Below are positions 1 through 64,000 of a stretch of DNA of 64,000 nucleotides, piece after piece. This stretch comes from Thermoplasmata archaeon (GTDB taxonomy: Archaea; Thermoplasmatota; Thermoplasmata; RBG-16-68-12; JAFNFQ01), in the NCBI GenBank assembly GCA_041489255.1, contig JBGPQV010000001.1, forward strand, positions 96,001-160,000. The letters are read 5' to 3'. How positions within the stretch are numbered: position 1 is the stretch's first letter; every line of letters begins with the position of its first letter. The translations under genes and the position numbers were made by a program. The notes under the pieces were generated by a model that saw only the letters and a program-made list of their open reading frames with translations, ran no database searches and was not told where the DNA came from.

Positions 1-147
1 GGCGTCACGGTCCAGAAGGACGCCGTAATCAAGAACTCAATCATCGGATCCGGTTGCAGGATAGGCCCTCGTGCCTCCTTGACAGACTGCATCATTGAGG
101 ACGAGGTGTCAATCAAAGCGGACCAGGTCATCACGAAAGGTGGGTGA
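1..147 (+). CDS. 3' end of a sugar-phosphate nucleotidyltransferase (left-handed beta-helix domain), partial
   Basis: Frame 1 reads GVTVQKDAVIKNSIIGSGCRIGPRASLTDCIIEDEVSIKADQVITKGG*, a hexapeptide-repeat pattern, directly upstream of a phosphohexomutase. Confidence 0.75.
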   Translation, partial: GVTVQKDAVIKNSIIGSGCRIGPRASLTDCIIEDEVSIKADQVITKGG

Positions 148-151
148 GGCG

Positions 152-1531
152 TTGGGTCGTCTTTTCGGGACAAACGGGATACGCGGGATCGTCGGCAAGG
201 ATATGACGCCCGAGCTGGCGCTCGGGATCGGGATGGCGGCCGGGATTCACTTCGGCGGGACAGTCGCAGTCGGTCGGGACACAAGGACATCGAGCAAGAT
301 GCTCCTGGACTCCCTTGTCTCAGGGCTTACAGCCACCGGAATAAGCGTGATTGACACTGGAATCGTCCCGACGCCGTGCCTTCAGTACTACGTCAAGACC
401 TCCAAGCTGGCTGGCGGGGTCATCATCACCGCCTCACACAACCCGCCGGAGTACAACGGCATCAAGTGCGTCGACTCGCTTGGCATGGAGTGTTCATCGG
501 AGGATGAGAATCACATTGAGGCGCTGTACTTCGAAAGGAAATTCAAATTGAGTGGTTGGGACTCGCTCGGCAACGTCAGGCAGGCGGACGCGATTCCCAG
601 GTACATCGAGGACATCGTCTCCAGAGTCGACGGGGAGGCCATCTCCCGCCGCAAGCCCAAGGTCGTGCTGGACTGCGGCAATGGCGCGGCCTGTTTCACC
701 GCTCCGGATCTGCTAGTCCGCCTCGGATGCGAGCTGGTGACCCTGAACGCTCAGCCCGACGGCCGGTTCCCCGGCCGTCTCCCCGAACCTGTCCCAGCCA
801 ACATACAGGAACTCATGCGGATTGTGAAAGAGACGAAGGCCGATGTCGGAATCGCTCACGACGGGGACGCTGACCGCGTGATTTTCGTGGACGACAAAGG
901 CGAGTACATCTTCGGGGACAAGAGCTTGGCGCTCATGGCGGGGGATATCCTGGCGGGTCGAGGAGGAATCGTGGTCACGCCGGTGAGCTCATCCAGCTGT
1001 TTGGAGGAAGTGGTGAAGTCCCGCCACGGCGAAGTCCACTACACGCGCGTCGGCTCTCCAATCGTTGCCAGGGCGATGTACAAGCTGGGTGCGACCTTTG
1101 GCGGTGAGGAGAATGGCGGGCTGATTTTCCCGGAGCACCAGTTCTGCCGCGACGGCGCGATGGCGGCTGCCAAGATGCTCGAGATCCTAGCGCATCACAG
1201 AGAGCCCCTGTCGGGTCTGATTGCGGGACTCCCGCAATACCAGTTGTACAAGACGAGCGTTCCTCATCCTCCCGGCATGAGGGATGCCATCATGGAACAG
1301 GTCAGGAAAAGGACTGCCGGCCTCAAGGTCATCGCGGTCGATGGGGTGAAAGTCATCCACGATGACGGATGGGTCATGATCAGGCCGTCAGGGACCGAGT
1401 CGATATTCAGGGTGTTCGCCGAGGCGCGGGACAAAGAAAAGGCGGAGAGGCTCGCAAGAGAAGGTGCGGCGATGGTCCGAGATATTATCGGGAGTCTGGA
1501 GGCTCAGGCGAGCCATAGCAGTAGCAAGTAG
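152..1531 (+). CDS. glmM: phosphoglucosamine mutase / phosphomannomutase
   Basis: LFGTNGIRG, ITASHNP, DGDADR and GGEENGG motifs; TTG start after GGTGAGG. Confidence 0.9.
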   Translation: MGRLFGTNGIRGIVGKDMTPELALGIGMAAGIHFGGTVAVGRDTRTSSKMLLDSLVSGLTATGISVIDTGIVPTPCLQYYVKTSKLAGGVIITASHNPPEYNGIKCVDSLGMECSSEDENHIEALYFERKFKLSGWDSLGNVRQADAIPRYIEDIVSRVDGEAISRRKPKVVLDCGNGAACFTAPDLLVRLGCELVTLNAQPDGRFPGRLPEPVPANIQELMRIVKETKADVGIAHDGDADRVIFVDDKGEYIFGDKSLALMAGDILAGRGGIVVTPVSSSSCLEEVVKSRHGEVHYTRVGSPIVARAMYKLGATFGGEENGGLIFPEHQFCRDGAMAAAKMLEILAHHREPLSGLIAGLPQYQLYKTSVPHPPGMRDAIMEQVRKRTAGLKVIAVDGVKVIHDDGWVMIRPSGTESIFRVFAEARDKEKAERLAREGAAMVRDIIGSLEAQASHSSSK

Positions 1532-2277
1532 GCGATCAAAGCACCTGTGCTTGTGGCCACGAGGTTCACACCCTTCTTGTGGATCCAGCCGCGTCTCTCG
1601 ATGGTGGCCCCGAGCACACTGTCGATTTGGCATCCTAGGAAGCCAACGACGGCCGGGATCAATAGGAACCAGGATTCCGGGGGCAGAGTAACGGTTAGGC
1701 CCACTCTACTTGATAGAAAATACAGGATCAACCAGCCGAATAGGGCGGTGTACAGACTCGCACCTATGGCGCACACCTCACCCAGGACGGAAATACCGCC
1801 ATCCGTGCCAGCTTTGACTCGCTTGAATGTAGTGATGAGTCGGGCCTTGTCAGATAGTACGCCTATCTCGCTCGCGAGCGTGTCGGCACCCGCCACGGCG
1901 AGGGCAGAGAGGAATGCGAGACCTGCCCATGTGACGGGTACGAAACCAAGGTTGAGTGTCGAGAGCAGGGCAACGGCAGTCGGCGCGAACCCGTTCGCCA
2001 GAACGTTCATCGCGCCTCTCTCGCCCTTCTTACCCTCCTGGACCCCCATCGCCTCCTTGAGGGCGAACCTGTATTTCGTCGCCGCAAAGCTGGACAGCAG
2101 GAAGAAAAGTAGAAGGAAGAGCCATGTGACTTCTCCGGCTATCCCGATGATCATGCCTATGACGAATGCAGCCACCGTGCCGCCCTTTGTGAGGACCTGC
2201 TTGTAATAGGCGAGTGAGGACAGTGCGAGGCAGAGAGAAAACGTTAGCACTGCCGACTCGATGGTTGCTATGGGCAC
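1504..2277 (-). CDS. DUF92 (TMEM19-like) membrane protein
   Basis: GERGAMNVLANG, ADTLASEIG, GTDGGISVLG and DSVLGAT motifs; GTG start chosen. Confidence 0.85.
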   Translation of the reverse strand: MPIATIESAVLTFSLCLALSSLAYYKQVLTKGGTVAAFVIGMIIGIAGEVTWLFLLLFFLLSSFAATKYRFALKEAMGVQEGKKGERGAMNVLANGFAPTAVALLSTLNLGFVPVTWAGLAFLSALAVAGADTLASEIGVLSDKARLITTFKRVKAGTDGGISVLGEVCAIGASLYTALFGWLILYFLSSRVGLTVTLPPESWFLLIPAVVGFLGCQIDSVLGATIERRGWIHKKGVNLVATSTGALIAYLLLLWLA

Positions 2278-2317
2278 GTCCCACGCCGAGAACCCTGTTC
2301 GATAATAATCTTTCGCG

Positions 2318-3340
2318 CTATCCGAACCATTGGTCGAGGGATCGCTGCTCCCTGCTCCTTGCGGCCTCGGACATCTTCTCCAGGGCAACAGTGACCCTAT
2401 CCGCCGAGAAATCGTGCTCCTCGCAGAGGAGCCTCTTAACCCCATCGGTGTCCACATCCCGCCACTGGAGACTGTAGTCAGCGGTCATCAGCGGCCTGAG
2501 GAAAATCTCCCGGATCTCTATGGCATTCTCTATCTGGACTCCAAGCCCCTCCATCGCCTTCTCGAGAGTCCCGTATTCCCTGATTAGGTTGAGCGCCTTC
2601 TTCGGGCCTACCCCTCGAACCCCTTCATTGAAGTCAGTGCCTATCAGTAGGCCCATGTCGACGAGCTGCTCCCTGGTAATTCCGAGGCCGCTCAGGGTGG
2701 AATTCAACTCCACCTGCTCTGGCTCGACATCGACATAGACATTCTTCCGCGGGAGTTTTCTTCTCCCGGTAATCGTGAGATTCCTGATCAGCGTCGGCGC
2801 ACCGAAGAGGAGGGAATCGTAGTCCTGAGACGCCGCGGCGAAGACATCTCCCTTAGCCGCCATCGCGCTTGCCTGCGCCTCACCCTCACCAGGCGCCTGC
2901 ACCATCGGCAGGCCCATGAGCTCGATCAGCCTCTTCGTTTGATCAACCATCTCCGCCGTAAGGCGGGAAGTCTGCATCGCTTTTGACCTGGCCCTCTGGA
3001 GGTCGCCCTCCTCCAGCGCCTCCTTCCATTCCCTCTCCGCCCTCTGCTTCACTTCGGCGCGGTCCTTGATTGTCTTGGCCTTGAGCTTTGGCGGCTCGCC
3101 GTCGAAAACGAACACGGGGCTGACCCCCGATTGCATCAGATTGGCGGTCCGATATAGAAGCCCGCTCAGGTGTGACGTGACCTCGCCGCGCCTATCCTTC
3201 AATGGCGTGCCATCTGGCTGCCGGATGATGGCGAGGAACTGGTAAAGGGTGTTGAAGGCATCGATGGCGACAACCTTGCCGCGGAAGTCCTCGATCTTCT
3301 TGGGAGTGGCCTTGACTATGTCCCTGAGGTTCACGCCCAT
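2318..3340 (-). CDS. fen: flap endonuclease-1
   Basis: AIDAFNTLYQFL, EGEAQA, SQDYDSLLFGAP and C-terminal PIP box QRSLDQWF. Confidence 0.97.
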   Translation of the reverse strand: MGVNLRDIVKATPKKIEDFRGKVVAIDAFNTLYQFLAIIRQPDGTPLKDRRGEVTSHLSGLLYRTANLMQSGVSPVFVFDGEPPKLKAKTIKDRAEVKQRAEREWKEALEEGDLQRARSKAMQTSRLTAEMVDQTKRLIELMGLPMVQAPGEGEAQASAMAAKGDVFAAASQDYDSLLFGAPTLIRNLTITGRRKLPRKNVYVDVEPEQVELNSTLSGLGITREQLVDMGLLIGTDFNEGVRGVGPKKALNLIREYGTLEKAMEGLGVQIENAIEIREIFLRPLMTADYSLQWRDVDTDGVKRLLCEEHDFSADRVTVALEKMSEAARSREQRSLDQWFG

Positions 3341-3396
3341 CTGTTGCCGGCATCAGAGAAGTGCGGTCATAAACCTATTGATGGCAGGCCAATTTC

Positions 3397-6300
3397 TCAG
3401 GCTTCAGCCGTCTTCACTCCGAGCGCGAAGCTCTCGTCTCCAAGAGTCGCCTCCACGACATAGCCATCCGTCGGCTGCTGCTCGACGAATCGGAGATCTG
3501 CGGAATTGGTTTGGGAGGAAATGTACTCCCGCCAGTTCTTCAGCATTTTGTGGAGCCCCTTGCTCGCCTTGATCTGGAGCTGAATCCCTTGTTCTTCCTG
3601 GAGCTTCATCTCCTTCCTGACATCCTTGATTATCCTGACGATTTCCTTAGCGTAGCCTTCGGAAAGGATGTCCTCGGTCATCTCCGTGTCAACATAGACT
3701 ATGCCGCCTTCGTAGGGTTCCTCGACGACTGTCTCCGGCAGAGTCTCCTCGAACCACACCATCTCTCTGTCTATGCTGACCTTCTGACCTTCGATGCCGA
3801 CTGCGTATGCACCCTTGTTGATGCCGCTCTTGATCTTCCATGCGTCTTGGCTCTTGAGTAGTATCTCTATCTTCTTGGCCCACAGCTTGTATGCTCGGTT
3901 CAAGGCGTCAGTGTCCACCTGCACCCGTATGTTCATGCCACGCCACGTCTCGTTCGGCGGGACTATATCTAGCTCCTTAGCGAGGCTCTGGTTCACGATT
4001 ATCTTCCTGAAGGACGTGACCGCGTCTATGCCCAGCTGGGCCCCAGGCTTCACCGCCACGCGCTTCACGGGCCAGTAGCTCTCCATCCCCGCCTTCTGCT
4101 TTGCTCTGTGAACCGCTTGCAGGACCTGTCTCAGCACATCGACGTAAGCGGAGATCTCCTCGTCGGACAACTCGAGGCCTATTGTCTCCTTGGTGGCGAG
4201 CACCGCCGCCTTGACCTCCGCCGTCAGCTCCTCCGCAGGCCTTGCGGCATAATCCTTCATCTGCTTTATCAGCTCGACGACGGAAGCGAAGCCTTCCGCG
4301 TCGATCTTCGCGCGTGCCGTGTCAATGAAGTCACCATCGCCCTTCCCTCTCGGGCCAGCTTTTGCAGCCATCCGCGCCCATGCGGTGACCGCGCTCGCGT
4401 TCAACGATCCCAGGTCGGCTCCTGCGACCTGCGTGACGAACAGCAACGATCTGAGCATCTCTTGGACGCCCTCCAGCTTGGATGAATCTCCATCCCATTC
4501 CGCCAGCTGGCGCCCATACTTTTCCTGGATCATCTGAAGGAGCTCGACCATGTATAGGGGCAACAGCTTCGGCTCCTCCCCGAGGACCGCGACTCCCAGG
4601 CTCACATCGAGGGCTTGTTCGACGAGGATGTTGGCCGACTCAAAGCCCATCCGCTTCAGCCCGACCCCACTCTTGTCCACGAAGACGTCTTTTATGAACA
4701 TCTGAACCGTCTTCAGCATCTTCGCCATCTTCTCGTCGCTCAGCTGGTCGCGGAGCGATCTGGATTCGGAGGCGATCGGACGCCCATCCTTGTGGATGAG
4801 TATGACGTCCTCCACGAGGTACGTGCCAGCGTTCTCGACCTTCGCTTCCTTACTCTCCGTCAGCTCGTACCTGGATTCATCGAGCGGCCGGTGGTAGAAC
4901 ACCTGGAGGTCGACCGGGACGGTGCCGGTGCCACCGGGCCTGACGCCGAAATCGATCGTCTTCTTCTCGTTCGGCCCGATGAACGGTATGACCTTCGGCC
5001 CGTCCACATCGGATCCTCCGAACATCTTGATCTCGATGTTCTTCGCCGGCCAGTTCCCTTTGTTGGCCACCGCCACGCTATAGCGGTTCCACAGACCCTC
5101 CTGCAGCCCGCCGGTTGGCAGTGTCATGAACAGGCGGGGGTATCTGTCCTTGAGATGATCCTGGATGCGCTGGTTCACGCTGCTCCTTGCCGCCTCGAGC
5201 AGGGCTTCGAGCTCCTGTCCGCGCTCCTGACGAAGGGCGTCGGCCGCCCTCATGAGAAGGCCCTCCGCCTCCTCCACACCGACCCCGAGCTGCTTCGCCT
5301 CGACGACCGTGGAAGTCAGGCGGTCCAGCGCTTCCCTGCACCTCTTGAGAAGCGCCTCCTTCCTGCCCTCGTCCAGGCTTTCCCTTGCCCGTCTGAAATA
5401 ATCTTCGACGAGACGGTAGTTCTTCTCCTCAAGGGCGTCCTGTACCCTGCTCAGATACGACTCGGCCATGGTCACATCCGCGCCCTCGGTTCTCGCACTT
5501 TGGATGTCTTGGATTAGGTTGGTGAGGTCTGACTCGACCCGCTTTGACACCTGAGCATCTTTAGTCCTCTCCACGCCCTCCCGAATCCTCAGATGAATGT
5601 CCTGAAGCCTATCGAACTCACCGTCCTCGTACGCCTCGTCGGCGTCTCTCATTAGTATTTCCGACTGGCTGACATCGGCACCGATCTCCCTCATCTCGTC
5701 GACATACTGGTGAGTCGTGTCCCTGAGACTCTTCATCTTCGACTTAAACTTGTCAACCGCCTTGGTGGCCTCGTCCCTCGCCTTGTTGATTGCCTGCCAG
5801 GCGGTCTCCGGATCGATCGCGGCATATTCCTTCGCTTGACCGAGAAGCTTCTCCACCTCAGTCGCATCCTCATCGAGCAGGGTCGTGCTACGCAATATCC
5901 TGACGGCTTCAGTCACAGGACTAGATTCCAGAGCACCGAGAGAGGCTCCCTTCTGATCGGTCACGAAGATGAGCTTGGCCACGTACTCGTTGATGCCCTC
6001 AAGTTCCTGCATCATCCCCGACCAACCATCAAGGGCTTTTCCGTATCGCTCCTCTACTTGCCTGAGGACTTCCACCATGTACAAGGGTAGCAGGTCGGGC
6101 TCGTCGCCGACGGTCACGCAGGCGACGTATGTGTGCTCGCTCTTCTCCAGCAGTATCTTGCTTTCCCCGAATTCCAGACGTTTGAGGCCGGTTTTCGTTC
6201 TTTGCCTGAACGAGTCCTTCACGAAGTCTTGAACCACCGTGAGCATGCCGCTGAATATGTCCTCGTCTATGCTCTCTCTGAACTTCCTCGTCTGGTGATT

Positions 6301-9300
6301 GATGAGCCGCCCATCCGAGTGCACGAGGAATACATCCTCCACGAGATACGTGCCCGGCTTCTCCACCTTGAGGTTCTTGAGGTCTTTCAATTCATACTTG
6401 TTCTCGTCGAAATACCTTTGATAGAGAACCTCGATGTTCATGGGCACTTGGCCAATGGCCTTCGGTTTCACCCCGAATTCGACCTTCTTGGTTTCATTGA
6501 TGCCGAGTTCCTGTATCGGCTCGAGACCCCTGACATCGATATCTCCCCCGAGACTGAGGTTTATGTTCCTCGCGTTCAGCTTGCCCTTGTTGGAGACCTC
6601 GACGACACAGTTGTTCCAGACATCTTGCTGCAGGCCTTCCTCGGTGAATTTGACAATCAGGTTGGGATACCTGCTCTTGATGAAATTCTGTATTTGGATC
6701 CCGGCGGAGACTTCCGCCTGTTTCACGAGTATGTCAGCCATGTTCAAATCCTGCTTCTCCAAGGCCTTGCTAGCTTCCGCGAGTATCCTCTCCGCCTCGA
6801 CGACGTTGACGCCGGATTTCCTCGCGCTGTCGATCATCGTTGAGATGCTGCGCATCTTCGATTCATACCGGTCGGAGAACTGCCTTCTCCTCCTCTCGCG
6901 GACCATCGTCTTGCCCTCAGCCACGAGACTCTCGGCCTTGGCGAGGTTGAGCGCCTTCAGGGCCTCCCTTGCTTGAAGGGCCAATGGCCGGAGATCCCCG
7001 ACCTCCACCCCGACCCGCCCCGCCTGGGCGAGCATGTCCTCGAAGGTGCGGATATCCTTCTCCACGTGATCGCCCTCCGCCGCGCGTCTCGCCCCGTCGA
7101 GCAATACCTCGATCTGCTTGGCGATACCATCTAACGCTGTCAGGTCCCTTCTCTGGACGGCTTCCTCTGCCTTCTTGTACAACGCTTCCGCGGCGCCCGT
7201 CTCAAGGCCAGCGTCCCTGCAATCCTGAATGACCGTATTCATTGCTTTCAGTTTGGCAGCCACGTGGACCTGTTGCGCCGATCCGACCATGTTTGAGATT
7301 TTCTTCGCGATATCCTGGAGGTTATCGAAGCGCCCGAGAGCGAGGTCCTCCTGTGCCTGCTTGAGCAGTTCGTTCGACTTCGTGACATCGATTCCAAGAA
7401 CTTGGGTTCGCTCGACCTCGGCGGAGAGAACCTTGAGCTCGCTCTCCAGCTGCCGTATGTCCGCGTGCCGCTTCGCGGTCTCAACTATGTCATTGATGAC
7501 CTTGGTGTACTCGATCGTCTCGACGAACCTGCCGTCCTTGAGCGCCTCGTCAGCGTTCGAAATGACCTTCTCGCCTCTGAAGACTTCGAGGCCCGCCGCC
7601 TTTGCCGATTCCAGGTTCGACCTGGACTTGTCAAGCAGGTCCACGGCCGCTTGCTTGAGGCCTTCCTGGAGGGTCTGGGCGAGGCTCTCCGAATCGACGA
7701 GTTCCTTTGCCACGTCCGCAAAACGCCCCTCGCCGAAGGCCTTCTCGGCCTTCTGGACCGCTTCCCCCGCGCCCATGATTTCTATGTCGGCGCGCGATAG
7801 GTCTGCGATCAGTTTCTTGAAGTTGGCGATCTCGGCCTTCGCCAAGTCCAGCTCCTTCGTCCTGAGCGCTTCCTGCTGAGCCTCCCAGGCCTTTATCGCT
7901 TCATCCGCCTTGTTCTCCGCAATCGATCCATATTCGATTGCCTTGTCGATGCTGCCCGTCTGGAGCGATTCCTTGGCAGTGTCCAGGATGTCGGCGGCCT
8001 CGCCTGTGGGGATGTTGTGCTCCGCCGCCCTCTTCAGCCGCTCCGTGCCCCTGTCTATGATCGCTTTGGCAGCAACCAAGAGTTGGGCTTTCAGTTCACT
8101 TGCGGTCTTCTCGAGTTCCTGCAGAATCCCGTCGACCTCTTCGTACTTACGCTGCCGCAACGCGACTTCTGCCTTCGCAATTGTCTCGTCGGATTCCTCG
8201 ATGTCCACGTTCGCGTTCTTCAATTCAGCGATGAGAGCCTTGACGCGAGCGAAAGTCCTCATTGCCCTCTTGCCATCCTCGGCAACTTGCTTGCTGCGTT
8301 CCTTCTCCTGAGCGCCTCTGGCCGCGGCGATCGTCTGCTCAATGCTGGCGGCAACTAAGAACGCTTCACTGAATCGGCTTTCATTTAGCGCTTGCTCCCC
8401 TCGTGCGAGCATGTCGTCGAGCGGTGGTAGATGAACGCCCTCCGCGCTTGCTTTCTGAATGGCGGTCTTGGCCTTCTCGAGCCGGCGCTCCGATGAGGAT
8501 TTCAGATCCGCCCACAGCAACCCCACGGCGTCTTCTGTTGTCTTGAGGCGTATCTCTGCCTCCTCCACCTCGTTCTTGTCAAGTGCAGCGTGAACCGATG
8601 CAATCCCTTCGCGCGGTTTCGCGACGTCGACATCGACATTGGCGAGCTCGTCAACCCTTTGCTGGAGCTCCCACAGCTTCCGCTGCATCCCCCTCGTCCT
8701 CTCGCTCACGATCCTGAGCGTCTCCGCTTCCTCGACAGCCAACTTCCGCTCTTTCGTTTCGAGGGCTCTCTCGGCACGAAGATGTGCGAGCCGCGCGAAC
8801 TCCAGCGCCTCGTATATCTTGCCCTGTTTGAAAGACTCCTCGGCGCTCTCAAGGAACTTCCGCGCCTCTGCAGAAGTGACACCTTTGCGCTCCGTGCTTT
8901 CCACGGCCTTACGGGATTTGTCGATGAGGTCCCGCGCAGAGCCCTCCAATGATGTCTTCAGGCTCTGGGTGAGGTCTTCAAGCTGACCTATGATGGTTTC
9001 AGCATCGTCGAAACGTCCATGGTCTAATTGCTCCCTCGCCTTCGCGATGAACTCGTCTGCGCCGGCAACGTCCACGTCTGTCCTCCTAAGCTCCACCAAC
9101 AGATCGCGAATCCTCTCCAAGCGAAGGACCGCGCGGCGGAGTCTCTCCTGGTTCGGCAGTTCCAGCTCCTGCTCGACCATCCTCTCGATGTTGAACGCCT
9201 GGCCGACGAGTGCCGCTTCCTCCACTTGCCTCAGCAGGGCCTTGACCTTGCTCGCGTCGAGCCTTCCTGCACCCGCTTTCTCAACGATTTTCTCCACTGC

Positions 9301-10563
9301 CGTCGCCACAGCGGCTCTCTGCACGGCCTCGCGCGCGAGCTCGACGGCTTTCCTGGCACGAGCGATGAGCTTGCGCATGTCGTCGGGCTTCTTGGCATCG
9401 AATGAGGCGGCTGCGTCCTTCAGTAGGATCTCGACGTCCGATGTGTCAGCTTTGATAGCCCTGAGGTCCGCCATGTCGAGCCTAAGCGAATCGAGGGATT
9501 CGGACATCTTCCTGAGCTCTGCGGCATCCTTGACCCCGATGCTTGCTTCCCTGGCCAGCGTTCTCACACGGGCATATTCGCCTTCAGCCAAGGCCTTCCT
9601 TGCCTGCTCGAGAATAGGGTACACGGCACTAACGTCCGACTTCTTCCTCTCTTCCTTCTTGGCTTCGTTCTCTACGCGCTTCAAAAGGCTGTCTGCGGCT
9701 GCGAGTCTCTTTGCCACCTTGACCGCCGCTCTGGTCTCGCGTGACAGCCTTTGGACATCGGCATAGACACCATTCTTGAGGTTCTCTCTGGCATCGTGGA
9801 TGAGCCTGCGGGCCACGTTGACATCGGCACCTTCCTGTCCAGCCTCGCTCGTCTCGGCCATGGCAACCTTGAGGAGCGACTCAGCTCTCGCGTAGCGCCT
9901 GGCTTGTTCCGCCTTCTCTTGAGCCTTGAGGCACCGGTTCCTTACCTCGCCGAAGTCGTCCGCCTTCAGGGCATCCTCTGCCTTCTTCAACTCATCCATT
10001 GCCTCGGATGGATCAGCCCCTCTCTCGCGGCAGTAGGTCACCCTCTTCCTTGCGGCTTCCAAGAGGCTCTCCGCCCTCTTACGGAGCTGTGCCTCCTGCT
10101 TGCGGGCACCCGTGCGCCTGAGAAGCCTCTCGGCCCCACCGAGATCTCCGGCATCAATCGCCTTAGTCGCGTCAGTCAGGCTCTTCTCCAGGGCGAGCGT
10201 CTCGACTCCAGACGCTTTTGCCTTTTCCACCGTCAGTTTGGCCTCAGATATGCGCGCTTGAATCCTCGCCTTGCTGCCGGCTATCTCCACCGCCCTCTTG
10301 GCGGCTTTCGCCGATTCCAGTGCGGTGTCCAGGTCGTTCTCGGATCTGGCTTTGTCGGCCTTCTGCAGTAGGCGGTTCGCCACCGCGGTGTCGGTCCCTT
10401 TCGCCCCCTCGAGGCCTACCGACTCATGCGCCGCCGCCAGGGCCTTTTCGAACCTTTCGGCAGTCGCTCCGCTGAGAGGCTTACGGCCCGCAGGGGTTCC
10501 GCAGGCAACGCATGCTTTTGCGCCCTCGGGGAGGGGCGAATCACAGATGCGGCAACTTGCCAT
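3397..10563 (-). CDS. giant multidomain protein: zinc ribbon, helical repeats, two Ig-like+longin-like modules, IleRS C-terminal (DUF5915-like) domain
   Basis: N-terminal CRIC...CVAC; long amphipathic helical repeats; duplicated YPxL...NKG...YLVEDVxLxHxDGR modules; C-terminal VDTEMTEDILSEGYAKEIVRIIKDVRKEM. Confidence 0.85.
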   Translation of the reverse strand: MASCRICDSPLPEGAKACVACGTPAGRKPLSGATAERFEKALAAAHESVGLEGAKGTDTAVANRLLQKADKARSENDLDTALESAKAAKRAVEIAGSKARIQARISEAKLTVEKAKASGVETLALEKSLTDATKAIDAGDLGGAERLLRRTGARKQEAQLRKRAESLLEAARKRVTYCRERGADPSEAMDELKKAEDALKADDFGEVRNRCLKAQEKAEQARRYARAESLLKVAMAETSEAGQEGADVNVARRLIHDARENLKNGVYADVQRLSRETRAAVKVAKRLAAADSLLKRVENEAKKEERKKSDVSAVYPILEQARKALAEGEYARVRTLAREASIGVKDAAELRKMSESLDSLRLDMADLRAIKADTSDVEILLKDAAASFDAKKPDDMRKLIARARKAVELAREAVQRAAVATAVEKIVEKAGAGRLDASKVKALLRQVEEAALVGQAFNIERMVEQELELPNQERLRRAVLRLERIRDLLVELRRTDVDVAGADEFIAKAREQLDHGRFDDAETIIGQLEDLTQSLKTSLEGSARDLIDKSRKAVESTERKGVTSAEARKFLESAEESFKQGKIYEALEFARLAHLRAERALETKERKLAVEEAETLRIVSERTRGMQRKLWELQQRVDELANVDVDVAKPREGIASVHAALDKNEVEEAEIRLKTTEDAVGLLWADLKSSSERRLEKAKTAIQKASAEGVHLPPLDDMLARGEQALNESRFSEAFLVAASIEQTIAAARGAQEKERSKQVAEDGKRAMRTFARVKALIAELKNANVDIEESDETIAKAEVALRQRKYEEVDGILQELEKTASELKAQLLVAAKAIIDRGTERLKRAAEHNIPTGEAADILDTAKESLQTGSIDKAIEYGSIAENKADEAIKAWEAQQEALRTKELDLAKAEIANFKKLIADLSRADIEIMGAGEAVQKAEKAFGEGRFADVAKELVDSESLAQTLQEGLKQAAVDLLDKSRSNLESAKAAGLEVFRGEKVISNADEALKDGRFVETIEYTKVINDIVETAKRHADIRQLESELKVLSAEVERTQVLGIDVTKSNELLKQAQEDLALGRFDNLQDIAKKISNMVGSAQQVHVAAKLKAMNTVIQDCRDAGLETGAAEALYKKAEEAVQRRDLTALDGIAKQIEVLLDGARRAAEGDHVEKDIRTFEDMLAQAGRVGVEVGDLRPLALQAREALKALNLAKAESLVAEGKTMVRERRRRQFSDRYESKMRSISTMIDSARKSGVNVVEAERILAEASKALEKQDLNMADILVKQAEVSAGIQIQNFIKSRYPNLIVKFTEEGLQQDVWNNCVVEVSNKGKLNARNINLSLGGDIDVRGLEPIQELGINETKKVEFGVKPKAIGQVPMNIEVLYQRYFDENKYELKDLKNLKVEKPGTYLVEDVFLVHSDGRLINHQTRKFRESIDEDIFSGMLTVVQDFVKDSFRQRTKTGLKRLEFGESKILLEKSEHTYVACVTVGDEPDLLPLYMVEVLRQVEERYGKALDGWSGMMQELEGINEYVAKLIFVTDQKGASLGALESSPVTEAVRILRSTTLLDEDATEVEKLLGQAKEYAAIDPETAWQAINKARDEATKAVDKFKSKMKSLRDTTHQYVDEMREIGADVSQSEILMRDADEAYEDGEFDRLQDIHLRIREGVERTKDAQVSKRVESDLTNLIQDIQSARTEGADVTMAESYLSRVQDALEEKNYRLVEDYFRRARESLDEGRKEALLKRCREALDRLTSTVVEAKQLGVGVEEAEGLLMRAADALRQERGQELEALLEAARSSVNQRIQDHLKDRYPRLFMTLPTGGLQEGLWNRYSVAVANKGNWPAKNIEIKMFGGSDVDGPKVIPFIGPNEKKTIDFGVRPGGTGTVPVDLQVFYHRPLDESRYELTESKEAKVENAGTYLVEDVILIHKDGRPIASESRSLRDQLSDEKMAKMLKTVQMFIKDVFVDKSGVGLKRMGFESANILVEQALDVSLGVAVLGEEPKLLPLYMVELLQMIQEKYGRQLAEWDGDSSKLEGVQEMLRSLLFVTQVAGADLGSLNASAVTAWARMAAKAGPRGKGDGDFIDTARAKIDAEGFASVVELIKQMKDYAARPAEELTAEVKAAVLATKETIGLELSDEEISAYVDVLRQVLQAVHRAKQKAGMESYWPVKRVAVKPGAQLGIDAVTSFRKIIVNQSLAKELDIVPPNETWRGMNIRVQVDTDALNRAYKLWAKKIEILLKSQDAWKIKSGINKGAYAVGIEGQKVSIDREMVWFEETLPETVVEEPYEGGIVYVDTEMTEDILSEGYAKEIVRIIKDVRKEMKLQEEQGIQLQIKASKGLHKMLKNWREYISSQTNSADLRFVEQQPTDGYVVEATLGDESFALGVKTAEA

Positions 10564-10725
10564 AATGCCAGACCCGTCCCTAAACTTGAGACTGAGCCAG
10601 TCTTGAGTAGCTAATACAGGATTCGGTATAAAAGTAATCGTGGGGTTATCGTTTGAGATAGCGGGAGCGGCCAGCAAGAAAGGTTAAAGTAACGTGGACG
10701 CTCTTCGCGCCCGCTGGTCGCAAGA

Positions 10726-11148
10726 CTGGCCGCCAAAGGTGGTTCTCTGCGTTCGGATGACAGGCATGAGCTGATTGGGAAGCAAGTTATCGACACTGAC
10801 GGCATCGAGGTTGGCTACGTGGTGGACGCGGACTCGCGTTTTCTCCGCCTGGCGGAAGGCCCCATCAGGAACGTCGGCCTTGGCCGCAGATTTGTGAAGC
10901 AGGTCACCGACAAAGTGGTGCTTGGCGGACCGGCATCGGAAATCTTCTCCGGCCTCAACGTGATTGATTCTTCGGGGGAGTTCGTCGGCATAATCAAGGA
11001 TACCGTCGAATCCGGGGATGTCCTCGACAGCCTCATCGTGGAGGATGAGGAGGGTGGGATGCTAGTAGTGGTGATGGAAGATATCTCCGTCATGGACGAG
11101 TGGGTGGAACTCCGTGTCTCAGCCGAGGACCTAGAAGAGAAGCAGTGA
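10726..11148 (+). CDS. tandem PRC-barrel domain protein (start uncertain, probably CTG)
   Basis: ELIGKQVIDTDGIEVGYV and EIFSGLNVIDSSGEFVGIIKD; the frame is open from 10693, upstream of the ORF-track GTG at 10819. Confidence 0.75.
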   Translation: MAAKGGSLRSDDRHELIGKQVIDTDGIEVGYVVDADSRFLRLAEGPIRNVGLGRRFVKQVTDKVVLGGPASEIFSGLNVIDSSGEFVGIIKDTVESGDVLDSLIVEDEEGGMLVVVMEDISVMDEWVELRVSAEDLEEKQ

Positions 11149-11316
11149 TCATTCCTCCGCCGGGCTCAGCATGAGTATCGCGAAACCGAGCCAGACGAGA
11201 GCGACCATCGTTAAGAGGATGTTACCGTAGGTGGGGAGGAAGCTCACGCCGACGAGGATTATGGGGACGATTATCCCGATGAAGAAGTAGAGCATTTTCC
11301 GGGATGTTTCCTCCAT
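11149..11316 (-). CDS. small two-TM membrane protein
   Basis: MEETSRKMLYFFIGIIVPIILVG...; two hydrophobic segments, follows rpe on the same strand. Confidence 0.7.
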   Translation of the reverse strand: MEETSRKMLYFFIGIIVPIILVGVSFLPTYGNILLTMVALVWLGFAILMLSPAEE

Positions 11317-11346
11317 GTTGTTCCCCTGCGCTAACAATAGCTTTCG

Positions 11347-12009
11347 TTAAATACCTTGGCCTTCGGCGACTTTCTTGAGGTCCCTCACCCTCTGCGCGAT
11401 GTTGCCTCCGAATATCGCACTGCCGGCCACGAGTATGTCCGCGCCGGCGGATGTGACCTTCGACGCGGTCTGCATGTTGATGCCCCCGTCCACCTCCAGC
11501 TCGACACCGACATTCTCCCTGCTGATGTACCCCTTTGCCTCCTTTATTTTCGGCAACACCTCAGGCATGAACTTCTGTCCCGCAAAGCCAGGGTTCACGG
11601 TCATGATGAGGAGGAGGTCCACGTCTTTGAGGAACGGGACGGCCTTCTCGAAGGGCGTTGGCGGATTGATGACCACGCCGGGGCTCTTCCCTTCGTCCTC
11701 GATTAGCCTGATTGTCTTCCTGACATCGTGGGCGGCCTCGATGTGCACCGTGATTATGTCCGCGCCGGCATCCGCGAAGGGTTTGACCATCCTTTCCGGG
11801 TGCTCTATCATCAGATGCACGTCAAGGGGAAGCTTCGTGCACCGCCGCACGGCGTGGACAATCACAGGACCGACCGTGATATTCGGGACGAAGTGGCCGT
11901 CCATGACGTCGATGTGGAATAGGTCGGCACCTCCCTTCTCGGCAAGCTGGACTTGCCTGGTCAATTCCGTATAGTCGGCGGAAAGTATCGACGGGGCTAT
12001 CTTGACCAT
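11347..12009 (-). CDS. rpe: ribulose-phosphate 3-epimerase
   Basis: IAPSILSAD, HIDVMDGHFVPN, DVHLMI, MTVNPGFAGQ and EVDGGIN. Confidence 0.97.
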   Translation of the reverse strand: MVKIAPSILSADYTELTRQVQLAEKGGADLFHIDVMDGHFVPNITVGPVIVHAVRRCTKLPLDVHLMIEHPERMVKPFADAGADIITVHIEAAHDVRKTIRLIEDEGKSPGVVINPPTPFEKAVPFLKDVDLLLIMTVNPGFAGQKFMPEVLPKIKEAKGYISRENVGVELEVDGGINMQTASKVTSAGADILVAGSAIFGGNIAQRVRDLKKVAEGQGI

Positions 12010-12034
12010 CGATTTTGGGAACAAGCTCTGCGAA

Positions 12035-12820
12035 TTAAGCTTTGCCCGCCGGTTCGAGCGATCCCGCCTTGACAACGAGCACCGTCAAGTTGTCAGGAGT
12101 CCCCCTCATCGCCACCGCCTCATGTTGCAAAGCCTCGGCGACCGCAGGCGCCGTCGTCATCTTCCTCGCGATGGTCGCGGCCTCATCGGGGCGCATCACA
12201 TCCCAGAGTCCGTCGCACGCTGCGATTATCCAGAGGTCGTCCTTACAAAGGCGGGCGCTTGCCAGGTAGGGATCGGAGATGATGCCGATGTCTTTGAATT
12301 CGCGGTCACCTAGGCTGCGAGTGCATTGCAGCCCGTGTCCCTTTGAGTCCATCACATACGACCCATCGATGTGCCCTCCGGCATCGATGATCCGCATCTT
12401 CTCATCTTGGTTCGAGAGGCGATGAAGCTCGGTAAGGATCTTGTGGTTCACCTTCGAAACCAGCAGCAGCTCCGCATCCCCGGTATTGGCGACGGCAAAA
12501 TCGCAGCCATCAAGGAAGAATGCCACCGCCACGCAACCCGACCGCCTTTCGACGACCTCCCTGTCTATCGACAGGAATGCCTTCTCCAGTGCCTTATCCG
12601 CGGGAAAACCGGCGGCGAAGGCATTTTGAAAGAGGCCGGGGAATCTCCTGCCCGCCAGATCCGCGACCTCGGAACCGCCATGGCCGTCGAAGACGCCCCC
12701 GAGCACCCTCCCCGGAACGCCGCCAAAGTCGCATACTAGCGAGTGTGTGTCCTCCAATCTCGCGCGCCCTCCGATGTCCTCGACGGCCCATGCTTCGTTC
12801 TCGCGACCTTCGCCCTTCAT
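12035..12820 (-). CDS. PP2C/PPM-family Ser/Thr protein phosphatase
   Basis: GVFDGHGG, VANTGDA, TRSLGD, ACDGLWDV and DNLTVLVV. Confidence 0.92.
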   Translation of the reverse strand: MKGEGRENEAWAVEDIGGRARLEDTHSLVCDFGGVPGRVLGGVFDGHGGSEVADLAGRRFPGLFQNAFAAGFPADKALEKAFLSIDREVVERRSGCVAVAFFLDGCDFAVANTGDAELLLVSKVNHKILTELHRLSNQDEKMRIIDAGGHIDGSYVMDSKGHGLQCTRSLGDREFKDIGIISDPYLASARLCKDDLWIIAACDGLWDVMRPDEAATIARKMTTAPAVAEALQHEAVAMRGTPDNLTVLVVKAGSLEPAGKA

Positions 12821-12928
12821 GTCATCCGGTGAAGAGCTCTCACCCGCCTAAACCTTGGCTCGGGGACCAGAGTTGCTTGTGGACATCAATTGAAGAACTG
12901 TTAAGAGGGACACGGCGATTCTCGTCGC

Positions 12929-15184
12929 GTGAAACTCAAAGGCCTCGTCAAGGAGCGATATGGCGTTGTTTCTTTGGCGGTCATTTTCGTGATGTGCAGT
13001 GTTTTTGTTCTCTCCCACCCCCACTCTTTCGAGAACGCGACCGTCCCTGACGAGAGGTCGTACTACGGCTGGGCTCGACTATATAATGAAGGCATCTACG
13101 ACATGCCGCTCTATGACTGGTTCGGAGTGCAAGCGGGCCTTGATTGCTATGTGAACGCAAGCGGAATCCATTACCTAGAGCTCCATGAGAGGCTGATTCA
13201 AAGCGGTGGCGGCACGCTCAGCCTCGAGATCCGCGTGACCATGCAGGACTGGGGTGGTGCGGCGGGAGCGCAAGTCCACCTGTTCTTGCAGCGAACCCGC
13301 GTCGACCTTAGCGGCAGCACTAACTCCTCCGGAGCCGTCCTCTTCGCAAACCTCCCGAAGACGCCGATGTCCATCGCGGTCCACTACTACAAGGCCCCTC
13401 AGGGAACGCAGCCGCCAATCGACCTCGGAGCTTTCGCGCCTTATGATACTAGCGGGATCGGTGAGCCGTATCAGACGCGAATCGATGTTGTCAACTATTC
13501 GTCCACTGGTTCGCAATACGAGCTGGCCATACGCCTCGTGGATTCGCTCGACGATCCTGTCCCAGGAGTCAACCTCACGTATGTAGTCAGGGGCGATGGA
13601 CAGCCCCAGCCAATCGGGGTAACGGATGGCGATGGGGCCTACACGCTCACGTCTACCCGGCAAGGTAGCCAATCCATCATCGGCAAGAAGGACTCCAGAC
13701 GAGGGTTGGCCCCCATAGCCTCGGTGGTTCCTCAGGGGGACGGGTACGTCGTCGTGAACCACTGGGCGCCGGGCTACTCCATCATCCTTGGCATCCTCGA
13801 CAGGGCCCACCTGGCGGATTTTACTGGAGTCTTGATGATGGCCATGGCGCTCGTGGCGACCTATATGCTCGCGCGCAGGCTCTTTGGCTGGAAAGTGGCG
13901 ATGGTCTCCGGAATCCTTCAGTTGACCTGCGGCGTCGCTCTCTTGCTGATTTGGACGGTGGGCATGGCGGACTACGCATCGATGGCCTTCGCTCTCGTGG
14001 GAATCTGGCTATTGATAGAAGCCATCTTGCCGAAGAGAACCTGGTACCTATCCATCCCATTGGGCTTCTTCGGCGGTGCGGCTTTTGGCGTGAGCGTCTG
14101 GATACGCTATTCCACCGCCTCGCTCTTGCTGGCAGTACTGTTCCTCATCCTCGCCATCTCCTTCAAGGACTGGAAAGAGTTGCGCGTCAAGGGCAAGGTC
14201 GCGCTCCCCTTGGCCAAGCGTTTCATCGCGCGGACGACGCCTTTCGCTGCCGGGCTCGCACTGCTTCTGGTTCCTCTTGCAATCTACAACTCGACGTACT
14301 TCGGCGGGCCTTTCGGTGCGAGCCACAACTACGGCGGCCAGATAAACATCGATAGCAGCGGCGGCAATGTTTCCGCCAGCGTCGTCACCGGGAGCGTCTA
14401 CTCGAACTTCGATCCGATGGGCTCGATCCCGACCATGGCGGTGCGGCTTCACTGGCTTTTCACGGTGATGCCGTTCCTTCTCCTTCTCCCGGCCGCGCTC
14501 TACATTGGTTGGCGGCGGCTGCCATTCCTATTCCTCTTCGCCTGGGTGCTATCGAACCTTCTCCTCTACATGTTCATCCCTTGGGTCGCGAGCTGGTGGG
14601 AGGCAGCCAGGGCGATGGAAGACACCAGATACTTCCTGCCCGCCATGCCACCCGCAGCCATACTGGGCGGATTGGCGATCACGCAATGTCTTCTGGTTCC
14701 GAGGAGACGCAGGACCCTTGGCGTGATAATCCTCGCGTTTTTCGTCGTCGCTGGGTTCGCCGTCGCGCAAGTCGCTATTGAAGCACAGGTTGAAAGATCG
14801 GCCAACCAACCTGGAGGCGGGCCCGGTCCAAGCGGTCCGCCGAATCCACCGCCAACGCCAGAACAGAACTACACCGTCCTGACCGTCCGTCAGCTCTTGG
14901 GAGGGCCAGGGGTCTACAGCGACAAGCTCGTCGAGGTGCGCAACTGCACGTTCGATCATTGGATCGACTCTTCTTCCTTCTTGTTCCGCGACGCCAGCTC
15001 CCCGGTCCTGCTGAGGGTCGCGCTGCTGTCCGGTTACGCTCCCCCGGCGCTCTCGCCGGGCACCGTGTTCCATATCAAGGGGGTGTTCCTGTGGAATGAC
15101 AACAATGGTGATACGATTCCGCAGCCGCAGGAACTCTTAATCACGGTGAAGGCGGGAACGACCGACTCGATAGTGCTCGCGTAG
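12929..15184 (+). CDS. GT-C (ArnT/PMT-like) membrane glycosyltransferase with inserted beta-sandwich domains and a C-terminal OB-like domain
   Basis: PDERSYY after TM1, HWAPGYS, many TM helices, RYFLPAMP, Pro-rich linker. Confidence 0.7.
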   Translation: MKLKGLVKERYGVVSLAVIFVMCSVFVLSHPHSFENATVPDERSYYGWARLYNEGIYDMPLYDWFGVQAGLDCYVNASGIHYLELHERLIQSGGGTLSLEIRVTMQDWGGAAGAQVHLFLQRTRVDLSGSTNSSGAVLFANLPKTPMSIAVHYYKAPQGTQPPIDLGAFAPYDTSGIGEPYQTRIDVVNYSSTGSQYELAIRLVDSLDDPVPGVNLTYVVRGDGQPQPIGVTDGDGAYTLTSTRQGSQSIIGKKDSRRGLAPIASVVPQGDGYVVVNHWAPGYSIILGILDRAHLADFTGVLMMAMALVATYMLARRLFGWKVAMVSGILQLTCGVALLLIWTVGMADYASMAFALVGIWLLIEAILPKRTWYLSIPLGFFGGAAFGVSVWIRYSTASLLLAVLFLILAISFKDWKELRVKGKVALPLAKRFIARTTPFAAGLALLLVPLAIYNSTYFGGPFGASHNYGGQINIDSSGGNVSASVVTGSVYSNFDPMGSIPTMAVRLHWLFTVMPFLLLLPAALYIGWRRLPFLFLFAWVLSNLLLYMFIPWVASWWEAARAMEDTRYFLPAMPPAAILGGLAITQCLLVPRRRRTLGVIILAFFVVAGFAVAQVAIEAQVERSANQPGGGPGPSGPPNPPPTPEQNYTVLTVRQLLGGPGVYSDKLVEVRNCTFDHWIDSSSFLFRDASSPVLLRVALLSGYAPPALSPGTVFHIKGVFLWNDNNGDTIPQPQELLITVKAGTTDSIVLA

Positions 15185-15187
15185 GAA

Positions 15188-16213
15188 TCAGCCAATATTG
15201 CCCGCGGAGGAGCGAGACGCAACCAGGTTGATTGCGATCTCGGCCAGGTCGGACGAATAGTGAGCCGTCCTCCCTATGCTCTCGACGACGCCGGCCAAAG
15301 CGAAGACATCCCGGCCTTTCATCGAGCGCATCGCTTCAGTTGTCCGGTTCATTGTCTTGTCGAATTCGTCTATGTCGTCAATCGCGCTGTTCGCATCTTC
15401 CACGCTACCGCTCAATAGCGAGGTGAACGACCTGTCGAACATGCTCAGGGCCTGCGCGCTCGCTGCGTCGAGCGAGTCCATCAGCTTCTTATCCACACCC
15501 TTCTCCATCAAAAGCACGCTGGCGGCGATGCGCTCCGCGTGATCCCCAATGCGCTCAAGGATCTTGGCGGCCTGGCGGTAGGAACTGCTCGTGCCCAGGT
15601 CTATGCCCTGCTTGGCAGCAAGGCCAGCATCCACGAGCATCAGGTTGAACTGCTTCGCGGTCATCCAGAAGAGCCTATCGATGTCCTCGTCCCTCGCTTC
15701 GACATCGCGGGCGAGCGAAAGATTCAGAGTGCGGAGGGCGGTCATCGCCTCCTCGTGCATCGATCTGATGGTGAGATGCATCCGCCTGAGGCACTTCTCC
15801 TGTGAGAACTGTGCGGGATCCGAGAGGTCTTGAATGACTATCGCGTCCTTCGTCTCCTCGAGTATCTCGGGCCCTATCACCATGCGCGTGAACTCCCGCA
15901 CTGCCTTGCGCAGCTCCGGCTCGTGATGGCCTTTGAACTCGACCTCGAGTATCTCGTTGCCCGCGATGTAGGCGGCGATCAGGCGGCGCAGCAGATGCTC
16001 GCGCCTTTCAGGCTTGTCGACAACGACGATCGCCCTTCTCGGTCCCCGTTCCGCGCTCGGCTGGGCTTGGACATACAGTCCGCCGTTCGGAGTCTTCGCG
16101 AAGAACACCATGTCCCCTGCCTTCAAATGTGACTCGGTTACCCAGCGCTTCGGCAAAGTCACGAGGTAGGTCGAACCCCCTGTCATCTGCAACTTCCGTG
16201 CTTCAAGGGTCAT
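15188..16213 (-). CDS. phoU: phosphate uptake regulator (AbrB + PhoU domains)
   Basis: RKLQMTGGSTYLVTLPKRW, RRLIAAYIAG and LERIGDHA. Confidence 0.92.
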   Translation of the reverse strand: MTLEARKLQMTGGSTYLVTLPKRWVTESHLKAGDMVFFAKTPNGGLYVQAQPSAERGPRRAIVVVDKPERREHLLRRLIAAYIAGNEILEVEFKGHHEPELRKAVREFTRMVIGPEILEETKDAIVIQDLSDPAQFSQEKCLRRMHLTIRSMHEEAMTALRTLNLSLARDVEARDEDIDRLFWMTAKQFNLMLVDAGLAAKQGIDLGTSSSYRQAAKILERIGDHAERIAASVLLMEKGVDKKLMDSLDAASAQALSMFDRSFTSLLSGSVEDANSAIDDIDEFDKTMNRTTEAMRSMKGRDVFALAGVVESIGRTAHYSSDLAEIAINLVASRSSAGNIG

Positions 16214-16416
16214 GTCTACTCATGCCTCCATAATCTTCTCAGTCTGTCTATGGTCTCTGTGGATATAAGCCCTGTCTTTAGAGTGAAATGGAGAACCAGC
16301 GACATTTCCGATTTGCGTCCTTTAGCCAAAGCTTAGTAAGCAACGACACGATGTGAGGAATGCCTGCGTTGCCGCCTTGTCGACAGGCAGAGGAAGGAAA
16401 GTTGAACGTCAAAGAT

Positions 16417-16584
16417 ATGGAGAAGGTCGACTGCAAGTACTGCGGTGGCATCTTCCCGGTGGCCCAAGCAGTGGTGCTCGACGATGGCGGTGAGTTCAGG
16501 TACTACTGCAGCAGTGATTGCGCGTTCGGGAAATTGGGCCCGAAATCATCGATTCCAAAGCCTGCGATCAGGAGCACCGGTTAA
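16417..16584 (+). CDS. small TRASH/YHS-like metal-binding protein
   Basis: CKYCGG...RYYCSSDC. Confidence 0.6.
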
Positions 16585-17642
16585 GCTTGAGCCGGCCTCT
16601 GATCTCTGAAGTAGCGACGCTTTGCCCAAAGCGAGACGTTCACTGGGTTCATGCGGACGGGTACTTCAATCAAAGGCCCGATCACCGCCGCGAAAGCCTC
16701 GCCTGACGATATCGTGAACACGCCGATTGCGGTGGCTATTGCCAACTTGAAGTTGTTGCTGGCGGCGGTGAAGGCCAGCGTCGCCGTCTCCTCGTACTTG
16801 AAACGAGGCGTTTCGACACGTAGAACGACACCGAGAACATGATGAGGAAGTTCAGGATGAGAGGGACGGCGATTCTCAAGACATCCAAAGGCAGCCCGAT
16901 AATCTTGTCGCCTTTGTAGGAGAACATGATCACGACCGTGAACAGGAGACCGATTATGGACGTCGGCGCCAGCTTCGCCATGAACCTGTTATCGTACCAG
17001 TCCGCCCCCTTGCGCCGCACCAGGAAGAATCTGGTCAAGAAGCCCATGACAAACGGTATCCCCAGGTAGATGAGGACGCTCTCCGCCACTTGAACTATCG
17101 AGACCGACACCTCCATCGAGGCGGTGAGGCCCTCCATCCAACCCGAGAGCAGGGTCACGAAAAACCACGCCATCGGCGAGTAGAATATCATCTAGAAGAC
17201 GCTGTTGAGGCCGACAAGCAGTGCGGCGTACTCGGCGCTGCCCTGTGCCATCGAATTCCAAACCAGAACCATCGCGATGCACCGCGCGAGGCCGATGATG
17301 ATCAGCCCGACCCTGTACTCCGAGGTCCGGCAGGAACAACCATGCGAGGGCGAACATCAGGAAAGGTCTGATAACCCAATTCTGGAGCAGGGATACCGCC
17401 ATCAGCTTTCGGTTCGATGCGAGGCGCGGTATGTCGCCGTAACGCACACGGGCCAGCGGCAGATACATCATCCAGATGAGACCGACCGCGATGGGGATCG
17501 ACATGCGCCCCCAGGAAACGGAATCCAATGTTGAAGGAAGCCCGGGCACCGATGCCCCAAGTGCGATCCCCAACACCACCGCAATGAAAATCCAAAGCGT
17601 TGTGAGCTTGGCGGAGAGTGACATCCGCTGCCTATCGGACAT
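16581..17642 (-). pseudogene. acr3: ACR3 arsenite efflux transporter pseudogene
   Basis: Acr3 motifs ([47 protein letters not shown]) are split by frameshifts near 17321 and 16804 and by an in-frame TAG at 17192-17194. Confidence 0.92.
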
Positions 17643-17771
17643 CGCCAGCTTTGTGCATGAAACCCGCCACGATAAGCATTGTGTCCGGGGGCATTGGGCG
17701 GCATTTGGGGCATTCGCCCCCCGCCAAGCCTTTATACGAATTCAGGACCTTTCCCCGCCGAAGGGGAACCC

Positions 17772-18860
17772 ATGAAGAACAGGGTCAAGCAGATCTATCG
17801 CAACCTCGACAGGGATGTGGACATCGTCGTACTCGCGAATTCGACAGATCCGCATATTGACGCTACCTTCTACTATGCCACGGGGATCACCACAGGTCTT
17901 TTCGAAGGGTGCGCGGCGTTCCTGCATCCGGACGGGCACGTAGATCTACTCGCGTCCCAATTGGAGGAGGAGACGGCCAAGAAGGCGGGACTCCCGGTCA
18001 CGACATTCATGACGAGGAGGCAGCTGATGAGGGGGCTCAGGAATCACCTGGAAGGACACCGCCGGATCGGGCTGAACTTCGAGGAGATCACCCACCACTA
18101 CTACGACCGACTCAGGAAGTTGGCGCCGAAAGCCAGATTTGTCAATGTCTCCGAGGCCGTGAGAGCGGCGCGTTCGGTGAAGGACGAACACGAGCAAGGG
18201 TTGATTGAGAAGGCGTGCAAGATCGCGAGCGAAGCATTCGAGGACCTGATTCCTAGGATCAGGAAAGGCAAGAGGGAGGACGAGCTGGCGGCGGACCTGG
18301 TTTACCTCATGCAGAAGCACGGAGCTGGCGGTGCCTCATTTGAAACCATTGTGGCGTCAGGCCCCAATGGCGCTGAGCCGCATTACACTGCGGGAACAAA
18401 GAAACTCCAGAAAGGCGAGCTCGTCGTGTTTGATTTTGGCGCGAAATATCACAAGTACGTCTCGGACATCACGCGCACAGTCGTTGTCGGCAAGGCGAGC
18501 GAACAACAGAAGCGGATGCACTCGGTCGTCGAGCGAGCGCAAAAGGCTGCCCTCGCGAAGATGCGAAAAGGGGTGAAGGGCGCGGCGGTTGACAAGGCCG
18601 CAAGGGACCTGATCGACAAGACCGAGTTCAAAGGGCGCTTCGTCCACAGTCTAGGTCACAGCATAGGCCTGGCGGTGCACGACGGCGCGGGTCTCGGTCC
18701 CGCAAGCAAGGTGGTGCTCAAGCCGGGCATGATCTTCACGAACGAGCCAGGAGTCTATCTCTCCGGCTACGGCGGCGTCAGGATCGAGGACAACGTCCTC
18801 ATCACGGCCGGCAAGCCGAAGACCCTGACGACCGCGACACGCGAACTCATCGAGGTGTGA
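17772..18860 (+). CDS. Xaa-Pro aminopeptidase (M24)
   Basis: DFGAKYHKYVSDITRT, HSLGHSIGLAVHD, TNEPGVY and GGVRIED. Confidence 0.93.
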   Translation: MKNRVKQIYRNLDRDVDIVVLANSTDPHIDATFYYATGITTGLFEGCAAFLHPDGHVDLLASQLEEETAKKAGLPVTTFMTRRQLMRGLRNHLEGHRRIGLNFEEITHHYYDRLRKLAPKARFVNVSEAVRAARSVKDEHEQGLIEKACKIASEAFEDLIPRIRKGKREDELAADLVYLMQKHGAGGASFETIVASGPNGAEPHYTAGTKKLQKGELVVFDFGAKYHKYVSDITRTVVVGKASEQQKRMHSVVERAQKAALAKMRKGVKGAAVDKAARDLIDKTEFKGRFVHSLGHSIGLAVHDGAGLGPASKVVLKPGMIFTNEPGVYLSGYGGVRIEDNVLITAGKPKTLTTATRELIEV

Positions 18861-18869
18861 GGTGGTGAA

Positions 18870-20255
18870 GTGAGAGAGCTTGCGAAATCCGCGTTGAGGG
18901 TCTTCGAGAAAGCGGGGGTCGACTTCGGCGACATCAGGACAGAGGAGAGGAAGTCGACCACCATCAGGATTGCGAACGAGCAGTTGCAGGCGCTGTCCTC
19001 GGTTGTCCGCAAGGGGTTCAGCGTCAGGGCGTTCCGCCGAGGGGCTTGGGGATACAGCTCGGGCACGAGCTTCACGCTCGATTCGGTCAAGCACGCAGCC
19101 GAAGCAGCCGCAAGAATCGCCCGCGCCAACTCGACAAAAGGACTGCCCCGCTCCTCCCTCAAGAACATCAAGCCGATGAAGAAGAACCTCAAACCTGCGG
19201 TGAAGATCGACCCCGCGAATATCGGCCTCGACGAGAAGACCGAGCTGGCGATGACGGTGTCGAGAGCGCAGAGAACCGACCCCAAGGTCGCTAGCACATT
19301 CGCGATTTACGGGGAATGGGACTACGCGTTCGAGGTTGCGAACACCGTCGGCACAGACGTTTCCTGGAGAGAGATGCGGACGCGGATTGGCGGTCAGGCC
19401 GTCGCTGCCGAAGGGGATAAGAGAGACTTCGCGTACGATTTCACTGATGGGACTGGCGGGTACGAGATAGTCAAAGCCGTCGACCCGAACGAGATGGGCA
19501 AGACAATTGCGAGGGAGGCAATCGAGCTCCTCACCGCCAAGAAACCGCCGAGTGGCATGATGACGGTCATCACAGACCCCGACATATCCGGACTCCTCGC
19601 TCATGAGGTCATGGGGCATGCCTCAGAGGGGGACGAGATAACGAAGCGCCGTTCGTTCCTCACGGACATCGTTGGCAAGAAGGTTGGTTCACCCCTCGTG
19701 ACAATGTATGATGACGGTAAATATCCTGCCGCGCATGGAACGATCCCATTCGATTGCGAGGGCACGCCGGGTCATAAGACCAAAATCATCGACCGCGGCG
19801 TCTACGCGGGCTACATGCACAGCCTGGAAACCTCAGGCACGTTGAAGATGCCTTTGACCGGGAACGGGCGGGCGGAGAACTACAGCCGCCGTGTCTGGGT
19901 CAGGATGACCAACACCTACTTCGCCCCGGGTGACGACAAGTTCGATGAGATCGTCGAGGAAACGAAGGACGGCCTGCTGACGCATAAGTCGATCAGCGGC
20001 ATGGAGGACCCGGTCGGCGGCGGCTTTCAGGCGGTGGCGCTCATGGGTCACCTTGTGAAGAATGGAGAAATCGGCCCCGCGGTCAGAGGGATGACCCTCA
20101 CTGGCAAGGCACTGGAGATCCTGAAGAGCGTTGACATGGCCTCCAGGGAGTTCAAGCTCTCGGGCGGCTTCTGTGGGAAGGGAGAGGAGGACTACGTCCC
20201 TGTCTCCAGTGGCGGGCCTTACATGAGATCCAAGATAATCGTGGGAGGCGGATAG
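18870..20255 (+). CDS. tldD: TldD-family metalloprotease
   Basis: LAHEVMGHASEGD, FDCEG, GNGRA and VRMTNTY. Confidence 0.92.
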   Translation: MRELAKSALRVFEKAGVDFGDIRTEERKSTTIRIANEQLQALSSVVRKGFSVRAFRRGAWGYSSGTSFTLDSVKHAAEAAARIARANSTKGLPRSSLKNIKPMKKNLKPAVKIDPANIGLDEKTELAMTVSRAQRTDPKVASTFAIYGEWDYAFEVANTVGTDVSWREMRTRIGGQAVAAEGDKRDFAYDFTDGTGGYEIVKAVDPNEMGKTIAREAIELLTAKKPPSGMMTVITDPDISGLLAHEVMGHASEGDEITKRRSFLTDIVGKKVGSPLVTMYDDGKYPAAHGTIPFDCEGTPGHKTKIIDRGVYAGYMHSLETSGTLKMPLTGNGRAENYSRRVWVRMTNTYFAPGDDKFDEIVEETKDGLLTHKSISGMEDPVGGGFQAVALMGHLVKNGEIGPAVRGMTLTGKALEILKSVDMASREFKLSGGFCGKGEEDYVPVSSGGPYMRSKIIVGGG

Positions 20256-21638
20256 ATGACGCTGCTCTCTCTAGCCGATGACGCGGTGAAGAAAGCACTC
20301 GCCGCGGGAGCTCAAGCTGCCGAAGCGTTCGCCATGACCTACCGCACGAAGTCCGTCTACATCGAGCAGGATGTGCCCAAGGTGGCCGAGGAACGGACGG
20401 AGGCGGGAATCGGCCTCAAGGTCGCTGTGGGGAAACGTGTTGCATTCACATCGGCGAGCCTTGAAGGTCAAAAGGATGTGCGGGCCGCCACTGCGACAGC
20501 CATGAAAGCCGTCAAGATGGTCCCCGAGGACCCAGACTTCCCCGGCTTCACCTCTTTCAGGGTCATGGGGAAGGTGGAGAAGACCCATGACGCGAAGACG
20601 GCGGAGACTCCTGTCGAGGAACTCGTCGAGATTGCACTCGAACTGACTGCGGCGGGCAAGGTCCGAAAAGATGTCACGGTCCCTAAAGGGATTTTCCGCG
20701 TGCAGGACTATGAGCTCAGGGTGGCGAACTCGGAAGGGGCCGAAGGTTCACACCGCGGCACCCTTGTATTCCTCTATTTCACCGCCAAGAGTGGCACGAG
20801 GACCAGGGCGGGCGAGGGGATAATCAAGAGCTTGGGAGTCTCGCTATCGCAGCAGGACTTCCAAGCGATCGGCAAGAGGCTGGGTGCTCGATCGGTGGAG
20901 AACCTGGAGGCCTCCGCCCTCCGCGAGAAAATCGCGGGAACCGTTGTCATGGACCCGCTCGATCTCGGCGAGATGTTGATCCAGACCGTCGGCTCCGCCG
21001 TCAATGCGGAGGATGTGAGGAGGAAGAGGAGCCCATGGCAGGACAAGAAGGGTCAGAAGGTTGCATCTGAGGGGCTCAACATCGCCGACATGCCCCGCCT
21101 GCCGGCAGGGCTGTGCTCCTGCGCGGTAGACGACGAGGGCAACCCGACCGCAGACAGGCCCCTGGTGGCGGATGGGATCCTGCGCGACTTCGTCCACGAT
21201 CACTACAACGCTGCCATCCTCGGCGGAAAGGGCGGGAACGCGTTCCGCAGGGCTGTCGCCACCGTCGAAGGGGCTTACGCCCGGCCTGCTCAGTGCAGCA
21301 TCAGCAACCTTGTCGTTGAACCGGGGACGCAATCGCTGGACGAGATCATCGGTTCGGTGCAGAAAGGGGTCTATATCGAGAAGCTCGCGGCGCCCGAGGT
21401 CAACCAGTTCAGCGGGGCGTTCGCCCTCGAGGTCAGGAACGCGGCGATCATAGAGAAAGGCGAACTCAAGGACCACGTGAAGTACGCCCTTCTGGTCGGG
21501 AACATGTTCGAGGGCTTGAAGAACGTCGCCGCGACGGGGAGAGAGCTGCGTCCGAGCCACGGCTTCCTGACCGCCACAGGCTGCTGCTACCTGCCGCCAA
21601 TGGCATTTAATGGATTCGAGCTGGTCGGACAGAAGTAG
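20256..21638 (+). CDS. pmbA: PmbA/TldE-family protein
   Basis: Directly follows tldD; VDDEG and GNAFR motifs; lacks HExxxH. Confidence 0.88.
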   Translation: MTLLSLADDAVKKALAAGAQAAEAFAMTYRTKSVYIEQDVPKVAEERTEAGIGLKVAVGKRVAFTSASLEGQKDVRAATATAMKAVKMVPEDPDFPGFTSFRVMGKVEKTHDAKTAETPVEELVEIALELTAAGKVRKDVTVPKGIFRVQDYELRVANSEGAEGSHRGTLVFLYFTAKSGTRTRAGEGIIKSLGVSLSQQDFQAIGKRLGARSVENLEASALREKIAGTVVMDPLDLGEMLIQTVGSAVNAEDVRRKRSPWQDKKGQKVASEGLNIADMPRLPAGLCSCAVDDEGNPTADRPLVADGILRDFVHDHYNAAILGGKGGNAFRRAVATVEGAYARPAQCSISNLVVEPGTQSLDEIIGSVQKGVYIEKLAAPEVNQFSGAFALEVRNAAIIEKGELKDHVKYALLVGNMFEGLKNVAATGRELRPSHGFLTATGCCYLPPMAFNGFELVGQK

Positions 21639-22009
21639 CTGTCACTGAGAATCGGCGAATCCTGGGACACCTGATAGGCTTCATCACATCAAGTGCGATG
21701 TGAAAACACATCTCACCCGAAGATGTCAAAGAAGTAGTGGGCCCCATCCCCCCTCAGGACGGGGCCAGACGCGAAAGCGCCCTCCTCGACGCCCATATCA
21801 GGCAACCTCTCCCCTCTCCCCTTTTTTTGAGCCTGCCTGTTCCCTATTATGGATGGGCTAGCTACGTATATAACAGGTATCTGGTGTTCACCACGCGATT
21901 TACCACTTACCAATCCGGTTGCCAATCCTCCCTTACGCGCCTCCCTTCCAGAGTGTTATCAAAAGGGGAATCATTGCTCGATACATATATATCACGGTAT
22001 CCTTATGAA

Positions 22010-22696
22010 ATGGCGAGTGTGGCGATGAGGGTTTCCCCTCCCCTCCCCCCAGCAGTTGCAGCGCTCCATGAAGCACCGCCAAAGACGTCCATTCATGGAA
22101 ACGTCAAGGCGAAGCGAGTTCCAGCGAAGCGAGTTCCAGACGGAGTGGCGGCGCTGGTCATCCAGTTCATTTTCGGAAGAAAGAAGAAGAGCTCGCCCCC
22201 CAGCGACCATGTCATCCCGACAGTGCCGTGGATCAAGATGGAGCCCGGCAGCACCTACCTCCTGCCCACTGACAAGCCGGACATGGCGTTCAAGATTTTC
22301 ACCAAGGAGGTCAGCAATGGCGCCTCCGGCATGATCATCACGCGCCTGCATCCCGGGGAAGTCAAAGCGAGATTCAGCGTCGGTTCCAGCCCGATCCACT
22401 GGCTCAGCCGGGCCTTCACGAAGGAGAGCATGAGCCCGACGAACTTGGGGGCGGTGGCAGAGCAGATAGAGGGCTTCGTATCCAAGAACAACAACCCACT
22501 GGTCCTGCTCGACGGCATCGAATACCTGATCGTCCAGAACGACCTGCAGAAGGTCGTGAGGTTCATCTCCTCCGTCCGCGACAGCGTCGCCGTGCACAGC
22601 GCGCGGATGGTCATACCGTTCAACATGCAGAGCGTGGACGAGAGCGGGCGGGTCCTCATAAGCCGCGACCTTCACGTGATCAAGTGGAATGATTAA
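22010..22696 (+). CDS. DUF835 (inactive KaiC-like ATPase) domain protein
   Basis: GMIITRLHP, WLSR, PTNL and VLLDGIEYLIVQN. Confidence 0.85.
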   Translation: MASVAMRVSPPLPPAVAALHEAPPKTSIHGNVKAKRVPAKRVPDGVAALVIQFIFGRKKKSSPPSDHVIPTVPWIKMEPGSTYLLPTDKPDMAFKIFTKEVSNGASGMIITRLHPGEVKARFSVGSSPIHWLSRAFTKESMSPTNLGAVAEQIEGFVSKNNNPLVLLDGIEYLIVQNDLQKVVRFISSVRDSVAVHSARMVIPFNMQSVDESGRVLISRDLHVIKWND

Positions 22697-23443
22697 ATGA
22701 ACGCAGATGATTCGCCCTCCCCGCCAATGAGGTTCTACAGGACCTACGTGCAGGGATTCGACGAGGCTTTGGGCGGCGGCATCCCCAAGGGGCACGTCAT
22801 ACTCGTCTCGGGGCCGCCGGGCACGATGAAGTCCTCGCTCGCCTACAGCATCCTCTACCAGAACGCGATCAGGGAGGACGTCAAGGGCGCCTACCTCACC
22901 CTCGAGCAGGGCAAGTCCAGCCTCGAGTTTCAGCTGAGCCGAATGGGGATGGACATGGAGAGGGTCGAGGACCGGGTTCAGATACAAGACCTCTCCCGCA
23001 TAAGGCTGGGCATGGAGGAGCTGCGCGGCAAGGCCCGATTCGGGACTCCGGCTGAGAGGCCGTGGCTCGACGTGCTGAAGAGACACATCGAGGATGTGAA
23101 GGAAGGTCACCCTTTCGAGCTGCTGGCCCTTGATTCGCTCCCTGTGCTCGAAATCATCTCGGGCTTAAGGGAGAGACGCATCAACCTGTTCCAGTTCTTC
23201 GGCTGGCTGAAGGGATTGGGGTGCACGAGCTTCGTCATTTCCGAGGTCTCGCCGGATCCGAACACCGTGCACGACGAGGATTTCCTCGCGGACGGTCTGC
23301 TCTACCTGACGATGGAGAAGGTCGGAGGGCTCGACGTCTACCGCCGCATGAGGTGCGTGAAGATGCGCGGGGTGAACCACAGTACGGGCATCTACACGCT
23401 CGAGTTCAAGGAAGGCGGCTTCAAGGTCAGCCAGGTCATCTGA
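22697..23443 (+). CDS. KaiC/RAD55-family ATPase
   Basis: GGGIPKGHVILVSGPPGTMKSS, LALDSL, FLADG and KMRG. Confidence 0.92.
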   Translation: MNADDSPSPPMRFYRTYVQGFDEALGGGIPKGHVILVSGPPGTMKSSLAYSILYQNAIREDVKGAYLTLEQGKSSLEFQLSRMGMDMERVEDRVQIQDLSRIRLGMEELRGKARFGTPAERPWLDVLKRHIEDVKEGHPFELLALDSLPVLEIISGLRERRINLFQFFGWLKGLGCTSFVISEVSPDPNTVHDEDFLADGLLYLTMEKVGGLDVYRRMRCVKMRGVNHSTGIYTLEFKEGGFKVSQVI

Positions 23444-24650
23444 CGTCAGACTCGTGGACTGCCTTCAGGTACCGCATGAGTGCGCGTTCCTCCGCCGTGA
23501 GTCCCTCTCCACTGATTTCCTCGTCCGCATATTCCGACAGCAACTTGATCTCCAGCGGGTTTCCTCTTGCGAGCCTGTATGCCTTGCTGAACTCCTGCTC
23601 GTCCAGTTGAGGCGCGATCCTGCGGCACGAGTCCCTGTCGAGACCGCGTAGCTGCAGCTCCTCGAGGAGCTGTTGACCCTTCATGCCCCGGCCCCAGTGC
23701 GGCATCGTCCTGGCGGTGACCAATATCTGGTTTCCCGTGGCTGCCGCCGCCTCGATCAGGGCATGGGCCACATCCCCGACGTCCTCCAGTTCGCCGAGCA
23801 GGTCATCGATCGCGAACAGGGCCCCGAGGTCGATCAGGGATGCTTCGAGCTTCTTCCCCAGTTCCTCGATCCCGTCATGCTCTTCGATTGTGAACTCGAC
23901 CTTCCCCAGTTCGCGCAGGAAATCGGACAGGGCTCCGGCAAGCCTGTCCGCCGTCGTGGCAGGCTTGATGGAGAACCAGAAAACCGGCCTCCTGCCCTCG
24001 AGGGAGGCGACCGCTTGAAGCGCCAGGACCGTCTTCCCGATCCCTCTGGTCCCGGTGATGACCATGACCGGCGGTTTCTTCAGCTGCAGCCACGAGCGGA
24101 CCTTCTTGAGTTCGTCGGCCCTGCCGTGGAACGGGGCCTCGGCGGGCGCTCCAATGATGTGGCTTACAGCCTCGACCTCCTTCTTCTTCGCCTTGGCTTT
24201 GAAGACGTCGAGGACGTTGCGTTCGTCCAGCGCCGCCAGCATCGCCGTGTATGTCCTTGGCGGCAGGAGAAGCTTCCTTGCCTCGCCTGCGGGTAGCTCC
24301 CGCAACCTCTGGCGGGAATCGCGAACCGAAACGAGAGTCTCGCCGATCCTGCCGTAGATGTTGTTCGCAACCGCCATCCCCTCCGCGGTGATGAGGTAGA
24401 TCTTCTTGCGCCTGATTTCCCCCTTCACCCTCGCGGTGGCTTCCCTGATGAAGCCCTGCTTCTGAAGCGTCTTCGCCGCCCTGGAGACGTGGTTGACGAG
24501 GATGCCGAGGGCGTTCGCGATTCCGTCCTGCGTCATCGGCGCGGGGATGTCGATCGTGTGGCTGGCGGAACCGCTCTCCTTGAGGTGTAGGAGTATCCTC
24601 TCGTTCACCGTGAAGAGGCGCTTGTCAAGGCGAGATTCATCCCTGGCCAT
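23436..24650 (-). CDS. winged-helix + NB-ARC-like (STAND) NTPase protein without sensor repeats
   Basis: N-terminal wHTH (TQDGIANALG), FHGRADEL, GTRGIGKT, AIDDL, LVTAR and GNPL. Confidence 0.8.
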   Translation of the reverse strand: MARDESRLDKRLFTVNERILLHLKESGSASHTIDIPAPMTQDGIANALGILVNHVSRAAKTLQKQGFIREATARVKGEIRRKKIYLITAEGMAVANNIYGRIGETLVSVRDSRQRLRELPAGEARKLLLPPRTYTAMLAALDERNVLDVFKAKAKKKEVEAVSHIIGAPAEAPFHGRADELKKVRSWLQLKKPPVMVITGTRGIGKTVLALQAVASLEGRRPVFWFSIKPATTADRLAGALSDFLRELGKVEFTIEEHDGIEELGKKLEASLIDLGALFAIDDLLGELEDVGDVAHALIEAAAATGNQILVTARTMPHWGRGMKGQQLLEELQLRGLDRDSCRRIAPQLDEQEFSKAYRLARGNPLEIKLLSEYADEEISGEGLTAEERALMRYLKAVHESDVR

Positions 24651-24724
24651 CTTGCTCAGGCTGTCGATGCGGCGTGCCGAATAAAAAGCTATCGCGCTAA
24701 CTGCGCGTGCCGCGAATCTCTGGC

Positions 24725-27700
24725 TCAACCACCTATCGTAATCGTCAGCATCATTGTCGCAGAACCGCCATCGTCGTCCGTGACTGTCAGCATGATCGTG
24801 TACGTGCCGGCCACCCCGTAGACAAGGACCTGTTCATCCATCGCGGTCATCGGGTTGACATCGGGGCTGGGGTACGGATCCGGTCCGGCTCCATTGTTGT
24901 AGTAGATTGACGTGAGTATCCTTCCGTCCCCGGAATCCCAGGTGAAGGTGAGGTCGTCGCTGCCCGGGTCTGTGGCGGTTCCCCTGAAGTGTATCCTCTG
25001 GTTGACTGCGTAGATGTAGAGATGGTCGACGGTCCAGATCCACGTGTCAGGATGCTGGACGTTGAAGGTGTGGTGCAGCGACGTCTCCATTCCACTCTCC
25101 CAAGTGATGACGAGCCATGCTGGATTGGCTCCGTTTGGCTGGCCGTTGATCGGGTCGTCGTCCGGCGTGTAGTAGGCGACCGCGGAGAACTGCCTGCTGA
25201 GCGATATCTCCACGTCGTGCAGCGTCGCCATCTGTTCGTTCGGGCTGCCAGGATACCTGATGACCTGCACCCAGCCGACCTCCTGCCCGTCCTCGTAAAG
25301 CTTGAGGATGACGTCGTGCCACTTCTCTCCCGCGATCCTCAGGGTGATGTCCGCGAGCATGTAGGCCTCGGCATCCACTATCGTCGGCGGGACGTTGAGC
25401 ACGGTGACCGCCGTCCAGTAGATTGGACCGCCGCCGGTCGTGTCGTCGTCATTGACCGATATCGTGATCGTGAAAACACCGTTATCTCCGTAGGTGTGCG
25501 AGACCGTATCGTTGACGCTGAATGGGAATATGCCGTCGGGGCTCTTCGCCGGGTCGGGTCCGACTCCGTCGTTGTAGTAGATGTGCTGGATCGTCGGTCC
25601 GTACTCGAACGTCCAGGTGAAGGTAAGGTCGTCGCTGCCAGGGTCGTTTGCGTTGGCGGTGATTTCCAGCGGCTGGCCCTCATACACCTCGAAGGGACCG
25701 ACGCGTGAGATCGTCGGCAACACGTTGGTCACGTTGATCTCCGTCTGCCAGGACGCCGAGCCCCCATCGTCGTCCGTGACGGTGAGCGCGATCGTGTAGA
25801 CCGCGTTGTCGCCATAGGTGTGGCTCGCAGCATCCGCGGCTGTGAACGGGAAGATTCCAGATGGGCTTTGCGACGGGTCTGGTCCGACGCCGTCGTTGTA
25901 GTAGATGTGCTGGATCGCCGGGCCGAGCTCGAACACCCAGTCGAACGTGAGGTCGTCGCTTCCGGGGTCGGTCGCATTCGCCGCGACCTGGAGCAGGCTG
26001 CCCTCTTCCACGGCGAACGGACCGAACGGCGAGATCTCTGGCGGGAGGTTGGCGACCACGACCTGGCCCTGCCATGATGTCGAACCGCCGTCATCGTCCT
26101 TCACCGTCAACGTGGCGGTGTAGATACCGTTGTCTCCATACGGATGCGTGCCCGTGTCAGTGGCGGTGAATGGATGTGTGCCGCCCGGGCTGTTCGGCGG
26201 GTCCGGGCCCACTCCATTGTTGTAGTAGGTGTTGGAGTCTGACGACCCGTCACCCCACGTCCACGCGAACGTGAGGTCGTCGCTGCCCGGGTCTGTTGCG
26301 GTGGCGGTGAGGAGGACCGATTGGCCTTCGTCAATGTTGGTTCCGCCAGTGACCGACACCGTCGGCGGAAGATTGCCGGGCGTGGCGGTCACCCGCAACG
26401 TCGTCCCTTGGGCACCGCTGTCGTCGTCGGTGACGAACACGGTCACGGTGAACGCGCCATTGTCGCCGTACGTGTGGCTCTTGGCGTCTGTGACGTCTCT
26501 CGGATGGATGTCGGGGCTCGGGAACGGGTCTGGGCTCGCACCGTTGTTGTAGTAGGTGGAGAATTCATCAGGAGCCCCGTAGCCCCAGGTCCACTTGAAG
26601 AGGATGTCGTCGCTGCCTGGGTCCGTGACATGGGCCGAGAACGTGATCGGGGAACCTTCATCCTGTTGCGGAGTAGAAATGCTCACGGAACCGGAGGGAA
26701 GGACGTTGAAGACTGTGACGTTGGCGGTATCTGTGTCGTTGAGGTCGCCATCGCTGACCTGCAGCGCGGCGACACCAGAGTAGTCATCACCCCATGTGTA
26801 GGTCGCCATCGGACTCTGCGACCACTGCGTGTCCCAAGTGCCATCGTTCTGGAAGTCCCACCGGTACGTCAGGTTCGCCGGGCCGTTGTCGGGGTCGTAA
26901 GAGCCGCTCCCGTCGAATTTCACGGGCGTATCCTCGGCGACGGCGTACGGTCCGCCTGCTTCCGCCAACGGTGCGCGGTTGACGTGATAGATTTCGAGCA
27001 GGGGCTTCGCGCTGTGCGCGTCGTTGATGCCGTTATGGTTCGTGTCGACCGTAGCCCGCGGCAGCATCTCCCTTCCGGGCTTGAGCACGGGCAGAATCAA
27101 CCGGTACTTGAGCAGGACATGGTGATACGGGGACGGCTTGTTGATCGGCTTGTTGCCGACGTCTGCACCTGATATGGTCACTTTCCATGTTATCGTCGTG
27201 GTGCCATCGGTATTATTGACAATTGAATCCGGCTGGGGGGTGAAGCTGTTCGGATTATAGGAATAGCCTTTTGGGACTGTTTCCTTGACCAGAGAATTCG
27301 TGGCTTTCACGAGGCTGCCGTCGCTGTAGCTGCTGTTGTAGACGCCCAGGTTTGTGACCGCGATCGTGATGTCCACCGTGTTCCCTGAGGTGTCCGGGAT
27401 ATTCTTGTACAACGGGGTCTTCCCAACGACCAGGGTCGGGTGCGTGTCCATATAATTCCACACGTCCGTCTGGGTGTTCTGGTCGTATCCTTGATTCCTC
27501 TGTGTCCAATTGTTGACCATGTCGGCCATGGCGAAAGGCAGGATTTCCCCGCCAAGGTGGATAAAGGGACCTGCCTGCACGACCTGGTTCGCTTCTGTGC
27601 ACCACCATTTCGGATCCGGCGCCATTCCGAAGATGACGGACAAGGCGTAGTTGTACGTGACCTGACCCCCCGTCGGAATGTTCCACTCCGAGAGGACTCC

Positions 27701-28021
27701 GTCTTGGGTCGTGGTGCCTCCTCCTGATTCCAGCGGATGGGGATTCAGCAACATGACTTTCTCATCCACAACTATCGGCACGGTTGCGTAGTTGGTGACT
27801 CGGTAACCGCTCGGATCGAACATCGCGATTTCTACCTGCTGAATCGTTGCGAGATTCTTCGCATAGGCTTCCCAAAGGCTCATGGGACCAGCTGAAAGCG
27901 ACGCAACCTGAGACCCCTCAGAAAGCGCCGGAGTCGAATTCAGCCCGCCAACGGCCAGAATCGAGATAAACGCACTCAGAACTAGAGCAATCGCACTGCC
28001 AATTGATAGCGCCTTAGACAC
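24725..28021 (-). CDS. secreted PKD-repeat surface protein
   Basis: Signal peptide, then repeated ATDPGSDDLTFxW...YNxGxGPDP...HTYGDNG...VTDDDGG units. Confidence 0.88.
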   Translation of the reverse strand: MSKALSIGSAIALVLSAFISILAVGGLNSTPALSEGSQVASLSAGPMSLWEAYAKNLATIQQVEIAMFDPSGYRVTNYATVPIVVDEKVMLLNPHPLESGGGTTTQDGVLSEWNIPTGGQVTYNYALSVIFGMAPDPKWWCTEANQVVQAGPFIHLGGEILPFAMADMVNNWTQRNQGYDQNTQTDVWNYMDTHPTLVVGKTPLYKNIPDTSGNTVDITIAVTNLGVYNSSYSDGSLVKATNSLVKETVPKGYSYNPNSFTPQPDSIVNNTDGTTTITWKVTISGADVGNKPINKPSPYHHVLLKYRLILPVLKPGREMLPRATVDTNHNGINDAHSAKPLLEIYHVNRAPLAEAGGPYAVAEDTPVKFDGSGSYDPDNGPANLTYRWDFQNDGTWDTQWSQSPMATYTWGDDYSGVAALQVSDGDLNDTDTANVTVFNVLPSGSVSISTPQQDEGSPITFSAHVTDPGSDDILFKWTWGYGAPDEFSTYYNNGASPDPFPSPDIHPRDVTDAKSHTYGDNGAFTVTVFVTDDDSGAQGTTLRVTATPGNLPPTVSVTGGTNIDEGQSVLLTATATDPGSDDLTFAWTWGDGSSDSNTYYNNGVGPDPPNSPGGTHPFTATDTGTHPYGDNGIYTATLTVKDDDGGSTSWQGQVVVANLPPEISPFGPFAVEEGSLLQVAANATDPGSDDLTFDWVFELGPAIQHIYYNDGVGPDPSQSPSGIFPFTAADAASHTYGDNAVYTIALTVTDDDGGSASWQTEINVTNVLPTISRVGPFEVYEGQPLEITANANDPGSDDLTFTWTFEYGPTIQHIYYNDGVGPDPAKSPDGIFPFSVNDTVSHTYGDNGVFTITISVNDDDTTGGGPIYWTAVTVLNVPPTIVDAEAYMLADITLRIAGEKWHDVILKLYEDGQEVGWVQVIRYPGSPNEQMATLHDVEISLSRQFSAVAYYTPDDDPINGQPNGANPAWLVITWESGMETSLHHTFNVQHPDTWIWTVDHLYIYAVNQRIHFRGTATDPGSDDLTFTWDSGDGRILTSIYYNNGAGPDPYPSPDVNPMTAMDEQVLVYGVAGTYTIMLTVTDDDGGSATMMLTITIGG

Positions 28022-28090
28022 ACTATCCCCTCTTCTAATGCTTATGGAGCTGGCGCAGTATAAATTTTGTGCATGGAATCACGATTGATA

Positions 28091-28483
28091 CTACAGGCCG
28101 AGGAAAAGTCGGTATCCTGAGAGGCGAAGAGCCCCATCGACCAGTATGAGCGCTCCTACCGCAACCATCGAGACCACGGCCGAGATTGCCAGTCGCTCGC
28201 GTCCTCGCGATGATCGTCCGCCGATGAGGATATCCACCGCAAAGACTGCAAGAAATAGCAAAGGTGGGGCGAATAGGTCTGGCGTGAATAGCCGGAGAAG
28301 AATCAGCATGACCAGTGATGTGAGAGCGAGGCAAAATCCTCTCATCAGTGCGACCCACCATGGTTTCACTCCGAGCAGGTGCAAGGTCGCGGATTCAATG
28401 AGCCAGGTGAGCGCTATGGCCCCGAGAGCGCCTGCTGCCAACCTGGCGGTATCCGGCTCAATCATGCGGGACCACCAAGCCAT
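28091..28483 (-). CDS. four-TM membrane protein
   Basis: Four hydrophobic segments; fills the gap upstream of the PKD gene. Confidence 0.65.
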   Translation of the reverse strand: MAWWSRMIEPDTARLAAGALGAIALTWLIESATLHLLGVKPWWVALMRGFCLALTSLVMLILLRLFTPDLFAPPLLFLAVFAVDILIGGRSSRGRERLAISAVVSMVAVGALILVDGALRLSGYRLFLGL

Positions 28484-28503
28484 AATCGGCCCTTAACTTT
28501 TCC

Positions 28504-28628
28504 GACGTTGTCAAAAACCTAGGGATATTCGGGCTGAGACCTAATCTCAGCGAATGATCGTTCTCCATATGTGTAGGGCGGTCGATACGATTCCTGGCAG
28601 TTCTCATCCCTGGAGATTTGACAACGCC
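28504..28628. mobile_element. 125-bp MITE, copy A (IS256-like ends)
   Basis: Ends GACGTTGTCAAA..CTAGGGAT / ATCCCTGG..TTTGACAACGCC; 9-bp direct repeat AACTTTTCC at 28495-28503 and 28629-28637. Confidence 0.88.
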
Positions 28629-28672
28629 AACTTTTCCGCAGAGTTCAAGTCGCCATCAGCGATGCACGAGGC

Positions 28673-29677
28673 GTGCTCGTCTTCCACCACGATTATCTCA
28701 AGCACCTCCAGTCCCCGTGGCATGTCGAGTCCCCCGGTCGCCTCAAAGCGATCCTGATGAGCTTGAAAGCCCGCGGCTACCTGGATGATGCTCTCGAGCC
28801 AAAGGCGGTCGGGATGGAGGATCTCAAGAGGGTCCACACGCCTGAGTTACTGGAGCATCTCAAGGAATACGGGGAGGGGCCGCTGGACCCGGACACGACG
28901 ATGCACCCCGAAACCTGGGACATCGCCCGCCTGGCCGTTGGCGGGACCGTACTGGCTGCCGAAATGGCAGTCAAGGAGAAGCGGGGCTACATCGCCCTCG
29001 TGAGACCGCCTGGCCATCATGCGGGCCCGGACTATCCTGGCGGATTCTGCTACCTGAACAACATAGCCGTCGCGGCGCACAGGCTGCTCGACAAGCTCGA
29101 CCGCGTCGCGATTCTGGACTTCGACGTCCACCACGGCAACGGCACCAACGACATCTTCTATCGCAGTCCGCGAGTCCTCTACATTTCGACGCACCAGTAC
29201 CGTATCTTCCCTGGCACGGGACCAGCCGAGGCGATAGGCGAAGGCGACGGAGTTGGCTTCACCGTGAACATCCCTTTCGCCTCCGGATGCGGGGACTCGT
29301 CATTCCGGATGGCAACGAGGGAGGTCATAGAGCCGATAGTCAAGCAGTTCGCCCCCCAGGCGATTCTGGTCAGCCTCGGGACGGACGCTCACTACATGGA
29401 TCCACTGGCCTCGCTGACTCTTTCGTCACCCGGCTATTTCGAGATGATGGCGTCAGCCCTGAAGCTCGCCAAGGAGACTTGCGAAGGACGCCTCGCGATC
29501 ACTCTGGAGGGCGGGTACAATCTCGAGGCGCTCGCGGAGGTCGTGACAGGGACGGAGGCTCTTCTGCGAGGCGACTCGCCGAACGTGGTCTTCACCGAAG
29601 TCCGCGACCCTGATTGCGCAGGCCGAAGAATAGTGCAGCTCGTGGAAGATATCCAGAGACGCCACTGGAAGCTATGA
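28673..29677 (+). CDS. histone deacetylase-family (AcuC/HdaI) amidohydrolase
   Basis: HVESPGRL, RPPGHHA, GFCYLNN, DFDVHHGNGT and LEGGY. Confidence 0.95.
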   Translation: MLVFHHDYLKHLQSPWHVESPGRLKAILMSLKARGYLDDALEPKAVGMEDLKRVHTPELLEHLKEYGEGPLDPDTTMHPETWDIARLAVGGTVLAAEMAVKEKRGYIALVRPPGHHAGPDYPGGFCYLNNIAVAAHRLLDKLDRVAILDFDVHHGNGTNDIFYRSPRVLYISTHQYRIFPGTGPAEAIGEGDGVGFTVNIPFASGCGDSSFRMATREVIEPIVKQFAPQAILVSLGTDAHYMDPLASLTLSSPGYFEMMASALKLAKETCEGRLAITLEGGYNLEALAEVVTGTEALLRGDSPNVVFTEVRDPDCAGRRIVQLVEDIQRRHWKL

Positions 29678-30814
29678 GAAGCCCCTCCGCCTCTCCGCGA
29701 CCTTCCTGTCCTTCTCCTTCTTGATGCGGCTCTCAAGCTGGTCAAGCAGGCCCTCGAGCGCCGCGAACAAGTCCCAGTCGAAATGCCTGGCGTAGATCAT
29801 CCCCGTGGTCGTCGCGAGGCGGCAGCGCAGCGACCATTTCGTCGTATCCCCATCCCCCTTGTAAGTGACGACGTGCACGCTGAATATCTTCGGCGTGACG
29901 ATGCCGGCTATCCTCTTCATCCCCTTATGGATTATGTCGTACATCTGTTCATAGACATCCGGCTGCTCCTCGAGTCCGGATATCTGGACGAGCAGTTCCT
30001 TCCGCTCCTTGAATCCCGCAACGACCTCGAGCACATCCGCTTTCGTGACGAGACCGACCGGCTCGCTGTTCTCGGTCACGACTATCGAGGAAATCTCGTT
30101 CTGGAGCATGAGTTTCAGGGCTTGGCCGAGCTTCGCTTGCGGGCCGAGAGTGACAGGCGGCGACCGCATCAGGCTGGAAATCCTTACCCTCGCGGCGTCC
30201 TTCTCACCGGTGAAATCGCCCCTCCTTTCCTTCTGCTTCGCAGATGCAAAGAAAGCGGTGAGATCTTTCAGCCCTATCACGCCGATCAAACGCCTCTCGT
30301 CGTCCACGACCGGCACGGAGCGTTCGTGGAGGGAAGCCATGATTCGCCTCGCTTCGGTGACATCCGCCTCCCCATTGACGCAGAGGGGGGAGGAGCTCAT
30401 AACGTCCTTGACCGGCACCGCATCGGCCTCCTCTGCCTGGGCCAGCGCGCGCGTTATGTCAGTCCTGGATATCAAGCCTACGAGGCGTTTCTTCTCCGTG
30501 ACAGGCAGAGCCCTCAGATTGGCGCCCATCATTTTCTCTGCGACCGACGGCAAATCATCCTCCGGGGACACCTGCGGCGCCGAGCTGAGCACGCGGTCGG
30601 CCTTCGTGGTCGGGGGCATGTCCCGCCGCCGGGCTATCTCTGCGAGCGTCACCAAGCCGAGGAACTCGTTCTTCAGCACAATCGGTATCTCGTGAACATC
30701 CCTGGCCTTCATCAGCCCGATGATCTTGGAAAGCGACTCATCGGGAGTCGCTGTCGCAAGGTCCGTCGACATGAACTCCCGGACCTTGAGGTCCATCATC
30801 TTCGACCGCTTCAT
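29672..30814 (-). CDS. four-CBS protein with a C-terminal HPF/RaiA-like domain (probable ribosome hibernation factor)
   Basis: Two CBS pairs, then a C-terminal domain ending WDLFAALEGLLDQLESRIKKEKDRK. Confidence 0.8.
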   Translation of the reverse strand: MKRSKMMDLKVREFMSTDLATATPDESLSKIIGLMKARDVHEIPIVLKNEFLGLVTLAEIARRRDMPPTTKADRVLSSAPQVSPEDDLPSVAEKMMGANLRALPVTEKKRLVGLISRTDITRALAQAEEADAVPVKDVMSSSPLCVNGEADVTEARRIMASLHERSVPVVDDERRLIGVIGLKDLTAFFASAKQKERRGDFTGEKDAARVRISSLMRSPPVTLGPQAKLGQALKLMLQNEISSIVVTENSEPVGLVTKADVLEVVAGFKERKELLVQISGLEEQPDVYEQMYDIIHKGMKRIAGIVTPKIFSVHVVTYKGDGDTTKWSLRCRLATTTGMIYARHFDWDLFAALEGLLDQLESRIKKEKDRKVAERRRGFS

Positions 30815-30888
30815 TTTCCGGCAACCTTGTGAAAGCCACAATCCGCGCTCCCATAATAACTTTATTCGCAATCGACCATGGCGGATTC

Positions 30889-31161
30889 GTGAAGGTCCGG
30901 GCGACTGCCATCTTCCGAGGGAGGGTCCAGGGCGTCTTCTTCAGGGCAAACTGCGAGATGGAGGCAGAGAGGCTGGGACTCTCCGGATACGTGAGGAATC
31001 TCGCCAACGGAGATGTAGAGGCAATCTTCGAAGGGGAGAGGGGCCTGGTGGAAGAAGCGATCGAATGGAACAAGACCTCTCAGCCCAACGCCGTCGTCAG
31101 GGATACGGAGATCGAATGGTCCGAGGCGACCGGCGAGTTCGAGGAGTTTGCGCGCCGATAG
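30889..31161 (+). CDS. acyP: acylphosphatase
   Basis: GRVQGVFFR and GYVRNLANGDVE. Confidence 0.95.
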   Translation: MKVRATAIFRGRVQGVFFRANCEMEAERLGLSGYVRNLANGDVEAIFEGERGLVEEAIEWNKTSQPNAVVRDTEIEWSEATGEFEEFARR

Positions 31162-31167
31162 CCGGGT

Positions 31168-32013
31168 TCATCCGGTCTCGATACCATAGATGCGCCGAGG
31201 CCACTCTTCGTGGACCTCCTGCGCCATCTCCTCTGTCATGATGCCGCTCTGCATCAGCGCTTTCGTCCTTTTTGGAACCGTGGCGGGACCGAGGACCGCT
31301 CCCGGCCTCTTGAGGTCGTCGATGTAGTCAGTCTCCATGAAGAACCTCCCGCCATTCTCGATTGCCTTCCTCACGGGTTCCTCCTTCGCGAGGATGCTTG
31401 GCATGATTCCGTGATTCTCCTCCGGCCGCACGAGTGGGGGCGAGAAATGCTTGACGACCTTCTCCCTCGGCAATCCTACGGAGTCAGCCATCTTCGCGAA
31501 CTCCTCGCATGTGGCGGGAGTCGCGCTCTCCGAGTGTATCACGACCGGACATCCGTTCTCCTTCGCCACCTCCATCCCGTGCAGGAGGATCCCGTTGCAC
31601 GCTTCGACGATGTCCCTGTCCGTCGGGAAATGGGGCCGCCCTATCTCCCCTATGGCGGTGACCTCGCCGTTTGAAACGAGCCGGCCAACGAGGTCCATCG
31701 CCTCATTCTGCACCGCCACGGCAATTTCCAGACCAAGCGTATCCTTGAGGCGAATGAGTTCGACCGGATACGGACCGACCGCCACGTACACCTTCAGCTT
31801 GGTTGCTCCCCGGACGACGTTCGCAAGGTCAAGGGTCCTTCTGAACGCCGTGTCATAGTCTCGAGCCGAAGTGAGGGGCATGTCGTGAGGCGGAATGTGA
31901 GTAAGCATCAGTGCGGTTCCGCCAGCCTTCTCGAACAGCTTTGCGGCCTCCACGCCCATTCCCGTCGGACTTAGATGCATGTGGTTATCGTAGATTCTCA
32001 TCTTTCCCGCCAT
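31168..32013 (-). CDS. TatD-related metal-dependent hydrolase
   Basis: DNHMH, AIGEIGRPHF, VIHSE and METDYIDD. Confidence 0.88.
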   Translation of the reverse strand: MAGKMRIYDNHMHLSPTGMGVEAAKLFEKAGGTALMLTHIPPHDMPLTSARDYDTAFRRTLDLANVVRGATKLKVYVAVGPYPVELIRLKDTLGLEIAVAVQNEAMDLVGRLVSNGEVTAIGEIGRPHFPTDRDIVEACNGILLHGMEVAKENGCPVVIHSESATPATCEEFAKMADSVGLPREKVVKHFSPPLVRPEENHGIMPSILAKEEPVRKAIENGGRFFMETDYIDDLKRPGAVLGPATVPKRTKALMQSGIMTEEMAQEVHEEWPRRIYGIETG

Positions 32014-32086
32014 GCTGATGCGGCATGAACCGACCAGAGATTGCCGCCGATCGATGCTGGATTAGTGCTGCGACGCTTGACCGCGT

Positions 32087-32635
32087 CTATCTCAGCAGCC
32101 CCGCCGCCTTGAGTTCCTGCGTGATCTTTTCGACCGCCTGCTCGACATCAGACGGCTTCTTCGCGCCGGTGCAGACCAGCTTGCCGCTGCCGAAGAGGAG
32201 GACGACGACCTTCGGCTCGTCAAGGCGGTAGACCAGGCCGGGGAACTGCTCGGGCTCGTACTCCACCTTCTCCAAGCCCAGGCTTATCGCGATCGCGTTG
32301 AGGTTGATCTCCGTTCCGAGGTCGCTCGACGCGACGATGTTCTGGACCGTGATGTCCGGGTGCTTCTTGATCTGGATTCCGGCAGCCTCGATCTGCTTGC
32401 CTACGGTCTCTATTGCGAGCTTGACAGCTTCCAGGCTCTTCGCCCCGGTGCAGACGACCTTCCCGCTCCTGAACAGGAGCGTGGCTGTCTTCGGTTCCTT
32501 AAGACGATATATGAGCCCCGGGAACTGCTCGGGCTCATACTCAGCACCGCCAAGGGCCAACGCTATCGCCTGCAGGTCAAGCTCCCCTCCGAGTGAGGTC
32601 GATGCCACGACATTTTCGATCTTTATCTTCGCCAA
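32087..32635 (-). CDS. tbp: TATA-box-binding protein
   Basis: Two repeats of NVVAS...YEPEQFPGLxYR...LLFxSGKxVCTGAK; TTG start after GGAGG. Confidence 0.98.
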   Translation of the reverse strand: MAKIKIENVVASTSLGGELDLQAIALALGGAEYEPEQFPGLIYRLKEPKTATLLFRSGKVVCTGAKSLEAVKLAIETVGKQIEAAGIQIKKHPDITVQNIVASSDLGTEINLNAIAISLGLEKVEYEPEQFPGLVYRLDEPKVVVLLFGSGKLVCTGAKKPSDVEQAVEKITQELKAAGLLR

Positions 32636-32812
32636 CGCTATTCCTCCATAGGGCTTGTGCACGGATGCGCTTTTTCCGCTCCCCGCCTGTGCGTCATTTA
32701 AATAGGTCTTTATAAACCTTCCTCTGGAAGAGAGGGGTCTCGGCCTTCACTAATCCACGCGCTGGCACTGCCCTGACGGCTCCGTGGAAGCCTTCACAGC
32801 GGCTGGAAATCG

Positions 32813-32855
32813 AAGAAATGAAAATGAAAAGGTGGAGAAGGTTGGCACCTTCTCC
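32813..32855 (-). terminator. hairpin plus U-rich terminator of the 1.5k-aa surface protein gene
   Basis: GGAGAAGGT-TGGC-ACCTTCTCC stem, followed on the minus strand by TTTTCATTTTCATTTCTT. Confidence 0.6.
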
Positions 32856-32873
32856 TTCAGCTGTTTTCCATGC

Positions 32874-35800
32874 TCAGAGATCTATCCGCACGATCTCGAC
32901 GTCCATTCCTGGCCACAGGTACGGAGACGAGTACGGGTTGCCGTTATCATCGTCCGCGACTATGAGCGTGACGTACAGGAAATAGGGCATCTGGCTCTCG
33001 TCGAACGTGTGGGTGGCCGTGTCGTGCGCAGTGATTGGGTCGTATTCTGGACTTCTGACGGAATTGTCTGCGAAGATAAACTTCGGCTCCTTGAAGGGCA
33101 GCAGGTTGAAATCGTCGCTGGTTGCGCTGGTGTAGAAGATGCCCGGGTGCGCGTAGATGTGCAGGTTGTACGGAGTCAAGTCGCTCCACGCCCAAGCGAA
33201 GACGAGGTCGTCACTGCCTGGGTCTGTCGCCACGGCCTCGAATGTCAGCGGGCTGCCTATTGCGAGGCGCTTGAACTCCTTGTTGCCGATTGTAGCCACA
33301 CTCGGACCGTCATTGCTGTCGAATGTGCGCCTGAGCTCCTTCATCTTGCCGCCGGGCCAAGTCGATTCGAAGATCCAAGTGGGGTTGGCCCCGTTGTCTC
33401 CTGTCGGGTCGTAGGCGATTGTGAGGGTGTACTTGGTGTTTGGCGTCATGTCTATCCTCAAGGTCGGCAAGCAACCGACGGCTGGCTTCCCAGGTTCTCT
33501 AGTGGTCGTGACCGTGGAATAGCTGCCGTCCGTGCCCATCACGGCTAGCGTAGCTTCATTGCCTTTGTTGCCAGACATCCTGAGGCACAGTTCGGCATTG
33601 GCGTACGCTGCAGCGCTTTGGATTGTCGGATCGACGTTATTCACCGTGACTGGTATGTAGCGGTGGGACAGGGTCTGTGTATATGTCGGATCGGCAACTG
33701 GTACGTTGCCGACTGAGTCCCATGTCCAGCCCATGTCGTCGTCGATGACCGTCACATCGACCGTGTAGAGACCGTTGTCGCCCCAAACGTGCGTCACTGC
33801 CGGGATCTCAGCAGACGGAATTCCGCCGATGACCCAGCCGATGCAGTTGCGCAGCAGTTTCGAAGCGTCAGCCCCTCCGTATGCGGCGGTGTAGGCGTTG
33901 ATCGCGCATGACCTCTTGTTGCCATCCTTCTCGTTGACACCGACCGCTGCACCGCCGTCGTTCCAACTGGCTAGTCTCAGACCACCTGCCGTCGTTGGCA
34001 GGTTGCCGGAGTGGATGGTGCCAGACGTCACGGCTGTGACGCCTTTCACCACTGGGTGCGCCGGATAGTGTATCGTGCCGAGTGCAGCGTTGGCGAACGG
34101 GTAGACCGCTTTCTCGAACGGACCGTAGTCTTGATCCATGTACCGACCGGTCAAGCTGAACAGCTCACCGTAGGTCGAGGACAAGTCGTATGTGGCCATG
34201 AAGGTCACAACGCCTCCCCCATGCGCGTCAAGATAGTCTGCCAGCCTATTGCCGACCAAGAGCTTGGCCGCTTCGAACGCCGGAGAACCAGACGATGCCC
34301 ACTCGCCGCCATATAGAATGACGTCGAATTGCAGCATGTAGGCAAGGGTCGGTGCCGACAGAGCCTCGAACCAGTTGTATCCGGTCACGGAGCCGACGAG
34401 GTCCATGCTCAGCAGCATATTGGCGATTATCGTGTATGACGCGCAGGTGTTGCCTGTCGTGCAGGCGTGGTGGATGAATAGTATGTCCTGCTTCGGCGGC
34501 GATAGCGTCCCCTTGTAGACCCATTCAGCCGGAGTGCCATCGTCGAAATCCAGCTTGTAGGCGAACCATTCGGTCTGCGCCATCAATGCTGGGTCGGAAA
34601 TTTCCCACCCGCTGAAAAGGACGCTTTGAGATTCGTCCCTCACGACCGATGTCGGACCGCCGATTATGGCTGGTGGCACATTCTGAACGAGGATTGTGCC
34701 GGCGACCTCACCCAGACCGGTATCGATGAACCTCAGGCTTCTGAGGGTGACTTTCACATCATCGATTCCCCAGTACCAATCGTTGTTGTTGTAGAACCGG
34801 AATCGCAGTTTCATGGTGCTGGTGAGCGGATAGCCCATCAGGGAGAGCTCGTAATACTTGTCTTCAGTCGCCGGGTTCAAGTGATGGAATTCTGCGAGTA
34901 TGTACGGATATGTCGCTCCGTCGTCGCTGCTGAGTTCTATGAAGCCGTCTTGCGTTCCTCCCGCGTAGTTCGCCACCCAATAATTCCTCCACCGGATAGA
35001 GGCGTTGTTGTACGAAACGCCGGTCATGGAGAATGTCGGGCTGTATAGGTAGCTCCATGTCCCGTAGGTCGAATAGGAGTAGCTGTTGTATGCACCAAGG
35101 CTGGTCCAGACTGTGATGGTCTGGCACCTCCAGCCCGTGGTCCCAGTTGGCGCCTTCGTCCAACCTCCCGGGAATTGAGTGATTGTGCATGTCCCTTTCT
35201 GGAAGTCCTGGAAGAGTGCGTCGGTGGATATGCCCTCAGAACCTTGATAGTCGTCGTCCTTCACTTGCACTTTGACAGACATGTAGTCCTGAGGCGAGGT
35301 CGTCATCGGGTCGTCATCCTTGAAGGTCAGCTGGTTCCAGGGTAGCGATATCGGCATCGACAATGGCACCGGGTCAGGCTGCCTGGAGACCCACCTGATG
35401 GCGTTCGCGACCATCCTGATGCAATCGCCATTGCACGTGCCATCTGCAGAGGTCCATGACCTCCATGGCATGGCGACCGCGCGCGCTCCATTTGACACCT
35501 TCGGGTTCTCTTTGGCGGCGACCATCACGGCTCCGTCGGTCCAGTCGGCGATCCTCGTCGCTCCAGGGTTCGTGTTGAACATCTGCGAGTGCGGGTACGC
35601 CGAGACTGAGGTGACGCCGTCCAATATCGGGTGGCCGGGTACGTAGATCGTGCCTATGTTCTTGTAAAGCCACTGGCTTACACCGTATGGCACTGGGCTG
35701 TACTGATCGGTGAAGTATCTTCCAAGAATCTGCCATGCCCCCGGATTGTACGGGCCTCTGCCGTTCACTATGACTCCGCCGGACCCTTGGCTGCCTTTGG

Positions 35801-37349
35801 CATCCATGTAGTCAGCTAGCAGGTCGCCTGTTCCGGCAGGTGTCGTGCCGCTGTATGTGTCGACCCAGACGACGTCGTACGCCATCAGCTGGGACAGAGT
35901 CATTGGCGTCGTCCCGAAGTTGTAGGAGTCAACCTTGATGCAGAAAGCACCGCACTGGGCTATGATGCCAGCCCTGAATGCGTTGATATAGGTGTCCACG
36001 CCCGTGGCGGTGTGGTACAGGAGTACATTGGCTCCGCCAGAGTACTTCTTGACCGGATTCCATGCAGTGTAGGTTCCGTCGGGCAGTTGCCAGCGGTACT
36101 GCCATGTGTCGTCCGAGCCCGGATCGTCAAACGTCGCAGACACCATCACAGGGCTGCCCTCGAGTCCCGGAGTCGGGTTCTGAACGATGTCATAAGTCTG
36201 CGGCGAGACATTGTTTACATCGACGAACGCGATGTCGCCGTAGGTCAACTCCTTCATTGTCGTTTGCCGCCACTCGAAGTCGATCATGGGCTCGTAAGTT
36301 GTCCCGCTGTTGTAGAGCACATTGGGGAATCTCTGAGGCGTCCCCGTAGCGTAGTACATCCCCATGAAGGAGACCTTCTCGAAAGAAACCGCCAAGTTAT
36401 TGTACGCATTCCAATAGCCGGTCGCACTCGCATCACTGTTCTTGTGACCCGATACCATGTATTCCTTGCCGCCAATCAAAGAAACGGCGGCAGGCAGGGT
36501 GCACCAGTACCAAGCGTATTGAGTCGGCATCGACGAGGGCGTGCATGTGCCGAGCTGTGTCTGCGTGGCATAATCCCAGATTCTTAGAGACCAAGGCGTC
36601 GTGAATGCATAGATGTAATAGAAGAAGCCGAGTCTGGTGGCGTCCATGTCCTGCTTTGCCAAGAACCTCCAGCCTATGTTCCCATATGCGAATCCGTAGG
36701 TGTAGGCCCCAGATTCGCCCCATGTGTTGCCATAGATGGTGACGGGTATTTTCGATATCCCGTCCCAGCCCTCGGCCCGGACGTTCGCGTAGTAGTTGTC
36801 GTTGTAAGTTTTGTCATAAGTCATCTGGGTCAACCAAGGCGTGTCCGCGATTCCATCATTGTTCCAGTCCCAGCGGAAGAAAATCAGGGTCGGGTCATCG
36901 GTCGTGATCTCGAAATGGATCGTGCAACTGCCCTCGAAGCATGTCGGCCCACCATAGGGACCGCCAGCATCGATGCCTGGACTGCGCGTCCCCGTGTCAT
37001 CGGTCTGCACGACTCGCGCCTTTATGCCGTTGCCGATATTTCCCGTGGATCCTTGTCCGTTTTGCCCTTCCACCAGAACATCGCGACCTTCGGCTTCCTG
37101 TTCATCGTACGGCTGATTGTCAGTAGTTGCCAATGGCAGGTTGTCTTCCTGCACTGCATTCGTGTCCAGAACCCCGAGGGTTGAAACCGTGGTTGTCTGA
37201 TCGGTTCTTGTTCCCGAGTCTCCTGCGGGGCCGCTCACTGCTGGCGTGGCATCCTTGTTTGAAACAAAGGATGTGACGCTCAGCCCCGAGCTGACCATCG
37301 CTATGACAATCAGCACGGAAAACGCCAATCGCACCCTCGCTGTTCTCAT
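32874..37349 (-). CDS. large secreted PKD-domain surface protein
   Basis: Signal peptide MRTARVRLAFSVLIVIAMV; PKD-like units (DDPGSDD, HVWGDNG); two internal alpha/beta repeats (GxxLADYxDA, YSP/YGPF, HPIL/VVxGVT); jelly-roll-like segments. Confidence 0.85.
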   Translation of the reverse strand: MRTARVRLAFSVLIVIAMVSSGLSVTSFVSNKDATPAVSGPAGDSGTRTDQTTTVSTLGVLDTNAVQEDNLPLATTDNQPYDEQEAEGRDVLVEGQNGQGSTGNIGNGIKARVVQTDDTGTRSPGIDAGGPYGGPTCFEGSCTIHFEITTDDPTLIFFRWDWNNDGIADTPWLTQMTYDKTYNDNYYANVRAEGWDGISKIPVTIYGNTWGESGAYTYGFAYGNIGWRFLAKQDMDATRLGFFYYIYAFTTPWSLRIWDYATQTQLGTCTPSSMPTQYAWYWCTLPAAVSLIGGKEYMVSGHKNSDASATGYWNAYNNLAVSFEKVSFMGMYYATGTPQRFPNVLYNSGTTYEPMIDFEWRQTTMKELTYGDIAFVDVNNVSPQTYDIVQNPTPGLEGSPVMVSATFDDPGSDDTWQYRWQLPDGTYTAWNPVKKYSGGANVLLYHTATGVDTYINAFRAGIIAQCGAFCIKVDSYNFGTTPMTLSQLMAYDVVWVDTYSGTTPAGTGDLLADYMDAKGSQGSGGVIVNGRGPYNPGAWQILGRYFTDQYSPVPYGVSQWLYKNIGTIYVPGHPILDGVTSVSAYPHSQMFNTNPGATRIADWTDGAVMVAAKENPKVSNGARAVAMPWRSWTSADGTCNGDCIRMVANAIRWVSRQPDPVPLSMPISLPWNQLTFKDDDPMTTSPQDYMSVKVQVKDDDYQGSEGISTDALFQDFQKGTCTITQFPGGWTKAPTGTTGWRCQTITVWTSLGAYNSYSYSTYGTWSYLYSPTFSMTGVSYNNASIRWRNYWVANYAGGTQDGFIELSSDDGATYPYILAEFHHLNPATEDKYYELSLMGYPLTSTMKLRFRFYNNNDWYWGIDDVKVTLRSLRFIDTGLGEVAGTILVQNVPPAIIGGPTSVVRDESQSVLFSGWEISDPALMAQTEWFAYKLDFDDGTPAEWVYKGTLSPPKQDILFIHHACTTGNTCASYTIIANMLLSMDLVGSVTGYNWFEALSAPTLAYMLQFDVILYGGEWASSGSPAFEAAKLLVGNRLADYLDAHGGGVVTFMATYDLSSTYGELFSLTGRYMDQDYGPFEKAVYPFANAALGTIHYPAHPVVKGVTAVTSGTIHSGNLPTTAGGLRLASWNDGGAAVGVNEKDGNKRSCAINAYTAAYGGADASKLLRNCIGWVIGGIPSAEIPAVTHVWGDNGLYTVDVTVIDDDMGWTWDSVGNVPVADPTYTQTLSHRYIPVTVNNVDPTIQSAAAYANAELCLRMSGNKGNEATLAVMGTDGSYSTVTTTREPGKPAVGCLPTLRIDMTPNTKYTLTIAYDPTGDNGANPTWIFESTWPGGKMKELRRTFDSNDGPSVATIGNKEFKRLAIGSPLTFEAVATDPGSDDLVFAWAWSDLTPYNLHIYAHPGIFYTSATSDDFNLLPFKEPKFIFADNSVRSPEYDPITAHDTATHTFDESQMPYFLYVTLIVADDDNGNPYSSPYLWPGMDVEIVRIDL

Positions 37350-37731
37350 TTCATTCTCCCTCCCCGAATCCGGTGGTTGAGAGGTCCGAAGAGAGCCAGA
37401 AAACGATAGCATGCGCCCTCCCTTCGAAGCGCGAAGAGCACGAACCCATGCACTCTGACCACCCCATTCCCCTTCCTCCGTACTTGGAGGATTCAGAGGA
37501 CCGTCACATCAAGAGAGCAACGCGGACGGTGACTTCCAAGTTCCGCTTCTCCACCCCCTGCGTTTCCCCTTCTGCGATAGACCCTCATCCAGCAATATTG
37601 GACGCTGGATACTTAATGCTGTCGCAGCCAGACAGTCAAAAACCGGTCGCCTTGGAAAACTCGGGCCCACTTCCGCCATCGGGATTTCGGATCGTGTGAA
37701 CGCTTAAAGAGGGAGCCGCCATGCGCCGCTC

Positions 37732-38580
37732 ATGCGACCGCTGATTGTGACCCACTGCGGTTCCGGATCCGACAAGAAGATGCAGGACGTGGCGGAGAAA
37801 TCGGCAGAAGCCGGTATGAAGATCCTTCGACGCGGTGGTTCAGCTCTCGCCGCGGTTGAGGAGGCCATCGTGGTCCTCGAGGACGACCCGCGGACTAATA
37901 CCGGCATCGGCGCGAGGCGCCGGGTCGATGGCACTGTTCAGATGGACGCGGCGCTGATGGATTCCCAAATGAACATCGGAGCCGTGGCGGCGATAATGAA
38001 CGTCCGCAACCCCATACGAGTCGCAAGGCTTGTCATGAAATCTCCCCATGTCCTCCTGGCGGGGGATGGAGCCATCCTCTTCGCCCGCCAGCACGGCGTC
38101 CCTTTCTTCGATCCCTCCAACAAGGAATCCGAGGAGAAGTGGCGGGACGCTCTCGCCAAGATTGAATCGGGCGACGTGCCCGAATGGGCGGCGAAGTGGC
38201 GGGCGTTCAGATTCAGGGATACGGTCGGCGCTGTTGCCCTGGACAAGAATGGTGGCTGCGCGGCTGGCAGTTCCACCGGTGGACATCCCTTCATGCTGCC
38301 CGGAAGGGTCGGAGACTCTCCGATAGTCGGTGCGGGCCTGTATGCCGGACCTCGCGGCGCCGTCACCGCCACGGGAGTTGGAGAGGAGATAATCCGCGTC
38401 GTCCTCAGCAAGACCGTTTACGACCACATCGGATTAAAGCACACCGCAATGGACGCCTGCATCTCGGGCATCAAGCTCTTCCCGGACACCGTCCCCGTCG
38501 GCGTCATCGCTGTCGACCGCAGAGGCTGGGGCGAGTGCTGCAATAGGGACATGGCCTGGGCAGCGCTCCCCCGCCGTTGA
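37732..38580 (+). CDS. iaaA: isoaspartyl peptidase / L-asparaginase (Ntn hydrolase)
   Basis: DTVGAVALD, STGG, GRVGDSPIVGAG and TGVGEEI. Confidence 0.93.
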   Translation: MRPLIVTHCGSGSDKKMQDVAEKSAEAGMKILRRGGSALAAVEEAIVVLEDDPRTNTGIGARRRVDGTVQMDAALMDSQMNIGAVAAIMNVRNPIRVARLVMKSPHVLLAGDGAILFARQHGVPFFDPSNKESEEKWRDALAKIESGDVPEWAAKWRAFRFRDTVGAVALDKNGGCAAGSSTGGHPFMLPGRVGDSPIVGAGLYAGPRGAVTATGVGEEIIRVVLSKTVYDHIGLKHTAMDACISGIKLFPDTVPVGVIAVDRRGWGECCNRDMAWAALPRR

Positions 38581-38652
38581 GCCCATGATGACCGATTCCT
38601 TTATGGCGGTGCATGTATTCATGAAGCACGCAGAGTAACAAGCAGAGTTGGG

Positions 38653-38967
38653 ATGATGCAGACCAAGAGAAACTCCCTCACGAGCAAGATCGAGGCAGAA
38701 GTAAAATTGTTGGAAAGGCATGTCGCGATGCTGAAGGCGATCATCGAGAATCAGCCGATAGGCATCATCCGCCTTTCGGAACTCTTGGGCGTGCCCCAGC
38801 ACAAGGTCCGCTATTCCCTCAGGATACTGGAGCAGGAAGGTTTGATCAAGCCTTCGCCTGACGGCGCCGTCACGGCGGAGAAGCTGCAGGAATTCCTCGA
38901 TTACCTCAAGACCGTGCTCGACACGATGACGACGACGGTGCAGCAGCTCCGCCAGAGCCTCGGGTAA
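38653..38967 (+). CDS. winged-helix transcriptional regulator (COG3388-like)
   Basis: LLERH...QPIGIIRLSELLGVPQHKVRYSLRILEQEGLIKPS. Confidence 0.85.
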   Translation: MMQTKRNSLTSKIEAEVKLLERHVAMLKAIIENQPIGIIRLSELLGVPQHKVRYSLRILEQEGLIKPSPDGAVTAEKLQEFLDYLKTVLDTMTTTVQQLRQSLG

Positions 38968-39000
38968 GGTTTTATTAGCCCCCCCGCATAGCGCACTGGA

Positions 39001-39101
39001 GCCGTCGTAGCTCAGTCTGGTAGAGCCCCCGGCTGTTAGTCCGTCTCGTCGGAGATGGAGCAGGCACCGGGTGGTCTGCGGTTCGAATCCGCACGACGGC
39101 G
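39001..39101 (+). tRNA. tRNA-Asn(GUU) with a 27-nt intron (39039-39065) at position 37/38
   Basis: Cloverleaf with GCCGTCG/CGACGGC acceptor stem; GTT at 39035-39037; perfect bulge-helix-bulge; TTTATT box upstream. Confidence 0.95.
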
Positions 39102-39178
39102 CTTTCTTCACGATGATCAAGGGAAGGGCGATGATTGAATAGATGGTTGGATGCAGTGCTTGTTCCGCCACCGAGGGA

Positions 39179-39928
39179 TCACTCGCTTGCCACGACTTTG
39201 GATAGTTCCTGTTCCCTCTTCCTCAACTTCTCCTCTCGTTCGAGAAGTTCGAAGGCTTTCTTCTGCACTATCTTGACGCGCATCTCCATGTCCTTCTGCG
39301 CCTGGACAAAGTCTTCGGGGATCTTCGCCTTCGCGGAATACAGATCGGCTTTGAGGGTTTCGATATCTCTTTGCAGCCGCTCCTCCCTTTCCTTCGTTGC
39401 TGACGCGGCCGCCTCCATCTCCCGCAACTTGTCCTCCTTGGCTTGCAGCTCTACCGACTTCTCCGTGTTTGACTTCCTCTCTTGTATGAGCTGCGATTCG
39501 ACCTTCTGCAGTTTCTCCTGCAGTTCGTCCAGGTTGATTCCAGAATCTTCCTCGGGGGATGCTTCTTTCGAATCAGAAGGTGCGGCTCCCGCGTCAACCT
39601 CCTCCGCCGGTCCCTCGTGTTGCTGAGCCAGAGAAGCTTCGACGGCGGTCAAGGTCGCCTTCGCCCACGTCAGTTCTTGGGAACCGAGGGGCCCCCTCGA
39701 CATGGCGATGAGACTCAGCTGCGCACCGTGGAGCATGGTGGCCTTGTATTCGCCGATGAAGACAGTCTGCGAATCCTCCATCGCCATGTTCCCGACCGCC
39801 TTCACGAAGTCGTCGAACTCGACGGTGCACTCGTCGTCGACGGTGTACTCTCCCGTATAGGCGCCCTGGTCGTCGATTACGAAGAGCTTCTGCAGGGTAG
39901 CGACGTTCTTCTTTTGCGGCGTCACCAT
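39179..39928 (-). CDS. coiled-coil protein with an N-terminal longin/roadblock-like domain
   Basis: N-terminal KLFVIDDQG...FIGEYKATMLHGAQLSLIAM, acidic linker, then heptad-rich helix. Confidence 0.7.
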   Translation of the reverse strand: MVTPQKKNVATLQKLFVIDDQGAYTGEYTVDDECTVEFDDFVKAVGNMAMEDSQTVFIGEYKATMLHGAQLSLIAMSRGPLGSQELTWAKATLTAVEASLAQQHEGPAEEVDAGAAPSDSKEASPEEDSGINLDELQEKLQKVESQLIQERKSNTEKSVELQAKEDKLREMEAAASATKEREERLQRDIETLKADLYSAKAKIPEDFVQAQKDMEMRVKIVQKKAFELLEREEKLRKREQELSKVVASE

Positions 39929-40066
39929 TGCTGGTCCTCCCTGATCACTTTGGTCCGCAGAGTATTGCTTTGGGAGTGCATGGTCTAAGCGACCTATCTT
40001 GCTATAATGCCATGCGAACGATTCTCAACGGTGATAAGATTGCGGTTGCAGACTTGGGCGACCATG

Positions 40067-40648
40067 TCAAGGTTTGACGAACAGGCGCGAGACCGTACTG
40101 ACGCTCAGGACAACCACAAGAACGACAATCATCACGATGCCGACCCCCGCCGCCACAGCGCCTTCGATCACCCTTCCCGAACTCACGAGGAAGACTCCCT
40201 CCAGGACGAAGCCCACAGAGGCTCCTGCGAATATCGCCAGGTAGCCATACCATAGAGTGCGAACGATTTGCCGCGTCGTCAGCGCCCTGACGTCTTCTTC
40301 CTTGATTGCCTTGTCGCCTGCCCTGAAGAACGGCGATTGGACCGATTGCGTCTCTCTGGCCATCCGGACCTTGTAGGCGTTGACCGACTTCGGCGAGAAG
40401 TCCACGGACGTCCTTTCCCTGCTGGCGCTCCACCCGTCCCCGTGAATCACATCGCTCGCGGCGTAGAACGGGTTGCCGCAGAGCAACTCATAGGCCATCT
40501 GGACCCTTAGGAAGTCCTCCCTGGCCTCAGGTAAATTATTGATGTCGGGGTGACACCTTTTCACTGCTCGCCTGTAGGCCCTCTTGATCTGCTCCTGGCT
40601 CGCTCCCGGCCACAGGCCGAGCACCGCATACGGATCTATCGCAGGCAT
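40067..40648 (-). CDS. DnaJ-domain membrane protein
   Basis: DPYAVLGL, IKRAYRR, HPD motif and two C-terminal TM helices. Confidence 0.9.
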   Translation of the reverse strand: MPAIDPYAVLGLWPGASQEQIKRAYRRAVKRCHPDINNLPEAREDFLRVQMAYELLCGNPFYAASDVIHGDGWSASRERTSVDFSPKSVNAYKVRMARETQSVQSPFFRAGDKAIKEEDVRALTTRQIVRTLWYGYLAIFAGASVGFVLEGVFLVSSGRVIEGAVAAGVGIVMIVVLVVVLSVSTVSRLFVKP

Positions 40649-40793
40649 CGAGAGTCCGATATGACAGCTCGAATTGAGTCTTTAAATCTGGCGTGGTTAC
40701 TTCCACGAACCGGAACGTTCGACCGCTTTAGGCTTAAATAGCGGTATCCTGTTGGCATCTTCGCGGACCGGTCTCGCGCCTGATCCGCAGGAT

Positions 40794-40896
40794 GGGCCCG
40801 TAGCTTAGTCCGGTGGAGCGTCCGGCTCATAACCGGATGGTCGTCGGTTCAAACACCCGTCCGTCATGGGGCGGGTTGGAAATCCGACCGGGCCCA
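40794..40896 (+). tRNA. tRNA-Ile2(CAU) with a 29-nt T-loop intron (40854-40882, position 59/60)
   Basis: GGGCCCG/CGGGCCC acceptor typical of archaeal Ile2; CAT at 40828-40830; BHB with helix TTCA/TGGA and bulges AA|C and AA|T. Confidence 0.9.
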
Positions 40897-40978
40897 TCGA
40901 ATCTCCCCTGATCGGCCAGTGCGCCTTCATAGCCCCGCCAACAGCCTTTTTAGCGTCCCTTGACGTGTCCATTGCGCA

Positions 40979-43720
40979 TTGAAAGACCTGGGTTTGGACA
41001 AGAGCATTGTCAGGGCTCTCGGCAAGCTCGGCATCAGCGAGTTCACCGAACCCCAGCTCCGCGCGATACCCCTAATCATGCAAGGCAAGAACGTTCTTCT
41101 CGTTGCCCCGACGGGGCTCGGCAAGACCGAGGCCGCGATTCTCCCACTGCTCCACAAGCTCATCACGGAGAAGCCCAAGCCCATCAGCCTACTCTACATC
41201 ACGCCCCTGAGATCGCTGAACAGGGACATGCTGCGTCGCATGACCTTCTTCGCCGAGGAATTGCATATACGCGTGGCGGTGAGGCACGGCGACACCTCGC
41301 CGCAGGAGAGAGCCGCCCTCTCCCGCAATCCTCCCGACATCCTCATTACAACGCCGGAAACGTTCCAGATACTATTCACTGGCACGAAGTTGAGGCAGCA
41401 GCTGCGGCAGGTGAGATGGGTCATCGTGGACGAGGTTCACGAGCTTGCCGACGACGAACGGGGAGGACAGCTCGCGATAGGGTTGGAGAGGCTCGCCGCT
41501 CTCGCGGGGAGACGTTTCCAGAGGATAGGGCTGTCTGCGACAGTCGGGACGCCGCAGGAAGCGGCCAGGTTCCTGGCGGGCACGAAAGACGGAATCGAAG
41601 TCGTGCAAGTGGCCGTCGTGAAGGACCTCGCGATAAATGTCGAGTACCCCGAGGTCACTCCGGCTGACGGGAAGCTCACCGACCAGATCCATGTGCAGCC
41701 GGGAATGGCGGCCGCCATGAGACGATGCATGGAGCTCGTGGACCGCCACAGATCCACTCTATTCTTCGTGAATACCAGGGACACCGCGGAATTCCTCTCT
41801 TCCCGGATGCGGGCAGCCTTTCCAGAGTCGAGCATCGGCGTCCACCACGGCTCTCTCGCCCGCGACGTCAGGATACAGATGGAAGACGAGTTCAAGTCTG
41901 AGAAACTCAAGACCCTTATCTGCACCTCTTCCCTGGAACTTGGAATTGACGTCGGCAGCGCGGACTTCACCCTTCAGTTCAACTCGCCTCGCCAAGTGAC
42001 CCGACTCGTACAGCGCGTGGGAAGATCGGGGCATGGGGTCGGCAAGACGTCAAAGGGCACGGTCATCGCGACATCGGAGGACGACATCGCGGAGGCAATG
42101 GTCATTGCAAGGAAGGCGCTCTCCGGGGAACTCGAGCCTCTCAGAGTGAGGCGCAACAACATGAGCGTCCTCGCGAACCAGCTCGTCTCGATGACGATGA
42201 CTCAGCCGTCGATGACCCTCGATGAGGCGTTCGAGCTCGTAAGAGGCGCATATCAGTACAGGGACCTCAAGAGAGTCGACTTCGAAGCATTGGCCAACCA
42301 GCTGGCTGAACTGAGAGTCTTGTGGTGCAGGGACGGCAGGATAGGGCGCTCTCGGGGATCGATGACCTACTTCTACGAGAACATCTCGATGATCCCTGAC
42401 GTGAGGACGTACCGCGTCACCGACATCCCCTCACGGAACGAGATAGGGACGCTCGATGAGTGGTTCGTCGCGGAGTATGCGAAGGAGGGCAGCACATTCG
42501 TCATGAAAGGGTTGGCATGGCGGTTCGTCGAGTTCAAGGAAGACAGGATACTGGTCGAGCCCGTGAAGGACATCGGGGAGGTGCCCAGCTGGATCGGCGA
42601 GGAAATCCCCGTGCCCCTCGACGTCGCGATGGAGGTGGGGAGGCTCAGGCGGGAGAGACATCTAGCGGACTACCCCGTGAACGAGGATGGCGGGAGAACC
42701 CTGGCCAAGCACCTCGATGAACAGGGAGAGCTCCCGACCCCCTCGGACAGACTCGTGACAATAGAGTCCTTGAAAGACATGATCGTCGTCAACGCGTGCT
42801 TCGGCACGAAGGTGAACGAGACTCTAGCCCAGCTGTTCACGGCTTTGTTGTCGGCGAGATTCGGACAGAGCGTCGGCGTCCGAACGGACCCGTATCGCAT
42901 AATCCTGCAAGTCCCGAGGGCGGTGCAGCCCGACCTGATCAAGACGATACTGATGCCTGATGACCCGTCCGCCATCGAGCCCCTGCTGCGCGTGGCGCTG
43001 AGGAACTCGCCCTATCTGCGCTGGTCGTTCGTCCATGTAGCCAAGAAGTTCGGCGCCCTCAGGAGGGACGTTGAATGGGAGGCGGTGAACATCCAGAGGC
43101 TGTTGAAGGTCTTTGACCGCACTCCGCTACTCGAGGAAGTCTTCGCGAAGGTATTCTGGGAGAGGCTCGACATCGAGGCAACTGCGGTGGTGCTCGAGAG
43201 AATCAAGAAGGGAGACATACGAATCGAGTTCTCCAAGCTATCTCCCATAGGCAAGGCCGGTCTCGGTCCTTATATGATGCTCATTGCCCCTGCCAAGGCA
43301 GATCATGCGACGCTCATGGCGCTGAAGCATAGGCTCGAAGAGTCGTTCATGGTGATGGTCTGTCTGAAATGCAAAAGCAGCTGGAGGACGCGGGTGGGAG
43401 GCTTGAAGGAGAAAGTGCGCTGCCCTCAATGCGATGGCATGATGATTGCGGCTCTCAGGCCATATGAGAGGGAACTTGCCGAGCGCGTCCGCAGGCGGGA
43501 GGGGAAGCTCTCCGAGGGAGAATACAGGAAGCTTCGAACGATAGCCAGTCTGGTCGCGGCCAATGGGAGAAAGGCGGTAATCGCGCTTGCCGCGAGGGGG
43601 GTAGGTCCAGAAACCGCCGCGAGAATATTGAGGGGGCTCCATGACACCGAGGAGGACTTCCTCAGGAGCGTGTTGGCGGCCGAGGTCAATTACGCGAGGA
43701 CGAAGCGCTTTTGGGACTAG
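40979..43720 (+). CDS. lhr: Lhr-family ATP-dependent DEAD/H helicase
   Basis: APTGLGKT, DEVHE, LSAT, HHGSL, QRVGRSGH and C-terminal Zn ribbon. Confidence 0.95.
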   Translation: MKDLGLDKSIVRALGKLGISEFTEPQLRAIPLIMQGKNVLLVAPTGLGKTEAAILPLLHKLITEKPKPISLLYITPLRSLNRDMLRRMTFFAEELHIRVAVRHGDTSPQERAALSRNPPDILITTPETFQILFTGTKLRQQLRQVRWVIVDEVHELADDERGGQLAIGLERLAALAGRRFQRIGLSATVGTPQEAARFLAGTKDGIEVVQVAVVKDLAINVEYPEVTPADGKLTDQIHVQPGMAAAMRRCMELVDRHRSTLFFVNTRDTAEFLSSRMRAAFPESSIGVHHGSLARDVRIQMEDEFKSEKLKTLICTSSLELGIDVGSADFTLQFNSPRQVTRLVQRVGRSGHGVGKTSKGTVIATSEDDIAEAMVIARKALSGELEPLRVRRNNMSVLANQLVSMTMTQPSMTLDEAFELVRGAYQYRDLKRVDFEALANQLAELRVLWCRDGRIGRSRGSMTYFYENISMIPDVRTYRVTDIPSRNEIGTLDEWFVAEYAKEGSTFVMKGLAWRFVEFKEDRILVEPVKDIGEVPSWIGEEIPVPLDVAMEVGRLRRERHLADYPVNEDGGRTLAKHLDEQGELPTPSDRLVTIESLKDMIVVNACFGTKVNETLAQLFTALLSARFGQSVGVRTDPYRIILQVPRAVQPDLIKTILMPDDPSAIEPLLRVALRNSPYLRWSFVHVAKKFGALRRDVEWEAVNIQRLLKVFDRTPLLEEVFAKVFWERLDIEATAVVLERIKKGDIRIEFSKLSPIGKAGLGPYMMLIAPAKADHATLMALKHRLEESFMVMVCLKCKSSWRTRVGGLKEKVRCPQCDGMMIAALRPYERELAERVRRREGKLSEGEYRKLRTIASLVAANGRKAVIALAARGVGPETAARILRGLHDTEEDFLRSVLAAEVNYARTKRFWD

Positions 43721-44072
43721 CTTTCGCCTTTCCCAGCCTCCTTACCGCCGACTCGAGCTTTTGGATGGTTCGAGCGAAATCGTCGCGCGCGGCGTTCAGC
43801 ATATCTTGGACAGGGCGTAGCGAGTACTCGTAAGCGATCTTCCTCGAACCACGCGGAACCGCCCTTCTTTGCAGGAGACCCCGCCGTACGAGGAGGGACA
43901 GGTGTTTCCGGACGCTCCTCTCGGACATCCGCACGTGCTTCACCAGCTCCTTCACGGGCAGGAACCTGCCAGCCCGAGCGAGGCTCTCCATGATTCTCTC
44001 TGCGGTCCGCGGAAGACTTAGGGCTTCGCTCATGCTCCGGACTATGCGCAGTCTCGGCTTGCTCTTCGGCAC
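43686..44072 (-). CDS. winged-helix (TrmB/ArsR-like) transcriptional regulator
   Basis: VKELVKHVRMSERSVRKHLSLLVRRGLLQR...YEY. Confidence 0.8.
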   Translation of the reverse strand: MPKSKPRLRIVRSMSEALSLPRTAERIMESLARAGRFLPVKELVKHVRMSERSVRKHLSLLVRRGLLQRRAVPRGSRKIAYEYSLRPVQDMLNAARDDFARTIQKLESAVRRLGKAKASPKSASSSRN

Positions 44073-44083
44073 GTCAATACGCC

Positions 44084-44103
44084 CATATATCGACAGATAT
44101 ATG
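44084..44103. promoter_or_regulatory. palindromic operator candidate
   Basis: CATATATC-GACA-GATATATG perfect 8-bp inverted repeat just upstream of the wHTH gene, in a divergent promoter region. Confidence 0.55.
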
Positions 44104-44225
44104 AAATTTATTCTTCATAGATGCCCGCATCCTCTCCTGAATCGGGAAAAGGATAAATAGAGTGAATCCAATCGCTTTGTCACTTCAGAGGGCAGGCCCG
44201 TCACGACTTCGAAAGGGAGCATTCG

Positions 44226-45968
44226 ATGACCGACTACGACCCCAATGGCGCGAAGATCGTCCTCACCTCGCCGCGAAGCGAAATCAGCAGGTTCAGCGGC
44301 GACCCGTTCTCGGCTTTCATGGCCGTCTTCCCTGAGAAGGTAATACCACGCTTCATCCTCAGACCCAAGTGGTTCAAGCCGGAGAACAACCCAGACGGCT
44401 CCGCGAAGTTCGTGCCATATGGCCTCAGGAAGGTCGAATCACTTCTGCTGAAGGAATTCCCCCGGGAAGACATCGTGTGCTGCCATCCGGACAATCTGGA
44501 TAGGTTCGTAGGTCCGAATACGAAGATAGTCGGGATATCTAGCATGGACCCGATGGGGCTGGCCTATGTCTCGGTCACCTACAACTCCATGATTGCTGTG
44601 CCGGGGGATTCGTTCGATGCCGATCAATTCAAGGATTTGATCAACCACAGGGTGCTCAAGAAGTTCGACCCATTCATCGTTCTCGGCGGGCCAGGAGCGT
44701 GGCAGGTGCGCCATGCGAGAAAGGTCGAGGAATATGGCATCGACCTCATGATGCACGGGGAAGTCGAACTGAATGTGGCGGACACGTTCAAGAGAATCTT
44801 GGCGGGAGAGAAGATGCCGTCGGAAATTCTCGGCAGCAAAGTGCCGATTGGCAACATCTCCACCATACAGTCCGCGGCGAGCCACGGCGTCGTCGAGATC
44901 ACGCGGGGGTGCGGCCGCGGATGCCAGTTCTGCTCGCCGACCAACCGCAGGCGACACTCGTTGCCACTCGACCACATAATGAAGGAGGTGGAAGTGAACG
45001 TCAAGGGAGGCAGCGACTCGATCTTCATCGCGACTGAGGACATGTTTCTCTACGAGTGCGGACCGAAGTTCGAGCCGAACGAGACCGCACTCGAGAAGTT
45101 GTTCAGGTCAATCGCTGACTATCCAGGTGTCAACTTCATCCATCTCTCTCACATCGCCATAGCGCCGGTCGTCTACAACCCCAAGATGGTGGAGACGATT
45201 TCACCGATTCTCATGGAGAAGACCAGATACACACCCGAGTTCAGACCGAACTACCCGAGGCCGTTCATCACGGCCCTCTTCGGAATCGAGTCGGGCAGCG
45301 TCCGCATCATGAAAAAGTACATGCGGGGCAAAATCTGGCCCTTTGACATCGAGAAGTACCATGAGGTCGTCGTCCAGGGCACGGGCATACTGAACGACAA
45401 CGGCTGGCGGCCAATGGCCACGCTCATGACCGGCTGGCCGGACGAGACACCGGCAGATACCGTTCAGACGCTTGAGCTGCTGGACAAGCTCAAGGGCCAC
45501 GAGATGTTCCTTGTCCCGCTCCTCTTCACCCCGCTCGAGGACACCAAGCTCAGGGACGAGCACATCATGTCCCTCGAGAAGCTGACGGACGCGCAGTGGG
45601 ACGTTTTCGGCTCGGCTTGGAAGTTCAACATCGACGTCTGGGATCCGAATAGCCAGCCGTTCTTCTCCTTCGCAGCGCTCTTCGCCTACTTCGCCTACTT
45701 CAGATGGAAACATGGACCGAAGGTCTGGAAGACCATCGCCAGGATCGCGGGCGTGCCGAGCAAGTTCCCTCTGCTGGGACCGGGGAGCTGCGACCCAAGG
45801 CTCTGTGTGGAGAACCCGAGCGTGGCGGGTGAAAATGTGGATGCTGTACCTTATGTACCTCAGACACACCTGGGAGAACTCAAAGCCAATCAACTGCAGC
45901 AGACAAGGACTGGTTTCGACGGGAATTCCCGCCAGCCGCAGGGCTCCCTCAGACGGTCTCGAACTTGA
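44226..45968 (+). CDS. radical SAM protein (B12-binding-like N-terminus)
   Basis: VEITRGCGRGCQFC, GIESGS and APYGLRKVE-like N-terminal motif. Confidence 0.9.
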   Translation: MTDYDPNGAKIVLTSPRSEISRFSGDPFSAFMAVFPEKVIPRFILRPKWFKPENNPDGSAKFVPYGLRKVESLLLKEFPREDIVCCHPDNLDRFVGPNTKIVGISSMDPMGLAYVSVTYNSMIAVPGDSFDADQFKDLINHRVLKKFDPFIVLGGPGAWQVRHARKVEEYGIDLMMHGEVELNVADTFKRILAGEKMPSEILGSKVPIGNISTIQSAASHGVVEITRGCGRGCQFCSPTNRRRHSLPLDHIMKEVEVNVKGGSDSIFIATEDMFLYECGPKFEPNETALEKLFRSIADYPGVNFIHLSHIAIAPVVYNPKMVETISPILMEKTRYTPEFRPNYPRPFITALFGIESGSVRIMKKYMRGKIWPFDIEKYHEVVVQGTGILNDNGWRPMATLMTGWPDETPADTVQTLELLDKLKGHEMFLVPLLFTPLEDTKLRDEHIMSLEKLTDAQWDVFGSAWKFNIDVWDPNSQPFFSFAALFAYFAYFRWKHGPKVWKTIARIAGVPSKFPLLGPGSCDPRLCVENPSVAGENVDAVPYVPQTHLGELKANQLQQTRTGFDGNSRQPQGSLRRSRT

Positions 45969-46173
45969 ACAGGACTTTCATGCCTTTCAAGGTCGCTTGG
46001 ACCAAGTCGGCGAGATCCAGAGTTTCTGAGGGGTCAACGGCTTTCTTGGGCCAGGAGTAGACGAAATCATAGTTCCCTGTCATCGGCTTGAAACCGATCC
46101 CCTGAAGCAGGGAGGAGACCTCGGATGGCCTGCCGCCCTCCGTGGTGAAAGTGATGGTGAGATACGTTTTCAT
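45949..46173 (-). CDS. conserved small hypothetical protein
   Basis: MKTYLTITFTTEGGRPSEV...GNYDFVYSW...FKFETV; own TTTAT box upstream. Confidence 0.75.
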   Translation of the reverse strand: MKTYLTITFTTEGGRPSEVSSLLQGIGFKPMTGNYDFVYSWPKKAVDPSETLDLADLVQATLKGMKVLFKFETV

Positions 46174-46223
46174 GGACGGGCAATGGCAACCTTCGGGGCG
46201 GAGATAAATGTTGTGCCGGGCAC

Positions 46224-46348
46224 GAGGTTGTCAAGAAATTAGGGATATCTGGCTGCGGAGCGGACCTGTCGTGTCTTGTCTTCTCCATAAGCCAGGTGCC
46301 GTTAGCTTTCTTTCCCGGGCATTTCATCCCTAAGAATTCGATAACGCC
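46224..46348. mobile_element. 125-bp MITE, copy B
   Basis: Ends GAGGTTGTCAAG..TTAGGGAT / ATCCCTAA..TTCGATAACGCC; 9-bp direct repeat GCCGGGCAC at 46215-46223 and 46349-46357; colinear with copy A. Confidence 0.88.
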
Positions 46349-46362
46349 GCCGGGCACCCGTG

Positions 46363-48966
46363 TCAGGTAGATCCGCGCCTGACCAACCTCTTGAACGCGG
46401 CCTCGTAGCGCAGGAAGTTATCCGACGTCACGAAGCCATTCACGATATCGGCCGGCATGTTCGCTATGAATTTGTCCACGACGGTGAGGGCGTCTCTCGC
46501 GCTCTCGACCTGCTCCTCGTAGTCCTTCAGCTTCCTCTCTAATTCCTTCATCCGGTCGTCGAACGGGATGACCTCTTCCGGGTCCTTGCCAGTTGTCCTC
46601 GGTTTCCCCTTCGCCAGCTCCTCCTCGCTGGCCCTAATCCCAGCCTGGATCTGCGTTATCTCCTTGTGAGACTTCTCCAATAGGGCTTCCCTGTTCCTGA
46701 GATCCTTCTCCAACTCAGCGAGTCTCCGGCTCTCCTCCTCAAAATCGCGGACCTGCTTTGTGGTTGCCGCCATCTCTGCGTGGCGGGAGTCGAGCTCCTT
46801 TTCCCGGTTCACAAGCCGACCCTCCTTTTGCAGGAACTCCGATTCTCTGGAGGCCAGCTGCCTGGCTTTCTCCTCCAGTTCGTTCGTCTTGGCGTCCATC
46901 TCCGTCCTCAGCGCCTCTATGGAAGCCACGGCCTCGCCCATGCGCTTTTCGCGTTCCGCCATCGCGTCCTCTGCGGCCTTCACTCTCTCGTTCAGCGACG
47001 CCTCCTTCCTCTCCATCTCCCTCTTCACGGCTTCCATCGATCGGTCCTCACCCGCAGCTGACCGCCTGAGATCCTCGGACTTCTTTGCCTCCTCCGCCTG
47101 TGTCCGCTGCAGGTCCAGCACGCGGGCTTCCACGAGCCGTGCCTCCGCGAGCCGCTTCTCCAATTCCTCGCCCAGCCTCTTCGCCATCTCCCTCTCGGCA
47201 TCGACCGCCTCGCGCTCGCGCCTGATTGATGCGCGCACCGCGTCCACTTGGGCCATGTTCATCTTGAACGTCTCTTTCGCCTGGTCCGCCTCGCGTTCCT
47301 TGACGGCCAGATCCTGCTCCTTCTTCCTCATTCTCTCTTCCTTCGCGCCAATCTCCGCCTCAATGCCTTTGACCGCCGCGGCCTTCTGCTCGGTCTCGCG
47401 TAAGCGCGCAGCGAGGCTGTTTTCCTGCTGCCGCGTCGAATCCTGCCTGACTTTCAAATCGGCGTCCATCGCCTCGATCGGGGCTGTCCTCTTGTCCAGC
47501 TCGCGGTCCCTGGCGGTGAGCTCCTGTTCCATGCGCGTGATGCTCTCCTCCCTCGCCGCGAACTTCGACTCCATCGCAGCGGTCATTGCCGACCTGTCAC
47601 CGACTTCCTTCTCTCTCTTGACCAGCTCTTGTTCCTTCTGCTTCAGGACATTTTCTTTCGCGGCGAGTTTTGCCTGGGTGACCTCGATTGGCGCGGCTTT
47701 TCGTTCTATCTCCTTCTCCCTCGCGAGCAGCTCCTCTTCTTTCCTCTTCGCCGTGGCTTCATTCTCCAGGAGCCCTTTCAATGTCCTGTCGATGGTCGCG
47801 ACCTTCTCGCCCACTTCTCGCTCGCGGACCCTCTCCTCGCTCAAAGTCCTCTCTCTGTCCGCGCGGATCTGGTCCATCTGGAGGCGCAACGACTCCTGCA
47901 CGGACATCAGAGATGCGGCATGCTGGCCCACATCCGCCAGCTTCTTCGAGGCCTCCTCTATCGCCGCGATGTTGCCCTCCCTCTGCTGTATGTCAGCGAT
48001 CTCGGCCCTTATCCTCTCCTCCTGCTCCTTCATTTGGGCCTCGAGGGACCTGAGGGCTTCCTCCCTCCTCTCAATCTCCGCCTTGCTTGCCGCCATCTCC
48101 GCTTCCTTTCCGGCCATCTGCGCAATCTGCTCTTCGAGTTTCTTCCTCGAATCATCGAGCGCGAATCGCTCCTTGCCGAGATCCAACAGCTTCTCTTCGA
48201 AATCGCGCACGCGAGCGTCCATGTCCTCCATGAGAACTGCAATCTCGCGCGTGTTGACCAATACCTCTCGGGCGATCTCGTATTCTGACTCCAAGCTCGA
48301 CGGGCGCTTTTCGGGCATAGCGGGTATCTCCTCCGACTTGGGGGCTTCTTCCACCGCCTCTTCGGCTGGTTCTTCAACAACTGGTATTTGGATTCGGGTC
48401 ACCGGCTGCGGGGCTTCGGGCGGCGGTGGTTCCTCCGGCCCGAGGCGATCCGGCGGTGGGGTGGGTTCTTCAATCACCGCAGGTTCGTCCATGATTGGCT
48501 GCACGATTTCAGCGGACTCTGCCGCCATCATCGGCGGGGGCGGCGTCGGCATGTATTGCACTGATTCCGCTGGCGGTACCGGAATCTGCGGTTCGACCGG
48601 TTTCCTCCTTGAGGGGAATGGACTCAGCCAAACGTATTCCACCCCATCCCCGCCCTGCGCCTCGACGAATCGGATGAGTCTACCCTTCATTTCGTCGACG
48701 TCGCCGGAGTCGTCGATGTGGTAGGCCTTGCACAGATTCTTGAGAGGGCGCTCCTGCGTGTAGGACATGATCGCCCTGGCGGGGAGCAGCTGCACATGCA
48801 AGGTCCGCTCGACGACAATCGCCGAGGCGATGAGCACAGCCGCCAGGATGATGAATGCATTCAGTCCCAACACGTCAACTGACAAGCCTGAAGGTACAGG
48901 AACGCAGATGACGAACAGGATTATGAGTCCGATAAGGACTACTTGCCAGTACTTCAGCCCTGACGT
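46363..48966 (-). CDS. membrane-anchored long coiled-coil protein (start probably ACG or CTG)
   Basis: Two N-terminal TM segments, SAP-like motif, Pro-rich linker, then several hundred residues of coiled coil; frame open to 48978. Confidence 0.8.
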   Translation of the reverse strand, partial: TSGLKYWQVVLIGLIILFVICVPVPSGLSVDVLGLNAFIILAAVLIASAIVVERTLHVQLLPARAIMSYTQERPLKNLCKAYHIDDSGDVDEMKGRLIRFVEAQGGDGVEYVWLSPFPSRRKPVEPQIPVPPAESVQYMPTPPPPMMAAESAEIVQPIMDEPAVIEEPTPPPDRLGPEEPPPPEAPQPVTRIQIPVVEEPAEEAVEEAPKSEEIPAMPEKRPSSLESEYEIAREVLVNTREIAVLMEDMDARVRDFEEKLLDLGKERFALDDSRKKLEEQIAQMAGKEAEMAASKAEIERREEALRSLEAQMKEQEERIRAEIADIQQREGNIAAIEEASKKLADVGQHAASLMSVQESLRLQMDQIRADRERTLSEERVREREVGEKVATIDRTLKGLLENEATAKRKEEELLAREKEIERKAAPIEVTQAKLAAKENVLKQKEQELVKREKEVGDRSAMTAAMESKFAAREESITRMEQELTARDRELDKRTAPIEAMDADLKVRQDSTRQQENSLAARLRETEQKAAAVKGIEAEIGAKEERMRKKEQDLAVKEREADQAKETFKMNMAQVDAVRASIRREREAVDAEREMAKRLGEELEKRLAEARLVEARVLDLQRTQAEEAKKSEDLRRSAAGEDRSMEAVKREMERKEASLNERVKAAEDAMAEREKRMGEAVASIEALRTEMDAKTNELEEKARQLASRESEFLQKEGRLVNREKELDSRHAEMAATTKQVRDFEEESRRLAELEKDLRNREALLEKSHKEITQIQAGIRASEEELAKGKPRTTGKDPEEVIPFDDRMKELERKLKDYEEQVESARDALTVVDKFIANMPADIVNGFVTSDNFLRYEAAFKRLVRRGST

Positions 48967-49151
48967 TGATTCTCCCCCTCAACCCGAGGGGTTGTTTTAT
49001 GAGTCTCAGGCTACTTAAAAGCTTCCGTGGAAACGATGCCTCGATGGCGGGCGAGAGTAATCAAAGGCGGGGATGTTCGCGCGCGGCAGTCTGCAATCCC
49101 CTTCATCTCCAAAATGATTAATAGCGGGTCGCGTTTGATGGCAGGAAGCCC

Positions 49152-49427
49152 ATGGAACTCAAGCTCTTGAGCGAAGAAAAGAATACCGCCAAGATAGAGG
49201 TGACCGACTCCGACGACACAGCCATCAACCTCCTGGTCAGCGAGCTGCTGAAGTCTTCGGACGTCGCCGAGGCAGGCTATTACATCGGCCACCCTCACCT
49301 CGACAAGCCGCTGCTCACGGTGAAGACGAAGAGGTCGAAACCCCAAGCCGCCATCAAGAAGGCTGCAGAGGGGCTCGCGGAACAGTACCGCGATTTGAGG
49401 ATGCTCCTTGAGAAGGAGCTGAAGTAG
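49152..49427 (+). CDS. rpoL: RNA polymerase subunit L (Rpo11)
   Basis: DDTAINLLVSELL...AGYYIGHPHLDKPLL. Confidence 0.9.
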   Translation: MELKLLSEEKNTAKIEVTDSDDTAINLLVSELLKSSDVAEAGYYIGHPHLDKPLLTVKTKRSKPQAAIKKAAEGLAEQYRDLRMLLEKELK

Positions 49428-49431
49428 TGTT

Positions 49432-50712
49432 ATGGAGAGAGACGTAGGCATAGAGGTCTACCTGACCACCACCCGGGGGTTTGGCGGCAGGATAAAAGTC
49501 AATCCTGAGGATTTCGTCGTCAGCGAGATTCCAATTCTACCGCCGCGCGAGGAGGGCGGGAGATACACGGCAGCTTGGATCAGGACCAGGAACTGGGAGA
49601 CCAACCGCCTGGTCAGGATGATGTCGAGAGAACTGCGGATCTCCCGCAAGCGGATCAGTTTCGCGGGGACGAAAGACAAGCGGGCCCTCACCTCTCAGCT
49701 TTTCCAGTTCGACGCTCCAATCGATCTCGTTGGCGGCTTGAGAATCAAGGACGTCGAGTTGCTGGATTTCTACCAGACATCGAAGAAGGTCGAGATTGGC
49801 GACCTCCGGGGCAACCGCTTCGACATCATCATCCGGGATATCCGACTGTCGGGAGAGGAGACGGCTAAGCTCGCGACCGCCACCGCCGCGGAGCTTGCGG
49901 CGGCGGGAGGCTTCCCCAACTTCTTCGGCGTGCAGAGGTTCGGATCTATCAGGCCGATAACGCACATCGTCGGGAGGCATATCGTCAGAGGGGGATTCAA
50001 GGCGGCGGTGGACGCCTATGTCGCAAACCCGATCGAGGGCGAGGACGAGCAGGCATTCGAAGTCAGGACCGCGCTCGAGCAGAGCGGGGATTATGGCGAG
50101 GCCCTGAAGACGTATCCCGATGTGATGAGCTTCGAGAAGGCCATCCTGAACCATCTCGTCAAGCATCCGGATGATCATATAGGTGCGCTGGAGCAGCTCC
50201 CCTTCAACCTGCTGATGATGTTCGTCCACGGCTACCAGTCCTACCTGTTCAATCGCATTCTCAGCGAGAGGATCAAACGCAGAATGCCGCTGAGCATGCC
50301 GACTGTGGGCGACGTGGTCATGGCGGTGGGCAAAGACGGTCTGCCTGATGATCGACATTTCGTCCCAGTGACGGGGGATAATATTGAGAAGGTAGGTAGG
50401 CAGACATCAAGCGGCAAAGCGTTCGTCACAGGAGTATTATTCGGGTCGGAATCCACCCTCGCCGCCGGTGAAATGGGGGAGATCGAGAAGGGAGTCGTCG
50501 AATCAGAGGGACTGAGACCGCACGACTTCACGCTGCCGGCAATGCCACGGCTCTCTTCCAAGGGCACGAGGCGACCCCTCGCGATGCCCCTGCCGAGGAT
50601 GGACGTGAAACCTTCAGACGGATCGGTCGAAACGAAGTTCGAGCTCTCGAAGGGCTGCTACGCGACGATTCTCCTGAGGGAGTTCATGAAGGTCGACCCA
50701 CTCAAGGGCTAG
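49432..50712 (+). CDS. truD: tRNA pseudouridine(13) synthase
   Basis: FAGTKDKRALTSQ, GDLRGNRF, PNFFGVQRFG and KGCYAT. Confidence 0.96.
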   Translation: MERDVGIEVYLTTTRGFGGRIKVNPEDFVVSEIPILPPREEGGRYTAAWIRTRNWETNRLVRMMSRELRISRKRISFAGTKDKRALTSQLFQFDAPIDLVGGLRIKDVELLDFYQTSKKVEIGDLRGNRFDIIIRDIRLSGEETAKLATATAAELAAAGGFPNFFGVQRFGSIRPITHIVGRHIVRGGFKAAVDAYVANPIEGEDEQAFEVRTALEQSGDYGEALKTYPDVMSFEKAILNHLVKHPDDHIGALEQLPFNLLMMFVHGYQSYLFNRILSERIKRRMPLSMPTVGDVVMAVGKDGLPDDRHFVPVTGDNIEKVGRQTSSGKAFVTGVLFGSESTLAAGEMGEIEKGVVESEGLRPHDFTLPAMPRLSSKGTRRPLAMPLPRMDVKPSDGSVETKFELSKGCYATILLREFMKVDPLKG

Positions 50713-51788
50713 ACGAACCCCCATGCGTGCTCGCAGTTGCCGACGACCTCGCCAAGGTCGGAAAGTGACCATTTGCGCGGACCCTCCTCGTACTCGAACC
50801 GCGTGACGTTCACGGGGTATTCGTTGTAATACAGTATCGTCGTGATCGGTCCGAGGAACGGCTGAACTATCTTCCAGTAGGCCCTCGCGTAGGCCGCCAT
50901 TTCCATCTTGAGCTTCTGGCCCCCTTTCTCGCCCTGAAGGAGGAAGATCGGCAGGTCGTCCTCGTAGCGCTTGCTCATCTTGATTCCCTTGAGCTTGTGG
51001 AGCTTGCCGTCGCCGCCGTCGATGAACTGGAACCCCTTCGAAAGCATCCTCTCGCCCCAGTCGAACCCGCTGGCGTGACTCTCGGTCCTCCTGAGCATTG
51101 GCGGGCCGATGTGCGGCATGAAGTAGTCGATGTAGGAGTCGTTTTCAGATTGGAAGACTCCCCAGTACCATGGAGACGTCGGTGAGTTGATTCGGACCTT
51201 TTGGAAGTAAGCGGTCCCGTCAACTTCCTCCTTCGTCCCCGCCACCGACACGGTCCCCGTGACCCTGTTGCCGCGGATCTTGTGCATCTTGTACCCGAGG
51301 TGCCCGAGGTAATCCTTCCCAGTCGGGATGATCGAGTCCAGATGATTGGTCAACTTGTCCAGCGTGAGGTCAACGCGCGCGTCAGGGCGATCCACGAGGA
51401 TGCGGTACGGCCTCGCCGTCGCATCGAGCGCGTAGGTGGAATCTGATTTGACCGAGAGAGTCCCGCCATCGTCCGTCCATCTCGTCTCCAAGTTACCGCC
51501 ATCGACGAACAGGGGGTCGTGCATTACCTCGCCGTCGTAGTACCATCCCGCCGCCATGCCCCTGGTATCAATGCTGTTACCTTTCCTCAGGAAGGCGCCG
51601 TCGTTCTTCCATGGGATGTCGTTGATCACGAGCTTCTTGCAGTTGCGGGTGCCCCAGAGAATGACCATCTGTTTGGTCCTATCCGGTCTGGCGGGATTCT
51701 TGAAGAAGAAAATGAACCACCACCACCACCAGGTCCTGCTCTTGAGCTCGTGAGAGCGGTCGATGTCGAGGACTTCCTGCCAGCTCAT
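50709..51788 (-). CDS. conserved hypothetical protein (AttH/tocopherol-cyclase-like beta fold inferred)
   Basis: Trp-rich TWWWWWFIFF, GTAYFQKV, PWYWG and GNCEHAWG. Confidence 0.7.
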   Translation of the reverse strand: MSWQEVLDIDRSHELKSRTWWWWWFIFFFKNPARPDRTKQMVILWGTRNCKKLVINDIPWKNDGAFLRKGNSIDTRGMAAGWYYDGEVMHDPLFVDGGNLETRWTDDGGTLSVKSDSTYALDATARPYRILVDRPDARVDLTLDKLTNHLDSIIPTGKDYLGHLGYKMHKIRGNRVTGTVSVAGTKEEVDGTAYFQKVRINSPTSPWYWGVFQSENDSYIDYFMPHIGPPMLRRTESHASGFDWGERMLSKGFQFIDGGDGKLHKLKGIKMSKRYEDDLPIFLLQGEKGGQKLKMEMAAYARAYWKIVQPFLGPITTILYYNEYPVNVTRFEYEEGPRKWSLSDLGEVVGNCEHAWGFV

Positions 51789-51890
51789 CGTCTCATTCCG
51801 AACCTGAAGCGGGTAATAACACTTTATGGCGGCGGTCTTCGCGAATTTCCTCGCATAATCTAAATACGCATCGTCCCTTGAGGTGCCTGA

Positions 51891-52373
51891 TTGAAAGTCG
51901 ACGAAGTGATGACAAAGAGCCCGTTCACGCTCAGACCCGACCAGACGCTGAGGGAGGCCGCGATCAAGCTGGCAGACTTGAACGTGTCAGGCGCCCCCGT
52001 GGTCAGCGAGACCGGGGGGATTCTGGGGGTGCTCAGCGAGGTCGACATCCTGGAGGCGCTGAAGACCCATTACAAGGCGCTGAAGATGCTCATGCCGCCG
52101 GAGATCACCTTCGGCATCAGCTTCGTCGAGGTCGTGAAGGAGAGAGACGCGATCAGGGCTTTCCAGGAGCTGAAGGACGTCAAGGTCAAGGACGTCATGA
52201 AGAAACCGATCACCGTCAACCCTGGAGACAAGGTCGAGAACGCGATCAAACTGATGGTGGAGCACAAGATCAGCCGCGTGCCAGTGGTCGACCACGAGAA
52301 GGTCGTCGGGATAGTCACCCGCGGCGATGTCCTCAAGGGGTTCTTCCGGCAGGTCGGGCAGCTCGTCCTCTAG
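51891..52373 (+). CDS. CBS-domain protein
   Basis: VDEVMT, SGAPVV, VKDVM, SRVPVV and GIVTRGD. Confidence 0.92.
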   Translation: MKVDEVMTKSPFTLRPDQTLREAAIKLADLNVSGAPVVSETGGILGVLSEVDILEALKTHYKALKMLMPPEITFGISFVEVVKERDAIRAFQELKDVKVKDVMKKPITVNPGDKVENAIKLMVEHKISRVPVVDHEKVVGIVTRGDVLKGFFRQVGQLVL

Positions 52374-53959
52374 TCCTTCCAGAGGTTCTTGAACTTGGAC
52401 CACACGCCAGTCGGCGCCCTCCACCTGTAGGTGTAGCCGCAGTCCGAGCACCTGCTCCATCCGTCGTCGGTGAACTGAAGGCGGTTCGAACCGCACGACG
52501 CGCATACGCCCTCCATCGGTTTCGCTATGCCCCTCTTTGCCCTTTCTTCGACCAGTTTGGGCTCGAGCCTCCTTGAGGCCTCGGCGGCGTTCTTGGCGAA
52601 AATTGTGCCGTTCACGTAGTCGCCTTCGGTAAGGATGTCCTTGGCCTGCTGTAGGAGCGTCCGCGCTTCCCCGACGTCAATCCCGAAGCTCTCCGCCTCG
52701 TCGATTACTGGCTCAATCTGCGTCACGATCGCCTGAGCCTTCTCGACCTGCCGCCTGCGGAGTTCCATCGCCCGGAGTATCTGGTTTTGCTGGCTCTCCA
52801 TGGCAGCCCTCTCGGCCCTCTTTACCAGCTCGCTCGCGAGCAGGTATTCCTTCGACGCGAAGGCCGTCTTCGCCTTTGAGACGAGGCGCTCCGCCTCGGA
52901 GATATCCGCGCCGACATGCTTCGCCTCTTCTATTATCAATACCGTGCCTGGAATTGCCTCTTCTATGTTCCTCAGCCGCTCTTGCTTCGCGGTCTCGGCC
53001 ATCTCGATCGCCCTGGCCGAGTGCTCGAGGCTCCTCTTGTACTCGCTCCGCTTGAGTGCGTCCCTGGCCTCGCTCAGCATCTCCTCCGCCTTGCGCACGT
53101 CAGCACCCAGGTTTGAGATGTCCCGCATGACCTCCTGTGTCCTATGTATCTCGTCCCTGGCCCTCTGTACCTCCGCTGAGAACAAGCTCCTGCTAACCGC
53201 CTCGAGTTCCTTCAGCTGCCCGTTCATCCCGCCAGTATCCCCCTCTCGGAAGAGCCTCTTCGCCGTGCGCAGGATATCCGCGGCCTTCTCCACATCCCGC
53301 CCCGCCTTGCCGCATTCCTCCACGAGGCGCTGCGCGGAAAGAATCGCGTAGGCTAGCGTCGAGTTCTCCATCTCCTTCCTGCACTTCTCTGCAGACTCCC
53401 TCGCCTCCACCGCCGCACTCAGCGCGCCCTCGAAGTTCTTCTCTTCGAAACGCATCCTCGCCTGGTCGAGCAGATCCTCGCAGTGATCGAAGTCGACTTC
53501 CAAACTGAGGGCTTGCTTCAACGCCGGGTCGACGGTAGAGTCCTCCAGAGGAGGCAGCCTGACAGCCTCGGCTGTCTTGACAATCTCACCCTTGACCTCC
53601 TCAAGCTCGTCCTTGATCGTGTCCAACGATTTCTCGGATTTCAGCGACTCGGCGATCGCAGCTGCGGACGGATGAGAGATCAAGGTGCTGATGAGTTCCT
53701 TCCTATGTTCATCTTTCGAGACGGAGACGCCATGTCTTGCCGCGATGTCCTTCAGTTCCTTCAGGCTCTTGCTGTCCAGCAAGTGTGGCAGGCTACCCTC
53801 CCATGCTTTGACGACGTCGCCTATGTTCTCGAGGGAGGTGAGCTTGGTGACGAACTCGTCACGCTTTTTCATGCCTTCGGTCTGGATCCCGGCCTGGGCC
53901 GCGATCTCTTTCAGCTCGCGCAGGCTCATCTCTTTCAAACGGAGGTCGACGCGGGGCAT
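52370..53959 (-). CDS. Rho-N/SAP-like repeats + helical repeats + C-terminal zinc ribbon
   Basis: Two SLxELKxIAA motifs, helical repeats like those of the giant protein, CASCG...CSDCG. Confidence 0.75.
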   Translation of the reverse strand: MPRVDLRLKEMSLRELKEIAAQAGIQTEGMKKRDEFVTKLTSLENIGDVVKAWEGSLPHLLDSKSLKELKDIAARHGVSVSKDEHRKELISTLISHPSAAAIAESLKSEKSLDTIKDELEEVKGEIVKTAEAVRLPPLEDSTVDPALKQALSLEVDFDHCEDLLDQARMRFEEKNFEGALSAAVEARESAEKCRKEMENSTLAYAILSAQRLVEECGKAGRDVEKAADILRTAKRLFREGDTGGMNGQLKELEAVSRSLFSAEVQRARDEIHRTQEVMRDISNLGADVRKAEEMLSEARDALKRSEYKRSLEHSARAIEMAETAKQERLRNIEEAIPGTVLIIEEAKHVGADISEAERLVSKAKTAFASKEYLLASELVKRAERAAMESQQNQILRAMELRRRQVEKAQAIVTQIEPVIDEAESFGIDVGEARTLLQQAKDILTEGDYVNGTIFAKNAAEASRRLEPKLVEERAKRGIAKPMEGVCASCGSNRLQFTDDGWSRCSDCGYTYRWRAPTGVWSKFKNLWKD

Positions 53960-54071
53960 GATTGCACTCCCAATAGACGCCGGGCATTCTCATCCGGTGC
54001 AATAGGATAAAAGTTTCGGGAAGGTTCGCACGGAAGGATATTTGGCGGGCAATCTCTGAATCAATTGCAAC

Positions 54072-54419
54072 CTAGAGAGTCCTCTCCATGAACCCTCCGA
54101 TCTCCTTCTGGATGACCGATACGAGGTCCTTCGAAAACTCCTCTCTCATCTTTGGCGGCACCAATTCGAGCCCGAGCTTGACCCCCGCTTTCGCCAGCTT
54201 CACGAGCGCGTAGCCCTCCTTAATCTTGGCCTCCATGAGCTCCTCGACGGCGGCCTTCATCTCGTTCTTCAGCTCTGGGTTCTCGTCAATCTTCTTCCTG
54301 ATATATTTCTTGACTTCGTCCCTGACCATGTCCTTGAGGGCCTCCGCGACGAGGTTCTCCGCGCGGAGCATGTTGGTCGATTCGGCAAGCATATCCTCTA
54401 TGGGCGTGCGCTCGGACAT
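54072..54419 (-). CDS. conserved hypothetical helical protein
   Basis: Clean 115-aa ORF with host-like codon usage. Confidence 0.7.
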   Translation of the reverse strand: MSERTPIEDMLAESTNMLRAENLVAEALKDMVRDEVKKYIRKKIDENPELKNEMKAAVEELMEAKIKEGYALVKLAKAGVKLGLELVPPKMREEFSKDLVSVIQKEIGGFMERTL

Positions 54420-54483
54420 GCTGACGCTATCCGAGATGGCGGTAATAAGTGTTTGCGGTCTCGATGGCGGTCAGCGATCGCCC

Positions 54484-55047
54484 TCAGATTTTCCCAACGA
54501 GGTCCCAGCGAGGTTTCAGCGTCTTCTTGCCCGGCTCCCAGCTCGCGGGGCAGGCTTCTCTCTTGGTCTCCCTGACGTACTTCGCCGCCCGCAACTTTCT
54601 GAGCAGCTCCTTGACGCTCCTACCTATGTTGTTGTCGTGGATCTCAAATGCCTTGACGATCCCGTCTGGATCGATGACGAAGGTGCCCCTGTAGGCCACG
54701 CCTTCATCGCTTTTATAGACGCTAAATTCCCTAGCGAGGCTGCCCGTCGGGTCGGCGATCATGGGGAACCTGACCTTGTTCACGGTCTTCGAGGTGTCAT
54801 GCCATGCTTTGTGCGAGTGGACTGAGTCGGTGCTGGCGCTCAACACCTCGACGCCGAGTCTCTTGAACTGGTCATAGTTGTCGGCGAGTTCGCCGAGCTC
54901 CGTCGGGCAGACGAACGTGAAATCCCCGGGGTAGAACATGAGCACGACCCACTTCCCTTTGTAATCTGACAGATTGATTTTCTTGATTCCACCCTGGTGG
55001 TAAGCCCGCACCTCCAGGTCAGGGACCTTCTCGTTTATTGACACCAT
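54484..55047 (-). CDS. ahpC: 2-Cys peroxiredoxin
   Basis: FYPGDFTFVCPTEL, IGRS and EACPASW. Confidence 0.96.
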   Translation of the reverse strand: MVSINEKVPDLEVRAYHQGGIKKINLSDYKGKWVVLMFYPGDFTFVCPTELGELADNYDQFKRLGVEVLSASTDSVHSHKAWHDTSKTVNKVRFPMIADPTGSLAREFSVYKSDEGVAYRGTFVIDPDGIVKAFEIHDNNIGRSVKELLRKLRAAKYVRETKREACPASWEPGKKTLKPRWDLVGKI

Positions 55048-55194
55048 TTCGATTACGCCTTCCCGGTTCAATAGGCGGTAGCGGTTAATGAGTTTTTAGG
55101 ATTCCCGAGATGGTTGGCGTGGGTACCGCCACGGGAATAGGATTGATACTAAGCCACCGCAACCCTTTAACGATTGAGCACCATGGTGCCCGCC

Positions 55195-55269
55195 GGACCC
55201 GTGGCCTAGACAGGATATGGCACCGGCTTTCTAAGCCGGCGATCCCGGGTTCGAATCCCGGCGGGTCCG
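55195..55269 (+). tRNA. tRNA-Arg(UCU), copy 1
   Basis: GGACCCG/CGGGTCC acceptor; anticodon arm CCGGC-TTTCTAA-GCCGG; TTTAA box upstream. Confidence 0.93.
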
Positions 55270-55313
55270 TCTCAGACCGTATCGACCGCCCTGTTGGCTC
55301 TCGGATAATCAGA

Positions 55314-55703
55314 CTATTGAGAACGATTATGCTTCGTTGGTCTCGGCGGAGTCTTGCCGCGCAGGGTGCAGATGCTGAACTCGGCGTCCAAGGCAACTCT
55401 CCCACTCAGCTTCTTGACCTCTTCGAGGGCGGCGAGGGCACGTTGTTCGTCGAACGGATATACATCATTGGCTGCCCACACCCTCACATATGGATTGTCG
55501 TGGTCTAGGAGCGAGTTCAAGGCTTGCTTGCCCTCATCTCCAGCTCTCTTCAGTCCGCGTGCCGCCGCAATGACGCGCCTAGCGTATCGATTCACCGTCA
55601 GTGGATGTGAGTGAGCGTCACACGCGGCTCCGTACTTGATTGCGGCATCGACATAACGAGCCTTCAGTCGGGCGACGGCCCGAGATTCGTCTTGAATGCT
55701 CAT
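55314..55703 (-). CDS. DUF2019-like helical protein (putative immunity protein)
   Basis: YVDAAIKYGAA...ALNSLLDHDNPYVRVWAA...ALAALEEV; paralog of 56030-56410. Confidence 0.7.
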   Translation of the reverse strand: MSIQDESRAVARLKARYVDAAIKYGAACDAHSHPLTVNRYARRVIAAARGLKRAGDEGKQALNSLLDHDNPYVRVWAANDVYPFDEQRALAALEEVKKLSGRVALDAEFSICTLRGKTPPRPTKHNRSQ

Positions 55704-55789
55704 GGCCGCCACTCGCCCCCTGAGATCATCTCGAGTACCTGCCAACCTCAACCCGAGTACCCATCATAAGATTTCCCGATGGTTTACGC

Positions 55790-55854
55790 CCTAGACAGGA
55801 TATGGCACCGGCTTTCTAAGCCGGCGATCCCGGGTTCGAATCCCGGCGGGTCCG
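55790..55854 (+). repeat. 5'-truncated tRNA-Arg(UCU) copy (att-like repeat)
   Basis: Identical to tRNA nt 11-75; also shares the TCTCAG trailer with copy 1. Confidence 0.92.
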
Positions 55855-56029
55855 TCTCAGTCCATATAAACCGGCGTCATTCGAGCGGGATTGAGCGAAC
55901 ACGACTGATGCGCTTCCAGCCTCTGACCCTGAAAAATCCCCTTCCCCACTTCCAAGGGAGCAGCCCTCGATACTTCGCCTTCAGGCGAGAAGGATTCGAC
56001 GTGGACTGGGGTCTCTTTGATCCCCACTC

Positions 56030-56410
56030 TCAGGGGTGGAGCCGCCCCGCCCGCCACTCCCGCAAGACCATCTTTGCATTGAAGCCAACAATGCTTTTCT
56101 CCCTCGTCAAGGCCTCAATCATTTTCGTTGCTTCCGCTTCGTGATACTTCAGGTATATGCTCGCTGCGACCAAACGTACCCAAGGATTCGAATGCTCTAG
56201 TAGCGCATGAATCGCGTGCCGTCCGGCTTCTCCTTTCTTCTCCAAGCGCTTCCTGAGACTATCATAACGCTTGTACTGCTTGTTCGTCGTCTTGTAGTCG
56301 GCCGCATCGGCCGCAGCTCCATGCTTGGTGACTGCGTCCACGAACTCTTCGACCAAACTCGAGATGGATTCCGGATTGCGCAGAATGCGACTCTTCACCC
56401 GCGGCGGCAT
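56030..56410 (-). CDS. DUF2019-like helical protein (putative immunity protein)
   Basis: LVEEFVDAVTKHGAA...ALLEHSNPWVRLVAA...NAKMVLREWRAGRL. Confidence 0.75.
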   Translation of the reverse strand: MPPRVKSRILRNPESISSLVEEFVDAVTKHGAAADAADYKTTNKQYKRYDSLRKRLEKKGEAGRHAIHALLEHSNPWVRLVAASIYLKYHEAEATKMIEALTREKSIVGFNAKMVLREWRAGRLHP

Positions 56411-56505
56411 TGGCGTTGGCGGGATATTAAGGTTGTATGGAACCGGGGGGAAAAGAAACTCCCGCCACCGCCACGGTTCGACGAGTGAATACCATAACGC
56501 CCCCC

Positions 56506-56580
56506 GGACCCGTGGCCTAGACAGGATATGGCACCGGCTTTCTAAGCCGGCGATCCCGGGTTCGAATCCCGGCGGGTCCG
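56506..56580 (+). tRNA. tRNA-Arg(UCU), copy 3 (full length, identical to copy 1)
   Basis: 75-nt identity to 55195-55269; upstream TATA-equivalent degenerated to TTCGA. Confidence 0.88.
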
Positions 56581-56739
56581 TCTATTCCCGAAGAAGGATA
56601 AAACTAATCAACCGTTTAGGCCAAAGTGGTCGTTCGACCTCTTTTCCTTTGGTTCCTGTCCCCCCAAGCTCCTGCCTGGAAACGGGCGGGGACACCTTTC
56701 CTCTTTTATACATTGGATTTATTGCCGCAATCGATTCAT

Positions 56740-56997
56740 ATGCCGAAGAAAGACTATCAGGGATATTTGTCTGTGATTGGGGAGGTGCTCAAACAGGATG
56801 CACTGGTGTTGAAGGCTGAAGTTGCGGGGAAGAAATCTTACGATGAGGGAACACTCACCGGCTATGCTCTCGCTCTCGACACCATGTTAGATTATCTTGA
56901 AATGTTCAACCTGAAACCTAAGGATTTAGGTTGGAAAGACTTCATTCCGGAGCGTGATTTATTGAGTGGCCGCAAGCCCATGAAAAGAAAGAAATGA
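56740..56997 (+). CDS. AT-rich orphan small helical protein
   Basis: MPKKDYQGYL...YDEGTLTGY...DFIPERDLL; visibly lower GC than the flanks. Confidence 0.65.
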   Translation: MPKKDYQGYLSVIGEVLKQDALVLKAEVAGKKSYDEGTLTGYALALDTMLDYLEMFNLKPKDLGWKDFIPERDLLSGRKPMKRKK

Positions 56998-57322
56998 GAA
57001 GTTAAGTCACGTTTCATGTTTCAGGGCAAGGGAACGATACGGAATCCGAATTGCAAGTAGGGAGTAGGGACTCGCTCTCCCGCACTCGGATCGAGGGCGG
57101 GGACACCATTGCGTCTCACCTCCCTTGACCGCGCCTGGCTTCCCCGAACCCAAGCTGTGATCGCAAGCGCTCGGACGATTATGTTCACGCAGCCCTGTCA
57201 CGTCCTCTACGTCGCCGGCATGCCATCGGCGACGCGCTCACTCGATGATTCGGGCCTCCACGGGGAACGATCCTTTTCCGCGTCTTTCCAACACGGGAAA
57301 TGCCTCGCTTTTTCGGAAGGTC

Positions 57323-57360
57323 CACCTCGTTCTCTCCTCGTTCACACCTCGCTCTCACCT
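57323..57360. repeat. 11-bp degenerate tandem repeat (about 3.5 units)
   Basis: CACCTCGTTCT CTCCTCGTTCA CACCTCGCTCT CACCT. Confidence 0.7.
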
Positions 57361-57539
57361 GATATAGAGGCTTTACACTCGCCTTTCGAGGCTTTCTGAT
57401 CCTCGGCATACACGCGGGCATGGCGGCGATCAGCCCTCAAAAACCGCCAAGAACGCTGATTCTCCGCGAATCAATTAAGAGGAGGATGCGCGCATGACTT
57501 TGCGCCGTTTCACCTCGGCGGGAATCGGGGGAGAGGATC

Positions 57540-58127
57540 ATGGCGAAGATAACGAACATATTCGGTACCAAGTTCCGCGGTCGGATAGGCAAGGACATGG
57601 TCGCGACGTCGTGGAAGGGGCACGAGTACCTGCGCACGTACGTCGTCCCGCACGACCCGAAGACGGAGGACCAGCTGGCGCAGAGGGGCCTGCTCGGGAA
57701 GGCGGTGGAGGCATGGCGGGAGCTGTCGAAACCGCAGACCAGGTTCTTCAACGCCCTGGCGCACGGGATGTCCGGGTACAACCTCTTCATCCGCAGGCAC
57801 ATCAGGGCGGCTGTCGACGGGCGGGAGCTGGAGCTCCCCGCCGTGATGAGGTGGCGGACGGAGGGCGGGCAGCGCATGAAGGACGCGAGGCTGGTGGTCG
57901 CGCACGACGGACGTCACGTCTTCAACGACGACCTCGGGGACGGCGTGATCGAGATCGCGCTCACGAGGTCGGACGCGCCGTACAGCTTCGAGCTCAGGAA
58001 GGGACACCAGGAGGAGGTCGTGAAAGTATTCGAGAACGAACTGCAGGTTGACTTGCTGGCGGTCCTGGAGAGCGAGGCATTGGGCATCAAGCTCGTCCCG
58101 GACACGCCGGATCCGAAAGCACCATGA
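57540..58127 (+). CDS. DUF6266-like protein
   Basis: FRGRIGKDMVATSWKGHEYLRTYVVPHDPKTEDQLAQR...W..L...SGYNLF; strong SD GGGGGAGAGG. Confidence 0.65.
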   Translation: MAKITNIFGTKFRGRIGKDMVATSWKGHEYLRTYVVPHDPKTEDQLAQRGLLGKAVEAWRELSKPQTRFFNALAHGMSGYNLFIRRHIRAAVDGRELELPAVMRWRTEGGQRMKDARLVVAHDGRHVFNDDLGDGVIEIALTRSDAPYSFELRKGHQEEVVKVFENELQVDLLAVLESEALGIKLVPDTPDPKAP

Positions 58128-58238
58128 CGTGCAAGAGCTGGCGGGTCACACCGTCTGAGGTCGCTTCCCCCGCGCACTCTGAGAATGGATATCAGGAATC
58201 CCGCAACGAGGATGATCATTTCCATCGGCAATATCCGG

Positions 58239-58619
58239 GGTTCTGTTGAGCCAGGGCGAGCCTGACCGCTCCGTTGAATCTTCTCCAAGGAGTTCCTCAC
58301 CCGGGTCACCGCCACGTAGACTATCGCCTTCGTGACCGGATCTATGGCCACCCAGACGTAGCAGTCCCGCCTGCCCTCCATGAGGGGCGCCTCGTCCACG
58401 ACTACGATATCGGGCAGCCCCCCTTGGTGGAACATGCCCGCCATGGCCGTCCCGAACTTCTGTATCCAGCCCCAGACAGCCAGGTGGCTTCTCCTGCGCA
58501 CAACACCTTTTTCTTTCAGGAGACCTATCAGACCTTCGGTCCCACTCGCTTCTGGCATGTTTGATTACAAAACTGCATCAGGAGTGAAGGGACTTCCTTT
58601 TCGCTAACTTGACAGAACC
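58239..58619 (-). mobile_element. internally deleted IS6-family element with a transposase remnant
   Basis: Ends GGTTCTGTTGAG / CTTGACAGAACC; fragment RSHLAVWGWIQKF...VVVDE...YVWVAIDP. Confidence 0.85.
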
Positions 58620-58669
58620 GGAGGATGGGCGGCACAAGTATCTTATGGCGGCGTTGCCAATGCTTCATC

Positions 58670-59557
58670 ATGTGGGGTCATGGCGTTCGTGAGGGCCCGT
58701 CTTCTGCGTTTGTGTTGTCCGCGCTGATCGCCGCGGCATTGATCATCTGCGCATTTCCGGATTCTACGGCGGCGTCAGGGGACAAGCCGTCGTGGAGCGT
58801 TGGGGACTATTGGGAATACGATGGTTGGAACTACCCCTACGTCTTCAAGCAAAGGGTTGAGGTCAAGGGCGAGGAGACGTTAATCCAGAACGGGAGGAGC
58901 TATTCCGCCTTCAAGCTCTTCTTTAACAGTACCCTATCCCTCGGACCCGAAGTTGAGACGTATACATACTCCCATTGGTACCAATCATCCGACTTATCCC
59001 TCCTCAGGTTAGAATCCAACATGAGCGCCATAAACGCCACCGCCACAGTGACTTACGACCCGCCATTGCCCGTATTCCAATTTCCTATGGAGGTCGGCGA
59101 GACGTGGACATCGTCAAGCAACATCGTCATGAACAAGACTTGCACGAATTGCACCCTTATCGTACCAACGAACCTCAACAGGGAAATCACTTCAATCGTC
59201 GACCTCACCCTGACCTTGAATATGAGTGGACAAGGACAGACGCGCACATTCAGAACCTACGTGCTTAAGGAGTCATGGACGACGCCCGGCCACTATCTCT
59301 CTTATTACTCGGATGACGCCGGTTTCTGGGTCAAGCGCGAAGCATTCGCTGACAACGGCACAAGGATGATGGAGTATTCCTTGACATCATTCGGCTATGC
59401 GCTAGCGCCCGCCCCGCCAAATACGATAATCATGGTAATCATCATCGTCATCGTGGCCTGTGCGATTACCGTATTCATCATCCTGATTCGGCTGCGAAGA
59501 AGGTCAGCTGCGAGCCTGCCTCGGTCCGAGGACGAGACTGAGCCGCCACTCCCCTAG
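58670..59557 (+). CDS. secreted beta-rich protein with a C-terminal membrane anchor
   Basis: Signal peptide, PSWSVGDYWEY, FQFPMEVGETW, C-terminal TM followed by RLRRR. Confidence 0.75.
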   Translation: MWGHGVREGPSSAFVLSALIAAALIICAFPDSTAASGDKPSWSVGDYWEYDGWNYPYVFKQRVEVKGEETLIQNGRSYSAFKLFFNSTLSLGPEVETYTYSHWYQSSDLSLLRLESNMSAINATATVTYDPPLPVFQFPMEVGETWTSSSNIVMNKTCTNCTLIVPTNLNREITSIVDLTLTLNMSGQGQTRTFRTYVLKESWTTPGHYLSYYSDDAGFWVKREAFADNGTRMMEYSLTSFGYALAPAPPNTIIMVIIIVIVACAITVFIILIRLRRRSAASLPRSEDETEPPLP

Positions 59558-59713
59558 TAAAAATCCCGTAATCCCAAAGCAAGAATGAAAGAGGGAGGAT
59601 ACCGCCATAATCGCATGTTCGAACGTGAGTATCCTTCCTCTACACCATTTGCTCCATTCATCTTGAAGCATGACGGAATCGACCGCCGTGAGACAGTAAT
59701 GATTTTCACTAGG
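59553..59713. repeat. 161-bp nested inverted-repeat element (MITE-like or structured RNA)
   Basis: CCTAGTAAAAATC / GATTTTCACTAGG ends; inner AGAGGGAGGATAC / GTATCCTTCCTCT. Confidence 0.55.
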
Positions 59714-59745
59714 CCGCGCATTCGCCCCTCGGCGAGGGCACATAG

Positions 59746-60792
59746 ATGGACGCAAGAAGGAAGAGACAGCACCTGAAGCATCCGAGAATCGAAATCGAGG
59801 CGGGCAGGCGCACCGCTGGCGAGCTCCTGGAGGACATGGCGGAGACCGCCTTCCAGGGAAGGAAGATGGGCGAGGCCTTCGCCGTATGGAAACAGATGCT
59901 TTCCGAGAGGAACACGACCGTCTTCATGGGACTGGCGGGCGCGATGGTGCCTGCGGGCATGGGCCGCCTTGTATCGTTCCTAGTTGAGCGGAGAGGCATC
60001 GACGTCCTCGTGACGACGGGCGCCGCCCTCTCGCATGACCTGTACCAGGCACTCGGCCGCCAGCACTTCATGGGCACGCCGCAGGTCGACGATGATGAGT
60101 TGCAGAGGCTCAGGATCGACAGGGTCTACGACACGTACACCGACGAGGACGGCCTCTACGCGGCGGACAAATGGGTCATGCGCACCCTCCCGGAACTCCT
60201 CGACGACCACACACCATACACCTCAAGAGAGATTGTCGAGGTCATAGGGCGGGAGGTCAACAAGATGAAGCACGGGCGCGGCTCCCTGCTCGCGACGGCC
60301 TACAGGTCGAAGCTCCCAATCTTCGTGCCCGCGTTCGGGGACTCCAGCATCGGATTCGCGCTCATGTTCGCGAACCGAAAACGAAAGAGGAACATCGTCG
60401 TGGACATGATGAGAGACGTCGATCAGACCTGCCAGATCACTGAGCGTGCGGGAAAGACCGGGGTCGTCTTGATAGGCGGCGGTGTCCCGAAGAACTACAT
60501 TCAGCAGACCGCCGTCGTGGCGGGCTACGAGACGGACAAGGAAATGATGCACAAGTTCGGCGTGTCGATCACGACCGACTCGCCGCAGTGGGGCGGACTG
60601 AGCGGCTGCACGTTCGATGAGTCGAAGAGCTGGGGCAAGTACGACGTGAACGCTGTGTTCGCCACATGCTACGCCGACGCCACCATCGCGCTCCCGATGC
60701 TCGTCAACGGGCTGGCAGAGTGGAAAGGCCTGAAAAACAGGAAGCCGCCGAGATTCGATTGGAGCGGCAAGCGATTGAAACTCACGTACTGA
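59746..60792 (+). CDS. dys: deoxyhypusine synthase
   Basis: GLAGAMVPAG, GDSSIG, GGGVPKNY, GGLSGCTFDESKSWGK and DATIALP. Confidence 0.95.
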   Translation: MDARRKRQHLKHPRIEIEAGRRTAGELLEDMAETAFQGRKMGEAFAVWKQMLSERNTTVFMGLAGAMVPAGMGRLVSFLVERRGIDVLVTTGAALSHDLYQALGRQHFMGTPQVDDDELQRLRIDRVYDTYTDEDGLYAADKWVMRTLPELLDDHTPYTSREIVEVIGREVNKMKHGRGSLLATAYRSKLPIFVPAFGDSSIGFALMFANRKRKRNIVVDMMRDVDQTCQITERAGKTGVVLIGGGVPKNYIQQTAVVAGYETDKEMMHKFGVSITTDSPQWGGLSGCTFDESKSWGKYDVNAVFATCYADATIALPMLVNGLAEWKGLKNRKPPRFDWSGKRLKLTY

Positions 60793-60880
60793 CCTCCTGT
60801 CGCGAGGACTGGGCCATCGCGAACCCACGAGCAAAAGTAGATAAATGAACCGTTGATACGAGTGAAATGCCGAGGTCTTG

Positions 60881-60988
60881 ATGAAGCGCAGCTCTAGAGC
60901 GTGGAAGAAAAGAGGAAAGCAGCGCTGGAAGTGGCGCAAGAAGAAGATGCGCCGCCGGAAGCGCGAGCAGAAGATGAGACAGCGCTAG
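60881..60988 (+). CDS. rpl41e: ribosomal protein L41e (eS32)
   Basis: MKRSSRAWKKRGKQRWKWRKKKMRRRKREQKMRQR*; below the ORF-track size cutoff. Confidence 0.9.
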   Translation: MKRSSRAWKKRGKQRWKWRKKKMRRRKREQKMRQR

Positions 60989-60999
60989 CGTTGCGCCGT

Positions 61000-61173
61000 G
61001 GGGACGTAGGCTAACCTGGTAGACTGGCGGGCTCCAGTTATGGACGTGAACGGCAACGGGTTTGCTGACTCCGTGATGACTGACTGGAGCTGTGACCCTG
61101 ATTCCGTGTCAGGTGGGGTCGCACCCCACCTGGTGGAAACCCGCTGACCTGGGTTCAAATCCCAGCGTCCCCA
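61000..61173 (+). tRNA. tRNA-Trp(CCA) with a 101-nt intron (61038-61138)
   Basis: GGGGACG/CGTCCCC acceptor; CCA at 61034-61036; T-arm CTGGG-TTCAAAT-CCCAG. Confidence 0.93.
61046..61095 (+). ncRNA. box C/D guide RNA inside the tRNA-Trp intron (Cm34/Cm39)
   Basis: Guide CGGGTTT + D' CTGA (61065-68); C' GTGATGA (61073-79); guide CTGGAGC + D GTGA (61092-95). Confidence 0.85.
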
Positions 61174-61286
61174 CTCAAATTCTCCAATAGCGGGACTCGA
61201 ATCCATTCTTTCCCATTCCGACATCTTGCGTCGATACTTTAAAGACACCGACTCTGATGTGTGTAAAAATAGGGGATGACAGATTT

Positions 61287-64000
61287 ATGTCGAAGGATTC
61301 GCACATTCGGGCTCGCTTGATGACTGTCGTTGTCGCGTCTGCGATGGTGCTCAGCCTATTGCTCGTCTCGAGCGGTAAGACTGGAGCGCACACGGGAGAT
61401 TGGATTGATTCGGCCTGGACCACGTCCCCGCCGACGATCGATGGGTCCATGGCTGCGGGTGAATGGTCCGACGCCGCTTCAGCTGACCTGGGGGCCATCC
61501 CGGGGAACGCGTTCCTGGCATATCTCCTGGTCAAGAACGACGCGAACTTCCTCTACATAGCCTATGATGCCGTCGGGGATGCCACGGTGGACTCGATGGA
61601 TGAAGCGGCCGTGTCTTTCGACACGGGCCATGACGTCACCACAACCGTGGGAGGCGAGAGTGAGTTCTCCTGGGGTCCCGGAGCGAACAACGGGCAGGCA
61701 CATCTCGTGTTCGATGGTTCTGGATGGAGCACCGAGGACAGCCCCTTCGACACGGGTCTGCCTAATCACGCGGGACTCGCCAGCGCATTCGGTTACGGGC
61801 CGAGTGACCTCAACGCGCTCGACCATAGAATCTATGAGCTCCAAATTCCGCTTGCACTGCTGGATGCAGTCCCGACTGATGTGATCGGCTTTCTGGGCGC
61901 AAGTGAGCCGTCCCCCGGAGTATGGGACGCGGGCACCGGCTACGATTGCTGGCCTGCCGCCCTGACGGGCCCTCCTTCCTTGGTGGACTACGGCGATCTA
62001 AGGATAGGCCGGGCGCCCATGGCTGCCGACCTCGACATGAACCCACCGTCGCAGGTCGGACAAGCCCTTCCCTCATCGAGCGCCGACTACACAATCACCG
62101 TGGTGAACCGCGGGACTGCCAATGATATCTTCGAAATGCAGGTGATGTCCGTCTGGGTCACCGACCTGTTCGACTCAGGAGGCGTGAACCCCCTCGTCGA
62201 TAGCGACGGGGACTTGATCCCCGACACGGGGAGCCTCGGCCCTGGGGCGAACGTCCAGATCATCGCGCGGGTGAACACTCCGGCGTCAGGCACATGCGAC
62301 GATGCTCTGATCACCGGCACGTCTTCGAACGATCCGTTGACCTCGAACACCGCCGTCGTGAGCACGTGCCTCACGGGAGCTGGCCTGAATCCGCCTCATG
62401 CAGACTCCGGAATCGACACGGATCTGCCGGCGAATGGTCTCTACGACGAGCTGCAGATCGATGTCGGCGTCATGGTAGGCACAGACGGCTTCTATGACGT
62501 CGCAATCGACCTCTACGATCCTTCTGACGTCTTCTTCATCACATCCGGCAGCAATTACAACTACCTCTCCACCGGTCCCCAGATCGTGTCGGTCTTCCTG
62601 CAGGGGGCAACGATCTACGATAGCGGCTTCGACGGCCAGTATGTGGCGTACATCTATCTTTACGATGATTTCGGAAACACGCTGGACATCGGGATGTATG
62701 TCACGGCATCCTATATGCACACCGATTTCGACGGACCCGATGCGCTGCTGAACCCGCCGCATTCCGATTTCGGGATGGATACCGATTCCCCGCCGAACAG
62801 CCTATACGATGAACTATGGATCAATGTCGGCGTCATGGTGAGCGTCGATGGCTATTACGAGGTCGATGTCGCTCTCTACGATCCTTCTGACATCTTCTAC
62901 ATTACATCCGCCGTCAACTACAGCTACCTCCCCACCGGCCCTCAAAGCGTGTCGGTCATCCTTCAGGGACTGGATATCTACGACAGCGGCTACGACGGGC
63001 AGTACGTGGCGTACATCTACCTCTATGACGACTTCGGCAATCCCCTGGACAACGGGATATACGTCACCTCGTCCTACGCGCACACAGACTTCGACGGACC
63101 GGGTGGCTTGTTCAATCCGCCGCACAGCGATCACGGCATCGACACCGATGTCCCACCAAATGGGCTGTACGACGAGCTCGTGATAGATGTGGGCGTGACC
63201 GTCACTGAGGCCGGGACCTACGCGATAAGCGGCCCCCTCTTCGACCAGTTCATGAATTTCATCGCATTCAACAATACGGTCGTTGATCTGGCTATCGGAA
63301 ACCAAGTCGTCCCCCTCGCGTTCTCGGGGCTGCAGATCTTCCTATCTGGACTCGATGGCCCCTATACCACGTCATTAGCACTCTCCGACCTCAACGTCAC
63401 CCTGGACTCAAACACCTACACCACGGGCGTATACAGCTGCACCGATTTCGACACGCTGCCCGGCCGGTTCGAGCCGCCACACAACGACCGCGGCCTGGAT
63501 CTCACTGTGCCCGCCGACGGCCTTTACGAGTTCCTTGAACTGGCGATCATAGTGAATGTGTCGGAGGCTGCCTCCTTTGAAATCGATGTAGAACTGTACG
63601 ACTCGACCGGCATGAACTACATCCTCTCGACGAATGTGATCGAGGACCTTGACTTCGGGTTGCAGACTGTGCCGGTCAGGCTGGACGGGCTCACGATACG
63701 CAACTCTGGATTCGACGGACCCTACGAGGCGGACCTATACCTCATCAGCGATTCCATTACAATCGACGTTGACATTTACGTGACTCAGGCATATCTGCAT
63801 TCAGACTTCTCCCCAGAGGGTGCCGCATTCACCCCGCCATACTCCGACTGGACCGTTGACTATGATGTACCTCCAGACGGCAAGGCCGACCTCCTTCTCG
63901 TCGAAGTGAACATCGACGTCATGATTGACGGGCCCTATTCCGTCATGGCCATGCTGGTGGCGTCCGGTTCGATATTCATCGAATTCACTGAGGTGCGACA
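61287..64000 (+). CDS. large secreted repeat protein, partial (runs off the window)
   Basis: Signal peptide MSKDSHIRARLMTVVVASAMVLSLLLV; CBM9-like PPTIDG..GEWSDA; ~120-aa PPHxDxGxDTDxPxNGLYDEL repeats at 62391, 62754, 63117, 63474 and 63834. Confidence 0.88.
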   Translation, partial: MSKDSHIRARLMTVVVASAMVLSLLLVSSGKTGAHTGDWIDSAWTTSPPTIDGSMAAGEWSDAASADLGAIPGNAFLAYLLVKNDANFLYIAYDAVGDATVDSMDEAAVSFDTGHDVTTTVGGESEFSWGPGANNGQAHLVFDGSGWSTEDSPFDTGLPNHAGLASAFGYGPSDLNALDHRIYELQIPLALLDAVPTDVIGFLGASEPSPGVWDAGTGYDCWPAALTGPPSLVDYGDLRIGRAPMAADLDMNPPSQVGQALPSSSADYTITVVNRGTANDIFEMQVMSVWVTDLFDSGGVNPLVDSDGDLIPDTGSLGPGANVQIIARVNTPASGTCDDALITGTSSNDPLTSNTAVVSTCLTGAGLNPPHADSGIDTDLPANGLYDELQIDVGVMVGTDGFYDVAIDLYDPSDVFFITSGSNYNYLSTGPQIVSVFLQGATIYDSGFDGQYVAYIYLYDDFGNTLDIGMYVTASYMHTDFDGPDALLNPPHSDFGMDTDSPPNSLYDELWINVGVMVSVDGYYEVDVALYDPSDIFYITSAVNYSYLPTGPQSVSVILQGLDIYDSGYDGQYVAYIYLYDDFGNPLDNGIYVTSSYAHTDFDGPGGLFNPPHSDHGIDTDVPPNGLYDELVIDVGVTVTEAGTYAISGPLFDQFMNFIAFNNTVVDLAIGNQVVPLAFSGLQIFLSGLDGPYTTSLALSDLNVTLDSNTYTTGVYSCTDFDTLPGRFEPPHNDRGLDLTVPADGLYEFLELAIIVNVSEAASFEIDVELYDSTGMNYILSTNVIEDLDFGLQTVPVRLDGLTIRNSGFDGPYEADLYLISDSITIDVDIYVTQAYLHSDFSPEGAAFTPPYSDWTVDYDVPPDGKADLLLVEVNIDVMIDGPYSVMAMLVASGSIFIEFTEVR

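Follow-up and report, generated by a model that had tools for sequence, protein, structure and literature searches.

The locus described here lies in a 64,000-nt stretch of DNA from a Thermoplasmata archaeon (the window) and is, with fair probability, an archaeal polyimmunity (orphan-immunity) islet at tRNA-Arg(UCU), in which copies of the tRNA gene would act as recombination substrates and DUF2019 genes would provide antidotes against foreign RHS toxins. In the mechanism that we propose, RHS-repeat polymorphic toxins from other archaea of these sediments would be neutralised by the short, HEAT-like helical proteins of two DUF2019 genes, D1 and D2, which would bind the C-terminal toxin domain, and the present genome would hold the antidotes without that toxin domain. 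An insertion at the tRNA, of att type or illegitimate, would have left the partial tRNA copy, T′, as its scar. The three copies, identical over 68–80 nt and with homologous upstream regions, would then be substrates mainly for homologous recombination or gene conversion, by which units could be inserted, deleted, permuted and allele-swapped between strains. Both orders, D1-D2 and D2-D1, could be derived from one circular unit entering either tRNA copy; for this we infer a recombining enzyme and circular intermediates.

Layout of the locus and the tRNA gene copies

The earlier note had described three identical copies of tRNA-Arg(UCU), the middle one truncated at its 5′ end, with a single antisense gene in each interval. 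ARAGORN, Rfam and the blocks of exact identity bore this out in both coordinates and copy structure, and one antisense ORF was found in each of the two intervals (Table 1). The complete copies both scored 64.6 bits with the Rfam tRNA model and the 5′-truncated copy (55798–55854) scored 29.8 bits; no Rfam family besides tRNA was above threshold within 54900–59800. Copies 1 and 3 were exactly identical over 80 nt (55193–55272 and 56504–56583), and copy 1 and the partial copy over 71 nt (55205–55275 and 55790–55860). T′ is without the first 10–11 nt of the tRNA and has six extra 3′ bases in common with copy 1. A 22-nt piece from the 3′ part of the tRNA occurred three times in the window, against none expected from 100 shuffles.

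Flank comparison indicated that the upstream regions of the tRNA copies are mosaics of three types. The distal 21 nt of U1 are identical to the native upstream region of the sister genome G001 and the related contig L030, and its proximal part belongs to another type, which was found before other copies too. U3 also appeared in the repeat-family listing (family D1), with 90% over 120 nt. The distal ~85 nt of flank c have their homologue on the metagenome contig L031, in the native 3′ flank of an immunity gene that belongs to a toxin locus.

Table 1. Features of the tRNA-Arg(TCT) locus and its surroundings (positions in the window).
Feature	Position	Strand	Description and basis
AhpC-type peroxiredoxin gene	54484..55071	-	NCBIfam AhpC, 5e-79; left edge of the variable spot
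U1, region upstream of tRNA copy 1	55150..55193	+	Mosaic (flank listing, segment BLAST)
T1, tRNA-Arg(TCT) copy 1	55194..55271	+	Complete (ARAGORN, Rfam 64.6 bits)
Flank a, after T1	55272..55313	.	Starts TCTCAG, as does the flank after the partial copy; ~20 further bases similar
D1	55314..55751	-	DUF2019/HEAT-like putative orphan immunity-type gene; 145-aa ORF, true start perhaps ATG at 55703
Junction b	55752..55789	.	D1 start to partial tRNA; 37/38 nt to 100% identical in L032
T′, 5′-truncated tRNA-Arg(TCT)	55790..55857	+	From tRNA nt 11/12; read as a putative recombination scar and swap point
Flank c	55858..56029	.	tRNA-proximal part resembles flank a
D2	56030..56410	-	DUF2019 putative orphan immunity gene, 126 aa (Pfam, AF2 model, Foldseek, toxin-adjacent homologue)
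U3, region upstream of tRNA copy 3	56411..56504	.	Also holds the D2 promoter region; ~70% homologous to U1 over ~45 nt
T3, tRNA-Arg(TCT) copy 3	56505..56582	+	Complete (ARAGORN, Rfam)
Ra	56648..56713	+	Copy of the dispersed intergenic repeat R (GC hairpin plus T-tail); insertion point in L032
85-aa ORFan	56740..56997	+	After copy 3, in low-GC DNA (GC 0.46 against ~0.57 around)
Rb	57075..57115	+	Second, partial R-type hairpin after the ORFan (repeat comparison)
IS6-family transposase remnant	58289..58522	-	NCBIfam transpos_IS6, 1.9e-5, 24.5 bits against a cut-off of 125; model positions 31–107 of 202 only

A third, AT-rich orphan gene after copy 3 was also part of the earlier description. Such an ORF is present and has the low GC content claimed, and it is not delimited by tRNA copies and matched no family. 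It was conserved in the related contig L032 with 92.6% nucleotide identity; it had no Pfam or NCBIfam family, belonged to two protein clusters only, and its Atlas scores were 0.85.

The repeat R beside this ORFan has at least 21 copies in the genome, which also adjoin genes for a disulphide oxidoreductase, a thioredoxin-type protein, a rhomboid protease and a surface protein. At Ra, L032 is longer by 1.9 kb, with a third DUF2019 gene and with a PIN gene preceded by a small ORF; this extra segment is flanked by two copies of R and represents a parallel gain or loss. The repeat was considered as an attC-like cassette boundary and this was ruled out. Because its neighbours include housekeeping genes, none of five predicted hairpin pairs showed a compensatory change and no Rfam family matched, R is regarded as a general intergenic terminator-like repeat that is also usable for homologous recombination.

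DUF2019 genes and their link to an RHS toxin

D2 belongs to DUF2019 both by its Pfam match (PF09450; 3.2e-10, 40.4 bits against a gathering cut-off of 23.3) and by its fold. The AF2 model of D2 had a pLDDT of 89.6 and six helices, and its top Foldseek match in the PDB was the DUF2019 protein RPA1889 (2i9c; E 6.9e-4, TM 0.79/0.82, rmsd 2.0). The matches of D1 to HEAT_2 (5.7e-5) and DUF2019 (0.0016, 18.8 bits) were both under the Pfam cut-off, and a family profile matched it at 1.1e-48. The two proteins shared 30% identity (E 2e-16), in agreement with their earlier description as diverged paralogs. A search for sequence relatives in the PDB gave stathmin as the sole match, which was judged spurious. 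NCBIfam profiles gave no family for D1, D2 or the 85-aa ORFan; PADLOC gave a single weak match, of D2 to HamA (E 0.018), and none for D1 or the ORFan. The plasmid search gave one match, on a Hymenobacter plasmid among hypothetical genes, which was uninformative.

In this genome, DUF2019 was found at this locus only. Within the order, 3 of 79 genomes had the family; in a sample of 401 genomes from the phylum, this genome was the single one that had it. In metagenomes, it comprised 3144 representative clusters at E ≤ 0.001.

The link to a toxin came from two metagenome contigs. On L031, the ATG of a 129-aa DUF2019 gene, the product of which is 81% identical to that of D2, overlaps the stop of a 2730-aa ORF in the same orientation, and the last 666 aa of this ORF matched RHS_repeat at 1.3e-22. 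The C-terminal domain of this toxin (~220 aa) had no Pfam match, and its tail has an EWHH motif. D2 and the L031 immunity gene shared 88% nucleotide identity; outside D2, no stretch of L031 and this genome exceeded 84%. On L032, 108 C-terminal residues of an L031-type toxin were kept as a fragment directly upstream of its copy of D2 (75% identity, tblastn 2e-47). For the complex predicted between the window's D2 and the L031 toxin tail, the score was 0.72, and the best of three controls reached 0.02; such a score is a model confidence and not a measurement. The runs had 100% contact agreement and a partner pLDDT of at least 89, and the predicted interface involves residues 274–291 and 310–320 of the toxin (numbering of P0156). 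A mark of 0.72 was reached by 58 of 80 solved complexes and by 2 of 110 mismatched pairs, counts that hold only roughly here, with our own alignment in use.

Toxin adjacency and a toxin remnant in related contigs, together with the predicted complex, support the view that D1 and D2 encode immunity-type proteins. That they are orphans is supported by the searches with the toxin: the 2730-aa protein had no tblastn match in the window, and its last ~170 residues had none in the genome (96.5% complete), whose RHS genes lie on four contigs. The earlier note had likewise seen neither toxin nor integrase in the window, and the gene search was empty there as well. Its immunity reading gained the evidence given above; the likeness of DUF2019 proteins to immunity proteins, which it had called known, was not found in the literature searched, where DUF2019 is mentioned in two papers that do not deal with immunity. 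A cognate toxin of D1 was not found, and none of the public RNA runs held the stretch. D1 and D2 may confer protection in vivo.

DUF2019 is a family of unknown function, and the role proposed for it here is immunity to an RHS-borne toxin domain that lies outside all Pfam families. Archaea, like gut Bacteroidales, may stock antidotes against the toxins of their neighbours, which bears on competition among uncultured sediment archaea.

Strain variation and the origin of the array

The window was compared with the three related contigs (L030, L031 and L032) and the sister genome, a set that contains few independent rearrangements. The sister genome was 95–96% identical over the left 54 kb; at the locus it has one tRNA-Arg and no DUF2019 gene, and a cation antiporter gene stands in place of the islet. 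The order in L030 is tRNA-D2-tRNA-D1. In L032 it is D1-T′-D2-toxin fragment-D1′-tRNA, followed by a fourth DUF2019 gene, and one tRNA-bounded unit there comprises two genes and the toxin fragment. The earlier note had counted an array fixed in all relatives against its own reading; the content, number and order of the units differ between these close relatives, so the arrangement is not fixed.

The segment comparison of the strains revealed that identity jumps exactly at the tRNA copies. To the left of T′, the window and L032 were 97.7% identical in D1, ~100% in junction b and 100% in T′, whereas to the right they were 70% identical in flank c and 81.5% in D2, which places a break at T′. T′ was 100% identical to the live tRNA gene in the window, L030 and L032. 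The peroxiredoxin stretch (54448–55153) just upstream of copy 1 is a strain-specific insertion; the sister genome has ~88 nt instead and L030 lacks it. A 19-nt similarity between 55275–55293 and 59672–59690, at the right edge of the variable region, was 84% identical and within the range of chance, and was not used. In other genera of the order, the flanking genes were missing from all 11 further tRNA-Arg loci, so an ancestral state can be drawn only within the genus.

From the sequence, the mosaic upstream regions point to homologous recombination, which they fit better than a dedicated integron-like enzyme. Copy 3 is an entire tRNA gene preceded by homologous upstream sequence, unlike a typical attP scar. 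The 5′ boundary of T′, at tRNA nt 9–11, is discrete and was kept in both the window and L032. This sharp boundary and the shared 3′ flank look att-like, and would fit an integrase as well or better for at least some steps. With a shared length of 68–80 nt, homologous recombination should be a rare event.

An integrase acting in trans was the explanation favored by the earlier note: tiny non-autonomous cassettes, each comprising a tRNA att and one immunity gene, would be moved singly by a tyrosine integrase encoded elsewhere, and the tRNA would form an integron-like platform. We consider this rather unlikely. It agrees with the sharp boundary of T′ in two samples, with the 71-nt identity extending 6 nt past the tRNA, and with the same unit being found at different tRNA copies in the window and L030; the TCTCAG and the ~20 similar bases shared by flanks a and c are like related attP arms. 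The 71-nt block is also close to the 29–69 bp given for crenarchaeal att sites (PMC6563490). Four tyrosine recombinase genes were present in the genome, and one of them lies ~470 nt after tRNA-Leu(CAA), so tRNA-targeting elements occur in this genome. However, these four matches to the Phage_integrase family were on three contigs (two on one of them), none on the contig of the window, and no integrase was found in the window or beside any tRNA-Arg(TCT) copy of the genome. Among the 79 genomes of the order, the only integrase-like match near tRNA-Arg(TCT) was a short ORF on its 5′ side, in one genome, and the only integrase 3′ of a tRNA-Arg was at the CCT isoacceptor, in another. An exact scan for the 3′ half of the tRNA returned no IMG/VR contig and, among species-representative genomes, the sister genome only, so no element carrying this att was found.

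A site-specific enzyme would also explain neither the full-gene copy 3 with its homologous upstream region nor the upstream mosaics. The claim that an integrase builds the array found no linked enzyme in the window, the genome or the relatives searched, and the claim of one-gene cassettes conflicted with the L032 unit of two genes and a toxin fragment. A split (SSV-type) integrase reading through the tRNA copies was considered for the ORFs 55110–55508 and 55779–56144, which cross the copies, and was rejected; their protein sequence after the tRNA was not conserved between the window and L032.

There is a small chance of a tRNA-templated cassette system in archaea, in which sub-kb units of a tRNA-gene copy and one immunity gene would circulate and enter any resident tRNA copy by means of a trans-acting or pTN3-like integrase, the copies being kept identical as docking sites. 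The integrase of pTN3 reportedly has a homologous-recombination-like activity.

It is quite improbable that the locus is static debris of one or two larger elements (e.g., with an RHS toxin-immunity locus) that decayed at the tRNA, so that the copies would be dead scars and the strain differences would reflect differential decay. The toxin C-terminal fragment in L032 and the IS6 transposase remnant are what such decay might leave, and the locus lies at the edge of a ~13-kb stretch that is 72–80% identical to the sister genome, against 95–96% elsewhere. According to PMC5704250, bacterial tandems of this kind usually arise by CIME-type decay and subsequent accretion. However, decay alone cannot produce the opposite orders in which D1 and D2 stand in the window and in L030, nor can it account for a D1 that is 98% identical on one side of T′ and a D2 that is 81% identical on the other. 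T′ has no tRNA function and yet remained identical to the live gene in all three sequences.

The presence of the three copies in a single genome was also considered. An assembly artefact, in which strain variants were threaded through the conserved tRNA, is very improbable. The genome is a metagenome bin of 41 contigs, and the end of L032, where an inverted copy of the tRNA joins the interior of D1, looks like a contig-end artefact. In the public Logan data, the k=31 unitigs stop within the tRNA repeat, and the two unit orders have their junctions in common. These unitigs agree with the copy number; for the order in the window, the basis is the original assembly, and L032 provides a parallel. 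On the other side, the unitig depth in one run, which may be the source sample, was 14.4–15.5 for the flanks and both gene segments, about twice this (31.1) for the 5′ part of the tRNA and about three times (40.9) for its core. The pieces of both units were found with no differences in all four public runs, the junction b-T′-c was independently assembled in L032, two-copy arrays occur in L030, and a repeat of 68–80 nt is shorter than an ordinary read.

An origin in place, by tandem duplication of a tRNA-plus-gene unit and later divergence without horizontal input, would suit the common unit layout (tRNA, similar 3′ flank, antisense DUF2019 gene) and the homologous upstream regions of copies 1 and 3, but it is hardly credible with D1 and D2 at 30% identity against 100% for the tRNA copies, both genes absent from a 95–96%-identical sister, D2 at 88% nucleotide identity to an immunity gene that another organism has at its toxin locus, and DUF2019 nearly missing otherwise from the phylum sample.

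The locus is an unusually small and clean natural case of units bounded by copies of a live tRNA gene, with strain variants at hand. It could help to decide whether integrases, homologous recombination or the two together build such arrays. Active mobility of the units, if it were found, would mean that archaea have an integron-like principle, and a true tRNA-templated cassette system would be functionally analogous, in warfare among archaea, to integrons and rAID.

Relation to known systems

The islet resembles the rAID-1 and AID-1 arrays as these are set out by Ross et al. (bioRxiv 10.1101/471110), namely horizontally acquired, consolidated arrays of orphan immunity genes against the toxins of other strains or species, with repeats between the genes and a strain-variable content. 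The AID-1 of gut Bacteroidales is also at a tRNA gene, on an element inserted at tRNA-Lys. The criteria given there for rAID-1 are a 5′ XerD-like recombinase, at least two co-directional downstream genes and low GC. The archaeal islet has two to four genes; in the window, two co-directional immunity genes were found, but no recombinase stands at their head and the GC content across D1 and D2 is not skewed low (0.55–0.585 against 0.59 for the genome). Its repeats are copies of a live tRNA gene, whereas those of rAID are integron-like intergenic motifs, and an archaeal RHS toxin takes the place of a T6SS effector.

The heterogeneous polyimmunity loci described in PMC3482391 (Zhang et al., 2012) share with the islet the clustering of stand-alone immunity genes without a toxin, the all-alpha repeat fold and the RHS-borne toxin domain; Imm-HEAT is listed there with Ntox34, and HEAT repeats with Tox-REase-7. 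In contrast, DUF2019 is not named and PF09450 has no occurrence in the main text of that paper, and the toxin tail found here is without a Pfam family. The EWHH motif of the tail recalls Tox-WHH (HNH/EndoVII; PMC3482391), which is a resemblance only. In the orphan arrays of C-terminal fragments and immunity genes downstream of rhs or cdiA, as described in PMC3967940, a displaced toxin fragment followed by an immunity gene is the hallmark unit, and L032 has such a unit with its C-terminal fragment. However, the window has neither an rhs gene nor a toxin fragment, and its units are bounded by tRNA copies and not by the conserved end of an rhs core.

CIMEs and tandem accretion at tRNA or tmRNA genes (PMC5704250; Dehalococcoides ssrA islands, PMC3146451), as well as tandem integration in archaea (PMC6563490; PMC8371274), are described as stacked units between direct repeats of the 3′ part of a small-RNA gene, without an integrase of their own and with a strain-variable number. 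The same structure was found here, with the D1 unit between T1 and T′ (71-nt repeat) and the D2 unit between T′ and T3 (68-nt repeat), each containing a DUF2019 ORF only. The units here are 0.5–0.7 kb with one gene, whereas those systems are multi-gene islands; moreover, at one boundary stands a second tRNA gene that is complete and has an upstream region of its own, and no cognate integrase was identified. The archaeal review among these sources names module exchange through homologous recombination of elements integrated in tandem.

Like integrons, the islet has serial, small, co-oriented, promoter-proximal single genes that vary among strains. Unlike integrons, it was found with no IntI gene, no attI and no attC-type site; no integrase gene is on the contig of the window, no attC-type palindromes were identified, and the boundaries are tRNA copies. 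We regard the probable islet as a variant of the rAID and orphan arrays and of CIME accretion, in an archaeon at a tRNA hot spot.

Copies of tRNA-Arg and the genes between them

Of the three tRNA genes that ARAGORN recognized in the window, two were tRNA-Arg(TCT). These full copies (T1 and T3) were identical over 80 nt. T1 and the 5′-truncated middle copy (T′) shared 71 identical nt, which ran from tRNA nt 11/12 to a point 6 nt beyond the 3′ end. A 22-nt piece of the tRNA occurred three times in the window, with zero occurrences expected. The copies and antisense genes had been described accurately in the earlier note; coordinates, copy structure and the single ORF per interval were all reproduced.

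Features of the tRNA-Arg locus and of the toxin-bearing metagenome contig L031
Feature	Location	Strand	Support
T1, full tRNA-Arg(TCT)	55194-55271		ARAGORN; Rfam 64.6 bits
D1, ORF between T1 and T′	55314-55751	antisense	best Pfam match HEAT_2
T′, truncated tRNA-Arg(TCT)	55790-55857		Rfam 29.8 bits
D2, ORF between T′ and T3	56030-56410	antisense	Pfam DUF2019
T3, full tRNA-Arg(TCT)	56505-56582		ARAGORN; Rfam 64.6 bits
Repeat R, two copies	56648-56713 and 57075-57115		
RHS-repeat protein, 2730 aa, environmental archaeon	L031 78-8270		RHS repeats 1.3e-22
Truncated second DUF2019 ORF, after the immunity gene	L031 8733-8987		

The window sits in a 388-kb contig of a bin of 41 contigs (96.5% complete). 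In unitigs of the public run X1, possibly the source sample, the depth was 14.4 for the left flank, 15.1 for both the D1 and the D2 piece, 15.5 for the right flank, 31.1 for the 5′ part of the tRNA and 40.9 for its core. These depths fit two full tRNA copies and one partial copy in one genome. The pieces of the D1 and D2 units showed no differences in all four public runs examined. The X1 unitigs stop within the tRNA repeat, and either unit order would use identical junctions; thus the evidence for the order in the window is the original assembly, together with the related metagenome contig L032, in which the join D1-b-T′-c-D2 (b and c being flanks) was assembled independently.

D2 passed the Pfam cut-off for DUF2019, and its model (pLDDT 89.6, six helices) resembled the DUF2019 structure 2i9c (TM 0.79/0.82). 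D1, 30% identical to D2, fell below the cut-off, and the third gene, an 85-aa ORF in low-GC DNA 3′ of T3, was an ORFan. R hairpins, rather than tRNA copies, bounded this third gene. A profile built from ten relatives matched 3144 representative clusters (E ≤ 0.001), most of them 110–140 aa long. PADLOC, NCBIfam and a PDB sequence search added nothing on the family of these proteins.

R is a dispersed intergenic repeat of ~50 nt, with a C-rich 5′ box, a 6–9-bp GC hairpin with a variable loop and a T-rich tail. The genome contained 21 copies at E < 0.01 (nhmmer), often in same-strand clusters between co-directional genes; R was found on its contigs C3, C6, C7, C11, C14, C15, C17 and C18 and in L032. 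It had no Rfam family and no compensatory changes. In this genome, R is a general intergenic repeat that looks like a terminator-plus-promoter spacer. It also flanked a 1.9-kb segment by which the window and L032 differ through gain or loss. A 195-aa protein (window 57540–58127) with a weak DUF6266 match (E 0.012) belonged to a family that had at least seven other loci in this genome (30–53% aa identity) and was also represented by several loci in the sister genome.

Probable immunity function and orphan status

The decisive evidence on the function of D2 came from metagenome contigs encoding its relatives. In L031, a 129-aa DUF2019 gene with 81% aa identity to D2 begins at the stop codon of the 2730-aa RHS ORF. 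This ORF bears the usual motif closing the RHS shell, followed by an additional C-terminal domain of ~220 aa, in which hydrophobic segments precede a region with an EWHH motif; the domain matched no Pfam family even at E ≤ 10. The RHS ORF and the adjoining DUF2019 gene have the textbook toxin–immunity layout. L032 retained the final 108 residues of the toxin (75% identity, 2e-47) directly upstream of a D2 copy, and this is an orphan unit of a toxin-tail fragment plus an immunity gene.

The predicted complex of the window's D2 with the toxin tail scored 0.72 vs. 0.02 for the best of three controls. Of 80 solved complexes, 58 came up to this mark, as did 2 of 110 mismatched pairs; these counts are only roughly valid here, as our own alignment was used. 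Predicted contacts agreed 100% between runs (partner pLDDT ≥ 89) and fell at about residues 274–291 and 310–320 of the toxin-tail sequence P0156, downstream of the EWHH motif. The motif resembles the Tox-WHH entry in the available text of PMC3482391, which is only a lead.

RHS proteins were present on four other contigs of the genome. The last ~170 residues of the toxin had no match in this genome at 96.5% completeness, and no DUF2019 gene was found in it outside the locus. Across the order, 3 of the 79 genomes had DUF2019 (two above the cut-off, this genome included), as did one of 401 genomes of a phylum sample, namely this one. When L031 was compared with the genome, D2 was the only stretch above 84% nt identity, apart from two short pieces (54 and 72 nt at 83–91%); the remainder reached 64–78% in repeat domains. 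Therefore, D1 and D2 are putative antidotes without a poison, and they were probably taken up from toxin-bearing lineages.

Layout in relatives and probable exchange of units

The sister genome was 95–96% identical to the window across 54 kb on the left. It had one tRNA-Arg(TCT), with neither a DUF2019 gene nor a peroxiredoxin gene ahead of the tRNA, and a cation antiporter gene separated its tRNA from the gene for deoxyhypusine synthase. To the right of the tRNA, identity fell to 72–80% for ~13 kb and then reached 90%. The low-identity segment (window 59679–64000 plus contig C1 160001–168500) carries genes for deoxyhypusine synthase, a large surface protein and transporters; the tRNA stands at its edge, and the segment was either replaced or evolves fast. 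The AhpC-type peroxiredoxin gene (window 54448–55153) was inserted between a conserved 115-aa gene and the tRNA promoter, where the sister genome has ~88 nt; the metagenome contig L030 also lacked this gene.

L030 was arranged as conserved left gene-tRNA-D2-tRNA-D1, the opposite order to the window and without the peroxiredoxin gene. L032 was arranged as D1-T′-D2-toxin fragment-D1′-tRNA-R-D3-R-PIN gene with a small upstream ORF-R-ORFan, in which D1′ was 76% identical to D1 in nucleotides and D3 was a fourth DUF2019 gene. Relative to the window, identity in L032 was 97.7% for D1, 100% for b and T′, 70% for c and 81.5% for D2, and in L030 it was 97.7% for D1 and 90.8% for D2; it shifted at the tRNA copies. 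The single fixed arrangement that would have spoken against serial capture was not seen among the relatives. The strict single-gene cassettes of the earlier note did not hold, because one tRNA-bounded unit of L032 contained D2, the toxin fragment and D1′.

At the end of L032 (4704–4781), a shared word of 11 nt joined an inverted tRNA-Arg copy, with A for G at position 1, to the interior of the D1 coding sequence; this is either a genuine inversion or an artefact of the contig end. A copy with that A1 variant also heads the D1 unit of L030. The PIN-domain gene of L032 (Pfam 3e-7) and its small upstream ORF, which had no Pfam family, had an R repeat on either side within the extended islet (592–1309); we read them as a VapBC-like pair.

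The window can be written as U1-T1-[a D1 b]-T′-[c D2 U3]-T3-d and L030 as U-T-[c D2 U3]-T-[a D1 ...], where U denotes upstream regions and a–d flanks. One unit, as a circle recombining with either tRNA copy flanking the other unit, would give both orders. T3 was accompanied by ~45 nt of homologous upstream sequence, and the upstream regions were mosaics: in U1 of the window the distal part was native and the proximal part of a second type, and in the second copy of L030 this proximal type was joined to U3-type distal sequence. Although it lacks tRNA function, T′ was 100% identical to the gene in three sources (window, L030 and L032). The additional 1.9 kb of L032 lay between two R copies, and at that point the window has one hybrid copy. 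Together, these features favor homologous recombination or gene conversion as the process now at work. The 5′ end of T′ was sharp, at tRNA nt 9–11 in two samples, identity ran 6 nt past the tRNA, and flanks a and c were similar for ~20 more bases, which argues for an att-type origin. Insertion at the tRNA would have created T′, and the identical copies probably now recombine, mostly via the cell's homologous machinery, so as to swap, permute and delete antidote units. Such exchange was supported by the mosaics and the breaks in identity.

An integrase acting from elsewhere in the genome had also been proposed. Four tyrosine recombinase genes were indeed found, all on other contigs and one adjoining tRNA-Leu(CAA), and none was tied to the tRNA-Arg(TCT) locus. 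In the order, where 37 of 79 genomes had integrase matches, none lay 3′ of tRNA-Arg(TCT), and the 3′ half of the tRNA occurred in no IMG/VR contig. An integrase with relaxed, homology-dependent activity is possible, as described for pTN3 in the available text of PMC8371274.

On contig C18 (53296–54344), a 463-aa tyrosine integrase ORF lay directly after tRNA-Leu(CAA) near the contig end, probably an ordinary integrated element. On contig C6 (127372–127498; L034 15373–15499), the last 22 nt of tRNA-Arg(TCT) occurred a second time, together with the sequence following T3 and an R repeat. This stretch was 78% identical to window 56563–56690, had no adjoining tRNA gene, lay near an rve-type transposase fragment at the contig end, and may be a translocated scar. 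An exact 23-nt copy of the tRNA-Arg(CCT) 3′ end on contig C25 (34125–34147) may be an att scar. The likeness (16/19) of 55275–55293, after T1, to 59672–59690, where the variable region ends on the right and the sister genome becomes homologous again, may be chance.

Comparison with known systems

The rAID-1 type was rejected because the locus had neither a head recombinase nor low GC (criteria as in the available text of 10.1101/471110). An rhs displacement array was rejected for the window, which contained neither an rhs gene nor a toxin fragment, and an integron was dismissed as no IntI gene, attI or attC-type site was identified. A survey from 2019 reportedly covered archaeal polymorphic toxins. 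DUF2019 was not found in print as an immunity family; the two papers found to name it did not deal with immunity, and PF09450 was absent from the main text of PMC3482391, whose supplements may list it. A non-exhaustive literature search found no archaeal orphan-immunity array, and units shorter than 1 kb that are delimited by entire copies of a live tRNA gene were likewise not found in print. The component features have been described: orphan-immunity gene arrays, tandem accretion at tRNA/tmRNA genes, integrase-less att-flanked units (CIMEs) and HEAT-type immunity proteins all appear in the available text of earlier studies (10.1101/471110, PMC5704250, PMC3146451, PMC3482391, PMC6563490, PMC8371274).
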